Shown: piece by piece, positions 1 through 64,000 of the stretch | Position numbering within the stretch: the stretch's first letter is position 1 | How the letters are laid out: each line of letters begins with the position of its first letter | The notes under the pieces: generated by a model | What the model was told of the DNA's origin: nothing | The model's input: the letters and a program-made list of their open reading frames with translations, nothing else | Databases searched by the model: none | Position numbers and translations under genes: made by a program | DNA from: an uncultured archaeon | GTDB taxonomy: Archaea > Asgardarchaeota > Lokiarchaeia > Sigyniarchaeales > SOKP01 | Length of the DNA: 64,000 bases | Reading direction: 5' to 3' | Assembly: GCA_964486045.1 (NCBI GenBank) | Contig: CAZALK010000002.1 | Coordinates: 160,001-224,000 of the forward strand

Positions 1-226
1 ACCCTAACTAAATACATTTGTTATAGGTTAGAATTTTAAGTAAAAAAACCTTAATTCTTCTTAATTAAAATTTGAAAATCATTAATTATATACGCAATTT
101 TATAGTGATTCAATCCTTTTGCCCGATTTAATTTCCGAGAAAATAAATAAGGGTTATCAAAAATTTATAGATCAAAACTTAAATGAAATTAAGTTAGAAT
201 TTATATTTCTTCAAAAATAGAAAAGA

Positions 227-1015
227 ATGTCAAAAGTAGGGTATGTTCAAACATCTCCAATATTTGGGGATAAAAAGAAAAATTTTGAACAGATTGAGAA
301 TTTGCTGGTAGGTGTAAAAGCGGATTTAATAGTTTTACCAGAGCTATTTGCTACTGGGTATGCTTTCATATCGAAAGATGAAGCAGTGTCTTTAGCTGAA
401 ACCCTAAATGGAAAAACATCTCAATTTCTTATAAGAATTTCCAAAATGACAGGGGCAGTTATAATTGGAGGATTTGTCGAACAGGCAGAAAATAGAATTT
501 ACAATTCTGCTATTATTGTCTCAAATAATCAAGTTATCGATTCATATCGTAAACTACATCTTTATTACAGGGAAAATTTGTGGTTTTCTCCAGGAGATAA
601 ACCTTTAAAAGTATATGATATTAATAATATGAAAATAGGGATTATGATCTGTTTTGATTGGATTTTTCCTGAAGTAACGCGAAGTCTTGCTCTTCTTGGT
701 GCAGATATTGTTGCTCATCCTGCCAATTTAGTACTTCCTTATTGCCAAAATGCTATGATCACGCGTTGCTTAGAAAATCGAGTTTATAGCGTAACCGCTA
801 ATAGAATTGGGCAAGAGAAAAGAGGTAAAGATAATTTTGTATTTACTGGTGCCAGTCAAATTACCTCCCCTGATGGAAAAGTCTTATTATCGGCACCATC
901 TAATAAGATACTTACGGGTTTTTCAGAAGTAGACATCGAACATTCGAGAAATAAAAAACTTAACGAATTTAACAATATTTTAGATGATAGAAGGGAGAAC
1001 TTCTATTTTAAATAG
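227..1015 (+). CDS. Carbon-nitrogen hydrolase (nitrilase superfamily amidohydrolase)
   Basis: Glu-Lys-Cys triad motifs LPELF, YRKLHL and ICFDW; ANRIG...FTGASQI. Confidence 0.9.
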   Translation: MSKVGYVQTSPIFGDKKKNFEQIENLLVGVKADLIVLPELFATGYAFISKDEAVSLAETLNGKTSQFLIRISKMTGAVIIGGFVEQAENRIYNSAIIVSNNQVIDSYRKLHLYYRENLWFSPGDKPLKVYDINNMKIGIMICFDWIFPEVTRSLALLGADIVAHPANLVLPYCQNAMITRCLENRVYSVTANRIGQEKRGKDNFVFTGASQITSPDGKVLLSAPSNKILTGFSEVDIEHSRNKKLNEFNNILDDRRENFYFK

Positions 1016-1049
1016 ATATTTATTTTGATCTTAATGACAATTATTTACA

Positions 1050-1436
1050 TTACTCGATTAAAGCAGAACTCTTTAGTCTATTGTGTAAATGTTTGATTAT
1101 AGCTTTGAATGCGTTTTCAACATTTTCGCCCGTTTTAGCAGAGGTCCGGTAATAACCCTCTAAATAGTTTTTTTTAACAAATTTTAAAATCTTTTCCTCA
1201 TCTAATTTGCTCTCATCAACCAAATCAACTTTATTACCAAATAGGGCAACTGGTATATCCCCACAAAATTTCCTTATTTCTTTTAATCATTGAGCTGCAT
1301 GTTTAAAACTTTTTTTACCAAAATTATTATCCTCGATAGAAAATACCACGATCGTTGCTACACTTGACCTATAAAAAGAGGGTCGTAAGAAATGAAATTC
1401 ATCTTGGCCCGCTATATCCCAGAAAAATAATGTATT
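1050..1436 (-). pseudogene. 5'-truncated Rab-like small GTPase remnant with an internal TGA
   Basis: Manual translation gives TLFFWDIAGQDEFHFLRPSFY (G3), LFGNKVDL (G4), RTSAKTGENVENAF (G5). No P-loop or start codon. In-frame TGA at 1289-1287 sits where Rab proteins have a Trp (SFKHAAQ*LKEI). Confidence 0.85.
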
Positions 1437-1448
1437 TCATTTCAGTTT

Positions 1449-1637
1449 TCTAAAATACCTGGAGTCTATTACAAACGATCTCAATATCCTAAACAAATGA
1501 AACTTTTTAAAGATGCAATTCAGATTTTAGAAAACCTTGAAATGGGAGATGAGCCTATAATACAGACGTTAAAAGAAAACATTGAATTTATAAGAGATGA
1601 ATTGGACAAAAACCAAACTAAATCAAATCAAAAATAA
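1449..1637 (+). pseudogene. C-terminal fragment of a TPR-repeat protein
   Basis: Frame reads SKIPGVYYKRSQYPKQMKLFKDAIQILENLEMGDEPIIQTLKENIEFIRDEL..., resembling a final TPR plus capping helix; no upstream start for the repeat. Confidence 0.5.
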
Positions 1638-1751
1638 ATACTTTTATTATCTTTCATGACTAATTAATTCAAAAGTGCTAAGTACAAGAAAAAAATTTAA
1701 AAAGCAAAAATCAATTAGTTCTATTTTAAATTACAAACAGTTTGCTAAAAA

Positions 1752-2759
1752 ATGAAAGCGGTTGTATTTGATGGGAAAAGTTTAATTATTAAAACTGTAG
1801 CTGATCCAAGAATAGGCGACATAAAGGTATTAGTTAGAGTCAAAAGTGTTGGGCTTTGTGGAACAGACATAGCAATAATCAAAGGTAATTTACTAACACC
1901 TATACCCCTAATTTTAGGACATGAGTTTGCTGGTGATGTAATTAAAGTGGGGGACAATGTCGATCCAAAATGGCTTAACAAGAGGGTAACCTCTGAAATA
2001 AATAGTAATATTGATTTTAGTTGTTATTATTGCAAAAAGGGAAAACCTACTCAATGCATATCTCGTAAAGCATTGGGAATTGATGTTGATGGGGCTTTAG
2101 CTGAATATATAGCGTTGGATCCATATTTACTTCATGAAATCCCTAACTCAATCTCATATGATGATGCCACCTTCATCGAGCCATTAGCAGCAGCATATCA
2201 AATATTCGAAACAATGCCATTAGAAACAACTGATAAAACAATAGCTATATTCGGGCTTGGAAAGTTAGGATTACTAATAACACAAGTAGCTTTACTAAAA
2301 GGTTTAACATTAATAGTTGTGGATGGTTCTTATAGAAAACTTAAATTGGCAAAAAAACTTGGTGCACATAGATTGATAAACAGATTTGATGGTACGAACA
2401 TTACTGATATGGTAAAGGCTCTAACACGTGGACTAGGCGCCGATATAGTTATAGATGCGACAGGTAATCCCTTAGCGATAAAAGATGTTTTAGCATCGTG
2501 CAGACCTCTAGGAAAAGTACATTTAAAAAGCACATACGGTCTTGATGCGCATGTTAATTTAACAGACGCAGTATTACGCGAATTAACTCTATATACTAGT
2601 AGATGTGGACCGTTTGATAAGGCTATCGAAGGATTGGAGTCGGGAAAGATTAATGTTGAGAAATTAATCTCAAATAAAATCCCACTAAAAGACATCGGAA
2701 AAGCTGTAGACTTTAATAATATAAACCAAGACCATATTAAAACAATTATTCACATATAA
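1752..2759 (+). CDS. Zinc-dependent alcohol dehydrogenase (MDR family)
   Basis: GLCGTD, ILGHEFAG, CYYC...C zinc site, IEPLAAA, GLGKLG nucleotide-binding motif. Confidence 0.92.
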   Translation: MKAVVFDGKSLIIKTVADPRIGDIKVLVRVKSVGLCGTDIAIIKGNLLTPIPLILGHEFAGDVIKVGDNVDPKWLNKRVTSEINSNIDFSCYYCKKGKPTQCISRKALGIDVDGALAEYIALDPYLLHEIPNSISYDDATFIEPLAAAYQIFETMPLETTDKTIAIFGLGKLGLLITQVALLKGLTLIVVDGSYRKLKLAKKLGAHRLINRFDGTNITDMVKALTRGLGADIVIDATGNPLAIKDVLASCRPLGKVHLKSTYGLDAHVNLTDAVLRELTLYTSRCGPFDKAIEGLESGKINVEKLISNKIPLKDIGKAVDFNNINQDHIKTIIHI

Positions 2760-2905
2760 ACCAAATAAATACCTTTGTTTTGTAACTTCTTTTTATATCC
2801 ATAATGATTAAAGATTCTAAACATTGAATTTTTTAGAGAAAATACTTTAATTATTATATAAATAGTTTTAAAATATTTAATTTGAGCTTTTGAGGAAAAC
2901 TGATT

Positions 2906-4744
2906 ATGACTGATGATGATATTCAGGTGCCAAAATTAGATACAGGGAAAAATATAGCACATCAAGATATAAAATTTCCGTATTCTTGGTTCTTGTTGGT
3001 CTTCTTTACAATTTATCTTACCTCCCTTTTAGTTCCAACATTTTTATTCATGACATATATCTTTCTTTTTTTCTTGCCTAATTTTTTAGAAGTATCAAAT
3101 TTTTTAACACTTTTCACTGAGATTAAACCAATTCTCGCAATAATTTCTATGCCTTTAGTAATCATAGGGTGTTATTTAATCCGTTTATTTTTTGTTGGGC
3201 TGACAACACGGTTTTTTTGGAGATTGAGTGAAAGGAAGTCTCCCAGTAAAGATGGGATAATTCCAAGGAATTTTCCGAGTAGAACTCTTAATTATTATCA
3301 TATTCGAGGTTTTATGATAAAATATGGAAAGAACACATTTAATAAAGGAGCCTTCCCTTGGCTAAGCAATTGGTTTTACAATTTTGTAGGTTCAAGTGTG
3401 ATTGGAAAAGGATCAACCTTGGAGGAGAGTATATGCAATGAAAAATTTGCTATCGTTGGAAAAAATTGTTATTTTGGTGCAAGTTCGGCTTTAGCGACTC
3501 ATCTGGTTGATGGGACTTTTGGAAACATAAATTATTTTCATATCAAAGTTGGAGATAATGTAACTTTTGCTGGTACAAATTTAATTGCAGCAGGATCAGA
3601 GGTACATGATAATTCGTATTTGCTTCCTTTAGCTTCCGCAGGAAAACATAGCATATTAAAAGGGAATAATTATTATTGGGGAATCCCTTTAAGAAAAATA
3701 TTTCGGAAGAAAACTATGGGGTATTTGAAAATAACACCAAAGGAATTAGAAATAAATGAGAACATTGCTGGATATCTCGAGAAAGATGCAATGGAAAAAC
3801 TAAAAATTGAGAATATTTTAGGACCATTTAACGAATCAATTGAAAAGGAGCAAGAAAATATTGAAGAAAATGAAGAAAATGAGGAAAATATTGATATAAA
3901 TAGATTAAAAGAAGAAGATTTAGCAATAGACTTCACAACAAGTAGTGCAATTTCTAAGCTGAATATAAAGTTTCTAGTAGTGTACATCCCAATTTTTTGG
4001 TTATCTGGTATGTTGGATACAATTATATTTTACTCATTCATTTCTTTTGTAGGAAATGTATTTTTGAAGATATTCTTTCTCCCCACAATTATAATTATTA
4101 TGTGGTTTATATTTATATTAGGCTGCTTCTTTTTTAGCAAATTATTTCTAATTTTAATAAACTTAATTCATAGACCAAGAGAAGGGGTTTTTAAAGCTGA
4201 AATTGGGAATCCTGATTTTGAATTTTGGATGTTAAGAACTGAATTGAAAAAAGTTGTGCTATGGCTTATACGGAACTGGCCCATTCCCTGGATGGATATA
4301 TTAGCATTTAAGTGGTATGGTATAAAAATGACCTTAACAAGTTCATTATATGATTCTTGGTGTGATGGAGAATTTATAACATTTGGACGAAGAGTCTTAG
4401 TAGGGCAAGGTTCACATATCATGTCAAGCATGGTAGTCGGCCGCTACTTGATTATAAAGAAAGTAATTTGTGGTGATTATTCTCTTATTGGAGGACATTC
4501 GACAATAGCACCAGGTACAATAATTGGAGAGGATACTTTTGTCAGTGCTATTTCTACATCTATGTATTCTCAAATTTTAGAACCCGGATGGATATACTTT
4601 GGTATTCCATGCATTAAAATGAAGCCAAACAAATACTCTGAATCCGAAAGAGAGATCCTTATAAAAAGAGATGTAGATGAAGCAAAGAAATATACAATTC
4701 AGCACGAGGTTAATATTGATGATGATAAGAAAGACCTTGTGTAA
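2906..4744 (+). CDS. Membrane protein with two (TM + LbH hexapeptide acyltransferase-like) modules
   Basis: Two hydrophobic TM blocks, each followed by hexapeptide repeats (IGKGST, VGKNCYFG, VGDNVT; FGRRVLVGQG, CGDYSLIGG, IGEDTFV) ending in YWGIP / YFGIP. Confidence 0.75.
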   Translation: MTDDDIQVPKLDTGKNIAHQDIKFPYSWFLLVFFTIYLTSLLVPTFLFMTYIFLFFLPNFLEVSNFLTLFTEIKPILAIISMPLVIIGCYLIRLFFVGLTTRFFWRLSERKSPSKDGIIPRNFPSRTLNYYHIRGFMIKYGKNTFNKGAFPWLSNWFYNFVGSSVIGKGSTLEESICNEKFAIVGKNCYFGASSALATHLVDGTFGNINYFHIKVGDNVTFAGTNLIAAGSEVHDNSYLLPLASAGKHSILKGNNYYWGIPLRKIFRKKTMGYLKITPKELEINENIAGYLEKDAMEKLKIENILGPFNESIEKEQENIEENEENEENIDINRLKEEDLAIDFTTSSAISKLNIKFLVVYIPIFWLSGMLDTIIFYSFISFVGNVFLKIFFLPTIIIIMWFIFILGCFFFSKLFLILINLIHRPREGVFKAEIGNPDFEFWMLRTELKKVVLWLIRNWPIPWMDILAFKWYGIKMTLTSSLYDSWCDGEFITFGRRVLVGQGSHIMSSMVVGRYLIIKKVICGDYSLIGGHSTIAPGTIIGEDTFVSAISTSMYSQILEPGWIYFGIPCIKMKPNKYSESEREILIKRDVDEAKKYTIQHEVNIDDDKKDLV

Positions 4745-4759
4745 AACAATTTGATAACT

Positions 4760-5155
4760 TTAATTTATAATTAGTCCTAATTCTTGTTTTAAAAATCTCG
4801 ATAAATTTACGCATGTATTTTTTAATTCAGTTCTATTTTGGTAAAATAAATGAAGTCTAGGACAGTCATTATCGAAAATACAATTTTTTAAATGGAAGTC
4901 AAAGATTAATGGATAAAATCTACATCCTTGGGGACGATGTTCATAAATTTTACATTGATCTGAATGAGAATCTAAGAATATACAGTGATCTTTAATATTT
5001 TTTAACTGAGAAAACCCATCCTTATTATTAAACACGAAATCTTTTTTTTGTAGATTTTGATCCGTATTATTTATTATTTTAATAATATCATTCTTAGAAA
5101 GAATCATTTCCGTTCTTAAACAGCATTCTCCACAATTTTGGCATTTATTTTTCAT
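4760..5155 (-). CDS. YkgJ-family cysteine-cluster (Fe-S/Zn-binding) protein
   Basis: CQNCGECC...CIFLD...CKIYEHRPQGCRFYP pattern. Confidence 0.85.
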   Translation of the reverse strand: MKNKCQNCGECCLRTEMILSKNDIIKIINNTDQNLQKKDFVFNNKDGFSQLKNIKDHCIFLDSHSDQCKIYEHRPQGCRFYPLIFDFHLKNCIFDNDCPRLHLFYQNRTELKNTCVNLSRFLKQELGLIIN

Positions 5156-5291
5156 GGTTTTTTATTTTTATGTATTAATCATAAATTTAAAAGGAAAAAA
5201 AATATCTTATAAAATATAATAAGTATCAAATGCTTTTTAATAGAGCAAAATTTAATGAGTTTTAAGGTTTAACAATTTTCACTGCAAAAAA

Positions 5292-7166
5292 ATGGCCACA
5301 ATGAGCAAAGAAGTAGAGCTAAACGATCCTTTGGATAAGATTAGTACTGAAAATCACGTCATTAAGGAAGAAGTTAAACTCCAATTTTATTTATATATTC
5401 TTATCTTTGGCTTTATTTTTTACAGCTCATGGGTTTTCCCGGGTATTGTTTTTTTCTGGTACTTCCTTCAAGTTTTTCTTCCTTTTGTCTTGGAAACTTC
5501 TAATATCTTGTTAATTTTTACAGAAATTCGCTCTTTAATTGCATTCTTTTTGATGCCTTTGGTTCTTATAGGTTGTTACTTACTACATTTATTTTTATTA
5601 GGACTAACATCTCGAATTTGCTGGAAGATTTCTGAAAAAGTCTCACCATCAAAATCAGGGGTAATTCCACGAAATATTCGCAGTAAAGCGGTTAATTATT
5701 ATCATATAAGAAGCTTTTTAATCAAGTATGGGAAAAATTCCTTAACTAAGGGTATTTTTCCCTGGTTAGGTAATTGGTTTTTTAACACCGTAGGCTCTAA
5801 TACAATTGGGAAAGGTACAACGTTAGAAGAATCTGTAGGGATGGATAAATTTATCGATATTGGAGAAAATTGTTATATCGGAGTTAATTCTACTTTAGCC
5901 AGTCATCTGATTCAAGGAATTTTTGGAAATATCAGCTATTTTAAGATTAAAGTAGGTAATAATGTAACAGCTGCCGCAATGAGTCAAATAGGTCCGGGTT
6001 CTGAGATTCACGATAACTCCTTCTTACTACCATTAGCCTCAACAAGTAAACACAGCGTGTTAAAAGGAAATAAGTATTATTGGGGGATACCTTTAAGGAC
6101 AATATTTAGAAAGAAAACTATGGAATATTTATCTTTAACACCAAAAGATTTAGAGATAAATGAAAATGTAGAAGGTTATACTGATAAAAAATTATTGAAG
6201 AAATTAAAAATAAAAGAAATTCCAAAAACATCTATCAGCGATACGGTTAACGTAGAAAAAATAGAGAGTACATTGGATGAGATTAAAATTGACATTAATA
6301 CATTAAGCAAGGAGGATTTAGCAATTGATTTCACTACTAGTTCAGCTATAAGTAGGGTTAATTTAAAGTTTTTAGCAGTCTATATCCCAATTTTCTGGGT
6401 AGCAGGATTAATAATTTCGATAATGTGGTATTGGTATTTACTAGAGAGAAATTGGGTTGCTATACTAATTTTTCTTCCTTTTGTGATATTTGGGTCAATC
6501 TACTTTTTTATTTTAGCTAGTATTCTTTTCAGTAAATTACTTTTAATCTTGGTAAATTTAATACATAAACCCAAGGAGGGTATTTTTAAAGCTGAAATTG
6601 GGGATACTGACTTTGAATTTTGGATGTTAAGAACTGAATTGAAAAAGATCGGGTTGTGGTTCATGCGCAATTCACCACTTCCTTGGACAGATGTAGTAGC
6701 ATTAAAATTATTTGGTGTTGATATGGATGCTTCGAGCCATCTCAATGATGCATGGTGTGATGCTGAGTTTATTAAGTTTGGGAGGAAAAACTTAATCGGG
6801 CAGGGTGCTGTAATTATGTCTTCAATGATCGTTGGTCGATATTTGATTATAAAGAAGGTTGTATGTGACGATTATATCATGATTGGCGGTCATACAACTA
6901 TTGCCCCAGGAACAATTATGGGTAAAGAGTCAGTGATTGGTGCGCTTTCTTCTACAATGGTAAATCAAGTGTTAGAGCCAGATTGGGTATATTTTGGATT
7001 TCCTGCTATTAAATTAAAGGAAAACAAGTACGCAGAAGAGAGAAGAGATGTGATATTGAAGCGTGATGTGGATGAAGCCCAAAAATTTGAAATTGAACAT
7101 AAAATTAATATAGATGAAGATAAAAAAGGTTTAGTTAAAATGGAAAAAGAGGTAAAAAAAGCATGA
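5292..7166 (+). CDS. Membrane protein with two (TM + LbH) modules; paralog of 2906..4744
   Basis: Collinear with the 612-aa protein (NYYHIR, FPWL, EDLAIDFTTSSAIS, DFEFWMLRTELKK, KRDVDEA). Confidence 0.75.
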   Translation: MATMSKEVELNDPLDKISTENHVIKEEVKLQFYLYILIFGFIFYSSWVFPGIVFFWYFLQVFLPFVLETSNILLIFTEIRSLIAFFLMPLVLIGCYLLHLFLLGLTSRICWKISEKVSPSKSGVIPRNIRSKAVNYYHIRSFLIKYGKNSLTKGIFPWLGNWFFNTVGSNTIGKGTTLEESVGMDKFIDIGENCYIGVNSTLASHLIQGIFGNISYFKIKVGNNVTAAAMSQIGPGSEIHDNSFLLPLASTSKHSVLKGNKYYWGIPLRTIFRKKTMEYLSLTPKDLEINENVEGYTDKKLLKKLKIKEIPKTSISDTVNVEKIESTLDEIKIDINTLSKEDLAIDFTTSSAISRVNLKFLAVYIPIFWVAGLIISIMWYWYLLERNWVAILIFLPFVIFGSIYFFILASILFSKLLLILVNLIHKPKEGIFKAEIGDTDFEFWMLRTELKKIGLWFMRNSPLPWTDVVALKLFGVDMDASSHLNDAWCDAEFIKFGRKNLIGQGAVIMSSMIVGRYLIIKKVVCDDYIMIGGHTTIAPGTIMGKESVIGALSSTMVNQVLEPDWVYFGFPAIKLKENKYAEERRDVILKRDVDEAQKFEIEHKINIDEDKKGLVKMEKEVKKA

Positions 7167-8086
7167 GTGTTCCGAATACGATGCGTGTTGGACCGTTTAC
7201 ACCGACTATTTTGGCACGAAAAAGGTATCTAATATTTTATTTTTTCCTGATATGGGTAAGCATAATTCCGCTCCTATTGGAATTTTGGTTTTATTGGCGT
7301 TTATTATGGACACCAATTTCTGCTGTAGGTTTAAGTCCCGTTCATTTTTACACCTATCTACCACTTTTATTATTTTTGATGTATGTAACGATTGTCTTTT
7401 CTGCTATATTTTTTGCAAAGGTTTTGTTAGTTATAACCAACGCTATTCACAAACCAAGAGAAGGCACCTTTTTAAGACATCCCTCTGATAGGGATTATCG
7501 TTATTGGAGTCTTCGGAATACAATTAAACGATGGCCAATATGGTTAGCTCATAGATTTCCATTTCCAGGGATTTTAGATAATATATGCTTTAAGGTATTC
7601 GGAGTTAAAACAAAAATCTCAAATTCCTTATTCGAAGGATGGGTTGACACAGAATTTATAGAGTTTGGAAGTGACGTTGTAGTTGGCCAAGGCTCAATTG
7701 TTCAAGGCGCAGTAATTATTGGGAATCTTCTAATAATCAGAAAGACGGTTATAAAAGATAATGTAAGGATCGGATCTCATGCGATAGTTATGCCAGGAAC
7801 TCATATTGGAAACAATTGTATCCTTGCAGCTAATAGTGTAACTACTGTAGGACAAGTTTTAGAAAAGGGTTGGATCTATGTTGGAATTCCTGCTAAAAAA
7901 TTCAAATTAAACTATTTCTTTGAAGACGGACTTGAAGATAAATTAGGTCATGTTGAAGATATAGAAGCTCTGCGCGAAAAGTATGAAGAAATGTATACTA
8001 AACGATATGATGAGCTAACCTATAAAGAACGAAAGGAATTAAAAAGGGAAAAGAAAGAGAAAGAAAAAAAGAGATGGGTACCTTAG
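7163..8086 (+). CDS. Membrane protein with one (TM + LbH) module; translationally coupled to the upstream gene
   Basis: ATGA overlap at 7163-7166; HKPREG...YW.LR, FGSDVVVGQG, IKDNVRIGSH, IGNNCILAA and YVGIPA match module 2 of the neighbours. Confidence 0.75.
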   Translation: MSVPNTMRVGPFTPTILARKRYLIFYFFLIWVSIIPLLLEFWFYWRLLWTPISAVGLSPVHFYTYLPLLLFLMYVTIVFSAIFFAKVLLVITNAIHKPREGTFLRHPSDRDYRYWSLRNTIKRWPIWLAHRFPFPGILDNICFKVFGVKTKISNSLFEGWVDTEFIEFGSDVVVGQGSIVQGAVIIGNLLIIRKTVIKDNVRIGSHAIVMPGTHIGNNCILAANSVTTVGQVLEKGWIYVGIPAKKFKLNYFFEDGLEDKLGHVEDIEALREKYEEMYTKRYDELTYKERKELKREKKEKEKKRWVP

Positions 8087-8294
8087 TTATTATTATTGAT
8101 CTAAGGTAAATTCAGGTTCTGGTTTCAATTTCAAATGTATGTAATAATTATGATTTGATTATAGCGTTTAAAACCGACTTCAATGATTCGGCATATTGAG
8201 AACACTAGAAACACGGAGGATTTAGGGAAAAAGTCAGAGTTAGAAATATAAAAGAGAAGATAAAAAATACTCTATAATTGTTTAATTTAGATTT

Positions 8295-9368
8295 TCAAGT
8301 TTTACTCTTATATTCTCTCGTATATAACTTTTGATGCTTGATAGGCATCGATTCGAACACTTCCTTTGCTTTCACTGGGGGATACACCTCAAGAGTGCCG
8401 TCTTCCCTTTGAATAACGCATCCAGAATTGACTAAAGTTTTGTATCGGAGGGCTGTTTTCTTTGTATTTCCCGCGCAAATATAATTACAGTTTCCACAGG
8501 TTAACTGTTGTTTATATGTGTCATTAAAAGCAGGTTGATATCCAAGCGAACTGTCTTTATACGGTAGTCTTTTCCTCTGACTTAACGTGGCAGTCAGAAA
8601 TAGGGAATTTAGTTCATCGTCGTTTTCAGTGTACTCATATCGCCCTGGAGACCAAGTAGAAAACTTTCCTGATTTATGTAACCCATTAGCCCCACCACAC
8701 GTAATGCCACAGCGCATCATAGGTCCTCTTTTAGAGTAATCAAATGTTTCACCCCCGATTGTCACGGTTGTTACTTCGTCTTCATTGAACATTCCAAAAG
8801 CACATACTTTCGTGCATATCATACACTTATCACAAAAAGTTTCTGACTCGGATATCCGGTTCGTTGGTTTAAGTTTTGCGTCAGTAATTATACCTCCGAG
8901 TAATATGGAAGTTCCAAATTCTTTCGTTCCAGCATTTCCTGACCAACCAAACGAGGCAACCCCCGATCTAACAGCAAGATACCTTAATGAAAGCTCGGGG
9001 GGTAGTGACACTTGCCATCCAGGAACATCCTCTCTATAATGGTTGTTAGGAATAACCGATATTGCTTTGTGGCCTTGTTCAATTAACCAGTGCTTGACGC
9101 GTTGAGCCGCCCTCCAAATTATTCGATGCATTTCTAAATTTTCTTCTTCATGAATTCCTCGAATACTCGGATCGACTTTTCCTAAATATTTTAGAATCAT
9201 CTCTTTATCAAAAGGAACAAAAAATCCTATTGCCGATTGAGCCTCGGGGAGTAAATAGGTAAGATCTGTTCCAGGCATGTCTGATTTCATTGTTTCGAGC
9301 GTTGCAAACCCGACCTTTTTTGCTCCACCTTCAATTAACATATCTTCTATTTCTTTTTCTAAAGTAAT
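8295..9368 (-). CDS. Epoxyqueuosine-reductase / reductive-dehalogenase-like Fe-S (probably cobalamin) protein
   Basis: KVGFA, SLRYLAVRSGVASFGWSG, CDKCMICTKVC and CGNCNYIC motifs. Start placed at ATT 9368, 6 nt after GGTGA; first ATG is at 9341. Confidence 0.75.
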   Translation of the reverse strand: MTLEKEIEDMLIEGGAKKVGFATLETMKSDMPGTDLTYLLPEAQSAIGFFVPFDKEMILKYLGKVDPSIRGIHEEENLEMHRIIWRAAQRVKHWLIEQGHKAISVIPNNHYREDVPGWQVSLPPELSLRYLAVRSGVASFGWSGNAGTKEFGTSILLGGIITDAKLKPTNRISESETFCDKCMICTKVCAFGMFNEDEVTTVTIGGETFDYSKRGPMMRCGITCGGANGLHKSGKFSTWSPGRYEYTENDDELNSLFLTATLSQRKRLPYKDSSLGYQPAFNDTYKQQLTCGNCNYICAGNTKKTALRYKTLVNSGCVIQREDGTLEVYPPVKAKEVFESMPIKHQKLYTREYKSKT

Positions 9369-9610
9369 AATTAATCACCTTTAGTTGAGTTTTGATTATT
9401 TTAATTTATTAATTAAATAGAATAATACTAGAGATAAATATAAAATTTACACCAGATGATTTCTTCAATTTCTTTTCTTATCTCATTTTCTGACATGACT
9501 TTTATATATACAATTTTAATAAAATCTCGCTTCTAATAATATATGAAAGCAAAAAATTTTTAAAATAGAGTTAAATAAATATTTAATTGAAAATTTCAAG
9601 CTTGAGAATA

Positions 9611-10456
9611 ATGGAAGCAAAAAAGTTATATCATAAACTCGATTCAGATTTCGAGCTTGGTTTATGTAAGGATGATTGGAAAGGGATGGATTTTAACGAT
9701 TATATTAGTGATAATTTTAAAACACGTTATATGGGTATACTCTTAGATAATTCTGAAGAAATTAATTATGTATATACTGCTGTTTTTCCTAGTGATAGAA
9801 TTTTAAGTAGGATAATAGAATCAGGAAAGGAAAATATCCTATTAATAACTCACCATCCGATGAATTGGGATATAAGAACACCTGAAATATTCCAAGATAT
9901 TAACCCAAGCTTACTCCCAAAATTGAAACAACAGAAAATTTCGATATATAATATGCATGTGCCTTTAGATAAGAATGGGAAATATTCTACTGCAACAAAT
10001 CTGGCTAATGCTCTGGATATTACAATTGAAGGTGAATTCTATGAATATTTCGGTGTAAAGGTTGGAGTATATGGGAAGACTGAATTAAACAAACCAGAAG
10101 AATTAGCTGATAAGTTAAAATCAATTGTAGGTCATAACACGAAACTATGGAAATATGGATCAGATGAGATATTAGACCACAAGGTTGCTTTAGTAGGGGG
10201 AGGTGGCAATAATATCGAGGGAATAGAAGAAATAATAGAATTAGGTATCAATACTTATGTTACAGGCGTAACTGTCTTAAATGATTTCAGTAAAGAAGTT
10301 CATGAATTTGAGAAGGATAATGAAATAAATATTATCGGGGGTACTCATTATTCAACAGAAAAATTTGCATGTATAGCCTTAAGTGAATATTTTGAAAAAA
10401 TAGGGCTAAAAAGTAAATTCATTGAAGGTCAACCTATACTAGAGGATATAGAGTAG
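9611..10456 (+). CDS. Nif3/YbgI-like dinuclear metal centre protein
   Basis: ITHHP, MHVPLD and GTHYSTE metal-ligand motifs. Confidence 0.85.
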   Translation: MEAKKLYHKLDSDFELGLCKDDWKGMDFNDYISDNFKTRYMGILLDNSEEINYVYTAVFPSDRILSRIIESGKENILLITHHPMNWDIRTPEIFQDINPSLLPKLKQQKISIYNMHVPLDKNGKYSTATNLANALDITIEGEFYEYFGVKVGVYGKTELNKPEELADKLKSIVGHNTKLWKYGSDEILDHKVALVGGGGNNIEGIEEIIELGINTYVTGVTVLNDFSKEVHEFEKDNEINIIGGTHYSTEKFACIALSEYFEKIGLKSKFIEGQPILEDIE

Positions 10457-10466
10457 CCATTTTTGT

Positions 10467-12299
10467 TTAAAATTTGTATTTTTGGTTCTGTATTTTCTCA
10501 TAGATCTCTTTATTAAAGGGTATGTATACTGATTCGTTTGGAAGCATAATATAGAGAGGATCTTCAATAACTTGAGGATCAATGCCTTCTTCTTTGAGTT
10601 TTAGTTTTTTAAATTTAAATGTATGAGTTGTTGAGAGATCCGATTTAAATCTGAGAAAAATGGGTATAGCATATGGGGCAAGATTATCATTAAATATGTT
10701 TGCTAACCTCTTGAAATCAAACTTATCAAAATTTGATTTGGGAACAATTGCAGCCATTCCTGCTCGCCCGTCTGTAAGTGGTATTTTAATTCCATAAGCG
10801 GATGATATTGAGACTTGATCAAATACATTGAGTACTTGTTCTACTTCAGTAGTGGAGACATTATGTCCCTTCCATCGGAAGGTATCACCGAGACGATCTA
10901 CAAATTGGGCATGACCACATCCTTGATCTCGCATTAAATCGCCTGAATTGAACCATTCATCCCCTTCTTTAAAAACATTGTGAAAGAGCTTCGCTTTGGT
11001 CGCATTTTCATCGGTATATCCCATAAATTTATTTGTACCTGCACTTTCAAATATAGCTAGACCAACCTCACCTTTTTTTACTTTTCTCATAACTCCTCTC
11101 GTATTTCTAATGGGTTTATCTTCCTCATGATCATATCGTACAATGGCATGAGTACCACCAAAAGAATATCCACACGTACAATCAAAATTTAATACATTTG
11201 CAAATGCTCCATTTCCTTCCGATGCTCCATAAAACTCTCCGATAACAGGAATCTTAAATCGTTTTTTAAAATCTACCCATATTTCTGGACGGAGACCATT
11301 TCCTATCACTACTCTTACAGGATTATCTGAATCATTTGGTTTAGGGGGTTGATTCATTAAATAACGACATATTTCTCCAACATAATTGAAACCAGTAGCG
11401 TTGAATTTTCGAATGTCATCCCAAAAGTGACTAGCACTAAATTTACGGGCTATTGCTAAAGCACCCCCATTAACAAATATGGAAGGCCACCCCGTCATTA
11501 GAGCTGTGCCATGAAAGAAAGGGAGTGGAATATACATTGTATCATCGGGAGAAAATTCTGCAATAATTCTTCCAAACCCAAGTCCCGCACCAATAACTCT
11601 TGCTTGTGATAAGAGTGCTGCTTTAGGTAATCCAGTTGTACCAGAAGTAAATATATAAGCAATAACATCTAGAGTCTTGGTATTTTTCGTAGTGGAAGGA
11701 TTATCTGTAGGAAAATTTTTAACAGTTTGCGGGAGGTTAATAAATCCTTCAGGAAGGTCCATCTCACCATCATCGTGTATGAAGCAGAGTTGTTCAACAT
11801 CTGAAAGATTAATATTAGCTTTAACTTCGCTAAAGGCACTGAAACATTCTTCTCCGATAACAATTATCTTACCCGGTGTTAGGTCTAAACTATATATTAG
11901 AGATTTTTTACGCTGATCAGTATTAATCAATGAAGAAATTGCTCCGATTTTAGCATTAGCAGTATAAACCAGTAAAATTTCTATTCGGTTTTTTATTAAA
12001 ACCTTAACTACATCACCTTTTTTCAAGCCTAATGAGATAAAATAATTTGCATACTGGTTGACCTTTTCATTAAATTCTTGATAAGTAAGAACAGTATCTT
12101 CAAATTTAATAGCTGGATTATTAGAATATTTTTGAGAATTTTCTTCAAGAATAGATCCCCATGTAATTTTATTTTCTACAGAAAGATTTGTAAGTTCTTG
12201 GACGAATGTACCATGATTTTTAGCGAATTCTCCAAATCTTTTATTAAATTCTGCTTTGTCGATAAGGTTTGATTCACTTGATTTTGATATTTCCATCAT
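10467..12299 (-). CDS. Long-chain acyl-CoA synthetase, FATP/SLC27 type
   Basis: YIFTSGTTGLPKA, YVGEICRYL, GNGLRP, FYGASEG, DRLGDTFRWKGHNVST, GRAGMA. Confidence 0.92.
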   Translation of the reverse strand: MMEISKSSESNLIDKAEFNKRFGEFAKNHGTFVQELTNLSVENKITWGSILEENSQKYSNNPAIKFEDTVLTYQEFNEKVNQYANYFISLGLKKGDVVKVLIKNRIEILLVYTANAKIGAISSLINTDQRKKSLIYSLDLTPGKIIVIGEECFSAFSEVKANINLSDVEQLCFIHDDGEMDLPEGFINLPQTVKNFPTDNPSTTKNTKTLDVIAYIFTSGTTGLPKAALLSQARVIGAGLGFGRIIAEFSPDDTMYIPLPFFHGTALMTGWPSIFVNGGALAIARKFSASHFWDDIRKFNATGFNYVGEICRYLMNQPPKPNDSDNPVRVVIGNGLRPEIWVDFKKRFKIPVIGEFYGASEGNGAFANVLNFDCTCGYSFGGTHAIVRYDHEEDKPIRNTRGVMRKVKKGEVGLAIFESAGTNKFMGYTDENATKAKLFHNVFKEGDEWFNSGDLMRDQGCGHAQFVDRLGDTFRWKGHNVSTTEVEQVLNVFDQVSISSAYGIKIPLTDGRAGMAAIVPKSNFDKFDFKRLANIFNDNLAPYAIPIFLRFKSDLSTTHTFKFKKLKLKEEGIDPQVIEDPLYIMLPNESVYIPFNKEIYEKIQNQKYKF

Positions 12300-12486
12300 A
12301 TAAACGCCTTTTTTACATTTCAGTATATATATTATGGTTTTTTGGATTTTTTTTTCAACAAAAAATTCCTTAGAAATATTAGATTTTTACTGGTTATAAA
12401 TCTTCTAATTTTCTAAATTAAACTAGTTTCAAATTTAATCAAAAGACAATCTAACTTGAAAATTTATAGTCTGTAAATTCCCCTCT

Positions 12487-12630
12487 TTATTCACTAAAAT
12501 CCAGTTTTTCCTTACCATTTACAATTTTAAAATTGATAATATTATTGTTGGGAGGTTTTTTTTCTTCGATTTCTTGTTCTTCAATATCGATTATTTTAGG
12601 AATTGATTCCTCATTATTTTTCTGATTCAT
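12487..12630 (-). other. 47-aa ORF, possibly the N-terminal remnant of a longer gene
   Basis: Manual translation MNQKNNEESIPKIIDIEEQEIEEKKPPNNNIINFKIVNGKEKLDFSE*; protein-like composition, no recognisable domain. Confidence 0.3.
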
Positions 12631-12757
12631 TTAATTGTCCTGTTTTATTCAATTTCAGAAACGACTGATCAACATAGAAGTGTTAAATGATTATTTTAAA
12701 TAATTAATCTACCTATTATTAAATTAATTGTTTAAAGAATAAATTTCGAAATCTCTA

Positions 12758-12961
12758 ATGATATCAAAATTAATGATTGTAAAATCTAATGGACTACTTT
12801 GCTATTCAAAAACATTTCATGGAGAGGATATACTTGATGATGGTTCCATAAACGGCTTTCTTTCAACTACTTTAGATATTTCTCAAAAAATTGGGGGTGG
12901 TGAAATAAGATCACGCAATTTCAGAAAAAGCAAAAGCAAAAATTTATTCAAATTTAATTAA
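12758..12961 (+). pseudogene. Truncated longin-like domain (N-terminal half)
   Basis: MISKLMIVKSNGLLCYSKTF...DDGSINGFLST...ISQKIGGGEIRS matches the strand-strand-helix start of Asgard longin-type domains, then runs into A-rich sequence and stops. Confidence 0.55.
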
Positions 12962-13007
12962 TATGTTGAGTAAAATCATAATAGAATAGAAAAAACATTT
13001 GTAATTT

Positions 13008-13499
13008 ATGAAGTTCGAAGAAAATTTTATATTCCCTGTATATATCTATCAAGAGGTTATAGAAACAATTAAGATATTGTGTAGTAAATCAATTTCAGAG
13101 ATTTTTGGGTATCTTATAGGTTCTATTTTAATATGGAATAATGTTATTTATATAATTATTGAAGAATCAATTTTTCTTGAAGATATTATATATAGTGACA
13201 AATTTTTAACATCTCAAATAGTAGGAACTGCGGGAGCATATCAAAAAGAATTTGACCGGCTAAAAAAAATGAGAAGAAAAAAGAATTTAAGAATCGTTGG
13301 ATGGTGGCATTCTCACCCCGATTTTGGATGTTTCTTATCATCCACCGATTTACTTACTCAAAAATATTTTTTTCATAAATCGTTTCAAGTAGCGATGGTT
13401 GTTGATCCAAGTAGAAATGAATTTGAATTTTTTACTCTTGATCTTCATACAAAAATAGGTTACAAATCAGTCAGTTATGCAATTATAGCTAAAAATTGA
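13008..13499 (+). CDS. JAB/MPN+ (JAMM) metalloprotease, Rpn11-like deubiquitinase/maturase
   Basis: EIFGYLIG...VGWWHSHPDFGCFLSSTD (E...HxH-x7-S-x2-D), then MVVDP. Confidence 0.95.
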   Translation: MKFEENFIFPVYIYQEVIETIKILCSKSISEIFGYLIGSILIWNNVIYIIIEESIFLEDIIYSDKFLTSQIVGTAGAYQKEFDRLKKMRRKKNLRIVGWWHSHPDFGCFLSSTDLLTQKYFFHKSFQVAMVVDPSRNEFEFFTLDLHTKIGYKSVSYAIIAKN

Positions 13500-14413
13500 T
13501 CTTAAAACCTAAAGAAGAAATGTCTAAAAAAGATACAGATTTTGAAGAGTTCTCCTTATATGGAATTGAATCAGTGGATTCAGATATGTTTGATCGTCAA
13601 AAAAGAATCAAAGGATGGGATCAGGCAAGAATTAACAATTCTACAGTAATGGTCATCGGCGCGGGGGCCATTGGAAACGAGTTAGTAAAAAATTTAGTTC
13701 TAATCGGAATAGGAAAAATAATTTTAATTGATTATGATTTCATAAATACTTCAAATTTAAATAGATGCGTTCTATTTAATATAAAGGATACTAAACAAGA
13801 AGTGTATAAAGTAGATGCCATAAAGGAAGCATGTACAATACTAAATCCGAATACCGAAATAATTTCAATCAAAAAAAAACTAGAAGATATTGAAAAAACA
13901 CTTTACACTAGATCTGACGTAATATGTTCATGTGTTGATAATATTGAATCAAGATTGGAAGCGAATAATTATGCTTATTATTATAACATCCCTTTTGTTG
14001 ACGCAGGGATTGATGAATTCTTTGGTAGCCTCCAATCGGTATATTCTGAGGTAAAGGAAGCTGCTTGTTTCCAATGTAATATTACCGATTTAGACCTAGA
14101 TATAATGTGGAAAAAATATTCGTGCACGGGTCAAGAGATTGATAATGAAAATGGTGAAACTTTTGGAATAATTGCTTCGATCATCTCAACTACTTCAATT
14201 ATAGGAGGATTACAGTCACACCAAGTTCTAAAATTCCTATTAGGACTAGAATATTTTAAGGAACATAAAAAATGGAACCCTTATATTGGCCAACCATTAA
14301 TTGGGAAACAATTAAATTATAATGGAATATTAAACAGTTTCAAAATCGTTGAAAAGGTAAAAAATCCTGAATGTTGGACATGTTCCTTTAAAAAAGCCCA
14401 ACCTACTAAATAA
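13496..14413 (+). CDS. Ubiquitin-activating E1-like enzyme (ThiF/UBA family)
   Basis: FDRQ, GAGAIG, SNLNR, CVDN, CFQC and CWTC zinc pairs, candidate catalytic Cys in YSCT; overlaps the JAB stop (TTGA). Confidence 0.93.
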   Translation: MILKPKEEMSKKDTDFEEFSLYGIESVDSDMFDRQKRIKGWDQARINNSTVMVIGAGAIGNELVKNLVLIGIGKIILIDYDFINTSNLNRCVLFNIKDTKQEVYKVDAIKEACTILNPNTEIISIKKKLEDIEKTLYTRSDVICSCVDNIESRLEANNYAYYYNIPFVDAGIDEFFGSLQSVYSEVKEAACFQCNITDLDLDIMWKKYSCTGQEIDNENGETFGIIASIISTTSIIGGLQSHQVLKFLLGLEYFKEHKKWNPYIGQPLIGKQLNYNGILNSFKIVEKVKNPECWTCSFKKAQPTK

Positions 14414-14478
14414 TGTAAAAACGTAATGTAAATTTAAAATTAAATAATAAAATAAATTAATGAAAGGGGTACGATATT

Positions 14479-15042
14479 CTGCCAGAGCTTCCTTTTGAAA
14501 TATGGAAAGAAAGAATTGATAATGAAATTATAAACATTAAAAAATTAAATGTTCTTGAAAAAGACTCCATAAATCGAAGTGAAGATAGTGTTGAACTAAT
14601 TTTGAATGTGAAAGCATTAGGATTTATTATGAAAAAATCAGAATTAATTCCAAAAGATTCTCATAAAATCTATTTAAAACTAAATCGAATGTTCCCTTAT
14701 CCTGGAGGAATTAGTTTTTCATGGCTTACTGAACTATTTCACCCGAATATTCATTCAATTGACGTACCTTATACTAGTAAACAAGGAACGGGATTCATAT
14801 GCTTAAATATTTTAAAAAAGTGGTCTCGATTATCTGATTTAGTCACAATTGTTAAAGCCTTAAAAATTTTAGTGGAAAATCCAAATCCCGATGATCCTCT
14901 CGATTATCCCCATTGTTTAGAAGCGGCAAAGTACTTTTCGAAGCACAATATTAAGAAATTAAAAAAGAAATATTCATTCATAATTGATCTTCAAGACCTG
15001 GACAACGAAGAAGATGATGAAATTGTAATTATTGATGAGTAA
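14479..15042 (+). CDS. Ubiquitin-conjugating E2 (UBC fold) with acidic tail
   Basis: FPYP, LFHPNI...GFICLNILKKWS, NPNPDDPL. Frame is open upstream of 14602 and encodes an E2-like helix 1 (WKERIDNEI); start proposed at CTG 14479. Confidence 0.9.
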   Translation: MPELPFEIWKERIDNEIINIKKLNVLEKDSINRSEDSVELILNVKALGFIMKKSELIPKDSHKIYLKLNRMFPYPGGISFSWLTELFHPNIHSIDVPYTSKQGTGFICLNILKKWSRLSDLVTIVKALKILVENPNPDDPLDYPHCLEAAKYFSKHNIKKLKKKYSFIIDLQDLDNEEDDEIVIIDE

Positions 15043-15054
15043 TAAAAATAATTT

Positions 15055-15318
15055 CTATACTTTTAATCCACCAATAACCCTTGTCCATAAAGTTAAGGTT
15101 TCGTTCTCTTTCAATCCATATTTATGAATGGCATCAGAAACTGTAATTTTATTAGGCAATTCTTTATCATTAATAACTAATGTATAAGAACGTTGTTCAG
15201 AACTAATTATACCCATATGTTTTACGATAATATCAATGATTCTTTCTATTTGGTGATGATCTTTTACATCTAGCTTTATGATTTTTCCTGTTCTTGAATC
15301 CTCAACCGAAATTTTCAA
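15055..15318 (-). CDS. Ubiquitin-like protein precursor (GG followed by LKV)
   Basis: Beta-grasp pattern MKISVEDSRTGKIIKLDV...YGLKENETLTLWTRVIGG-LKV; convergent with the E2 gene; TTG start. Confidence 0.88.
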   Translation of the reverse strand: MKISVEDSRTGKIIKLDVKDHHQIERIIDIIVKHMGIISSEQRSYTLVINDKELPNKITVSDAIHKYGLKENETLTLWTRVIGGLKV

Positions 15319-15352
15319 ATTATTTTACGCCTTCTATTTTGTGTTTTAAATA

Positions 15353-16852
15353 TTAATTATAACAATTTATTTTTCTACTTCTAATAAATATTATTACTCC
15401 TATCAAAATAATACTTACAAATCCGACGGTTAAAAAAACTTCAATTCCTAATCCAATGATGTTTTCCGAAGCAGAATTACTTTTAATCCCGAAGGAGTAA
15501 TAAATATCCAATTCATTATTTCGACCATCTGTCCAAACAACATGGGGGATCATAGATTGATCAAGTCGAATAGTAAGATAATCTCCTGGTCTAAAGAAAG
15601 AACCGGAAGTTTCTTCACTTGCGATCGCGATTGGGGTATTAAAGACTGGATTATCTCGATTTTCCCCAGAAAAGTTAACTAAGCAATAGTAAGGTTTGAA
15701 ATTTCCATGAGATGGAGCGTTATAGTAGACAATATGTAAATTTCCATCAGAATCGATGTCCATATCAGGCATCCATTGATCTCCAGCGGTAATTGGATTT
15801 ACCTGAAAGCGATTACTCCAACTTCCACCAAAATCATCTGAATATCGGAGATAAACATCAATTGAATGATCTCTACTCTCAAATGTATCTGCCCATAATA
15901 AATAGAGCCTATCGTCCTGATCAGTTCGAAGAACTGGAATTGTAGCTTTACCTGAGCCAAAAAAGGAATAATTTCCATCAGTGTTAACAAAACTTTGGTT
16001 TTCAAAAGTAAATCCACCATCTAGACTACTGGTAAAGTAAAGATTCCCTCCTCCGCTTAGAATATCAAGCCAAGTTGATGCGATGTAGATGTTATTTTCA
16101 CTATTTAAGGTTATATATGGAGCAAGATGCCCATCTGATGGTTCTCCTAGTACAGAGATTTCTTGAAAGCTTTCTCCTTTATCTATTGAACGTGTTAATC
16201 GAATTGTTACGTTTCCTTCTGGAATACTAGCATCAGCATCATCATACACAACATAAATTGTTCCGTTATCATCGATATTCATTGTTTCTTTATCTGCAAA
16301 AAATGATCCATTTGACGCTGATGTGGTAGTCCACTCAGTTATATCACCACTACTTTTGGCTACAGTTACTTGAGATAAATAATTAGTTGTAAAAAATTGA
16401 AAATATTCGGGTTGCCATTCGATATATGCGTAGTAGATACTCTGATTATGCCAAATTAGCCACGGATCTGATTGATCGGTATTTAACCCATTATACATTG
16501 GCATGTCAAATGGAACTGTCCAAGAAACTCCTTTATCTGTAGATTTTACGATACTTACATGTCTTCCTCCACCACTGTGAGTATCTGCGTTCTTCCAGCC
16601 TACAAAAAGTACCCCCGTTTCACTAACAGCGATCGTTGGTTCTACGTGATGATCCCAATTACTATCATCTGTTGATAATAATGCATTCTTGGAAAATCCT
16701 TCAGTTTGAAAAGAAATATCTTGAGCGGATCTTGGTGAACCAATATTTAGATAATTTGCTAAATCGGTGGAATGTAAAAATCCAATAGGTAACATCATAA
16801 AAGCTAAAATTAAGATGAATATTAATTTATACTGCTTTTTAAATTTGAACAT
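15353..16852 (-). CDS. Membrane-anchored BNR/Asp-box (sialidase-like) beta-propeller surface protein
   Basis: Asp boxes STDKGVSW, SIDKGESF, SLDGGFTF, SDDFGGSW; N-terminal signal/TM; C-terminal TM with basic tail. Confidence 0.8.
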   Translation of the reverse strand: MFKFKKQYKLIFILILAFMMLPIGFLHSTDLANYLNIGSPRSAQDISFQTEGFSKNALLSTDDSNWDHHVEPTIAVSETGVLFVGWKNADTHSGGGRHVSIVKSTDKGVSWTVPFDMPMYNGLNTDQSDPWLIWHNQSIYYAYIEWQPEYFQFFTTNYLSQVTVAKSSGDITEWTTTSASNGSFFADKETMNIDDNGTIYVVYDDADASIPEGNVTIRLTRSIDKGESFQEISVLGEPSDGHLAPYITLNSENNIYIASTWLDILSGGGNLYFTSSLDGGFTFENQSFVNTDGNYSFFGSGKATIPVLRTDQDDRLYLLWADTFESRDHSIDVYLRYSDDFGGSWSNRFQVNPITAGDQWMPDMDIDSDGNLHIVYYNAPSHGNFKPYYCLVNFSGENRDNPVFNTPIAIASEETSGSFFRPGDYLTIRLDQSMIPHVVWTDGRNNELDIYYSFGIKSNSASENIIGLGIEVFLTVGFVSIILIGVIIFIRSRKINCYN

Positions 16853-16938
16853 TCGACTTATCAGACTCCTTTAGAAGCTTCACATAAATTTAATCTTAAA
16901 ATTTTTAATAAGAACTTAGGATTTATTTTTACTTTATG

Positions 16939-17646
16939 CTATTTTAAAACAAAATACATTCTTCTGTTATTTTTTCCTTTATTAACGGTCTTAATTACTT
17001 CAATTTTACCGATTTCTTTAAGATGTTTGACATGAGTCCCTCCATCCACTTGTTTATCAATATCTCCAATTTTGACAATACGAAATTCCTCAATTTCTTT
17101 AGGTAATCCTACAGCTAAGCGGGCTAATTCAGGTTTTTCCAGAACTTCGTGTTTTGACATATAATCTATTGTAATAGGTAAATTTTGATTTATGATTTTA
17201 TTGACTTCATCTACATAAGCTCGTAATTTATCCGGTGAATAATCGATCATCGAAAAATCCATTCTGGATTTATCCATCTCAATCTGATTACCTGTAATCT
17301 TAGCATTAGCTCTTTTATAAAGGATATTTGAAATTAGATGACAAGCGGTATGGTATCGCATGAAGTTGTACCTTCGATTCCAGTCAATTTCACAAGATAC
17401 TTCATCTCCTTCTTTTAGGCCAACTTCATCTACTTCATGACTAATTTTTCCAGAGAATTTGCCAACATAGACTACATTAAATTTCTTATCATCTTTGGTT
17501 ATAATCCCTTCGTCCCAAGGTTGACCACCCCCGTTGGGATAAAAAGCGGTTTTATCAAGGGTGACAAATTTTCCGTCTTTCACACTGGTAATTATGGCAT
17601 TCCAGGTTTTAAGATAAGAATCATCCATATATAATGATTTTACCAT
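16939..17646 (-). CDS. alaXM: Alanyl-tRNA editing protein AlaX-M
   Basis: LYMDDSY, FYPNGGGQPWD, MRYHTACH, DGGTHV; ATG at 17646. Confidence 0.92.
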   Translation of the reverse strand: MVKSLYMDDSYLKTWNAIITSVKDGKFVTLDKTAFYPNGGGQPWDEGIITKDDKKFNVVYVGKFSGKISHEVDEVGLKEGDEVSCEIDWNRRYNFMRYHTACHLISNILYKRANAKITGNQIEMDKSRMDFSMIDYSPDKLRAYVDEVNKIINQNLPITIDYMSKHEVLEKPELARLAVGLPKEIEEFRIVKIGDIDKQVDGGTHVKHLKEIGKIEVIKTVNKGKNNRRMYFVLK

Positions 17647-17690
17647 AAAAAGGAAGAAAGTAAACAAACTTAAAATTTTAACTTAAAAAT

Positions 17691-17849
17691 TTAATCATTT
17701 TCATGAATTTCTGATGGTTTAACTCCATCAAACAATTCTAGTTTTAAGAAACTCTTTTCTTTTTTACAATTAGGGCAAAAATATGAACCAGGCTCCTTAT
17801 TCTTAAAACTAAAACCACATTCTTTACATACAGCGTAAAACAAAAACAT
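17691..17849 (-). CDS. Zinc-ribbon microprotein, 52 aa (copy 2)
   Basis: Manual translation MFLFYAVCKECGFSFKNKEPGSYFCPNCKKEKSFLKLELFDGVKPSEIHEND; not in ORF track. Confidence 0.75.
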   Translation of the reverse strand: MFLFYAVCKECGFSFKNKEPGSYFCPNCKKEKSFLKLELFDGVKPSEIHEND

Positions 17850-17876
17850 TTAATAATAATAAATAGGAATTGCTAT

Positions 17877-18029
17877 TTAATTTACCTCATGAAGTTCATT
17901 TGGTTTAGCACCACAAAAAGCTTCAAATTTAATAAATTTCATTTGTTTTGAGCAATTAGGGCAATAATACTTACCTGGTTCTTTATTTTCAAAGGAGTAT
18001 CCACATTTTTTACAAACTATTGCATTCAT
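17877..18029 (-). CDS. Zinc-ribbon microprotein, 50 aa (copy 1)
   Basis: Manual translation MNAIVCKKCGYSFENKEPGKYYCPNCSKQMKFIKFEAFCGAKPNELHEVN; paralog of the adjacent ORF. Confidence 0.75.
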   Translation of the reverse strand: MNAIVCKKCGYSFENKEPGKYYCPNCSKQMKFIKFEAFCGAKPNELHEVN

Positions 18030-18232
18030 ATCATAAATATCCCCAATAGGATTTTAAAAAGTTCTTATTATGAAATAATTAGACTTTAAATTTCAGATAT
18101 ACTTTTGATAAGTCATTTACAATCAAAATAAATAAATTAAAAGTGTTGTATAATTAATTTATAACTGATATTTGAATATACTTAAAAATATAATCAAAAT
18201 ATATTCAAAATATATGATATTAAGTTTTTTTC

Positions 18233-19270
18233 ATGAAATCTGTAGAATTGGCTGGTACTAAATTCGAAATAAAGGATGGTTTTCTTGATTTAGGTCTTTT
18301 AGATATTAAAGATATTGAAGAGATAATCGGTTTAGATAAGGTTAAAGATTTAAAAAATCTAGAACTTAGTTCTAACGAAATAATTGTGATAAGAAGATTA
18401 GAAAGCCTTGATGAGTTAGAGATTTTAAATTTAGGAAGTAATAAAATTAGAGAAATAAAAGGATTAGATAATCTACAGAACCTTGAAATTCTTCATTTAA
18501 TTAGCAATCAAATAAGAGAAATTAAAGGGTTAGAAAATTTAACTAGCTTAAAAGAATTATATCTTAGAGGAAATCAGATAGAAGAGTTAAAAGGATTAGA
18601 AAAGCTTACATCTCTAGAGAGATTAGATTTATCTTGGAATAACATTTCAAAAATCAACGGTCTTGAAAATTTGAATAAACTCGAAGTTCTCTGGATTGCT
18701 GGAAATCGTTTGCTAAATATTGAAAATCTAGAAAATTTAGAAAACTTAGAAGTATTAAACCTGGCAGGCAATCAAATATCAAATATAGAAGGCTTACAAA
18801 ACTTAAAGAATTTAAAAAATATTTATATTAATAACAATTCAATTAAGGAGATTAAAGGGTTTGAGGCTTTGGAACAATTAGAAACAATCTGGCTTAACTC
18901 TAACCATATTTCAGAAATTAGAGGATTAGACAATTGCAAGAATTTAAGAATCTTAAACTTAAAACAAAACATGATAAAACATATTAGAGGATTATATTCC
19001 TTAACAAACTTAGAAAATCTCTTTCTTTCCGAGAATAACATAGGGGAAATCAAAGGTCTTGAACCTTTAACAAAATTAGAAACTGTTGATCTTGGTCAAA
19101 ATCGTATTATTCAAGTTAAAGGTTTGGAATCTCTAATGAACCTAAAAGACTTATGGTTGGCTGATAACCTAATCCCCCAGGAAATGGTCGACCAACTGGG
19201 AGGTTTAGACTCGGGGGGATGTGCAAACGATCCATTACAATTTGTTCAATATTGTCTTGTGAATCTATGA
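18233..19270 (+). CDS. SDS22-like leucine-rich repeat protein
   Basis: About 13 regular 22-aa repeats LxxLxLxxNxIxEIKGLExL. Confidence 0.92.
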   Translation: MKSVELAGTKFEIKDGFLDLGLLDIKDIEEIIGLDKVKDLKNLELSSNEIIVIRRLESLDELEILNLGSNKIREIKGLDNLQNLEILHLISNQIREIKGLENLTSLKELYLRGNQIEELKGLEKLTSLERLDLSWNNISKINGLENLNKLEVLWIAGNRLLNIENLENLENLEVLNLAGNQISNIEGLQNLKNLKNIYINNNSIKEIKGFEALEQLETIWLNSNHISEIRGLDNCKNLRILNLKQNMIKHIRGLYSLTNLENLFLSENNIGEIKGLEPLTKLETVDLGQNRIIQVKGLESLMNLKDLWLADNLIPQEMVDQLGGLDSGGCANDPLQFVQYCLVNL

Positions 19271-19347
19271 TTAGGACATCTTTTCGAAAAAATATATCTT
19301 ACCAAATAAATTAATTAGATTATCTTTATATTATTGGGGCAATGTGA

Positions 19348-20607
19348 GTGAAATTGAGAGATATTAACCCTTTTGAAAGTGCGAAAAAGAAACTTGATAT
19401 AGCTGCGAATGTGATTGATTTAGATGAAAATACTTTAAAGTATTTAAAGAAAGTGGAACGTAGTTTAATAGTTTCTATACCTGTGGTAATGGATAACGGA
19501 TCTCTTCAGATTTTTGAAGGTTACAGAGTTCATCATTCTACATTGCGCGGGCCTGGCAAAGGTGGTTTAAGATATTCACCCGATGTAACTCTTGATGAAA
19601 TTAAGGCATTAGCTTTCCTGATGACTTTTAAAACGAGCTTGTTAGAATTACCTTTAGGTGGTTCAAAAGGCGGAGTTCGTGTTGATAAAAAAAAGTTATC
19701 CTTAAACGAATTGAGACATCTCACGAGAAGATATACTTCAGAAATCTTAAACATGATTGGGGAAGATATTGACATTTTAGCTCCAGATATGAATACAGGA
19801 GAGCAGGAAATGGCCTGGATTATGGATACTTATTCAATGAATAAAGGTAAGCCATCTCCGGGTGTAGTTACAGGAAAGCCTATAGAGATAGGGGGGACAG
19901 TCGGACGTACCGACGCACCTGGGACGGGAATGTTTTATATTCTTGAAACCTTATGTGAAAGGCAAAATTTCAGTTTAAAATCTAGTAAAGTTGCTATTCA
20001 AGGTTTCGGAAAAGTTGGGAAGGTTGTTGCTCAAATTTTAAATAATGTAGGTTGTAATATTATTGCCATCACTGATTCAGAAGGTGGAGTTTATTCTGAT
20101 AAAGGTTTAAACATAAATAAACTAATCAATTGGAAACAAAAAGGTAACTCATTAAAGGATCACGAAAGGAGTAATATTAAAGTCATAACGAATGAAGAAT
20201 TACTATGTACAAAATGTGATATACTCATTCCTGCTGCAATAGAGAACCAGATTTTTAGTAAGAATGCTGATAATATTGACTGCAAAATTATATTAGAAGG
20301 TGCAAACAGTCCAACCACATCTCAAGCAGATGAGATACTAAAAGAAAAAGGAATAATTATTATCCCAGATATTTTGGCTAACGCAGGTGGTTTATGTGTG
20401 TCATATTTCGAATATATTCAAGATCTACATTCATACTTTTGGAACCTTGAAAGAGTTAATAGAGAGATGAAAAGAATTTTGCTCAGAGCTTTTGAATCAA
20501 TCTTAAATTTATCAAGCGAAAAAGAAATAACATATAGAACAGCTGCATACATTATTGGAGCAGAAAGATTAGCAAAAGCACATGAGTTAAGGGGACTATT
20601 TCCATGA
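19348..20607 (+). CDS. Glutamate dehydrogenase family protein, divergent copy (possibly regulatory)
   Basis: GPGKGGLR, GGSKGG, APDMNT, GFGKVG, PDILANAGG, RGLFP. Confidence 0.9.
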   Translation: MKLRDINPFESAKKKLDIAANVIDLDENTLKYLKKVERSLIVSIPVVMDNGSLQIFEGYRVHHSTLRGPGKGGLRYSPDVTLDEIKALAFLMTFKTSLLELPLGGSKGGVRVDKKKLSLNELRHLTRRYTSEILNMIGEDIDILAPDMNTGEQEMAWIMDTYSMNKGKPSPGVVTGKPIEIGGTVGRTDAPGTGMFYILETLCERQNFSLKSSKVAIQGFGKVGKVVAQILNNVGCNIIAITDSEGGVYSDKGLNINKLINWKQKGNSLKDHERSNIKVITNEELLCTKCDILIPAAIENQIFSKNADNIDCKIILEGANSPTTSQADEILKEKGIIIIPDILANAGGLCVSYFEYIQDLHSYFWNLERVNREMKRILLRAFESILNLSSEKEITYRTAAYIIGAERLAKAHELRGLFP

Positions 20608-20638
20608 TAAGAAAAAAATGCAAAAAAGGTGAAATAGC

Positions 20639-21889
20639 TTGGAATTAAATCCTTTTGAAGTAGCAAAGGAGCAAATTGATATCGTGGCCAAAGAGATGGG
20701 ATTAGATCCTAATATAACTCGATACCTCAAGAAAATTGAGAAAGCATTAATCGTGTCCATTCCAATAATGATGGACAATGGTTCTCTTCAGATTTTTGAA
20801 GGTTATAGAGTTCATCATTCGACAGTTCGAGGACCAGGAAAGGGAGGTATAAGATATGCTCCAAATGTGAATCTTGATGAAGTGAAGGCTTTAGCTACTT
20901 GGATGACATGGAAATGTAGTCTCTTAAAATTACCCTTTGGAGGAGCTAAAGGAGGAATCTGTGTAAATCCTAGAGAATTATCAAAGAAGGAATTAGAAAA
21001 ACTTACGAGGAGATATGCATCCGAGATTATTAACTTTATTGGACCTAATATCGATGTCCCTGCTCCAGATGTTAATACAAATGCACAGATCATGGCTTGG
21101 ATTATGGATACTTACAGTATGAACAAGGGGAGGGCTGTACCAGGAGTCGTTACTGGAAAACCGGTGGAAATTGGTGGCTCAGTCGGAAGAAATTCTGCGA
21201 CAGGGAGGGGTCTATACTTTGTTATTGACGCAATGTGTAAGAAATTAAATATAAGCTTGGAATCACAAAAAATTATTATTCAAGGTTTTGGAAACGTTGG
21301 AGGTTGGATAGCAAATCTTTTATACGAACGAGGTTGTAAAATTTTAGCAGTTTCTGATATATCTAGTGGAATATATTATTCAGAAGGATTAGAAATAAAT
21401 AAATTATTAGATTGGGTTCATAGTGGCAATTTTTTGAAGGATTATAAAGATCAGAGATATAAATTGATTTCAAATAATGATCTTCTTACAAGCGATTGCG
21501 ATATCCTAATTCCTGCAGCTCTAGAAAACCAGATAACAGAAGCAAATGCCAATGAGATTAGATGTAAGATTGTTCTAGAAGGTGCAAATGGACCAACAAC
21601 ACCAGAAGCAGATAAAATTCTATTTAACAAAGGAATTCATTTGATCCCAGATATTCTTTCCAACGCAGGAGGGGTATGTGTTTCTTATTTTGAATATGTT
21701 CAAGATATACGTGCTTACTTCTGGGATTTAGATCGTATTAATAAGGAACTAAAAAGAATGATTCTAGAAGCATTTGAGGAAGTATATAAATTACATAAAA
21801 TGAGAGAAATACCTCTCCGTACAGCAGCCTATATAATTGCAGTGCAAAGAATTGCTAGAGCAATAGAATTAAGGGGAATCTTTCCTTAA
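20639..21889 (+). CDS. gdhA: Glutamate dehydrogenase, canonical copy
   Basis: GPGKGGIR, MTWKC, GGAKGG, PAPDVNT, GRNSATGRG, GFGNVG, EGANGPTT; GGTGA then TTG start. Confidence 0.93.
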   Translation: MELNPFEVAKEQIDIVAKEMGLDPNITRYLKKIEKALIVSIPIMMDNGSLQIFEGYRVHHSTVRGPGKGGIRYAPNVNLDEVKALATWMTWKCSLLKLPFGGAKGGICVNPRELSKKELEKLTRRYASEIINFIGPNIDVPAPDVNTNAQIMAWIMDTYSMNKGRAVPGVVTGKPVEIGGSVGRNSATGRGLYFVIDAMCKKLNISLESQKIIIQGFGNVGGWIANLLYERGCKILAVSDISSGIYYSEGLEINKLLDWVHSGNFLKDYKDQRYKLISNNDLLTSDCDILIPAALENQITEANANEIRCKIVLEGANGPTTPEADKILFNKGIHLIPDILSNAGGVCVSYFEYVQDIRAYFWDLDRINKELKRMILEAFEEVYKLHKMREIPLRTAAYIIAVQRIARAIELRGIFP

Positions 21890-21895
21890 TTGTAA

Positions 21896-23401
21896 TTAAC
21901 TAGTAATAGAATAATCAGTTTCCCCAGTGATTCTATTTACAATTAAATATCTAGATCTCATCCTTGAGCTGTTAGTTTCTATATAATTTAGTATTTTGAT
22001 CTCAACTTCTTTAGGAAATAAGTAATGAGCAAAGTGTAAAGTATTTTCCTTTAACTTAATACAATTGAATAATCTTAGGCTTTCAATCGAATAAAATAAT
22101 TCACTTAATAAATCCATGTTCATATACTCGGAAAATTCGAGAAACTCTAAATTTCTATAAATCTTAGAAACCAAATTATCTAGTAGATTGCCAGTGGTTA
22201 AAGATTTTAGTTTTTCAAGGTTGTTGTTTATATAATAACTGAAAATAACGTAATAGCTTGCTTCTGAAGAATAAAACCCATTACGATTTTGCATAATTCC
22301 ATTTGGTGTTATTCTCTTTTCAATCTCGTCGTAAATAGCATCAATTTTTTTTTCATCTACATTATCTAAATATTCTAAAAATGCAAGAATCGCCAAAATA
22401 TTTGAGAGTTGAGATGTTTCCATATTTTCGAAATGGTACAATTCTAATCCTTCAGGTTCAAATTTAATAATATTTTTAATTTGATCATCCGTTAACCTTA
22501 ATTTAGCTAAAGATGTTGACTTTAAGAAAAAATATATCTGATTTGTGGCTTCGATTATTGGAACATCAAATTCATCTAAATGATCCTGATATAAATCTGA
22601 TAAAAAATCTTTAATCCCCTTATGATCAAAATTTACTTTTAACTCGTTAGCTAAGTATAACGCGCAATAACAAAGATCTGGATTTTTTAAAGAGATTAAA
22701 GGAATTTGCTCCATACAATCTTCAAAGTGATCTTTTAGAAACTCTTTTATATGAGTGAAATTGTAAAAATATTGAATATCGAAAGATTCTATAATTTTAT
22801 AGGTCAAATATATTAATTGCACCTTATTTTGTAAATTATCTAAATCTTCTAAGCGTTCAATTTTCTCTTTATTTTCACAGAATTTTATAATAATTTTATC
22901 TCGGATTCGAATATATCTTCTCAATTTTTCTAGCTTTTCAGGAGTTTCTTCAAATAAATTTTTTAAATTCCTTAATTCAATGAGAAAATCAAGAGTAAGT
23001 ATCCCTTTAGTTTTAAAATTTAATAGTATTGGAACTCCTCTATCATCCACTAGATAAAAGATCACCTGTTCCAAGATTACTTCATAGATTAATGGCGCTA
23101 TCTTTTTTGTGTAGAGTTCGAATATTGAAGAAATTTTTCTGTTTTCTTCAATTTTGAGAGTTAAGAATTTATCTGAAAATCTATTTTGAACCTTGGCACG
23201 GTATAATCCTAACCAAACAAACTCATCAACAAAAATCAGAATTATTTCTTTAAGAGCTTTTTCTAGATTATTTTCTATGTTTTGATTACTTTTTATAAAA
23301 TTATTTATCTTCTCAAGAAAATACTTATCAACATTATCGTAGAATATATCTAATCCATTAAAATATAATTCCAAAACCTTAAATAATCCTTGAAATATCA
23401 T
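21896..23401 (-). CDS. Hypothetical protein; C-terminal half possibly prenyltransferase-like helical repeats
   Basis: 501-aa helical ORF; weak G...S..YY patterns (GIMQNRNGFYSSEASYYV). Confidence 0.55.
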   Translation of the reverse strand: MIFQGLFKVLELYFNGLDIFYDNVDKYFLEKINNFIKSNQNIENNLEKALKEIILIFVDEFVWLGLYRAKVQNRFSDKFLTLKIEENRKISSIFELYTKKIAPLIYEVILEQVIFYLVDDRGVPILLNFKTKGILTLDFLIELRNLKNLFEETPEKLEKLRRYIRIRDKIIIKFCENKEKIERLEDLDNLQNKVQLIYLTYKIIESFDIQYFYNFTHIKEFLKDHFEDCMEQIPLISLKNPDLCYCALYLANELKVNFDHKGIKDFLSDLYQDHLDEFDVPIIEATNQIYFFLKSTSLAKLRLTDDQIKNIIKFEPEGLELYHFENMETSQLSNILAILAFLEYLDNVDEKKIDAIYDEIEKRITPNGIMQNRNGFYSSEASYYVIFSYYINNNLEKLKSLTTGNLLDNLVSKIYRNLEFLEFSEYMNMDLLSELFYSIESLRLFNCIKLKENTLHFAHYLFPKEVEIKILNYIETNSSRMRSRYLIVNRITGETDYSITS

Positions 23402-23924
23402 TTTAAAAAATCTTCTCTTTTCAGAAATTTTTGAGAGATATTCTTAACCGGAATTAATTTCCTTGGCTTTTTTTAATTTTATAATATTTTATTAACTACT
23501 CCAAAATCCTTAATATTATATAAATATTACTCACATATAAATCTTAATAACGACTTTTCGATTTGGAGCAAAATTATTAAAGATATTAATGAAATTGTCT
23601 ATAAAAGCTTTATAATGGCTCCAATCTTTTAAAATAAGGAATATTTCATAATGTAAAAGTAAAATTTTGAACGATATTGATGAATAGAAAAGATCAAAAT
23701 TGCTTTTCTCATCAAAATTTTTTATTAAATTGAGGAAAACCATTAATCTTTGGAAAATTCTTAATTATAAATCAAGTAACATTTAGAATTAGTACAATTA
23801 TTTTTTTTTCAAAAGTAGTTGGCGTATAGAAAGTATCATCAAACAGTTTGGGATTCTAATTAGTTATAACCAATAAAAAAAAATTTGTATTAAGAGTATT
23901 GCGTAATAAGAGTTGCTTTATTTT

Positions 23925-24833
23925 TTAAGACGTTAAATCTAATTTGAAAAACTTGATTGCATTCTCAATGGTCTTTTCACTTACTAGGTTTTGGGAAATT
24001 TTATGGGAGTTAGCAATTGCTGCTATAGCATATCGCACATTGGAAGGGACGTTAATCGGCCCTCTTTTATAAGGGTGCTGGTAGTATGAATCTGTCTCAG
24101 TTACAAGTGAATCCAAAGGTGATAATCTTGTCGCTTTTTGCCATCTATTAAAGCCAAAAGCAGAACTTGGAACAGAAAGTATAAAACCTTGATTAGGAAG
24201 TGTTCTACCATATACTTCCGGTCCTGAAAAGCAATGCCACATTACTCTGTGAGGAGAAATATTATATTCTTCTAAAATAGCAAGGATTTCTTTATTTGCG
24301 CCATCATTTTTATTGTATCTGTGTTTTGGATGCTTTTTATCAAACTCATGTTCAGCAGCATTTCTCACATGCAAAACATAAGGTTTATCAAAATCCTTAG
24401 TAAACTCTAAAATTTTTCTAAAAACTTCGACTTGCTTGTTTCTTGTTTCCAATGTTTTAGCGTGATGAAAATCAAGTCCTATTTCACCAATTGCTAAAAA
24501 TTCATTATTATTATTTCTTACATAATCTACCCACGCCTTCCATTCTATATCATAAATATCCTTAGGAGTGTAGGTAACTGTTTGAGGAGCCCACCCGCAA
24601 GTAAAACCGAAATTCTTATCAATATTTTTTTTAAAATTCAAGGTAAGATTTAATGTATGAAAATCTATCGTGCTAGAAATAAGATATTTTCCACCCATTT
24701 TAAAATAATTTGAAAATTGTTCTCGGTCTGATGGGAGTTGATCATTTTTAGGGCGTGGAAAAGGTATATGACAATGAACATCTATGAAATTAATGTTTTG
24801 TTCAGGTGTTTGTGTAGATATCTTTTTTGGCAT
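23925..24833 (-). CDS. tatD: TatD-family metal-dependent hydrolase
   Basis: IDVHCH, AIGEIGLDF, VLHVR, WHCFSG, TETDS. Confidence 0.9.
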   Translation of the reverse strand: MPKKISTQTPEQNINFIDVHCHIPFPRPKNDQLPSDREQFSNYFKMGGKYLISSTIDFHTLNLTLNFKKNIDKNFGFTCGWAPQTVTYTPKDIYDIEWKAWVDYVRNNNNEFLAIGEIGLDFHHAKTLETRNKQVEVFRKILEFTKDFDKPYVLHVRNAAEHEFDKKHPKHRYNKNDGANKEILAILEEYNISPHRVMWHCFSGPEVYGRTLPNQGFILSVPSSAFGFNRWQKATRLSPLDSLVTETDSYYQHPYKRGPINVPSNVRYAIAAIANSHKISQNLVSEKTIENAIKFFKLDLTS

Positions 24834-25001
24834 ATTTAATATCTTAAATTTTCAACTGCTTTGGATAATTGAAATAATTTTAAAGATTTAATTTTTGTTT
24901 TAATAATACCTAAGTGGGAAAAACTAGATCCAAAAAAAAATCTCTAATTCCTAAATAGATTCAACTAATTCTTTAAATAGTGTCTTTTATTTAAGAGTAA
25001 C

Positions 25002-25415
25002 ATGAGTAGTCAATTAAAATCTAAACTTGAAGAGTTAGAAATAAAGAAGAATGCTATAAAGTCAAAAATTGATGAGATTAATACCAAAAGAGATGAAGAA
25101 ATCAAAACAGTTAATAATAAATATGACCATATGGTTTATGAGATAAATTATGAAATCCAAAAATTCGAAAATGAGATTTTCAATGAAATGATAAGATCAT
25201 TTGTTGAAATAGCTTCAAAGGAGTTAGATATTAAAAGAAGTTCGGATATGTATTCTGTTTCGGATGAATTCAAAGAATATAGAGAGAAAATAGCAAGATT
25301 TGAGACCTTTCCAGAGGAATTAGTTGAAAAACTACATAGAGTAGTACATGGTGATCCAATAGAAAATATCATATATGAACTTGAAGATATTAAAAAGAAG
25401 TATTTAAGAGGATAA
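25002..25415 (+). CDS. Hypothetical coiled-coil protein
   Basis: 137-aa ORF rich in E/K heptads. Confidence 0.65.
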   Translation: MSSQLKSKLEELEIKKNAIKSKIDEINTKRDEEIKTVNNKYDHMVYEINYEIQKFENEIFNEMIRSFVEIASKELDIKRSSDMYSVSDEFKEYREKIARFETFPEELVEKLHRVVHGDPIENIIYELEDIKKKYLRG

Positions 25416-25526
25416 TTTACAATTAAAATTAATTTCAGTCAAATAAATACGATGGTCAAAATTTCTTGAGTATATTATATAGGTATTACACAGATAAATA
25501 TGTTCAATTGGACCATATGAAATGTA

Positions 25527-25694
25527 ATGAATATTGAAGGTAATAATGATATGGAACTTTTTGAAGAGGAGGTCGAGATTTATAATTCAAAAATGCGATT
25601 ACTAAATTGGTTGTATGACGAAATTAGGATACATCCGGTAGGGTTCAAGGATATGGTTAATGAAAAAGGTCAAACACTATCACTTAACCTCTAA
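25527..25694 (+). CDS. Possible small protein, 55 aa
   Basis: Manual translation MNIEGNNDMELFEEEVEIYNSKMRLLNWLYDEIRIHPVGFKDMVNEKGQTLSLNL; fills the intergenic gap. Confidence 0.3.
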   Translation: MNIEGNNDMELFEEEVEIYNSKMRLLNWLYDEIRIHPVGFKDMVNEKGQTLSLNL

Positions 25695-25699
25695 AACGT

Positions 25700-26269
25700 T
25701 TATATCATATTGGGATGAGTAGATATTATTGTTTTAATTAATTTTTTTATTACCATGATTCCGGTATTTAATTCTATTTTATAAGGGACATGTATAAAAA
25801 CAACAAGATATTTCTTTTCTGAGAATAATAGATTCCAATAATAGATATAATTACACAAGTACGTACCTGGGTAATTTGAGATTGAAATATTCTTTGTATC
25901 CTGTAATTGTAAACCTGAGTATAATTTATTAATGTTTAAAATCGATTTTAAGATAAAAGGGGAATTAAATCGAATCAAACCAAACTTAACCTTGTTATTA
26001 ACATCTTTCCCGAAAGCAAAGTTCCATCCACACTTTTCTATACGGAATTTCTTGCTTTCGTGAATACCTAAGAGAACTACTAATTTTGGTTTTGAGATAG
26101 TATGAGTCAGCAGATTCTTAAGCGAAATGAGACTTAAATCCCAAATTACAGGGAACACTTTCTTTATTAATAGGAAATCTAAATCCGGTAGTTCAAGTTT
26201 ATCTACAATTTTACCACTACTATTAGTAGTATTTCTTCCATATGGTCTAAAACCAGTTAAAATCATCAA
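25700..26269 (-). CDS. pcp: Pyroglutamyl-peptidase I (peptidase C15)
   Basis: LTGFRPYG, RIEKCGWN, GTYLCNYIYY, FIHVP (Glu-Cys-His triad). Confidence 0.85.
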   Translation of the reverse strand: MMILTGFRPYGRNTTNSSGKIVDKLELPDLDFLLIKKVFPVIWDLSLISLKNLLTHTISKPKLVVLLGIHESKKFRIEKCGWNFAFGKDVNNKVKFGLIRFNSPFILKSILNINKLYSGLQLQDTKNISISNYPGTYLCNYIYYWNLLFSEKKYLVVFIHVPYKIELNTGIMVIKKLIKTIISTHPNMI

Positions 26270-26348
26270 TATTTTGACCGAAATATCTTTGTATCAAAAT
26301 ATTATGCAATAATTAAAAATAAAAAAAAACGCAGAAAAACAAAATTTG

Positions 26349-26783
26349 TTAATCTTCTGATTTTGCTGCTGCTGCTGCAGCTTTTGCTTTCTCTTTTTCT
26401 AAATTACTCAGTTGTTTTTTTAAAGCATTAATTTCTTTTTGTTTCTCTTTAATTTGAGCTTTCTTTTCAGATTCAATATCTTTCAGCTTGTTATTTAAAG
26501 CCTTTTCTTTATCACTTTTTAATTTTGAGAGCGTTTTGCCTTCATTTTTAGCAGCAGCTATTTTTTCTTTCTTTTTATCTGCCCATTCTGCCGCTTTTTC
26601 AATCGCTTCGTCTCTAAGTTTTTCTTCTTCTCCTAGTTTCGTGTTAGTTTCCTCAATCTTAGGATCAAACTCATCTTCAATTTCTTTCTCTGCAGATGCA
26701 TCTTTTTTAGAAGCTTCCTCTTCTATCCTCGTGATATCATCTTCCTTTGCGGAGATTTGACTTCTAATTTCTTCTTCAGACAT
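26349..26783 (-). CDS. Hypothetical highly charged coiled-coil protein
   Basis: E/K/A-rich helix; (GCA)n encodes a poly-Ala near the C-terminus. Confidence 0.7.
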   Translation of the reverse strand: MSEEEIRSQISAKEDDITRIEEEASKKDASAEKEIEDEFDPKIEETNTKLGEEEKLRDEAIEKAAEWADKKKEKIAAAKNEGKTLSKLKSDKEKALNNKLKDIESEKKAQIKEKQKEINALKKQLSNLEKEKAKAAAAAAKSED

Positions 26784-26832
26784 AATATTTCAATTTTGAT
26801 AAATAATTTGGTATATTTAATAACTTTTTTAG

Positions 26833-26983
26833 TAATTCAAATGTTATAAATTATTGGTTAGTTCTAACATGAATAATCTCACTTTTGAATAATAGTATTT
26901 TTATATTTTATGATAAGATCATACAAAACTTTTTTACAAGGCTTGAATTAAATATAATTTAAATTTAATTAATTAGGTTAGAA
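26833..26983 (+). repeat. Duplicated upstream/promoter region A, copy 1
   Basis: taattca.atgttataaattattggttagttcta..atgaataatctcacttttgaat...ggttagaa recurs at 29652-29802, upstream of the paralogous gene. Confidence 0.85.
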
Positions 26984-26987
26984 ATTA

Positions 26988-29234
26988 ATGTTAAAAAATA
27001 GTAAGAGAAAAAAAATAGTCTTTCTTCTATCATCAGTTCTGTACATTTTAATTGCAACATTCTTTGTTAATGGAATTTTGATTGATGATAATCGTTTATA
27101 TCATAAAAGAAACGTAGAATTCGATGATAAGAATGGTGACTTAAAGTCTGCAGGAGTTTATACCAATATAACTATAGATGACAGGCCGGGAAGCCCAAAT
27201 AATTGGGCTTGGGCGAAAACTCAACCTTGGAGCTCTGGTTCAGGAACATTATTAGATCCATACATAATTGAAGGTCAGATTTTAAATCTGTCTGCTAGCG
27301 CACATGGTATACGCATTTCAAACTCAACATCTTCTTACTTTGAAATTAGGAATAATATTGCTCAATGGAACGAATTAACTAATACACTTACAATGACTGG
27401 CATTTTTTTAAGCAATACTTCTAAAGGTAAAATAGTCACTAACACAATTTACAATATAACAAAAGGAATTCACTTAAATAATTGTTCAAATGTAGATATA
27501 CTCAATAATACAATATACGATCAAACAACACCAATAAATCATATGGTAGAAGGAATTTTAGTAGAATATAGCTATTTCCTTAATATTTCCAAAAATAAAG
27601 TATTTGATATAATACAGGCAGGGAACGGCATATTTCTAAATAACAGCTTTTTTAATAACATCTCTGCCAATAAAATATATAATATTGAAAATAGCAATGG
27701 TATGAAACTCGAAAATAGTAATTTTAACGATGTTACTGAAAACGATATATTTAGCAATGAGGTTGGAATTACACTCCAAGCTAGTCATAACAACACATTT
27801 TCTGGAAATAACGTAAGCAATAATGCAGATCATGGATTAGTAATAAGCCAAAGCCATAATAATACCCTTACAGGAAATATGGTAAAGGACAATAGCCAGA
27901 ACGGGATACAATTATTTGAATCTGATAATAATACCCTCTCAAGAAACCCCATAAATAATAATGGTAATTACGGAATAATTATAGAATACAGCATAAATAA
28001 TATAATCTTGGGGAATATTATGACTAGGAATTTACAGGGGATTTTTATGTCCTTTAGTAATTTCAGTATCATTATAAAAAACAACGCAAGTAAAAATAAT
28101 TACGGAATGTCTATAGATGAAAGCAATAATAATACCATATCGGGAAATGTTATATCCAATAACTCGCAGTATGGGATAATTTTTTCTGGTAATAGCAATA
28201 ATAATACTTTCTCGGGAAATACCGTAAACAATAATGATGTTATAGGAATTTATTTGGAAGATTATTGCGATTTAAACCAATTTACCAATAATATTTTAAA
28301 TAATAATTTGGTTGGATTTCAGATTGATTTAAATAATGATAATAACTCAATTTTTGAGAATTTCTTACTGAATAATGGTAAACATGCGATTGACGGTGGA
28401 ACTGATAACAAATGGAATAGTACTATAATTGGTAATTATTGGGACAATTATACCGGTGTAGATGCTGATCATAACGGAATAGGAGATACTAACCATATTT
28501 TTAATGGAGGGATAGATTATCTACCAATCTGGGATGTTGATTTACCATCAATCAATATTGTTTCTCCTTCAGATAATGATTTAGTTGGTAGAACAGCTCC
28601 TAGCTTTATTGTTGAGGTTACTGATCTTTACTTAGAGAATATGTGGTATACTATTGATGATCATGTAACTAATGTGCTTTTTACAACTAACGAGACGTTC
28701 GACCAAACTTTGTGGGAAATATTATGGGATAGTATAGCGGAAATGGATTTCATATATATTATATTCTACGCTAACGATACTTTTGGTAATCTAGGGTCTA
28801 ATAATGTCTCGGTAATTAAAAGTGTTGCTCCCATAATTTCAATTATATCTCCATTAGAAGATACGGTATTTGGAGCAGTAGCGCCGAACTTCACGGTTGA
28901 AGTAGTTGAGTCAAACTTAGAATTTATGTGATATTCTGTTGACGGCGGCCTTACAAATGTTATTTTTACTACAAATGGCTCATTATCACAGTCCATATGG
29001 GATAATTTACCAGAAGGCGGAGTTACTATCAGATTTTATGCCAACGATTCATTAGGAAATATCGTCTTCGAACAAGTGAACGTCTTTAAGGAAATTCCAG
29101 TTTCCACATCACCATCTCCCACAATTGGGATAGACTTCAATATAAATGGTCTCATACTTCTCATTGCTATTACAGGATCAATAATATCTATTATTAGTCT
29201 TACGCTGAAAAGAAAACGAAAAATTCAATACTAA
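26988..29234 (+). CDS. NosD/right-handed beta-helix surface glycoprotein with Ig-like repeats and a C-terminal TM, interrupted by an in-frame TGA at 28929
   Basis: PbH1 repeats, IGNYWDNY, Ig-like repeats. The frame continues 100 codons past the TGA (M*YSVDGGLTN...FYANDSLGN...TM...KRKRKIQY), collinear with MWYSLDDGLTN of the paralog. Confidence 0.8.
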
Positions 29235-29360
29235 TTATTTTTTTATTTTATTCTCATGTTATCTTGAAAAAAAATTTCGTCCTAACTTAAATTTAGATCG
29301 ATTCTTTTCTTAAAATAATTTTTACTTATCCTTAAAATTTAATAGAATTGGATATATAAG

Positions 29361-29405
29361 ATGAGAAAAACCATTAGCTGAAAAAATCCTATAACAACAT
29401 TTAGG
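29361..29405 (+). pseudogene. Decayed copy of the 5' end of the aconitase gene at 32801
   Basis: atgagaaaaaccattagctgaaaaaatcctataacaacatttag versus atgggaaaaactttaactgaaaaaatcttggaacaacatttag. Confidence 0.7.
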
Positions 29406-29529
29406 TATAAAATTTTTTTCTAATCTATTTATTCTGGGTTAAAATTTTTATAAAATAATTGACTTGTTATTGTGGTTTTAAGAAAAATATCTTAAGAACC
29501 TTTTTATCGCCAAATCTTAAAAGGATTCA

Positions 29530-29637
29530 TTAACACTCCGTTTGTAAGTGATTCAAAATCTTTTCTCATAAACATTTAGATTTTAATCTAAAGGGGACAA
29601 AAATGGGTGAATTCTAAGAGAAAATTTTTATAATACC
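29530..29637. repeat. Intergenic repeat B, copy 1 (about 108 bp)
   Basis: ttaacactccgtttgt..gtgattcaaaa...ctcataaa.atttagat.ttaatcta.agggga.aaaaatgggt.aattctaa recurs at 32626-32733. Confidence 0.85.
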
Positions 29638-29651
29638 TAAATTTTATTTAC

Positions 29652-29802
29652 TAATTCAGATGTTATAAATTATTGGTTAGTTCTACTATGAATAATCTCA
29701 CTTTTGAATGATAGCATTTTTAAATTTTGCTAGAAGATCATCCAAAACTTATTTATAAGACTTAAACTAAATATAATTAAAATCTTATTAATTAGGTTAG
29801 AA
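29652..29802 (+). repeat. Duplicated upstream/promoter region A, copy 2
   Basis: Collinear similarity to 26833-26983. Confidence 0.85.
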
Positions 29803-29822
29803 TTATAGATATAAAATCAAAA

Positions 29823-32579
29823 ATGTTAAATCAAAGAAACTGCAATATATTAACCGCTGTTCTGTTTCTGTTTATGATCACATCAGCTTCTATGGGAATA
29901 TTATGGCTTATGGATAATTTTAATAAAGCTCACATAAGAAATCTTGAAACTGAATCATTTAATTTTAACATCAAGGTTTCTGCTACTTATAATGATATTG
30001 TCATTGATGATTTACCAGGGAGTTTAACTAATTGGACTTGGGCAGAAACACAAATTTGGTTTGGAGGAGGTTCTGGAACTATAGGGTCACCTTATATAAT
30101 TGAGAGCCATACTTTTGAGTACTCAGCTGGCGGTGGTGATAGTTTTGCGATTTTAAATTCAAGGAAATATTTTATTATTAGAAATTGTACATTTGTTAAT
30201 TCAAATTCTATTGATGTGGGGCTTTATCTGAACAATGTTACTAATGGACAAATTCTTAATAATCAAATGTATAATAACTATTTTGGAATAGAATTCGTCA
30301 ATGTTAATGATACAATTGTCTCGGATAACAATGTCACTAATAATAATTTTTATGGGATATATTTATATAATAGTTATTCTAACAATTTTATTCAAAATAA
30401 CGTGTCTGATAACGTAGATAGAGGATTTCGTTTACAAGACTACAGTCTATTTAATAACATCGAGGGAAATCTCATAAAAGATAATGGTAATGATGGAATT
30501 TTATTAGAGGGAAACTGTAATAATAACACTATTTCGAGAAATATCATCACTAATAATGGAGATGTAATCCCGGAATACGGGATTGATTTTTCGGGACCGA
30601 ATCTTTATAATACAATCACAGGAAATATCATAACCGATCATACTATTGGGGGAATACATTTTTTTCCAGATAGTAACAATAACTCCTTGTATGAAAATAT
30701 ACTGAAAAACAATACGATTCATGCTCTTGACCAAGGTTCGAATAACGATTGGAATAATACACTTATAGGAAATTATTGGGATAATTATTCAGGATATGAT
30801 ATGGATTTAGATGGAATTGGTGATACTCCATATGATGTTCTTCCTGCTGGTGGTAGTCAAGATTATTTACCAATTTGGAATATACAGAGACCAATTGCGA
30901 TTGATGATCTTCCCGGTAGTTTAAATAACTGGACTTGGGCAGCGAATCAAGCATGGAGTAGTGGCTCTGGGACTGAATTAGATCCGTATATAATTGAAGA
31001 TTTAAATATAGATGGAAATAACACTGATTATTGTATTTCGATATCAAATTCTGAAGCATATTTTATAATTCAAGGTAATACACTTAATAACACGATTAAT
31101 ACCCTTACTGAAGGTGGAATTATATTATTTAATGTTTCTAACGGAAACATAATCGGGAACAATTTTTATAATAACAGAAATGCTGCAATATTTGGAACAT
31201 TAACTAATCATACCATAGTTTCAGGGAACACGCTTAATAATAACCGTCATGGAATATATATAGATGGTTCTTATAACGAATTTTTGGTTAATAAAATATA
31301 TGGAGATGCTACAGGAACGGGAATTGTGATACAGGGTAGTTATAATGACAATATAATTAATGGAAATATTATAGAGAATTGTTGGCAAGGAATATGGATA
31401 GCAATTGCTGATAATAATACACTTTCGGGAAACATCGTTTCCAATAATATGCAAAACGGAATCATTTTATTAAGCAATAGTGATTCTAATTTTCTTTCAG
31501 AGAATATAGTAGTAAATAACACATTGAGTGGGATTTTAATGCTCACTAGCAATAATAATACAATTGAAAGTAGTATAGTACATGATAATATGCAAATTGG
31601 AATTAATTTACAGTCTAGTGATAATAATACAATTTATGATAACGTTATAAGTGAAAATATTAATACCGGTGTCTGGTTTTATGGAGGTTCTGATGGAAAT
31701 TTATTATATAGGAATTTCTTCTCTGGTAATGGAAGACATGCATTTGATGAGGGCTCGAATAATGATTGGAATTCTACAACAATAGGTAATTATTGGGATA
31801 ATCATACTAGTCCAGATTTAAACCCCATAGATGGCATTGTCGACTGGCCATATAATATAAGTGGTTCTGCTGGAAGTAAAGATTATTTGCCTATAGCTGA
31901 AGACGGACCACCCTCAATAACTATTAATTCTCCTTCTGATAACGATATTTTTGGTACTAGTGCTCCGAGTTTTAGTGTTACAATTACCGATACTTTTTTG
32001 GATATAAAGTGGTATACTTTAGATGGTGGACTAAATAATTACTCTTTTACTGGATTAACTGGATTTATTGACCAATCTGCTTGGGATGCCATGCCTGATG
32101 GTATGATTGCATTAAAATTCTACGCTTCAGATAAACCAGGAAACATTGGATCAGCTGAAGTTAATATAATGAAAGACGCTCAATCACCAATTATTGTCAT
32201 TAATTCTCCAATTACTGATGAAATTTTTGGCGCTACTGCTCCTATCTTCATAGTAGAAATCTCAGATGAGAATTTAGACTCCATGTGGTATTCTCTTGAT
32301 GACGGATTAACTAATTTTACTTTCACTACCAATAGTACCGTCAACCAAGTAGTATGGTCAACTATATCTGAGGGATCTATTACTATTACGTTCTATGCTA
32401 ATGATACTGCAGGAAATCTTGAGTCTGAAAGTGTGAATGTAGAAAAGAGTCTTCTACCACCCGGAGATAATTTCATTATAATTATCATCATCCTTATCTC
32501 AATAGTTTCCGGAGTTGCTATTGTGACTGTTGTTCTAATTGTAGTCCTTAGAAAACGAAAACCAGGAGAAGCAGTTTAA
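29823..32579 (+). CDS. NosD/beta-helix surface glycoprotein (two beta-helix units, two Ig-like repeats, C-terminal TM)
   Basis: Two IDDLPGSLxNWTWA...GSGT..PYIIE caps, PbH1 repeats, IGNYWDN twice, many N-x-S/T sequons, TM plus RKRK tail. Confidence 0.88.
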   Translation: MLNQRNCNILTAVLFLFMITSASMGILWLMDNFNKAHIRNLETESFNFNIKVSATYNDIVIDDLPGSLTNWTWAETQIWFGGGSGTIGSPYIIESHTFEYSAGGGDSFAILNSRKYFIIRNCTFVNSNSIDVGLYLNNVTNGQILNNQMYNNYFGIEFVNVNDTIVSDNNVTNNNFYGIYLYNSYSNNFIQNNVSDNVDRGFRLQDYSLFNNIEGNLIKDNGNDGILLEGNCNNNTISRNIITNNGDVIPEYGIDFSGPNLYNTITGNIITDHTIGGIHFFPDSNNNSLYENILKNNTIHALDQGSNNDWNNTLIGNYWDNYSGYDMDLDGIGDTPYDVLPAGGSQDYLPIWNIQRPIAIDDLPGSLNNWTWAANQAWSSGSGTELDPYIIEDLNIDGNNTDYCISISNSEAYFIIQGNTLNNTINTLTEGGIILFNVSNGNIIGNNFYNNRNAAIFGTLTNHTIVSGNTLNNNRHGIYIDGSYNEFLVNKIYGDATGTGIVIQGSYNDNIINGNIIENCWQGIWIAIADNNTLSGNIVSNNMQNGIILLSNSDSNFLSENIVVNNTLSGILMLTSNNNTIESSIVHDNMQIGINLQSSDNNTIYDNVISENINTGVWFYGGSDGNLLYRNFFSGNGRHAFDEGSNNDWNSTTIGNYWDNHTSPDLNPIDGIVDWPYNISGSAGSKDYLPIAEDGPPSITINSPSDNDIFGTSAPSFSVTITDTFLDIKWYTLDGGLNNYSFTGLTGFIDQSAWDAMPDGMIALKFYASDKPGNIGSAEVNIMKDAQSPIIVINSPITDEIFGATAPIFIVEISDENLDSMWYSLDDGLTNFTFTTNSTVNQVVWSTISEGSITITFYANDTAGNLESESVNVEKSLLPPGDNFIIIIIILISIVSGVAIVTVVLIVVLRKRKPGEAV

Positions 32580-32625
32580 ATAATTTTTTTTTTCTTTAAT
32601 AGAATTGAAGAATTCAATTAATTTA

Positions 32626-32733
32626 TTAACACTCCGTTTGTCGGTGATTCAAAACCTTCTCTCATAAATATTTAGATCTTAATCTATAGGGGATAAAAAT
32701 GGGTAAATTCTAAAAGAAAAATTTAATAATACT
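32626..32733. repeat. Intergenic repeat B, copy 2
   Basis: Collinear similarity to 29530-29637; lies about 70 bp upstream of the aconitase start. Confidence 0.85.
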
Positions 32734-32800
32734 TTAATTTTAATTATTTTAGTATTTACTTTATCCAGTAATGCAAAAATAATGAAAATAATTGAAGAAT

Positions 32801-34729
32801 ATGGGAAAAACTTTAACTGAAAAAATCTTGGAACAACATTTAGTAGAAGGTAAATTAGATAAAGGATCAGATATAGCAATCAAAATCGATCAAACTCTAA
32901 CTCAAGATGCTACTGGAACAATAGCTTATTTACAATTTGAAGCAATGGGTATCTCACGAGTACAAACTGAATTATCTGTAAGCTATGTTGATCATAATAC
33001 ATTACAAACTGATTTTAAGAATCCTGATGATCACCGATATCTTCAGAGTATCGCAGCAAAATATGGCTTATATTTTTCAAGACCCGGAAATGGTATCTGT
33101 CATCAAGTTCATCTTGAACGATTTGCTCGACCAGGTAAAACATTATTAGGGAGTGATAGCCACACACCTACAGGGGGTGGTGTTGGATCAATAGCTATTG
33201 GAGCAGGTGGGCTTGATGTTGCCGCTGCTATGGCTGGCCAACCCTTCTTACTAAAAATGCCAAAAGTTGTGAATGTGTATGTTACAGGAAAACTTCCAGA
33301 ATTTGTGTCTGCTAAAGATGTAATATTAGAAATCTTGCGAAGAATTGGTGTAAAGGGAGCAGTAAATAAGGTCTTAGAGTATACAGGTCCAGGAATAAAA
33401 ACTTTAACGGCTCCTGAGAGAGGTACAATCACGAATATGGGAACTGAAACTGGGGCTACAACTTCAATTTTTCCTTCTGATGAGGTAACAAAAGAATTTT
33501 TAGAAGCTCAAGAAAGGGGAGATCAATGGATCCAATTAGAGCCAGATGAGGATGCTGTATATGATGAAAGAATTGAAATTAAATTAGACGAACTTGAACC
33601 ACTCGTTGCTGAACCTCACAGCCCTGGAAACGTGAAAACTGTAAAAGAGATTGAAGGTTTAAAAGTAGATCAAGTCTGTATTGGAAGTTGTACAAATTCT
33701 TCCCTAAAAGATTTGAAATCTGTTTCTAATATTCTCAAAGGAAGCACAATTGACGAAAATACAGTATTAACTATATCAGCTGGTTCACGCCAAGTAGTTG
33801 AACATATGATCCATTCTGGTGATATGATTAACTTATTAAAGTCAGGAGCAAGGATCCTTGAAAATGCATGTGGACCGTGTATTGGTATGGGACTTGCCCC
33901 TAAAACCAACGCTGTATCGTTGAGGACATTTAATAGAAATTTTCTGGGTAGATCTGGAACTAAAAGTGCTCAAGCTTATCTAGTAAGTCCTGAAACTGCA
34001 GCGGTTTCTGCTATTAACGGAAAGTTAACAGATCCTCGATCTTTTGGTTCTCATCCTGAAATCAAAATGCCAGTTAAATTTTTTGTAAATGATAATATGA
34101 TAATTCCACCACTTCCTATTGAAAAAACTAAGGATATAAAAATCGTGAGAGGTCCCAACATCAAACCTTTACCCGAATTTAATCCATTACTTGATATATT
34201 GTTAGGAGAAGTTCTCTTAAAAGTAGAAGACGATATTACTACAGATCACATAATGCCTGCAGGGGCGAAAATTTTACCTTTAAGAAGCAATATACCCGAG
34301 ATTAGTAAATTTGTATTTAATGTCGTTGATGAAACATTTCCTGAAAGGGCATTAGAAAAAGGAGGAGGCTTCATAATTGGAGGTGAAAACTACGGACAAG
34401 GATCAAGTAGAGAACACGCCGCAATTGCTCCCAAATATTTAGGTCTTAAAGCAGTAATTGTTAAATCCTTTGCACGTATTCATTTAGCAAATCTCGTTAA
34501 TTTTGGTATTGTACCATTAACCTTTGTAAATAAAAATGATTATAACAACATTGAACAAGGAGATAAGCTTGATATCGATCTTACTACTATCAATTCAGGG
34601 AAAATAACTTTAAGAAATCTTACTAAGAACAGTGAGATTTCATTGACACATTCTTTAAGTGATACTGAAATTGAAATATTAAAAGCTGGTGGAAAGCTTA
34701 CTTTCATCAAGCATAAACACACAAATTAA
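32801..34729 (+). CDS. Aconitate hydratase, short (Aquifex-like) type
   Basis: TQDATG, DHN, GICHQ, GSDSHT, IGSCTN, CGPCIG, TFNRNF, TTDHI, YGQGSSREHA. Confidence 0.92.
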   Translation: MGKTLTEKILEQHLVEGKLDKGSDIAIKIDQTLTQDATGTIAYLQFEAMGISRVQTELSVSYVDHNTLQTDFKNPDDHRYLQSIAAKYGLYFSRPGNGICHQVHLERFARPGKTLLGSDSHTPTGGGVGSIAIGAGGLDVAAAMAGQPFLLKMPKVVNVYVTGKLPEFVSAKDVILEILRRIGVKGAVNKVLEYTGPGIKTLTAPERGTITNMGTETGATTSIFPSDEVTKEFLEAQERGDQWIQLEPDEDAVYDERIEIKLDELEPLVAEPHSPGNVKTVKEIEGLKVDQVCIGSCTNSSLKDLKSVSNILKGSTIDENTVLTISAGSRQVVEHMIHSGDMINLLKSGARILENACGPCIGMGLAPKTNAVSLRTFNRNFLGRSGTKSAQAYLVSPETAAVSAINGKLTDPRSFGSHPEIKMPVKFFVNDNMIIPPLPIEKTKDIKIVRGPNIKPLPEFNPLLDILLGEVLLKVEDDITTDHIMPAGAKILPLRSNIPEISKFVFNVVDETFPERALEKGGGFIIGGENYGQGSSREHAAIAPKYLGLKAVIVKSFARIHLANLVNFGIVPLTFVNKNDYNNIEQGDKLDIDLTTINSGKITLRNLTKNSEISLTHSLSDTEIEILKAGGKLTFIKHKHTN

Positions 34730-34763
34730 CAATTTTTTTATTCTTTTTATTTTTACTTATTTG

Positions 34764-34967
34764 ACAAAAGTTCTTTATAATTATCAGGATCTAGATTTTG
34801 AATGATAAAAAGACCGATTACTTTCTGTTTCTTATATATCGTTGGAACGTGAGTCAAACTACTAAAATACGATTAATGAATTATTTAGTATTTTTAAAGA
34901 ATATGAACAAGAAGGGAAAATAAGACTTGAATATGATAGTGATGTTTATTACAGTAAGTTGGAATAA
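34764..34967 (+). pseudogene. Decayed C-terminus of a class I SAM-dependent methyltransferase
   Basis: Manual translation YQDLDFE**KDRLLSVSYISLERESNY*NTINELFSIFKEYEQEGKIRLEYDSDVYYSKLE, resembling the RLLSSSY...G.V..EY.T.VY tail of that family; three internal stops. Confidence 0.6.
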
Positions 34968-34980
34968 AATGTAAAGTAAG

Positions 34981-35934
34981 TTATATCCACTCATTTAAAA
35001 AATCCCGAATCGATTCAAATCGTTTTAATGAATCTAAAAATTCACCTTTTTTGAGTAAGTCCAGACCCTGAGAGTTAAATTTTTGAATATCAGCCTTTAA
35101 TTCTTCAAATTTAGCACCTTCCTTAAGTTGGATTAGTATTTGTGAATATTCTTCAACTTCCTTAGTTTTGTTTATCGATTCTGCTTGCGATATTAGACTT
35201 TCACAATTATTTATTGCTTCTTTAAATTTTTTCTGTTCCTTTTGAACTATAATTTTCTTTTTCAAATCTTCTATGTTTTCATTAACTTTATTGTAAGAAG
35301 TTTCCGCCTGATTAACATCACTTTTTATTTCCTCTAATTTATCTTTAAATTCTGTTAATCCTTTATCTTGAACTTGTTGCGTTAAATAGGTCAACCGTAT
35401 ATTTAACTCCCTAAATTGAAATTGTTTCTTTAATTCTTGACTTTCTTTTATTAGGTTTGTAATACCCTCGAGTATTTCTTTTTTTGCGCTTGCATCAAGG
35501 TATTTTCTTTCAATATTATCCCATTTTATTATAAATTTCTTGTGGTCTGATTGAAAAAGGAGTTTTTTCGCTTCTTTAATAACCTGGGCTACCTTATCAA
35601 AGTCTTCTACATTAAAAGCGTCATTATAATCAATTTCTAACTCTTTTAATTCAGATTCGAGTTCAGCACGAACTTTCGCTAATTTTTTTTCCTCACGTTT
35701 CTCGAGAAGTCCTTTAATTCGAGTAATTAATTGTTCTTGTTCTCTAATAAATGAAATAAGATTCTCTGACTTAGCTAGATCTATTATAATATACGCGAGA
35801 TCTAATGCTTCTTTTAGTTGTCCTTTCATAACTGATTGACCTTGAACAGCGGTTTTGTCATCAATTTCTGATATAACCCTTATTTTTCTTTTTTCATCTT
35901 TTTCTTCAATCTGTTTTGTTTTCTCTTCTGTCAA
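34981..35934 (-). CDS. Helical-repeat/coiled-coil protein related to the C-terminal part of the upstream gelsolin-domain protein
   Basis: FKEAINNCESLISQAESIN matches YSNAINNCEEIIKLAEKIN of the neighbour; TTG start; 23 bp gap. Confidence 0.7.
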   Translation of the reverse strand: MTEEKTKQIEEKDEKRKIRVISEIDDKTAVQGQSVMKGQLKEALDLAYIIIDLAKSENLISFIREQEQLITRIKGLLEKREEKKLAKVRAELESELKELEIDYNDAFNVEDFDKVAQVIKEAKKLLFQSDHKKFIIKWDNIERKYLDASAKKEILEGITNLIKESQELKKQFQFRELNIRLTYLTQQVQDKGLTEFKDKLEEIKSDVNQAETSYNKVNENIEDLKKKIIVQKEQKKFKEAINNCESLISQAESINKTKEVEEYSQILIQLKEGAKFEELKADIQKFNSQGLDLLKKGEFLDSLKRFESIRDFLNEWI

Positions 35935-35957
35935 ATTGTTCCACTTTTGCTCAATTC

Positions 35958-37580
35958 TTATTTAGTATATCTTTGTATTTGATTAATTATCTGTTCATAA
36001 AAATCTAATGATTCCTTATAAGATCTATTATTTAACGAGTTTAACCCGCTTTTACTTAATTGTTCTATATTATCAATTAGATCCCGAGCAGAAATGTATT
36101 TCTTCTCAAAGGTTTCCCAGTTATTCTTGATTTCCTCATCAACAAGCTCAATTAATAGCATTTTTGATTTTCCTAAAATTTGTTCTAATTTTGCTAGATC
36201 CATGATCTTTAGTGAAGATACTAAATCCTTTTCTAATTGTCCAAGATCAGTTCTTAATTTTTTCTGTTTTTCTTCAAAGACTTGTCTCTCTTCAATTGAT
36301 TTTTCTGTTTGTTCTAATATAGTTGAATATTTTTCTAAGAGTTCGGATTTATTTATCGATTGAGCAATCTGAATTATTTTTTGGCAATCTCTTAACACAT
36401 CATCTATCTGATTAAATTTCTGGTTGTTATTGATTAGTTTTTCTAAATTTTCTATTTCTGCTAACTTTTTATTGTATTCAAGTTCTTCAGAGAATATTTC
36501 TGCTTTTAAATCTTCTAATTTTTTCTGATAATCGGGAATACTTATTTTTTTGACTTGTACTAAGAAATCATTTATTTCCTCTTCAATTGCACTAAATTGA
36601 AAATTTAACTTCATCTTTTCACTTTCTTTTATAAAAACTTTAATGCTTTCTACAAGTTCAGCTTTTTGTTTAGCGCTTTGAAGATCATCTTCATATTTAC
36701 TCCATTTCTTTTTGATTTCATCGTTAACAAGATTTATAAAAAGAGATTTTCCTCTTTCCATTATTTTAATTGAATTTTCAATCTCAAGATTCTTTAATGC
36801 TAAGAATAAATCATTCTCTAATTTAGTAAGTTCTTTAACCAATCGTGCTTGTTCTTTTTTCCAAACTTTTTTTTCATTTGAAATTAATTCTTTGGCTGAT
36901 TTTATTACAGATAAATCGTATATTTTACCATTTTTTTCCTCAAATTCTACTACAATTGTGTGTGCTTTTAAAAATTCCCCATCAGCAATTAATTTAGAAA
37001 ATTGTTTATCAATTTCAACTGCCTCACTGTCAATATCTTCGTTAATTTCTTTATCTGCACTTTTTGCTGTTAATTTTGTTATTAATGTTTTTTGCTCAGT
37101 TATCAATGCTTCATCATTAATTTTTTCAGCCAGTTTAATAATTTCTTCACAATTGTTAATCGCGTTGCTATACTTTTCTGAATTAACTAATTTTTCCAAC
37201 GTCTTCTTTAAATCTTCTATTTTTTTGAGTGTCGGAAGCATCACTTTTTCTTGATAATCAATTAATTTATAAAGCTCTTCCTTGTTAAGCTCCAGATTTT
37301 TAAAGAAGTCAAAAGGCTCTTCTCTCATTTCAAATGTGAAATTCCGTATAATGCGAAAATCAGGAAATTCCTCTTTCACTCTTACTCTGATGTTAGATAT
37401 ATGATTCTTTAATGCTTGAGTAGCATTACTACCTACCCAAACATACATAATTTTTTTGGTAGTAATATAAATAGCTAAAATGTTAACAATAGTGAAGACT
37501 TCTTTTATATGCGCATACGAAACTTCATCAAAAGTCCCATTGAAATTGAGTTTAAATATATTTATAGCATTTTGAGACAT
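35958..37580 (-). CDS. Gelsolin-like domain fused to a long helical-repeat/coiled-coil region
   Basis: N-terminal ~90 aa has IFKL...IMYVWVGSNAT...EMREEPFDFFK, matching gelsolin-fold hallmarks (YxWxG; EPxxF). Confidence 0.7.
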   Translation of the reverse strand: MSQNAINIFKLNFNGTFDEVSYAHIKEVFTIVNILAIYITTKKIMYVWVGSNATQALKNHISNIRVRVKEEFPDFRIIRNFTFEMREEPFDFFKNLELNKEELYKLIDYQEKVMLPTLKKIEDLKKTLEKLVNSEKYSNAINNCEEIIKLAEKINDEALITEQKTLITKLTAKSADKEINEDIDSEAVEIDKQFSKLIADGEFLKAHTIVVEFEEKNGKIYDLSVIKSAKELISNEKKVWKKEQARLVKELTKLENDLFLALKNLEIENSIKIMERGKSLFINLVNDEIKKKWSKYEDDLQSAKQKAELVESIKVFIKESEKMKLNFQFSAIEEEINDFLVQVKKISIPDYQKKLEDLKAEIFSEELEYNKKLAEIENLEKLINNNQKFNQIDDVLRDCQKIIQIAQSINKSELLEKYSTILEQTEKSIEERQVFEEKQKKLRTDLGQLEKDLVSSLKIMDLAKLEQILGKSKMLLIELVDEEIKNNWETFEKKYISARDLIDNIEQLSKSGLNSLNNRSYKESLDFYEQIINQIQRYTK

Positions 37581-37744
37581 TAATATTCCAACAAACTAGT
37601 TTGTAATTAATTAGTCTAAAAATATCCTTTTAAACATTTACAAATAGATAGACTAGAGTAAGTGGACAGAGACTTATCTTTAAGTTTATAATACATAGAA
37701 TTTTAATGATCTTAAAAAAGTAAAAAAAAAATTAGTAGTTATAA

Positions 37745-38266
37745 ATGCCAATAATTTCAATTGAAGTTAAGGGAGAGGTTAAAACTCCAAATATTGACCT
37801 ATCAAGTTGGATTTCTGATTCAGCTTGGGTCATTGGTGATGTGATAATTGGACCAGAGAATGTTATTTATCAAGGAGTAATAATACGTGGAGATTTTGCT
37901 AGTGTTGAAATTGGGGCTAGAAATGTTTTTCAAGACGCTTGTATAATAAACACTGCAGAAGGTTTTAAAACTACAATTGGTAATAATAATTTAATAGGTT
38001 TTGGTGCAATAGTCCACGGTGCCACGGTTAAAAATAATACAGTTATAGGCATCCAGTCGGTGTTAATGATATCTGTAACTGTTGAAGATGACTCAATGGT
38101 TGGGGCAACCTCTTTTGTAGGTATGGGAAAAAAAGTTCCTGTAGAAAAAAGATGGATTGGTCGTGAATTAAGAGGCGAAAATACTCAAGGAAAAATGTGG
38201 GAATCAGGAAGACAATCGTGGAGAAAGATGGGACTTTCCATGAAAGATCAAAAAGAAAATCCTTAA
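37745..38266 (+). CDS. Gamma-carbonic-anhydrase-family LbH protein with degenerate zinc ligands
   Basis: VIGDVIIG, IRGD, NVFQD and VHGA present; two His ligand positions read N and F. Confidence 0.8.
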   Translation: MPIISIEVKGEVKTPNIDLSSWISDSAWVIGDVIIGPENVIYQGVIIRGDFASVEIGARNVFQDACIINTAEGFKTTIGNNNLIGFGAIVHGATVKNNTVIGIQSVLMISVTVEDDSMVGATSFVGMGKKVPVEKRWIGRELRGENTQGKMWESGRQSWRKMGLSMKDQKENP

Positions 38267-38353
38267 AACTATTTTATTTATTCTATTTATTTTGGACGAT
38301 AAAGAATTGAAATTTGAAATTAAAATTTTATTTGGATAAAAATGTAATAATAT

Positions 38354-39811
38354 TTAACCTAAATATCTCCTCCGATTTGCTGCCATTAAAACTTTTGATG
38401 ATAAGTCTTCAATCTTATTGAGTCTCAATGAATCTATTATATAATCTGTAATATTTTTATGTTCTTCATCCATCTCACAGTCAATTGATAATTCTTTTAG
38501 TTTTGATTCTATTACTTTAGGTATAAAGCGTTGGTCGGGGTTATAAAATTTAAGAGCATCCTTGAGGTCTTCTTCAAAATTTATATATTGGGTAAGAATA
38601 AAATCATAATCTCTTTGAGTTAAAGCATTTAATCCAAGTAATGCTGGTGGTAATCCCATGGAACACAAAGATGCCGTAAAACCAATTGCTCTTGGTAAAC
38701 ATTGGTCTCCCATTGAACGGCAATAACCAAATAGCCCAATATGAAGTTTTCTCTTCCTTCGTTTAGGTATAAACTTAGAAACTTTATTAATTAATGGTGC
38801 TAATTCTAGTACTTGTTTCCCATATTCTTCAGCATACTTTTCAACAATTTCTAAACATCTTTCTTCTTCCATAAAATGAGGATTCCTTCTTGGTGTTTCG
38901 TTTATTTTATCAATTGCTTTGGAGACCATATTCGGAGGATAGTCATACTTAAACGCAGATTGAAGGGTAAATGTTTGGACACTCGGATATTCTTTTAAGA
39001 CCCTTTCTACTGTGTCTGGTCGTAAATTACCTCTAAAAGGGGCTGATCCAACACCAATTATTGGATATAAATCTATACTTAATTCTTCGGATAGTTGATT
39101 AATTCTTTGGTGAGCAATTTTATTTACCACAACAGCAGAAAGTAGTCCATAATTTAACGCCGGATCGGATCTTGCAAAGAAGATTCGTTGGTATTCAAGA
39201 TTTTTATCACTAAGATAAGCTTTCAGTAGTAAATGAGAGAAAAGTATATGATGTTTATCTTCTACAAGAGGAATTACATTTATTTTATGTGGTTTAAATT
39301 GCCCCACCCATTCTGAGATTAAAATATCTCCATCCATTGTTGGATATTTTTGTTTTCCAATCACAAATTTATGATAGTAATTGTATATTCTATCAAGTCC
39401 TTGTTCTGAGGTGGTCATCGGTAATATAACTTCAAAAATAGGAGCAATATCATCATTAAAATATAAATTCGCAGCATCAAATGATCGAGGAATACTTTCT
39501 AGAGTTTCGATTAGCACTTTAGCTTCCGCTTTTTCTTCTTCAGGATTAGGTACTCTTATGGTTAAAAAAATATCTTTACCCAAACGAGTTTCTTTAAAAA
39601 AATCCGGATATTTTGTTAAAAGTTTTTTAACTACAAATCCATCAACCTCCTTACCTTCAGCATCCCACATTTGCTCATCACACCCAAGATGTGAATAAGC
39701 ATAAAAGGCTTCCTGGATTTCATCATCACCACCAAGATCGGAAGATTCCGCAAAAAAAGGTAAATGCACATTATCAGGATGCTGAGTACTCATACATCTA
39801 GGTATTTTCAA
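38354..39811 (-). CDS. ppcA: Archaeal-type phosphoenolpyruvate carboxylase
   Basis: MSTQHPDN, ARSDPALNYG, GSAPFRG, RKRKLHIGLFGY, LPRAIGF. Confidence 0.95.
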   Translation of the reverse strand: MKIPRCMSTQHPDNVHLPFFAESSDLGGDDEIQEAFYAYSHLGCDEQMWDAEGKEVDGFVVKKLLTKYPDFFKETRLGKDIFLTIRVPNPEEEKAEAKVLIETLESIPRSFDAANLYFNDDIAPIFEVILPMTTSEQGLDRIYNYYHKFVIGKQKYPTMDGDILISEWVGQFKPHKINVIPLVEDKHHILFSHLLLKAYLSDKNLEYQRIFFARSDPALNYGLLSAVVVNKIAHQRINQLSEELSIDLYPIIGVGSAPFRGNLRPDTVERVLKEYPSVQTFTLQSAFKYDYPPNMVSKAIDKINETPRRNPHFMEEERCLEIVEKYAEEYGKQVLELAPLINKVSKFIPKRRKRKLHIGLFGYCRSMGDQCLPRAIGFTASLCSMGLPPALLGLNALTQRDYDFILTQYINFEEDLKDALKFYNPDQRFIPKVIESKLKELSIDCEMDEEHKNITDYIIDSLRLNKIEDLSSKVLMAANRRRYLG

Positions 39812-49191: not shown

Positions 49192-50118
49192 TTAAATAAA
49201 TTCCCTGATTAAAGAATTGATCTCATTGGGACACTCATTAATTACCCAGTGAGAGCCACGTTTGATACATTTAATTGTTAAATCTGGGACATATTCGTCA
49301 AGTCCTTTAAGGTTATGAACTGTTAATGCTGTGTCTTTTTCTCCCCAAATAACTAAGGTAGGAACGTTTATCATAAGCGGTATAGCAGTTGATGGACTAT
49401 CGGCCAATGCTGTTATCTCTTCTCCTTTTTCAGGAGGAGGTAATCCTCCAGCGCGATAATAATTTAACCCTCCAGTTAAAGCCCCAGGTTCAGACCATGC
49501 ATTTTTATAAATCTCGCGATCATCATCATCAAATTCTATTTCAGAATTGACAACAATATCGAACAAAGCTTTATAGTTATTAGCAGATAACCATCCCTCA
49601 GCTATATAGCCATTCTCATTTTTAGATCGAAAGAATAATATATATTGGCTAGATGATTGTTGCTCCTCATTGTTTGCAATTAATTTTCCAAACGTATTTG
49701 GGTGCGGAGCATTTATGATGATTAATTTCTCAACTAACTCAGGGTGCAAGTTTGCAAAAGGCCAAGCAACAACACCGCCCCAATCATGGCCCACTAATAT
49801 AAATTTCTTACGTCCAAAATGTTCTTCTACTAAAGCTCTAATATCTTCAACGATATATCCAGGTTGATATTGTTCTATATCCTCAGGTTTAGATGAGGTA
49901 TTATATCCTCTCATATCAGGAGCTACTGCCAAATAATCTTTAGAAAATTCTAAAAGCTGATCTCTCCACATATACCAGAATTGCGGAAATCCATGCAAGA
50001 AAATGATCAATTTACCATCATCATTACCTGTTTTAACATAATGAAGTTTTACATTGTTTATTTCAGCAAATTCGCTTTTAAATTCTGGAAATTTTTTCTT
50101 TATTATTTCTTCGGACAT
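49192..50118 (-). CDS. Alpha/beta hydrolase, epoxide hydrolase-like
   Basis: LHGFP, PDMRGYN, GHDWGG nucleophile elbow, LNYYRA, WGEKD, SHW. Confidence 0.9.
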   Translation of the reverse strand: MSEEIIKKKFPEFKSEFAEINNVKLHYVKTGNDDGKLIIFLHGFPQFWYMWRDQLLEFSKDYLAVAPDMRGYNTSSKPEDIEQYQPGYIVEDIRALVEEHFGRKKFILVGHDWGGVVAWPFANLHPELVEKLIIINAPHPNTFGKLIANNEEQQSSSQYILFFRSKNENGYIAEGWLSANNYKALFDIVVNSEIEFDDDDREIYKNAWSEPGALTGGLNYYRAGGLPPPEKGEEITALADSPSTAIPLMINVPTLVIWGEKDTALTVHNLKGLDEYVPDLTIKCIKRGSHWVINECPNEINSLIREFI

Positions 50119-50241
50119 CTTATTATACCTTCAAATTATTAGACTATATTGTCCAAAAACTACGATACATAATCTAAATAATCTAAATTAAATTATATTT
50201 TGTAATATTTTTCAACTATTAAAAATTCGTAGTGAGTTTTT

Positions 50242-52428
50242 ACGGTAAATAATAATCTCAATGAAGAAAAACCGTTTTATTTAGATTATACTATATCAAT
50301 TGAAGAAAGAGTAGATGATCTGGTCTCGAGGATGACCCTCGAAGAGAAAATCTCCCAAATGATCAATACAGCAGTAGCTATTCCACGTTTACATGTGCCA
50401 AAATACAATTGGTGGAACGAATGTTTGCATGGAGTACTTGCAAAGGGAAATTCAACCGTTTTTCCTCAAGCAATTGGAATTGCAGCTACTTGGAATGTGG
50501 ATTTAATTCATAAGGTAGCTACAGCTATTTCCGATGAAGCAAGGGCAATTCACCATGAAGCTGTTAGAAATGAAGATAGGGGACTTTTTCAAGGACTGAC
50601 ATTTTGGTCACCTAATGTGAACCTCTTCAGAGATCCACGCTGGGGACGTGGTCAAGAGACTTATGGGGAAGATCCATATTTATCTTCAAGAATGGGAGTA
50701 AATTTTGTAAAGGGACTTCAAGGTTATGATCCAAAATATCTTAAAGTGATTTCCACTCCAAAACATTATGTGGTTCACAGTGGTCCTGAAGGGAAAAGAC
50801 ATGAATTTAATGCAAAAATTACTAATAAAAATCTTTGGGAGACATATCTTCCTGCATTTGAAGCTTGTATAAGAGAGGGTAAAGCTTTTTCTATAATGTG
50901 TGCGTATAATCGGACAAATGAGGATCCATGTTGTTCAAGTGAAGTTTTATTACAGGAAATATTAAGAGATGATTGGGGTTTTGAAGGATATGTCGTTTCC
51001 GATTGTGGTGCTATAGGAGATATATATAGAACTCATAAAATAGCAAAGACTGCTGCTGAAGCCGCGGCGTTAGCTATTAATGGTGGATGTGATTTGTTTT
51101 GTCAAGTTATGTATGCAAATATCAAATATAAAAAGAAATTTTGGGAATGGATGATTGATGCTGTAGAACAAAATATATTATCAGAAAATACCATTGATAA
51201 GTCTGTTAGACGTCTTTTTATGGCAAGGTTTAAACTCGGTATGTTTGATCCACCTGAGGTAGTTCAATATCAACAGATTCCTTTTGAAATAAATGACTGT
51301 GAGGAACACCGTCAATTAGCATTAAAAACCGCAAAAGAATCAATAGTTCTATTAAAGAATGAAGATAACCTACTGCCATTGAAAAAAGATCTTAATTCAA
51401 TAGCTGTAATAGGCCCCAATGCTGACGATTTATCTGTACTTCTTGGTAATTATAATAGTATTCCATCTCGACATACAACATTTCTTCAAGGAATAAAACA
51501 AAAAGTATCCTATAAAACCAAAGTATCATATGTGAAGGGATGCGATGTAATTAAAGAATCTAAGGAAGAATTTAATAAAGCAGTTGAAGCTGCTAATAAT
51601 TCAGAACTAGTTTTATTGTTTCTTGGAATTTCTGCTTTGATTGAAGGTGAAGAAGGGTCAGCAGAACTCTCTGAAACCAATGGGGATAGAATCAACTTAG
51701 ATTTACCTGGTGTTCAAGAAGATCTTTTAAAAGTAATACATCAAACGGGTAAACCAATAATACTTATCTTAACAAGTGGAAGCGCCTTATCAGTCAATTA
51801 TGCAAAGGAGAATATCCCTGCAATTATTCAAGCGTGGTATCCTGGAGAGGAAGGAGGTGTTGCAACAGCGGATATTATTTTTGGTGATTATAATCCAAGT
51901 GGAAAATTACCAATAACATTTTATAAATCGGTTGATCAACTACCACCATTCGAAGATTACAGCATGGAAGGAAGAACATATAGATATTTTAAAGACGTCC
52001 CATTATATTCTTTTGGACACGGATTGAGCTATACTAAATTTAAATATAATAATCTTAGCATTTCTCCTCAAAAGGCCAATATCGGGGATATCATAAATGT
52101 AAGTGTTGATGTAGAGAATATAGGCGATCGGTTTGGTGAGGAAATTGTCCAGCTTTATATCAATAACTTCAAGTCTAATTTAAATTTACCATTAAGAGAA
52201 CTTCAAGGTTTTAAGAAAATTTCACTCAAATGTGCTGAAAAAACTAAAGTTTCATTTAAATTAACTAAAAAAAATCTTTCTTATATTAATAATGAAGGCA
52301 AACGATTAATTGAATCTGGTAAATTTACTATTTCTGTTGGAGGATGTCAGCCAGGATATAGTGATGATGGGATAAATTTTGTTCAAGAGAGTTTCGAGCT
52401 ATTAGGGGAAACAATGAGGATCCATTAG
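50242..52428 (+). CDS. GH3 beta-glucosidase/beta-xylosidase
   Basis: WNECLHG, RDPRWGRGQETYGEDP, KHY, VVSDC, C-terminal Fn3-like domain. The conserved PFYLD...IEERVDDLVSR lies upstream of ATG 50332; proposed start is ACG 50242. Confidence 0.92.
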   Translation, partial: TVNNNLNEEKPFYLDYTISIEERVDDLVSRMTLEEKISQMINTAVAIPRLHVPKYNWWNECLHGVLAKGNSTVFPQAIGIAATWNVDLIHKVATAISDEARAIHHEAVRNEDRGLFQGLTFWSPNVNLFRDPRWGRGQETYGEDPYLSSRMGVNFVKGLQGYDPKYLKVISTPKHYVVHSGPEGKRHEFNAKITNKNLWETYLPAFEACIREGKAFSIMCAYNRTNEDPCCSSEVLLQEILRDDWGFEGYVVSDCGAIGDIYRTHKIAKTAAEAAALAINGGCDLFCQVMYANIKYKKKFWEWMIDAVEQNILSENTIDKSVRRLFMARFKLGMFDPPEVVQYQQIPFEINDCEEHRQLALKTAKESIVLLKNEDNLLPLKKDLNSIAVIGPNADDLSVLLGNYNSIPSRHTTFLQGIKQKVSYKTKVSYVKGCDVIKESKEEFNKAVEAANNSELVLLFLGISALIEGEEGSAELSETNGDRINLDLPGVQEDLLKVIHQTGKPIILILTSGSALSVNYAKENIPAIIQAWYPGEEGGVATADIIFGDYNPSGKLPITFYKSVDQLPPFEDYSMEGRTYRYFKDVPLYSFGHGLSYTKFKYNNLSISPQKANIGDIINVSVDVENIGDRFGEEIVQLYINNFKSNLNLPLRELQGFKKISLKCAEKTKVSFKLTKKNLSYINNEGKRLIESGKFTISVGGCQPGYSDDGINFVQESFELLGETMRIH

Positions 52429-52550
52429 TTGTTGGATTATATCACTAAAATTTATTTTTTATTCCATCTGAATATAACTTTAATACAGAATTATCTTTAT
52501 CCGTTATTGGTCAAACTTTCCATTCCAAAGATGATTAAAAAGGTAAAAAA

Positions 52551-53006
52551 ATGCCCACAAACCAATTTGTGCCTGACAATTTCGAGATCCCAGATGTACA
52601 TGAGACAGACAGTTTCCGTTTTCGGATGCTGTCAGCAGATGATCTCGAAAAAGATTATGAAGCAGTCATTGAGAGCCGAAAACTCCTCCATGCGATGTTT
52701 GGTGGTCCCTGGCCTAGAGTAGGATTCACCCTCGAAGAAAATCTCACCGATCTAAAAAGGCACCAACAAGAATTCATTGATCGGAAAGCATTTGCCTATA
52801 CAGTTGTATCATTGGATGAAACAAAGGTTCTTGGCTGCCTTTATATCAACCCTCACAAAACTAAAGGTTCAGATGCCGTCGTAGTTATGTGGGTACGTCA
52901 GAGCGAATACGATAAAGGGTTGGACAAGATTTTATTCAATACTGTAAAAGATTGGATCAGTACAAAATGGCCTTTTAAGAATGTAGAATACCCAGGTAGA
53001 GAATAA
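52551..53006 (+). CDS. GNAT-like acetyltransferase
   Basis: DYEAV, WP...TLEENL.DL.RH, FAYTV, GCLYI.P, WVR, WPF..V.YPGR; visibly more GC-rich than its neighbours. Confidence 0.7.
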   Translation: MPTNQFVPDNFEIPDVHETDSFRFRMLSADDLEKDYEAVIESRKLLHAMFGGPWPRVGFTLEENLTDLKRHQQEFIDRKAFAYTVVSLDETKVLGCLYINPHKTKGSDAVVVMWVRQSEYDKGLDKILFNTVKDWISTKWPFKNVEYPGRE

Positions 53007-53103
53007 GTAATATAGAGAAATAAAATTTATAGTTTATATGCCTAAACTTTATTTCTTATCATTTTGGTAGATAAATTTAAATGAATATCGTACTCTTTAT
53101 AAT

Positions 53104-54894
53104 TTGGTGAAGATTTTGGTAAGATTTAGATGCTCGGTTTGTAATTTCATTTATGATGAGGGTAAAGAGGGGGGAAATTTTTCTGCATTATCTGACTCTT
53201 GGACATGTCCTGTGTGTGGTGCCCCAAAAAGTGCTTTTATTACAGAAGGAGTTAGTAAAGGTGATAATACCATAGCTACTAATGTTGCAGAAAAAATTAT
53301 TGAACAATTGGTTGCTTTTGGAGTTAAGCATGTTTTTGGAATTCCTGGAGATTCTAATCTCCCTTTAGTCAATGCAATTCGTGAAAACGATAAGATTGAT
53401 TTTATTTTAACTAGGCATGAAGAAACAGCTGCTTTCATAGCTTCTGCTCACGGAAAAATTACCGGTAAGTTAGGCGTTTGTATGTCGATTGCAGGACCTG
53501 GAGCTACTAACTTAATTACAGGATTAATGGACTCTGCAACTGATAGAAGCCCCGTTTTGGCACTTGTAGGTCAAATTCCTGAAGTTTACTTAGGTAGTGA
53601 AGCATTCCAGGAAATAGACCAAATTACATTATTTCAACCTTTTGCAGAATACGCTGAAACGATTGCAAGATCGAGTCAGGCAATTAAACTTACAATGATG
53701 GCCGCAAAATATGCTCTTAAGAAACCAGGAGTAGCTGTTTTAAGTTGTCCCACAGATGTTCTTGTTGAAAAATTAGATGATAATATAATCCGTCCAGAGA
53801 AACGATTGTTTAAAAGTGAGGTTACATCAACTAATGAAGAACTACAAAAAGCAGCAGATCTTATCAATAAGTGCACTAGACCAGTAGTATTCGGGGGTTG
53901 GGGATCAAGGTATGCTGGAGAACTACTGATCGAACTCTCAGAGCGATTGAAAGCTCCAATTGCCACAACATCACGAGTTAAAGGTATTGTTCATGAAACA
54001 CATAAATATGCAGTGGGGGTATTAGGTTCAATAGGAACAAAATATTCAGCGATGGCTATTCGAGGGTGTGATTTAATAATAATAATTGGCTCAGGTTTTA
54101 GGCAAGCAAATCTCGTGCCTCCAAACGTAAAAATAATACAAATAGATAATGATACAACTCGAATAGGTAAGACTTTTGATGTTGATATTGGGTTAGTAGG
54201 TGATGGTCGACTTGTTCTTCAAAAGTTAATACCTTTAGTGGAAGGTAAACAAGAAGATAATGATTTTTTATCTCATGTTTTTAAAATGAAACAAGAACAT
54301 ATGGCTGAACTAGAAATAGAAGCAAAAGATTTATCAGTTCCTATCAACCCTGGTTATGTTATTCAATCTATGAGGAGAACTTTAGAAAAGGATGCAATAA
54401 TATGTGTGGATGTGGGAGATCATACCTATCATTTCTACAAAAAATTTATCTGTGAAGGGCATAAAACTTATTTAAATGCAAATATGGCAAGTATGGGATT
54501 TGCTTTACCAGCTTCTATCGCAGCTAAGCTAGAGTTTCCTGAAAAGCAGGTTATATGTCTTGCTAGCGACGGTGGTTTTGCTATGTTGATGGCAGATTTT
54601 ACTACAGCAGTACGAGAGAAATTGAACATAGTCGCTATTATCTTTCATGATTGTGTTTTGAAAAATATTAAGAAGGAACTAATAAGAGACGGTTATCCCG
54701 TATTTGGTGTTGAGTTTCCTAATCCTAACTTTGCTGAGTTTGCTACATCAAGCGGAGGTTTTGGTGTAAGGGTTGAATCTCCCGAGCAATTAGATGATGC
54801 TTTACAAGAAGCTTTAAATTCGGGCAAACCTTCTATAGTTGAAGTAATGACAGATCCTGACAAAATGGCTGCTTCAACTAAGAAAGTAGAATAG
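53104..54894 (+). CDS. Rubredoxin-fused thiamine-pyrophosphate enzyme (pyruvate oxidase / acetolactate synthase family)
   Basis: CSVCNFIYD...[13 protein letters not shown]; GIPGDS, RHEETA, GPGATN, FQEID, MGFALPA; probable start TTG 53116 after GGTGA. Confidence 0.88.
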
Positions 54895-54932
54895 AAATAA
54901 TTATTATGTGATTTTTTTATTGAGGAAATAAA

Positions 54933-55792
54933 ATGAAATCTTCAATTATCGAGAAAATGGGTTACGAAGCGGATGATAAAGTTGTAATAACTCATATAGA
55001 CGATATAGCATCTTCTCATTCTGCGAACGTTGCTTCTTTTGAATGTTTAGATTTTGGTGTTGCCAAATGTGGTTCAATAATATCAGTATCTAGCTGGTTA
55101 ATGGAAGTCGCCAAAATTTTTAAGCAAATAAAGATTATGATTTGGGTGTTCATTTAACATTAACAAGCGAATATGATACATATCGTTGGCGACCTTTGAG
55201 CACAAACGATCAAGATTCAGGATTATTTGACACTGAAGGTTATTTATGGAAAACTTCTCAGGAAGCTATAGCCAAAATAAAACCTCACACAGCTGAACTT
55301 GAGATGAGAGCTCAAATTGATATTGCAATAAACAATGGAATAGATATCACCCATATTGACAGCCATATGGGGACTGTGCTTTTTCCAAAGTATATTCAAA
55401 ATTATTTAAATTTATCAAAAGAATACAGAATTCCTGCATTTTTTCCCCACGTTCCAAAAAAACAGCTGAATAAATTTATAATTATGAATGATATTGAAAT
55501 AAATAATTATCCGTTCATTGATCACCTAAGATTCGGTTCCTTGGAACTAGAAGATGATAAAATTAAATTTTATTGTGATATGATTAATTCATTAAAACCA
55601 GGACTTACTCATCTCCTCTTCCATCCTGCCAAATTGAGCCCAGAACTTAAAGATATAAAACATACACCCGTTGAACGTAATCAAGATTATGAAGTCTTTA
55701 CAAATCTAAATTTGAAAAATTATGTAGAATCATTAGATATTCATCTTATTGGCTACAGAGACATAAGAAAATTTATTCGAGAATCATTATAA
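54933..55792 (+). pseudogene. YdjC/ChbG-family carbohydrate deacetylase split by a frameshift near 55125
   Basis: THIDD in the first ORF; DLGVHLTL, THIDSHMG and FHP in the second. One extra A in caaataaa would join them. Confidence 0.75.
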
Positions 55793-55892
55793 TAAAAATA
55801 TATTTATTATGCGAAGTTAATGAGGAAAAAATTCAAAAAATAAAAAGATCGTTATAAAGTTTAACTCTAGCTAATTTTTTTTTGAAAGCTTT

Positions 55893-57362
55893 CTAATTCC
55901 AGCTGATTTTAAAAGTTACAGCATAGTCACATGGCTTTTTATCAGGGATTTCTATATAAAGACCATCATCATCTACAGACCAGTTTAGATCCATTTCTAC
56001 CCCCAACATCTTAATTGATTTAATATCCTCTTCCGAGATCAAATGGAATGAGTTCCGATTGTCTGATTCTTTAACATTGATCCAGGATGTTCTAATAGTT
56101 TTAATGGTCAGTTTTGGTCTTATAGGCCATCCTAACACTATTGCATAAAGGCAGTTGTCCTTTACGGTAAATCTGATATCTTCTGGAGTATAAGGTCTAT
56201 CACCACTTTCAGAAAACATACCACCCCCTTTTAACTTCGTTGGACCTTCTTCAGCTATAGACCAAGGAGTACTTCCATAAATAGCTTCCCCATTAAGTTC
56301 TAACCATTTACCCATTTCCCTAAGTGCATCTTGATGGAGTTCGGGAATCGTACCATCAGATTTTGGACCAATATTAATAACTAAATATCCATGCTTTGCT
56401 ACTCTATCAATAAAATTATGCACTAAGATACGAGGTGATTTTACTCCAGCTTCTCTAGCATAACCCCAAGCTGTCGATCCTGCATTAATGTCTACTGAAG
56501 TATCTGTAATCCATTTATAATAAGTAAGTCTATTTGCTCTTCCTACCTCATAATCAACAACGCCAATACCAGGGGGGAGATTGTTCATCTTATAAAGAAT
56601 CTCAACTTCCTTACCCCATTCTTCAGCAATATTAAAATAATATGCTAACACTTCTTTTTTATACTTTTCTTGAATTCTTCCAAGTCCAAAATCCCACCAT
56701 ATGAGATCCGGTTTATATTTATCAATCACTTCAATTACGATGGCTCTCCACCAATCAAGAAACTCTTTATTTGGCCAGATCTGATATCGTTTATACTTCC
56801 CGTGATATCTAACGCCATACAAACCTGCAAATTCTGGATTTGCTGTATCAAATTCAGGATTTGATTGAGGAAAAAAATACCAGTTCGCGCCATGATGAAA
56901 AGCGACCATAAATTTTAGACCTTGTTTTCTAATAGCTTTTTCCATTTCACCAACTGTATCCCGTTTTGGTCCCATTTTAGCAGCATTCCACTTAGTTACT
57001 TTACTATCCCACATAGCAAAAGAATCATGATGGATTGCGACAGGTCCAGCAAACTTAGCACCTGCGTTTTTAAATAACTTGGCCCATTCTTCAGGATTAA
57101 ACTTTTCTGCCTTGAATAGCGGGATAAGATCTTTATAACCAAATTCAATCGGATCCCCATAATGCTGTACATGGAATTCATATTGCCTTGTTCCCTTTCT
57201 ATACATATTAAATGGGTACCAACTTACATTAGGACCACAAGCAGGCACAGAATAAACTCCCCAATGGTAATAAATTCCAAACTTAGCATCATCAAGCCAT
57301 TCTGGAGTTCTATGCTTTTTTAGAGAATTCCACGTCGGTTTATATTTTTCTTTAAAACTCAT
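55893..57362 (-). CDS. Alpha-L-fucosidase (GH29)
   Basis: WLDDAKFGIYYHWGVYSVPA, HHDSF, PDLIWWD, NIGPKSDGTIP, NGEAIYGS. Confidence 0.93.
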   Translation of the reverse strand: MSFKEKYKPTWNSLKKHRTPEWLDDAKFGIYYHWGVYSVPACGPNVSWYPFNMYRKGTRQYEFHVQHYGDPIEFGYKDLIPLFKAEKFNPEEWAKLFKNAGAKFAGPVAIHHDSFAMWDSKVTKWNAAKMGPKRDTVGEMEKAIRKQGLKFMVAFHHGANWYFFPQSNPEFDTANPEFAGLYGVRYHGKYKRYQIWPNKEFLDWWRAIVIEVIDKYKPDLIWWDFGLGRIQEKYKKEVLAYYFNIAEEWGKEVEILYKMNNLPPGIGVVDYEVGRANRLTYYKWITDTSVDINAGSTAWGYAREAGVKSPRILVHNFIDRVAKHGYLVINIGPKSDGTIPELHQDALREMGKWLELNGEAIYGSTPWSIAEEGPTKLKGGGMFSESGDRPYTPEDIRFTVKDNCLYAIVLGWPIRPKLTIKTIRTSWINVKESDNRNSFHLISEEDIKSIKMLGVEMDLNWSVDDDGLYIEIPDKKPCDYAVTFKISWN

Positions 57363-57511
57363 TTTTTGCCAGTTTTCTTTATCTTTTATGAAACTTTAAA
57401 GATTAAAATATAAAAAGACAAAATAATCTTAATATTTTTAGTATTATTACTCTAAGAAAAAATTAAAAGTTGAATTTTTATAGATTCTAATTAAAGTAGG
57501 TTTCAGAAATA

Positions 57512-59587
57512 ATGCAAGAAAATTTAATTGCTCACTGGAATTTTGATGAAACAATTGATGATGACTTTATTTTGGATTCGATTTCACATGAAAAAGATCA
57601 GATCTTTGGTTACATCGATCTTTTGAATGGAATCAAAGGGAATGCATTACGATTTGATGGGTATACAACACATCTTATGATTCCCAAAAAAAGGCTTCCC
57701 GAGTCTCTGAACCAATTTTCTATTAGTGCTTGGATAGCTAATGGTGCTTATACTTGGAATGAGGGACCTATCATCGAAAATTATGATGAAAAAAATGGAT
57801 TCTTTCTGGGAGTGACTGCTAACGGAAGAATCAGGTTTAAATTAATAATTAATGGGAAAGTATTTAAAGTAGAAACTGAAGAAAAAACCCCACTCTTCAT
57901 GTGGATGAATGTTACAAGCGTATTTGATAGTACTCGAGGGATATATCTCTATATAAACGGTGAATTAAAGGATTCCTTAGAAATAAAAGAAGACATAGGA
58001 GATGTAAGTCTTCCAAATGATTTGATTAATATAGGAAAGGCTGCCAAGGACGTTCGACCCACAAATGGGGTTAATAATGGTGGTCACTTTCCTTGTCCGA
58101 TTTATCTTGATGGAATTATTGACGAACTAAAATTTTTTGAAAAGGCAATTTCAACTGAACAAATTCAAGAAATTTTCACAAGTATTAAAAATCTAGGAGA
58201 ACCTCCCTTGGAAAAACGTGGACTTCCAACACTTCCTAAAGCTTCAAACCGATTTGGTGCATATTACACAACACTTAAATACTATAAAGAATGGGATCGT
58301 CTTTGGAGAGTGAAGGATCACTCGGATATAGTTGTTCTCTTTGATAATATGCCCATTAAATATGTTTTCTGGAGAGGTTTAAATTACATTTCTGCCTGGG
58401 TAACAGGTAATGACATCTGGTATACGAACGAATTTAATGAAACGTGGGCAGATAAGTTTGATCCCGATATCAACGGATGTGCTGAACCAATGTCTGATAA
58501 ACAGTGCAAAACCTCTCACGTTAGGATTATAGAATCGAATGATGCCCGTGTTATAGTTCACTGGCGTTATGCTCTTATAGATACTAATTATAGACAGGCA
58601 AGAGTAGATCCACTCACAAAATGGGGAGATTGGTCTGATGAATATTATGTCATTTATCCTGATGGAGTTGGGATTCGAGATATCACGTTACATAGTTCTC
58701 AACCAATGGAGCCACATGAATTTCAAGAGTCAATCGTTATCATAGGTGAAGGAATGTGTCCAGAAGATGTCTATGAATTAGAAGCAGTTACGTTTTTCAA
58801 CATGAAAGGTGAATCATATACTTATAGTTGGGAAATCGCATCTCCCAAGTTTTTCCTTGGTCCTAAAAATAAAAATATTGAAATTATTAATATAAAATCA
58901 GATACTGTTCCTTATTTAATTGTTCCAGATGGTCCGTGTATTGTTGCTGGAAAAGAATTTAACGGAAAAAAACGTCGAAATCCACACTTCATGCCTTATG
59001 CATATTTTGTAAAAAGTGGATCACATTTTCCTTGGTGGAATTCTTGGCCTGTAGCTAATATTCCTACAGATGGAAGGTTTACTTCAGTGTCTGACCGTCC
59101 AGCACATACAAATGTTTCTTCAATGGCAGAATGGGCAGATTATGAAATAGGTCCGGAATTAAGAAGAAGGATTATGCTTCATGGTGTTTGGGATAAGAAT
59201 AATAAAGAAGGATTAGTAATCTTGGCTAAATCTTGGTTAAAAGCACCTGAGATCGAGTTGAAAAATGATGCTTTTGATGGGGGTAATTATGTACCACACG
59301 AGAGAGCATATTACTTCACATGTAAGGAACCTAAATCAAAAAATTCTCTTGACTTCGCGGTCAATGCTAGTGAAGAAAAGCCTATATTGAATCTCGCTCT
59401 TATTATCCGTAACTTTGATACTGACATCATTCTTAAAGTCAACGGTGAAAAAATTCTCCGCGGTAAGGATTTTCGATATGGAGTAGAGCATGAACTCAAT
59501 GAAAATAGATTAGTTATATGGTTAAAATTAAAAACAGAAAGTCGAACTCAAATACAAATTAGTCCTAGGGGTGTAAAGCAAAATTGA
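57512..59587 (+). CDS. LamG/ConA-like jelly-roll protein with a large uncharacterised C-terminal region
   Basis: AHWNFDE, GNALRFDG, FSISAWI, LYINGEL, GIIDELK; no signal peptide. Confidence 0.75.
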   Translation: MQENLIAHWNFDETIDDDFILDSISHEKDQIFGYIDLLNGIKGNALRFDGYTTHLMIPKKRLPESLNQFSISAWIANGAYTWNEGPIIENYDEKNGFFLGVTANGRIRFKLIINGKVFKVETEEKTPLFMWMNVTSVFDSTRGIYLYINGELKDSLEIKEDIGDVSLPNDLINIGKAAKDVRPTNGVNNGGHFPCPIYLDGIIDELKFFEKAISTEQIQEIFTSIKNLGEPPLEKRGLPTLPKASNRFGAYYTTLKYYKEWDRLWRVKDHSDIVVLFDNMPIKYVFWRGLNYISAWVTGNDIWYTNEFNETWADKFDPDINGCAEPMSDKQCKTSHVRIIESNDARVIVHWRYALIDTNYRQARVDPLTKWGDWSDEYYVIYPDGVGIRDITLHSSQPMEPHEFQESIVIIGEGMCPEDVYELEAVTFFNMKGESYTYSWEIASPKFFLGPKNKNIEIINIKSDTVPYLIVPDGPCIVAGKEFNGKKRRNPHFMPYAYFVKSGSHFPWWNSWPVANIPTDGRFTSVSDRPAHTNVSSMAEWADYEIGPELRRRIMLHGVWDKNNKEGLVILAKSWLKAPEIELKNDAFDGGNYVPHERAYYFTCKEPKSKNSLDFAVNASEEKPILNLALIIRNFDTDIILKVNGEKILRGKDFRYGVEHELNENRLVIWLKLKTESRTQIQISPRGVKQN

Positions 59588-60075
59588 ATGACGGTACAGC
59601 ATTGAAGATGTTTAAGCAAATCAAAACTGGAAAGCTCTACGGGGCCAATTTACGAACCTTTCTTGAAGTACTAAAATATCTTACTGATAAATCTGAATAT
59701 GCCGAAGAAGAGCTTTTTGGATGGGAAAAAATAGTTCAAATTAAGTTGATAGATGACATAGATTTCTACTTAAAAACTGAAGGACCTTTCTCAGAACACC
59801 CCAAATTAGCCATAAAATATGGAAATTCTGATTCACCGGATACAATAATAATTAGCGATGTAGATACATTTACAGGGGTAATTTGTGGAAGAAAACAAGT
59901 AAATGCTGAAAAGTTTAACATCGAAGGAGACCGAACACAAGCAGGTATTTTCTTCATGCTACTAATGCTTATTGCCCAAGAATTTACTGAGCAAAAAAGA
60001 CAAAGAGTAATAACACAAAAAAAAAATAATCCTAATATATTAATATCCTATAAACTAGATAAAGAAGGTATATAG
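59584..60075 (+). CDS. SCP2-like (lipid-carrier) domain protein
   Basis: G...PDTIIISDVDTFTGVICG...FNIEGD pattern; TTGA overlap with the LamG gene. Confidence 0.6.
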   Translation: MNDGTALKMFKQIKTGKLYGANLRTFLEVLKYLTDKSEYAEEELFGWEKIVQIKLIDDIDFYLKTEGPFSEHPKLAIKYGNSDSPDTIIISDVDTFTGVICGRKQVNAEKFNIEGDRTQAGIFFMLLMLIAQEFTEQKRQRVITQKKNNPNILISYKLDKEGI

Positions 60076-60259
60076 AACTAATAATTGCCAATAAAAAACC
60101 ATATTTTTTAAAATGATTTCCGAATTTTCGCTTCTTTGAGAATGTAAATATGTTTTTATCATATTCAGTATTACAATTAGAACATGCGTAACTCTCTATT
60201 TTTATGTTATAGCTTACCTTATAACCACATATTGTACATTTGAAATTGTTCTTTTTCAT
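60032..60259 (-). CDS. Small zinc-ribbon protein with a C-terminal TM
   Basis: CTIC...CSNC, basic stretch, hydrophobic tail. Confidence 0.65.
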   Translation of the reverse strand: MKKNNFKCTICGYKVSYNIKIESYACSNCNTEYDKNIFTFSKKRKFGNHFKKYGFLLAIISSIYLLYLVYRILIY

Positions 60260-60379
60260 ATAGATGATTTTAATGAAATCTATTTTAAAAAATTTGAGTA
60301 AGTTAATCTTCGTATAACTATTGTTAATTATCTCAAAAAAAAAGATAAAAAAATTAAGGATTAAATAATAGAAAAGGAG

Positions 60380-61459
60380 TTATTGTACATACTTTATAGC
60401 CGTTTTTAATGATTTTTCTGCATCTTTAATTATAGTTTCTATAATATCGGGGACCGATTCAACTTTGTTTATAATTCCTATGCTTTGTCCGATCAAAACG
60501 CCACCATTCTCCATATCTCCTCGATAAGCTGCAAAGGCTGCCTTTGCATCTTTCCTTAATTCTTCATCTAGTTTTTCCTTTGTAATTGCGGCTCGGTGGT
60601 CTTCCAGAGCCTTTTCTTCTGCCATTTTTTCTTCTTTAGTTGTTACTAATCCCTTTGATAAAGAAAATTTGTTTTTCCAATATCTAATGGTTCCAAGCAC
60701 CCCTGTTTTTATGACAGTATCTTGAGATTTAGCAGCTGGTATAATATTTTTGTAATTTTCATGAAATTCGCTATCTTTGGAGGCTATAAATCTTGATCCC
60801 ATAGCAATTGCTCCCGCACCAAGAGATAAAGCCGCGGCCAACCCTGCTCCAGTTGCATATCCACCACATGCAATTTTTGGGATATCAGGATGTTTTTGCT
60901 GCATTTGTTGCAATAATACCATACCTCCAACTTTTTCATAAGATTGGTGCCCTCCGCCTTCGAATCCTGTTACCACGAGACCATCACACCCCGATGCGAC
61001 ACATTTATCAGCTAACCAAAGTGCAGGAGCAACATGAAAGTGTTTAATCTCTGTTTGTTCCCTTAGTTTTTGAAAATCCTTATTTTGGGGAAATTTTGCT
61101 GAGGAACCCGCACTAGAAAGAGCATATAAACACTGTTCTCTCAATTTAGGATTAGCCATAATATGTTTTGCAGCTCCACTTATAATCGTGTCACAACCTA
61201 CTACATTCCTCGAAGTTATAATGTTAAATCCAAAAATTCCAGTAGTATGCTCTACAACATAATCGAGATTTTTCTTCAGGGCTACTAAGTTATTTTTTTC
61301 ATAACCATCCATAGATACCGTTGAAAAGGATATCGTACCAAGCCCACCTGCGTTTGCAACTGCTGTGGCTAATTCTGTAGTTCTAAAAGGTCCCATAGGT
61401 GCATTTACGATTGGAACCTTGGTTCCAAACATCTCGGTAATATTTGTTTTAATTGTCAA
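60380..61459 (-). CDS. Nitronate monooxygenase / FabK-like FMN oxidoreductase
   Basis: PIVNAPMG, AVANAGGLG, GFEGGGH, ACGG, MGSRF, GQSIG. Confidence 0.88.
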   Translation of the reverse strand: MTIKTNITEMFGTKVPIVNAPMGPFRTTELATAVANAGGLGTISFSTVSMDGYEKNNLVALKKNLDYVVEHTTGIFGFNIITSRNVVGCDTIISGAAKHIMANPKLREQCLYALSSAGSSAKFPQNKDFQKLREQTEIKHFHVAPALWLADKCVASGCDGLVVTGFEGGGHQSYEKVGGMVLLQQMQQKHPDIPKIACGGYATGAGLAAALSLGAGAIAMGSRFIASKDSEFHENYKNIIPAAKSQDTVIKTGVLGTIRYWKNKFSLSKGLVTTKEEKMAEEKALEDHRAAITKEKLDEELRKDAKAAFAAYRGDMENGGVLIGQSIGIINKVESVPDIIETIIKDAEKSLKTAIKYVQ

Positions 61460-61552
61460 ATTTGATCACCTTTTTTTTAATTGAATCGATACCTAAAAAA
61501 ATTTACTCTTTTGCAGAATCAAATTATCCTTCGGAAGCAGAATGGATTAGTC

Positions 61553-62335
61553 TCACTTATTCTTTTTTTTATGAAATTCAATAATGTCTGATTTAAACTC
61601 ATCAAATGATTCCGTAGGAGGTCCATCTGGTCTGTAAGGTTTATCATCAAAATATAATAGATCCCCAATCTTAGGAGTTGAGGATATATCAATGATTGAG
61701 CAACACGCAATTTCTTCCATCTCTTTCGCTACTTTTTGAGCATTTAATGCACTATCAATTTCATCGCCACACCATCCGCACAAGTAAGCAGTTAGCTTAA
61801 CCTTGCCCTCTTCTGGTTTTGGAATTGGGATACGCCGAATTTTTGGGGCATCTGCTGAATCGTCCCAATTTTTCCACACAAGCACATCGTATCCATTTTT
61901 ATCAGTACGTATATATCCCATGTGCTCATAAAAAGAAACAGGATTCCAATGCGGAAAATCTTTACCCCAAACTGCAACGCCCTTATAACCGGATTCTCGG
62001 GCATCTCTTTCCACATATTCTAAAAATAAACGACCATATCCCTTGCTTTGCTGGTTACCGACGAGATGTTCATAACCATGAATCCACATACATAAGATTG
62101 CCATTAATGCTTTTCCCTCAAATGGAGAATGTTCAATTGGTAGATATTGGCATAAACCTACAACAGTTTCGTTGTCATCAATTATAACTTTAGCCCGTAG
62201 CCCTTTGGTTTTCATTTTTGCATACCATTCCTTCCGGATTCTGGTAATCTCGGGATTTTGTGGTTTTTCATCGTGCAAGCACCGAAAGAACGTATCTTCA
62301 GTATTTTCATCGATTTCAAGAATTTTCATTTTCAA
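61553..62335 (-). CDS. GNAT-family acetyltransferase
   Basis: VGLCQYLP, ILCMWI, QSKGYGRLFL (acetyl-CoA loop), FYEHMGY; C-terminal CGWC. Confidence 0.8.
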   Translation of the reverse strand: MKMKILEIDENTEDTFFRCLHDEKPQNPEITRIRKEWYAKMKTKGLRAKVIIDDNETVVGLCQYLPIEHSPFEGKALMAILCMWIHGYEHLVGNQQSKGYGRLFLEYVERDARESGYKGVAVWGKDFPHWNPVSFYEHMGYIRTDKNGYDVLVWKNWDDSADAPKIRRIPIPKPEEGKVKLTAYLCGWCGDEIDSALNAQKVAKEMEEIACCSIIDISSTPKIGDLLYFDDKPYRPDGPPTESFDEFKSDIIEFHKKKNK

Positions 62336-62498
62336 TTCCTCCTGTATGATCTTAAATCGATTTCTTAAAAAAATTTCTCTTTAACAAAATCAAGTTATAT
62401 AATCATTGATTTACTTATTATTTGTGATTGAAAGAGAAATTATTATTCAGTAATATTCCAGAAAGGAAAATAAGCTTATTCAATAATAAGCATGATAA

Positions 62499-63260
62499 TT
62501 AATCGCTGCTATAATTATCTCTGATGTCTTTTATGGCAGTTCCAGGCATAACACCTTTCGGACAAACTCTATTACAGACAAAAAACTTCTCACATGCTGG
62601 GACTCCATTATCTCGTAAGACTCTGGATAAAATTAATTCCCCTTTTTTACTTGTTAGCCTAGAATCTCTTATGAATCTATCAGCTTTAGCTAGCTGTGCT
62701 GGTCCAAGGTAATTGACCTTGTTCTTACTAACTGGACAAGCCCAACATAACCCACATAAAATACAATATACTAGTCTTTCAATAATTTTCATCTGTTTTG
62801 GAGATTGTGAAGATTCTGGAGCTTTATCATTCCAATCTCTTGTGAAAAATGGTTCGACTTCCTTATAAAAATTCCAGAAAGGCGCCATGTCAACAACCAA
62901 ATCTTTTAAAACTGTCATATTAGGTAACGGTTCAATTAAAATTTCATTTTCAGGATCCCATTCTGATTGATCACCAAATTTAAATTCTGGTAAATTAGTA
63001 GGCTTTTTACTCGATTTTACTGTTGAAATTTGTGTCCTGCAAGCTAATAAAGGGATTTTATCAATAATCATTCCACACGAACCACATATGGCTCCTCGAC
63101 AAGCATAACGAAATGCAAAAGTTGAATCATAATAATCTTGTATATAGAAAAGTGCATCTAATATACTTGCTCCTTCTAAAACTGGAACTTCAAATCGTTC
63201 ATAATGATTATTTCCGTCTCCAGAATTCCTATAAACCAGAAATTTATTTTTTTTTTCCAT
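62499..63260 (-). CDS. sdhB: Succinate dehydrogenase/fumarate reductase iron-sulfur subunit
   Basis: CRGAICGSC...LAC, KDLVVD, CILCGLC, YLGPA, C....VCNRVCPKG. Confidence 0.9.
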   Translation of the reverse strand: MEKKNKFLVYRNSGDGNNHYERFEVPVLEGASILDALFYIQDYYDSTFAFRYACRGAICGSCGMIIDKIPLLACRTQISTVKSSKKPTNLPEFKFGDQSEWDPENEILIEPLPNMTVLKDLVVDMAPFWNFYKEVEPFFTRDWNDKAPESSQSPKQMKIIERLVYCILCGLCWACPVSKNKVNYLGPAQLAKADRFIRDSRLTSKKGELILSRVLRDNGVPACEKFFVCNRVCPKGVMPGTAIKDIRDNYSSD

Positions 63261-64000
63261 TAGTATTTCCTCTCTTTCACTTCAAATATTCCTAATTTAA
63301 CTGATTTGGTTTTAATCTCTAAACCACCTATTCCTCGATAAACCATTGAATGCTTAAGAAAATCATCATCATTGCGAGTAGGATAATCTGTTCGGAAATG
63401 AGCACCTCTACTCTCATTTCTCCATAAAGATGTCAGCGCGGTTGCTTCTGCAATATCTAACATACTTCGAAGCTCTAAAGTGCGTATTAATCCATAATTA
63501 AATCTTCGATCTTCAGTAGACACTTGTGTTTTTAAGAAGTCTTTTTGTAATCTCGGAAGTAAATTACATGCTTTTTCAAGATCCTCTTTATTTCTATAGA
63601 CACCTACATTCAAATTCAGGGTTTCTCCCATCTCATCTCTAATTTTTACCGGTTTTTTCCCTGAATTCTCGTTCCAATTCTTAAATAAGTTCTCGATTTT
63701 GTCTAAAGTGGCAGCCTCAACTGCTTTAATATCACTTAAAGATGATTTCTTAGGTAATCCTTTATTAAGCAATTTTCTTCCCAAATATCTGCCAAATACA
63801 GCAGTCTCTAATAAAGAATTGCCTCCTAATCTATTAGCACCATGAACTGATAAACAAGAGCATTCACCAATTGTATAAAGTCCGGATACGTCTGTTTCTC
63901 CATAATCTCCATTAAACCTTGTAGCAATTCCCCCCATTGAATAATGTTGTCCTGCTTGAACTGGAATTGGGACTTCTATTGGGTCAACACCTGCAAAATA
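63260..64000 (-). CDS. sdhA: Succinate dehydrogenase/fumarate reductase flavoprotein, 3' part (runs off the window)
   Basis: HYSMGGI, SVHGANRLGGNSLLE, ESRGAHFRTDYP; TAATG overlap with sdhB. Confidence 0.93.
   Translation of the reverse strand, partial: YFAGVDPIEVPIPVQAGQHYSMGGIATRFNGDYGETDVSGLYTIGECSCLSVHGANRLGGNSLLETAVFGRYLGRKLLNKGLPKKSSLSDIKAVEAATLDKIENLFKNWNENSGKKPVKIRDEMGETLNLNVGVYRNKEDLEKACNLLPRLQKDFLKTQVSTEDRRFNYGLIRTLELRSMLDIAEATALTSLWRNESRGAHFRTDYPTRNDDDFLKHSMVYRGIGGLEIKTKSVKLGIFEVKERKY

What the first reader, a model, noticed from the sequence alone, without database searches (positions are those of the whole stretch)
2906..8086. Split 2+1 membrane LbH system resembling the epsilon-poly-lysine synthetase (Pls) terminal region, with no A/T domains
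Seen: three genes built from one module (TM helices, then PxxG...Y/FW.LR or an equivalent, then hexapeptide LbH ending GxP). Two genes carry two modules and one carries a single module; the 624-aa and 307-aa genes are coupled by ATGA. Only module 1 of each large protein has a His (ATHLVDG, ASHLIQG); the other modules read MSSM or QGAV. Known: LbH domains work as trimers, and Pls-type NRPS terminal regions carry three tandem TM+LbH-like modules. Inference: large plus small subunit rebuilds a three-module pseudo-trimer with one active site, and the 612-aa paralog is an interchangeable large subunit. This would be a stand-alone archaeal membrane acyltransferase or polyamide polymerase with unknown donor and product. 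It is the best candidate here for an undescribed system.
Basis: partly seen in the sequence, partly recalled or inferred. Interest (0 to 1): 0.8.

Follow-up and report, generated by a model that had tools for sequence, protein, structure and literature searches.

The report
Split three-module membrane acyltransferase, Asgard
Three genes of a Loki-type Asgard archaeon encode five "membrane hairpin plus beta-helix" units that are true relatives of the polymer-making end of bacterial polylysine synthetase. They most likely assemble as three-part membrane acyl-transfer enzymes with one active site, have no amino-acid-activating parts, and their substrate is unknown and untested.

Summary
ORFs of 612, 624 and 307 aa (2906-4744, 5292-7166, 7163-8086, all +) are built from one module: two TM helices, a P-x-(x)-x-G linker motif, then a left-handed beta-helix (LbH). 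The 624 and 307 genes overlap by ATGA. Only the first (A) module of each large protein has the LbH histidine.

- A profile of the histidine-less (B) modules hits genuine Pls/PosA synthetases at E 1e-23 to 1e-28, across TM, linker and LbH. Module-level homology is real.
- The proteins fail membership of that family: 27-47 bits against a cut-off of 423, with no A or T domain.
- Relatives show a fixed three-module unit A, B, B' in four gene layouts: A|B|B', AB+B' (this window), B'A+B, and a single chain B'-A-B. AlphaFold2 folds that single chain compactly (pTM 0.83).
- Like Pls, where only C3 carries it, only one module of three keeps the histidine.

Nothing supports polyamide synthesis. The likeliest reading is a heterotrimeric, single-site membrane acyltransferase using acyl-CoA, with two alternative AB subunits sharing one B'.

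This scan has flagged the same family in at least ten other Asgard genomes. I found no paper describing it.

The parts
2906..4744 (+). AB large subunit, paralog 1 (612 aa, P0001). A module aa 1-293 (nt 2906-3784) with His199 (nt 3500-3502). Disordered acidic/basic linker. B module aa 335-612 (nt 3908-4741), no His.
   Evidence: Orthologous clade across the genus.
4760..5155 (-). CxxCxxCC (PF03692, YkgJ-like Zn/Fe-chelating) protein of 131 aa, on the opposite strand between the two AB genes. It holds this position in 9 of 9 mapped genomes of the genus. Its role is unknown.
5292..7166 (+). AB large subunit, paralog 2 (624 aa, P0002). A module aa 1-299 (nt 5292-6188) with His205 (nt 5904-5906). 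Linker aa 300-339. B module aa 340-624 (nt 6309-7163).
   Evidence: H205 invariant in 70 AB homologues; AF2 pLDDT 76, pTM 0.72; Foldseek best hits are maltose/galactoside O-acetyltransferases
7163..8086 (+). B' small subunit (307 aa, P0003). One TM-hairpin plus LbH module without the His, then a Lys/Glu-rich C-terminal tail (about aa 250-307). Translationally coupled to the 624-aa gene by the ATGA overlap at 7163-7166.
   Evidence: (distinct B' clade)
1752..2759 (+). Zn-dependent alcohol/polyol dehydrogenase (MDR family, 335 aa), 146 nt upstream of the first AB gene on the same strand. It holds this position in 8 of 9 mapped genomes of the genus. It may be a partner, but this is unproven.
227..1015 (+). 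Nitrilase-superfamily C-N hydrolase (262 aa). In relatives it directly follows the B' gene of a split A|B|B' triple, and this genome has lost that triple. It is conserved context, and any link is unproven.
10467..12299 (-). Long-chain acyl-CoA synthetase (610 aa; NF006134 712 bits, over the cut-off of 625). It is context only: adjacency to B' is kept in just the two closest relatives.

Best explanation
The genes encode subunits of a membrane-anchored, pseudo-threefold LbH acyltransferase.

Each module contributes a two-helix membrane hairpin, a short strand, two helices and a cytoplasmic left-handed beta-helix. One complex contains one A module (the only one with the general-base histidine, P0002 H205 or P0001 H199), one B module and one B' module. 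That gives six TM helices, three packed beta-helices and a single active site at an A interface.

In this window A and B are fused (612 and 624 aa). B' (307 aa) is made separately, translationally coupled to the 624-aa gene. The two AB paralogs are alternative catalytic subunits that share the single B'.

No carrier or adenylation partner exists for it. The donor is therefore most likely an acyl-CoA, which has the same pantetheine-thioester chemistry as the Pls carrier domain. The acceptor is most likely a hydroxyl or amine of a molecule at or crossing the membrane.

Shown: module architecture, homology to Pls modules, the fixed A/B/B' set and its fusions, the single histidine, and the compact fold of the natural single chain. 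Inferred: hetero-assembly and 1:1:1 stoichiometry, sharing of B', the acyl-CoA donor and the membrane-proximal acceptor.
For: 1. Homology
- The B-module profile hits true A-T-Pls-type synthetases at E 1e-23 to 1e-28, covering profile positions about 22-240, which is TM plus linker plus LbH.
- Those hits (P0250, P0260, P0224) score TIGR02353 471-606 bits and carry an amino-acid adenylation domain.
- The best solved generic LbH proteins score 51 bits or less and align over the LbH only.
- hhalign of module profiles gives 97-99% probability against Pls C1. B against C1 aligns 184 columns.
- The post-TM2 (K/P)-x-G-x-(Y/F) motif is shared with Pls-type C1 and C2 modules.

2. A three-module unit
- In the genus, clades A, B and B' each split into a 'split-triple' and a 'fused-cluster' subclade. 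The whole unit was therefore duplicated before A and B fused.
- In 8 of 8 further loci a B'-A fusion is immediately followed by a single B gene.
- A 797-aa Promethearchaeota protein is B'-A-B in one chain, a cyclic permutation of A-B-B'.
- AF2 of that chain gives pLDDT 82.1 and pTM 0.83. Each module has the element order described for the PosA model (PMC10522769).

3. A single active module
- His is present in 63-71 of 75 A modules, and replaced by S or A in the B and B' modules of multi-module systems.
- It is kept in single-module relatives and in Pls-type C3 (LQTHLFEDR) but not in C1 or C2.

4. Acyltransferase fold: Foldseek best matches are maltose/galactoside O-acetyltransferases over about 180 columns. 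A modules hit the Mac-family model NF058585 at 5.7e-16.

5. No A/T partner.

6. Shared B': this genome has two intact AB genes and only one B'.
Against: - No multimer prediction or model coordinates were available. LbH-LbH packing and AB+B' assembly are inferred from pTM and gene architecture, and were not seen directly.
- Other families of the same order have only an A+B gene pair, and this genome has a solo A. Three distinct modules is therefore not obligatory, and stoichiometry could differ.
- No conserved neighbour identifies a donor or an acceptor. The acyl-CoA synthetase adjacency holds in only 3 close genomes.
- The dehydrogenase, hydrolase and CxxCxxCC neighbours are conserved only within the genus.
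- CoA-binding residues were not examined.
- B and B' keep invariant polar residues (E100, R118, D162 in P0003 numbering), so they may not be mere scaffolds.
Confidence: 0.6

Rival explanations
1. It is a carrier-less Pls-like polymerase. The three-module complex would processively join amino-acid or similar monomers supplied in trans and export the polymer through the six-helix bundle.
For: Module-level homology to the Pls/PosA polymerisation domain, and the same one-histidine-in-three layout. Stand-alone three-module relatives lacking A/T exist in bacteria, including one that passes the TIGR02353 cut-off (P0248, 637 bits). The genome has a PPTase and carrier domains.
Against: None of the three proteins has an A or T domain, and the genome has no NRPS-type A domain over the cut-off. 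The only carrier domains lie inside an unlinked giant PKS-like ORF on another contig. No homologue longer than 1092 aa was found. All Asgard modules best match Pls C1 with no one-to-one correspondence, so the triple layout probably arose independently. A modules are as close to Mac-type acetyl-CoA O-acetyltransferases as to Pls.
Confidence: 0.1
2. The proteins are independent enzymes. Each gene product forms its own homo-oligomer (AB as a trimer of two-headed chains, B' as a homotrimer), and the clustering reflects tandem duplication only.
For: Single-module relatives that keep the histidine exist and presumably act as homotrimers. This genome has a solo A gene on contig 6. The 612-aa gene has no B' of its own.
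Against: B and B' lack the histidine across the family yet are strongly conserved. The A, B and B' clades co-duplicate. Fusions occur in every cyclic order: A-B, B'-A and B'-A-B. The ATGA coupling argues for joint expression. The single chain has a compact fold.
Confidence: 0.1
3. It is a non-catalytic membrane module, for example a gamma-carbonic-anhydrase-like scaffold or a regulator of a transporter, which only retains the LbH fold.
For: The B-module profile's best solved matches include gamma-carbonic-anhydrase-like proteins. Heterotrimeric CA/CAL LbH modules attached to the membrane arm of mitochondrial complex I are a precedent for mixed active and inactive LbH trimers.
Against: The A-module histidine is conserved at the acyltransferase general-base position. 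No conserved histidine triad appears among the conserved columns. Gamma-CA family models score far below their cut-offs, 15-29 bits against 250.
Confidence: 0.05

Closest known systems
C-terminal membrane 'polymerisation' domain (TM1-6 with C1-C2-C3; NCBIfam TIGR02353) of Pls/PosA-family NRPS-like synthetases (epsilon-poly-L-lysine synthetase, delta-poly-L-ornithine synthetase PosA; PMC10522769)
   Same: The repeating module is the same: TM hairpin, strand, two helices, LbH. There are three modules per functional unit. The post-TM2 (K/P)xGx(Y/F) motif is shared. Only one of the three modules keeps the LbH histidine (Pls C3, Asgard A). The LbH is on the cytoplasmic side. Profile E-values are 1e-23 to 1e-28 and hhalign gives 97-99%.
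   Different: There are no adenylation or carrier domains. The modules are spread over two or three genes, with the fusion point varying between lineages. Scores are 27-47 bits against the 423-bit cut-off. All Asgard modules are closest to C1, so there is no C1/C2/C3 orthology and the triplication was probably independent. The donor and product are unknown.
Maltose/galactoside O-acetyltransferase (Mac/LacA) branch of hexapeptide acyltransferases, including heptaprenylglyceryl-phosphate O-acetyltransferase YvoF (NF058585)
   Same: These are the best structural matches to the soluble part: about 180 columns, TM-score about 0.6 on the target. A modules hit NF058585 at 5.7e-16. The histidine in the LbH is shared.
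   Different: Those enzymes are soluble homotrimers with three active sites. Here there is a membrane hairpin on every module and a differentiated heteromer with one histidine.
Gamma-carbonic-anhydrase/CAL heterotrimer on the membrane arm of plant and protist mitochondrial complex I (e.g. PDB 7ar9, 7tgh)
   Same: It is a precedent for a membrane-attached LbH trimer built from different paralogous subunits, of which not all are catalytic. These chains appear among the sequence hits of the B profile.
   Different: It uses zinc-enzyme chemistry with a histidine triad that was not seen here, and it is not an acyltransferase. This is an analogy only.

Membership tests
Pls/PosA family NRPS terminal domain (TIGR02353) | Score at or above the curated cut-off (423.1 bits) over the 695-position model | tested here: not met
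   27.5, 47.3 and 34.4 bits for P0001, P0002 and P0003. True members score 471-637 bits.
Pls/PosA family NRPS terminal domain (TIGR02353) | N-terminal adenylation and thiolation (carrier) domains in the same protein | tested here: not met
   Only Hexapep is found in the three proteins. No homologue over 1092 aa was found. The genome has no NRPS A domain over the cut-off, and its carrier domains occur only in an unlinked giant ORF.
Pls/PosA family NRPS terminal domain (TIGR02353) | Three tandem TM-pair plus LbH modules forming one pseudo-threefold domain | tested here: inconclusive
   Here the modules are 2+1 over two genes. A, B and B' co-occur and co-duplicate. The natural single chain B'-A-B folds with pTM 0.83. 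The AB+B' complex itself could not be predicted.
Pls/PosA family NRPS terminal domain (TIGR02353) | Module homology extending beyond the LbH into the TM2 and linker region | tested here: met
Hexapeptide-repeat (LbH) acyltransferase superfamily (PF00132) | Hexapeptide repeats and a left-handed beta-helix fold | tested here: met
   Pfam Hexapep at 5e-12 to 7e-9. AF2 models and Foldseek hits to Mac/LacA enzymes.
Hexapeptide-repeat (LbH) acyltransferase superfamily (PF00132) | General-base histidine in the LbH | tested here: met
   Met in the A modules only (P0001 H199, P0002 H205). It is invariant in 70 AB homologues and present in 63-71 of 75 A modules. It is absent from B and B'.
Hexapeptide-repeat (LbH) acyltransferase superfamily (PF00132) | Trimeric assembly with active sites at subunit interfaces | not testable with these tools
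   No multimer prediction and no model coordinates were available. The only support is indirect.
Hexapeptide-repeat (LbH) acyltransferase superfamily (PF00132) | Acyl-CoA or acyl-carrier thioester as donor | not tested
   This needs biochemistry. The donor is inferred from fold relatives only.

The most novel reading that the evidence does not exclude
The complex is a carrier-independent, processive membrane polymerase-exporter, or alternatively a lipid acyltransferase that ester-links acyl-CoA-derived chains onto archaeal membrane lipids. It would be peculiar to Loki-type Asgard archaea and expanded to several paralogous complexes per genome. That would make Pls-type chemistry an ancient stand-alone membrane machine that NRPS systems later captured.
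Probability: 0.08. Interest if true: 0.9.

Novelty: new variant of a known kind. Interest (0 to 1): 0.6.

Why it matters
The polymerising end of polylysine-type synthetases has no solved structure that I could find in the PDB copy, and its mechanism is poorly understood.

This work shows that its repeat unit exists as free-standing membrane proteins:
- single-module forms, for example in a Nanoarchaeota genome;
- two- and three-module forms in Loki-type Asgard archaea;
- three-module forms without A/T in an alphaproteobacterial genome and in a chytrid fungus.

In Asgard archaea the three positions have become fixed, different subunits with one active site. This gives a genetically dissectable, naturally split model for how such pseudo-trimeric LbH membrane enzymes work. 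It also suggests where the Pls domain came from.

For Asgard biology, this is a multi-copy, lineage-expanded membrane enzyme family with no known product. It is therefore a candidate for an undescribed envelope or lipid modification.

Tried and rejected
- Search for homologues longer than 1092 aa (fusions with A/T domains): none found.
- Sequence and fold searches of the PDB for a solved Pls-type domain: none. Only generic LbH enzymes came up.
The gene context of the bacterial, fungal and single-chain relatives could not be read.
- Long-chain acyl-CoA synthetase at 10467-12299 as a donor supplier: adjacency holds only in the two closest relatives and is absent in six other genomes of the genus. 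Rejected as a conserved partner.
- The conserved 546-aa unknown protein (f3) of the relatives' synteny block: no Pfam or PDB match, and absent from this genome. Irrelevant here.
- Neighbours of the B'A+B loci and of the A+B pairs in other families: hydrogenase-like subunit, ERCC4, SDR, alpha/beta hydrolase, M50 peptidase, SAM synthetase, TBP, Elf1, asparaginase. No consistent functional theme.
- One-to-one orthology of A, B and B' with Pls C1, C2 and C3: not supported, since all three best match C1.
- Gamma-carbonic-anhydrase reading: no conserved histidine triad, and scores are far below the cut-offs.
- An artificial read-through fusion of the 624- and 307-aa genes for folding was considered and not attempted. 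It would not be a natural sequence, and the tools discourage it.
- The ESM Atlas gave only 'acetyltransferase/hypothetical' clusters of Promethearchaeota.
- Literature searches found no description of stand-alone forms.
Full report
**What is there**

The window holds three co-oriented ORFs of 612, 624 and 307 aa at 2906-4744, 5292-7166 and 7163-8086 (translations). A 131-aa CxxCxxCC protein (PF03692) lies on the opposite strand between the first two. The 624- and 307-aa genes overlap as ATGA, with GAGGT 10 nt upstream.

Pfam sees only hexapeptide repeats. Module HMMs built from the window's own proteins divide the large proteins into two parts:
- an N-terminal A module, aa 1-293 in P0001 and aa 1-299 in P0002;
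- a C-terminal B module, aa 335-612 and aa 340-624, joined to A by a disordered linker.

The 307-aa protein is one B-type module, called B' here. K/R counts of P0003 fit an N-in, C-in hairpin with the LbH on the cytoplasmic side (positive-inside rule).

**Organism and distribution**

Source names of near-identical proteins are Promethearchaeota (Asgard) MAGs. Annotations read only 'hypothetical', 'acyltransferase' or 'isoleucine-patch superfamily'.

- All 41 genomes searched in the same order have homologues, and most genomes of the genus have 7-17 matches each.
- Across 151 genomes of the phylum, strong matches are confined to the window's own family (25 of 25 searched) and one neighbouring family of the same order (2 of 2).
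- Four or five further families give weak matches.

This genome (5.18 Mb, 99% complete) has, besides the window genes, two other loci:
- a very divergent adjacent pair, A (282 aa) plus B (245 aa), on contig 7;
- a solo A (266 aa) on contig 6.

**Relation to Pls**

NCBIfam TIGR02353 (Pls/PosA terminal domain) is the top or near-top hit for the B and B' modules. It scores only 27-47 bits against a cut-off of 423.

I built a profile of 18 B and B' modules and searched it against 1.84 billion representative proteins. It found genuine A-T-Pls-type synthetases at E 1e-23 to 1e-28.
- The matched stretches cover profile positions about 22-240, which is the TM helices, the linker and the LbH.
- Three of these hits score TIGR02353 471-606 bits and carry an amino-acid adenylation domain.
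- Against the PDB, the best generic LbH enzymes reach only 51 bits and align over the LbH alone.

Profile-profile comparison of Asgard A, B and B' alignments with Pls C1, C2 and C3 alignments gave 96-99% probability in eight of the nine pairings (A against C2 gave 62%). The B against C1 alignment spans 184 columns. The motif after TM2, (K/P)-x-G-x-(Y/F), is shared with Pls-type C1 and C2 modules.

So the module is homologous to the Pls module. All three Asgard modules are closest to C1, so there is no one-to-one orthology, and the triple layouts probably arose independently. As proteins they fail the family's defining features, namely the cut-off score and the A and T domains.

**Evidence for a three-module unit**

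I mapped modules over loci fetched from 9 genomes of the genus. Two cluster types recur on the same contig:
- a split triple, A (about 305 aa) | B (about 300 aa) | B' (about 283 aa);
- one to three tandem AB fusions (585-628 aa) with one B' (about 315 aa).

A module tree (quick IQ-TREE, SH-aLRT support only) resolves clades A, B and B'. Each splits into a 'split-triple' and a 'fused-cluster' subclade. The whole A|B|B' unit was therefore duplicated before A and B fused.

AB(624-type) is adjacent to B' in 9 of 9 genomes. In five the genes overlap by 4 nt. In two the order is B' then AB. In one, the adjacent B' is truncated.

In 8 of 8 further loci of the family a different fusion, B'-A (390-555 aa), is immediately followed by a single B gene.

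A 797-aa protein found in two Promethearchaeota MAGs, one on a 149-kb contig, is B'-A-B in one chain. That is a cyclic permutation of A-B-B'. I folded it with AlphaFold2, using a staggered alignment of B'-A and A-B fusions.
- The model has pLDDT 82.1 and pTM 0.83.
- Each module shows two long helices, a strand, two helices and an LbH.
- These are the elements described for the AlphaFold/RoseTTAFold model of the PosA terminal domain, which packs three LbH with approximate threefold symmetry (PMC10522769).

P0002 alone gives pLDDT 76 and pTM 0.72.

Other families of the order carry only an A+B gene pair. Their B groups weakly with B' in the tree. The three-kind state is therefore derived within the window's family.

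**One active module**

The LbH histidine (P0002 H205, P0001 H199) is invariant in 70 AB homologues. It is present in 63-71 of 75 A modules, depending on the alignment used.

At the same column, the B and B' modules of multi-module systems read S or A. Single-module relatives keep the histidine, for example a 236-aa Nanoarchaeota protein.

In the Pls-type proteins aligned, only C3 has it (LQTHLFEDR), and C1 and C2 do not. Two other stand-alone three-module proteins (P0180, P0204) also keep the histidine in just one module.

**Chemistry**

- Foldseek places the soluble part nearest to the maltose/galactoside O-acetyltransferases.
- A modules hit the Mac-family model NF058585 at 5.7e-16.
- The genome has no NRPS-type A domain over the cut-off, but has about two dozen AMP-binding (acyl-CoA-synthetase-like) genes (28 matches to the A-domain model, some on the same gene).
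- Its only carrier domains and its PPTase domain lie in a giant PKS-like ORF on contig 21.

An acyl-CoA donor is therefore the economical inference. It is not shown.

**Gene context**

- The long-chain acyl-CoA synthetase at 10467-12299 is adjacent to B' only in the two closest relatives.
- Neighbours conserved within the genus are a Zn-dehydrogenase upstream of AB (8 of 9 genomes), the CxxCxxCC gene (9 of 9) and a nitrilase-superfamily hydrolase.
- None of these identifies a substrate.

**The 612-aa paralog**

The 612-type and 624-type AB form separate clades that span the genus. This genome has lost the split triple and the roughly 8-kb block that follows it in relatives. It keeps both AB genes intact with a single B'. 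Sharing of B' is the simplest reading, and it is an inference.

**Verdict**

The finding is real. It is a stand-alone, split, heteromeric variant of the Pls-type membrane LbH module, most likely a single-site membrane acyltransferase of unknown substrate. Polyamide synthesis is not supported.

I found no paper describing such stand-alone forms. This scan has flagged and followed up the same family in at least ten other Asgard genomes, with similar conclusions. I consulted those notes only after reaching my own reading.

Noticed in passing
G000 contig 21, about 64.9-68.9 kb (outside the window): A giant open frame (3501 aa or more) carries three tandem PP-binding (ACP) domains and a 4'-phosphopantetheinyl transferase domain. 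It is a PKS- or PUFA-synthase-like megaenzyme in an Asgard genome.
   Followed up: no
L016:7386-9812 (G000 contig 7) and L017:5210-7336 (G000 contig 6): There is a very divergent A (282 aa) plus B (245 aa) pair, abutting stop to start and followed by a metallophosphoesterase. There is also a solo histidine-bearing A module (266 aa) directly downstream of an MFS transporter. The 245-aa B type recurs in most genomes of the family.
   Followed up: partly
Window 1015-1752, compared with L030-L039: Relatives carry a block between the nitrilase-like gene and the Zn-dehydrogenase: UvdE, a PNPOx-like protein, DUF1761, heliorhodopsin, an unknown 546-aa protein and DUF6512. They also carry the split A|B|B' triple upstream. 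This genome lacks all of it, apparently through deletion.
   Followed up: partly
L033:6777-7355 and L035:2797-4133 (genome G006, complete chromosome): The B' gene next to the AB gene is truncated to 192 aa. A full 319-aa copy, preceded by a 126-aa B fragment, lies about 1 Mb away. This looks like a rearrangement or pseudogenisation of the shared subunit.
   Followed up: no
Proteins P0273, P0248, P0204, P0239: Stand-alone relatives occur outside Asgard:
- an 809-aa three-module protein of the chytrid fungus Obelidium mucronatum, with His in all three modules;
- a 756-aa alphaproteobacterial protein that passes the TIGR02353 cut-off but has no A/T domains;
- a 960-aa SDR plus three-module fusion;
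- a 236-aa single-module Nanoarchaeota protein.
   Followed up: partly
L040, L041, L043, L049 (B genes of the neighbouring family): The B subunits carry Lys/Glu-rich, coiled-coil-like C-terminal tails of 120-170 aa. P0003 has a shorter tail of the same kind (aa 250-307).
   Followed up: no
Window 13008-14413: Adjacent JAB/MPN protease and ThiF-type E1 genes form a ubiquitin-like conjugation cluster. Other notes of the scan already treat it.
   Followed up: no
G000, genome-wide: 28 matches to the amino-acid adenylation model, all below the cut-off. This is an unusually large complement of AMP-binding, acyl-CoA-synthetase-like genes.
   Followed up: no

Follow-up and report, generated by a model that had tools for sequence, protein, structure and literature searches.

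A conserved ubiquitin-like pathway of Lokiarchaeia with probable membrane RING-like partners, damaged in one strain

The genes for a ubiquitin-like modifier (Ubl), a JAMM protease, an E1 and an E2 that lie together in a 64,000-nucleotide stretch of an uncultured Loki-type Asgard archaeon (the window) belong to a ubiquitin-like pathway that is conserved in two families of Lokiarchaeia. To judge from its enzymes, this pathway appears to be distinct from the genome's other Ubl systems, and we consider it rather probable that it is a dedicated, RING-assisted and membrane-linked archaeal pathway that has been damaged in this strain. An earlier note on this DNA had proposed, as one of two options, a system that needs no E3 and is possibly antiviral; that appearance arose by chance, through gene loss in a single strain.

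The locus and its four proteins

The source genome comprises 5.18 Mb at 31% GC, and the window corresponds to positions 160001-224000 of its contig C2. All four ORFs of the system were confirmed where the earlier note had placed them (Table 1): JAB (JAMM protease), E1 and E2 are co-oriented, and the Ubl gene, which ends in GG-LKV and lies 34 bp downstream of a surface-protein gene, is convergent to them. The Pfam E-values are 5e-10 (JAB), 3e-45 (ThiF) and 6e-10 (UQ_con), and the claim of a complete conjugation and deconjugation set with a Gly-Gly modifier and a cleavable tail is supported. Contigs from two sequencing runs of one study, one of them possibly the source of this DNA, span 12300-15500 unbroken.

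Some gene models had to be corrected. The E2 gene had been listed with a start at TTG 14602, and an ORF from there would be without helix 1; the frame is open further upstream, the orthologues begin M-P-E-L-P at the position of CTG 14479 in the alignment, and the gene starts at this CTG. For the E1, ATG 13520, a conserved Met in the orthologues, is the most likely start. An ORF absent from the earlier note was recognized as the 5' remnant of a longin-GTPase gene. Elsewhere in the window (19348-21889), two glutamate-dehydrogenase-like genes of 419 and 416 aa, judged by eye, lie in tandem.

Table 1. Features of the locus and related genes of the same genome (window numbering unless a contig is named)
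Feature	Position	Strand	Remarks
Longin plus Arf-like G-domain gene, 5' remnant	12758..12961	+	Codons 1-56, then unrelated sequence
JAMM/MPN+ protease, Rpn11-like, 163 aa	13008..13499	+	PF01398; best PDB matches Rpn11 and Caldiarchaeum Rpn11
E1, single ThiF domain, ~297 aa	13520..14413	+	PF00899; longest ORF from TTG 13496
E2, UBC fold, 187 aa from CTG, acidic tail	14479..15042	+	PF00179
Ubiquitin-fold modifier (Ubl) precursor, 84 aa mature + LKV tail	15055..15318	-	Model matches ubiquitin
BNR-repeat surface protein, 499 aa, outside the system	15353..16852	-	Weak BNR matches
Membrane C4C4-finger gene	C19:8546-9660	+	In-frame TGA (9461)
Longin-GTPase paralogue	C19:9670-10602	-	Intact
Second E1/E2 set	C5:172904-177221		Ala-Gly Ubl, E1, E2, JAB, membrane protein with Cys-rich end
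Third E1/E2 set	C1:786638/789189

All four reading frames are intact, the proteins are 65-89% identical to those of near relatives, and the catalytic residues of JAMM, E1 and E2 are invariant across 37-40 orthologues. The predicted fold of the Ubl (pLDDT 84) matches ubiquitin with an E-value of 9e-8 and a TM of about 0.73, and its top fold matches are ubiquitin and NEDD8; in Pfam no match lies above the cut-off (Rad60-SLD reaches just E 0.045). The Gly-Gly is invariant and the Ubl is 70-90% identical across genera. The tail behind it varies from 0 to 9 aa in enzyme-linked orthologues and is absent in 8 of 35, and therefore the conserved job of the JAMM protease probably includes tag removal. 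In the protease itself, E31, H101, H103, S111 and D114 are invariant in 37 orthologues, so that the metal site is intact.

The E1, whose best matches are UBA1/ThiF, retains both CxxC pairs and a putative catalytic Cys210 (in SCTG; numbering from 13496), which are invariant in the orthologues. Because only 9 residues follow its last CxxC (84 and 99 in the two further Ubl E1s that the genome encodes), it is without a C-terminal ubiquitin-fold domain. The E2 has Rad6, UBE2C and Ubc13 as top matches, and its HPN motif and catalytic Cys are invariant in 40 orthologues. Loop 4 reads FPYPGG, with a Pro-Tyr pair that is invariant among orthologues, and loop 7 reads WSRL without Pro, the pattern WS[RQKL]L being found in 40 of 40 orthologues; the protein also has residues inserted behind HPN, and its acidic tail is conserved.

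Distribution and phylogenetic separateness

Orthologues of the E2 were found in 32 of 36 genomes of the genus and 3 of 4 of family f4, and in none of 14 genomes of family f2, the order's other large family, among them single-contig genomes of 4.4 and 6.0 Mb. The Ubl profile gave the same picture, with matches in 72 of 134 genomes of family f1 (~54%), 4 of 4 of f4 and 0 of 14 of f2. Across 301 genomes drawn from the phylum, matches to the E2 profile were confined to family f1, f4 having been assessed separately. The order JAB>E1>E2 facing the Ubl is kept at 28 of 30 loci, with one further locus cut by a contig end. In f4 (Sigynarchaeum-type genomes) a JAB-E1 pair, an E2 and a Ubl are all present but scattered, and in the regions read no GTPase or RING gene lies near the E2 or the Ubl. 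No link to ESCRT was seen in the loci read.

The genome has three separate E1/E2 pairs, in the window, on C5 and on C1, as well as a free Ubl on C10. The E1 and the E2 of the window each form a clade with support of 100 on a long stem, apart from the C5 and C1 enzymes, and the E1 tree follows host families. These trees, built with Asgard enzymes and with midpoint roots and an E1 bootstrap that is not fully settled, show separateness within archaea only.

Several other Ubl genes and E1s of these genomes are worth recording. The E2/E1 clade of the C5 system, whose tags end in Ala-Gly, is shared with other Asgard classes, and this system (C5:167100-168323 and 172904-177221) also includes a further Ubl paralogue and a Ubl with a membrane anchor. 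Sigynarchaeum-type genomes encode E1s of 730-985 aa with two ThiF domains, one of them fast-evolving, like the eukaryotic monomeric UBA1 (L229:691-3471 and L227:733-3111, both on the minus strand, in G039:C61 and G045:C1; also G041:C282 and G043:C237); both halves of these proteins group with a single-domain Loki E1 of 527 aa. Three long proteins, P0124 (L299:6001-7980), P0130 (L114:5911-7539) and P0133 (L300:6001-7773), carry a Ubl of the window family in which an intact Gly-Gly is trailed by 340-560 unknown residues, and they may be pro-proteins that the JAMM cleaves; P0130 carries a tandem of two different Ubls, and P0133 a GIY-YIG-like stretch, recognized by eye. Ubl domains of the window family that do not end in Gly-Gly occur in fusions (P0125, P0135, P0136, P0139 and P0140) with a TIR-like domain plus C4C4 finger, longin, wHTH, LRR plus TIR, and TPR-like regions.

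Membrane RING-like fingers and the longin-GTPase

The earlier note had seen no RING gene in the window. This is true of the locus; however, the genome has three RING genes (PF13639) above the Pfam cut-off, and as a property of the system the lack of an E3 is not supported. At 28 of 36 orthologous loci a gene for a C4C4 RING-like finger lies within 5 kb of the E2, where about 2% would be expected by chance from its copy number, and at 15 of 33 it lies directly upstream of the Ubl on the same strand. Among these 28 near-E2 genes, 25 encode at least four predicted transmembrane segments; beside Lokiarchaeia clusters the finger sits at the C-terminus of polytopic membrane proteins. Of the 74 Ubl-positive genomes, 72 have strong finger matches, compared with 10 of the 87 Ubl-negative ones (161 in total, several of the negatives incomplete), and the median copy number is 5 against 1; these figures are descriptive and overstate the co-occurrence, because the finger profile derives from these very loci and kinship makes the genomes non-independent.

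The same partnership recurs at a distance. A search with the Ubl-family profile led to a distant Ubl in the L302 operon, which has a homologous E2 (hhalign 99.3%), JAB (35%) and E1 (39%) and a RING-like C4C4 ORF (2844-3125) that is uncalled in the database. Altogether five distant homologous loci have a RING-like gene (L302, L303/L309, L306, L323 and L322); they are non-Asgard or taxonomically unassigned, L322 being from Micrarchaeia. The six distant E2s tested group with the window E2 at 100/100, and the remainder match its profile. In these operons the RING-like proteins are small (78-109 aa) and free-standing, like the srfp of Caldiarchaeum. Membrane and zinc-ribbon proteins surround the distant Ubl-E2-JAB-E1 clusters. 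In addition, P0125 has two Ubl-like domains of the window family fused to a C4C4 finger.

An E3 function of the finger would be in keeping with this company, and it is inferred, as the matches of the finger are weak and mixed. In Pfam it resembles RING, C1, DZR and B-box domains, each only weakly, and its PDB matches comprise RING E3s (RBBP6, TRIM37, RNF4, MDM2) as well as PHDs and TFIIH p44. It has C-W-x-C in place of C-P-x-C, and its last Cys is not followed by a basic residue. On C1 of the present genome (892641-894314), a protein of 567 aa combines UEV-like repeats with a C-terminal RING-like finger.

The second recurrent partner is a longin-GTPase. An intact gene for it lies directly upstream of JAB, heading the enzyme operon, at 33 of 36 loci. 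In the window, 12758-12925 is 68% identical to residues 1-56 of a 291-aa orthologue, and no other pieces of the gene were found there. In the model of the intact protein, an Arf-like G domain accompanies an N-terminal alpha/beta domain whose topology suggests the longin type. The G domain has an intact G1 P-loop, no DxxG (G3) and ANFQD as G4, and thus departs from the canonical Arf/Rab/Rag switch set. At 10 or more paralogous loci, which possibly reflect few events, the GTPase still faces the Ubl after loss of JAB, E1 and E2. A predicted complex of E2, Ubl and longin-GTPase scored 0.61, compared with 0.56 when the E2 was swapped out, which is evidence neither way. The invariant Lys166 of the GTPase was set aside as an acceptor site, since small GTPases often have a Lys at that strand.

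Longin-GTPase fusions are already known as a class (10.1101/2020.10.19.343400). In one lineage (L057:3668-6310, L058-L060, L116, L123) proteins of 860-880 aa join the longin-GTPase to TPR-like repeats and a carbon-nitrogen hydrolase domain. Enzyme-less modules in which a membrane finger and a small membrane protein accompany a GTPase facing a Ubl are repeated at L102-L111, L116 and L124; they hold up to three Ubl copies per 20 kb, and most of these Ubls end exactly at GG.

In the present strain both partners are affected. The genome's only membrane C4C4-finger gene, convergent with the longin-GTPase paralogue on C19, has an in-frame TGA at the fifth Cys of the finger, a zinc ligand. A nonsense mutation is the simplest explanation, selenocysteine and an assembly error being the alternatives. 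The BNR surface-protein gene, whose product has an N-terminal hydrophobic segment and a C-terminal anchor, had a homologue in 0 of 60 relative loci and occupies the site where a RING gene often lies in relatives. Because of the lesions in the GTPase and membrane-RING genes and the strain-specific surface-protein gene, both the E3-less look of the locus and its link with a surface protein are features of one strain. The earlier note had named orthologous operons that normally include a RING E3 as the finding that would speak against it, and that is largely what the 28 orthologous loci, the co-occurrence in 161 genomes and the five distant loci present. Its alternative, a modifier that uses distant E3s, comes closer to the truth than E3 independence.

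A membrane-linked pathway and its alternatives

On the reading that we favour, the JAMM protease would trim the tail after the Gly-Gly and later strip the tag from its targets. The short E1, presumably a homodimer, would adenylate the tag, hold it on Cys210 and hand it to the E2 Cys. C4C4 RING-like fingers on polytopic membrane proteins would then normally aid transfer to lysines of targets near the membrane. The longin-GTPase is a likely substrate, tag-binder or regulator, and therefore the pathway probably signals at the membrane. As the GTPase gene has been deleted at the locus and the membrane-RING gene is interrupted, the pathway in this strain may use another RING, run weakly or be at the beginning of decay.

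A more far-reaching version, in which Lokiarchaeia made a signalling pathway at the membrane out of a simple archaeal Ubl system, is unlikely: the polytopic membrane RING proteins, up to 25 of them, would be sensor-ligases, and the longin-GTPase without DxxG would be switched by tagging or tag binding, not by normal GTP hydrolysis. If true, this would amount to a prokaryotic E3 expansion and to ubiquitin control of a small GTPase. Eukaryotic membrane RING E3s act on small GTPases, for example RNF152 on RagA. The likeness, offered as an analogy, lies in a membrane-anchored RING whose candidate target is a GTPase that has a longin/roadblock-type domain; topology and domain order differ and the archaeal G domain is without DxxG.

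Several observations count against RING assistance: the finger is only RING-like, the scattered Sigynarchaeum-type parts have no RING gene near the E2 or Ubl in the regions read, the core is intact in this strain without an intact membrane-RING gene, and the E2 has lost the loop-7 Pro that is present in nearly all other Asgard E2s sampled. The last two would suit an E3-independent cascade of the SUMO/Ubc9 kind, in which the E2 picks the substrates and the membrane C4C4 proteins serve as substrates or read the tag, as would the E2 insertion after HPN, the conserved acidic tail and the deviation of the finger from canonical RING motifs. In contrast, the loop-4 Pro-Tyr pair is invariant, and in Caldiarchaeum mutating this pair abolished RING-dependent transfer (PMC5654768); the small free-standing RING-like proteins of the distant operons also argue for RING assistance. 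The SUMO-like version proposed earlier is not supported by the proteins themselves: their best matches are ubiquitin and Rad6/UBE2C/Ubc13-type E2s, and neither Ubc9 nor SUMO is among the top matches. With loop-4 Pro-Tyr kept but loop-7 Pro lost, we regard E3 independence as unlikely while giving it some weight.

The remaining alternatives appear less probable. That this strain's cluster is an orphaned, non-working remnant, whatever its role in relatives, would accord with the deleted GTPase gene, the interrupted membrane-RING gene and the foreign gene inserted beside the Ubl, and the enzyme-less copies in many relatives imply that loss is common; however, four intact frames with all catalytic residues, the conservation relative to near relatives, the GTPase paralogue on C19 and several other RING genes in the genome make it improbable. 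More improbable still is a Bil-like antiviral system that tags virion proteins, which the earlier note had entertained. The four-part list of Ubl, E2, JAB and E1 is identical to that of BilABCD Type I/II, and BilD consists of an inactive and an active adenylation domain, in operons that lie in defence islands (10.1101/2023.09.26.559546). The window E1, in contrast, is a single ThiF domain of 297 aa without the inactive domain that defines BilD, and the E2 is a eukaryote-type UBC. Type I BilA is a double Ubl and some Bil Ubls are short-tailed (10.1101/2023.09.04.556158; 10.1101/2023.09.26.559546), whereas the window Ubl is single-domain and ends in GG. Bil genes are co-oriented as Ubl-E2-DUB-E1, while in Lokiarchaeia JAB>E1>E2 faces the Ubl; distant homologous operons run Ubl-E2-JAB as Bil does, the E1 lying downstream or close by, and one of them is near integrase genes; the L302 operon follows the Bil order in part. 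PADLOC gave 0 matches among 10 proteins (7 neighbours from the window, and 3 proteins that are partners or neighbours in relatives), a small sample set against a bacteria-centred library. No match was found, at the sensitivities used, in viral contigs (Ubl and E2 queries), plasmids (E2) or JGI metagenome contigs (distant E2), and the E2 search recovered no bacterial relatives. Inheritance along host families, seen in the E1 tree, and the close identity of the Ubl across genera also weigh against defence. Owing to the patchy presence of the system (about 54% of the family) and the Bil-like order in one distant homologue, we keep a defence role as a very slight likelihood.

The RING-assisted, membrane-linked pathway that we favour shares with the Ub-E2-E1-srfp plus Rpn11 operon of Caldiarchaeum and Asgard archaea (Clusters I-II; PMC5654768, PMC6043591) a Gly-Gly ubiquitin-fold tag with a pro-peptide, an Rpn11-like JAMM, an HPN-Cys E2 with loop-4 Pro-Tyr and, in homologous loci, a RING-like partner. 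It differs in that the window E1 is without their C-terminal ubiquitin-like domain, and the E2, with PYPGG and WSRL in place of PxxPP (loop 4) and WSP (loop 7), forms a separate long-stem clade. The RING gene of Clusters I-II has no counterpart at the window locus, and the RING-like finger of the orthologous and distant loci, with its weak matches, is C4C4 and, in Lokiarchaeia, membrane-bound; in addition, the tag gene faces its enzyme genes, the operon begins with a longin-GTPase gene and no ESCRT link was seen in the loci read. What defines Cluster III is that its E1 has no C-terminal ubiquitin-like domain; Ub, E2, JAB and a RING-like protein are the partners of this E1 (PMC5654768 Supplementary Note 4). 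The window E1, compared by description only, has this defining feature; the supplement mentions no GTPase (PMC5654768).

The present pathway, one of three E1/E2 pairs in the genome, stands out as a distinct clade and has a tag, E1, E2 and expanded RING-like family of its own. Asgard ubiquitin systems are usually drawn as one ESCRT-linked set of Ub, E1, E2, small RING and Rpn11. Asgard ubiquitin clusters are already known (PMC9192718, PMC10936438), and a literature search that covered few subscription papers found no description of this locus or gene combination. Should the membrane fingers prove to be ligases, an archaeon would have both E3 expansion and the coupling of ubiquitin to a GTPase, which are usually deemed eukaryotic, in a system that could be rebuilt from six small proteins.
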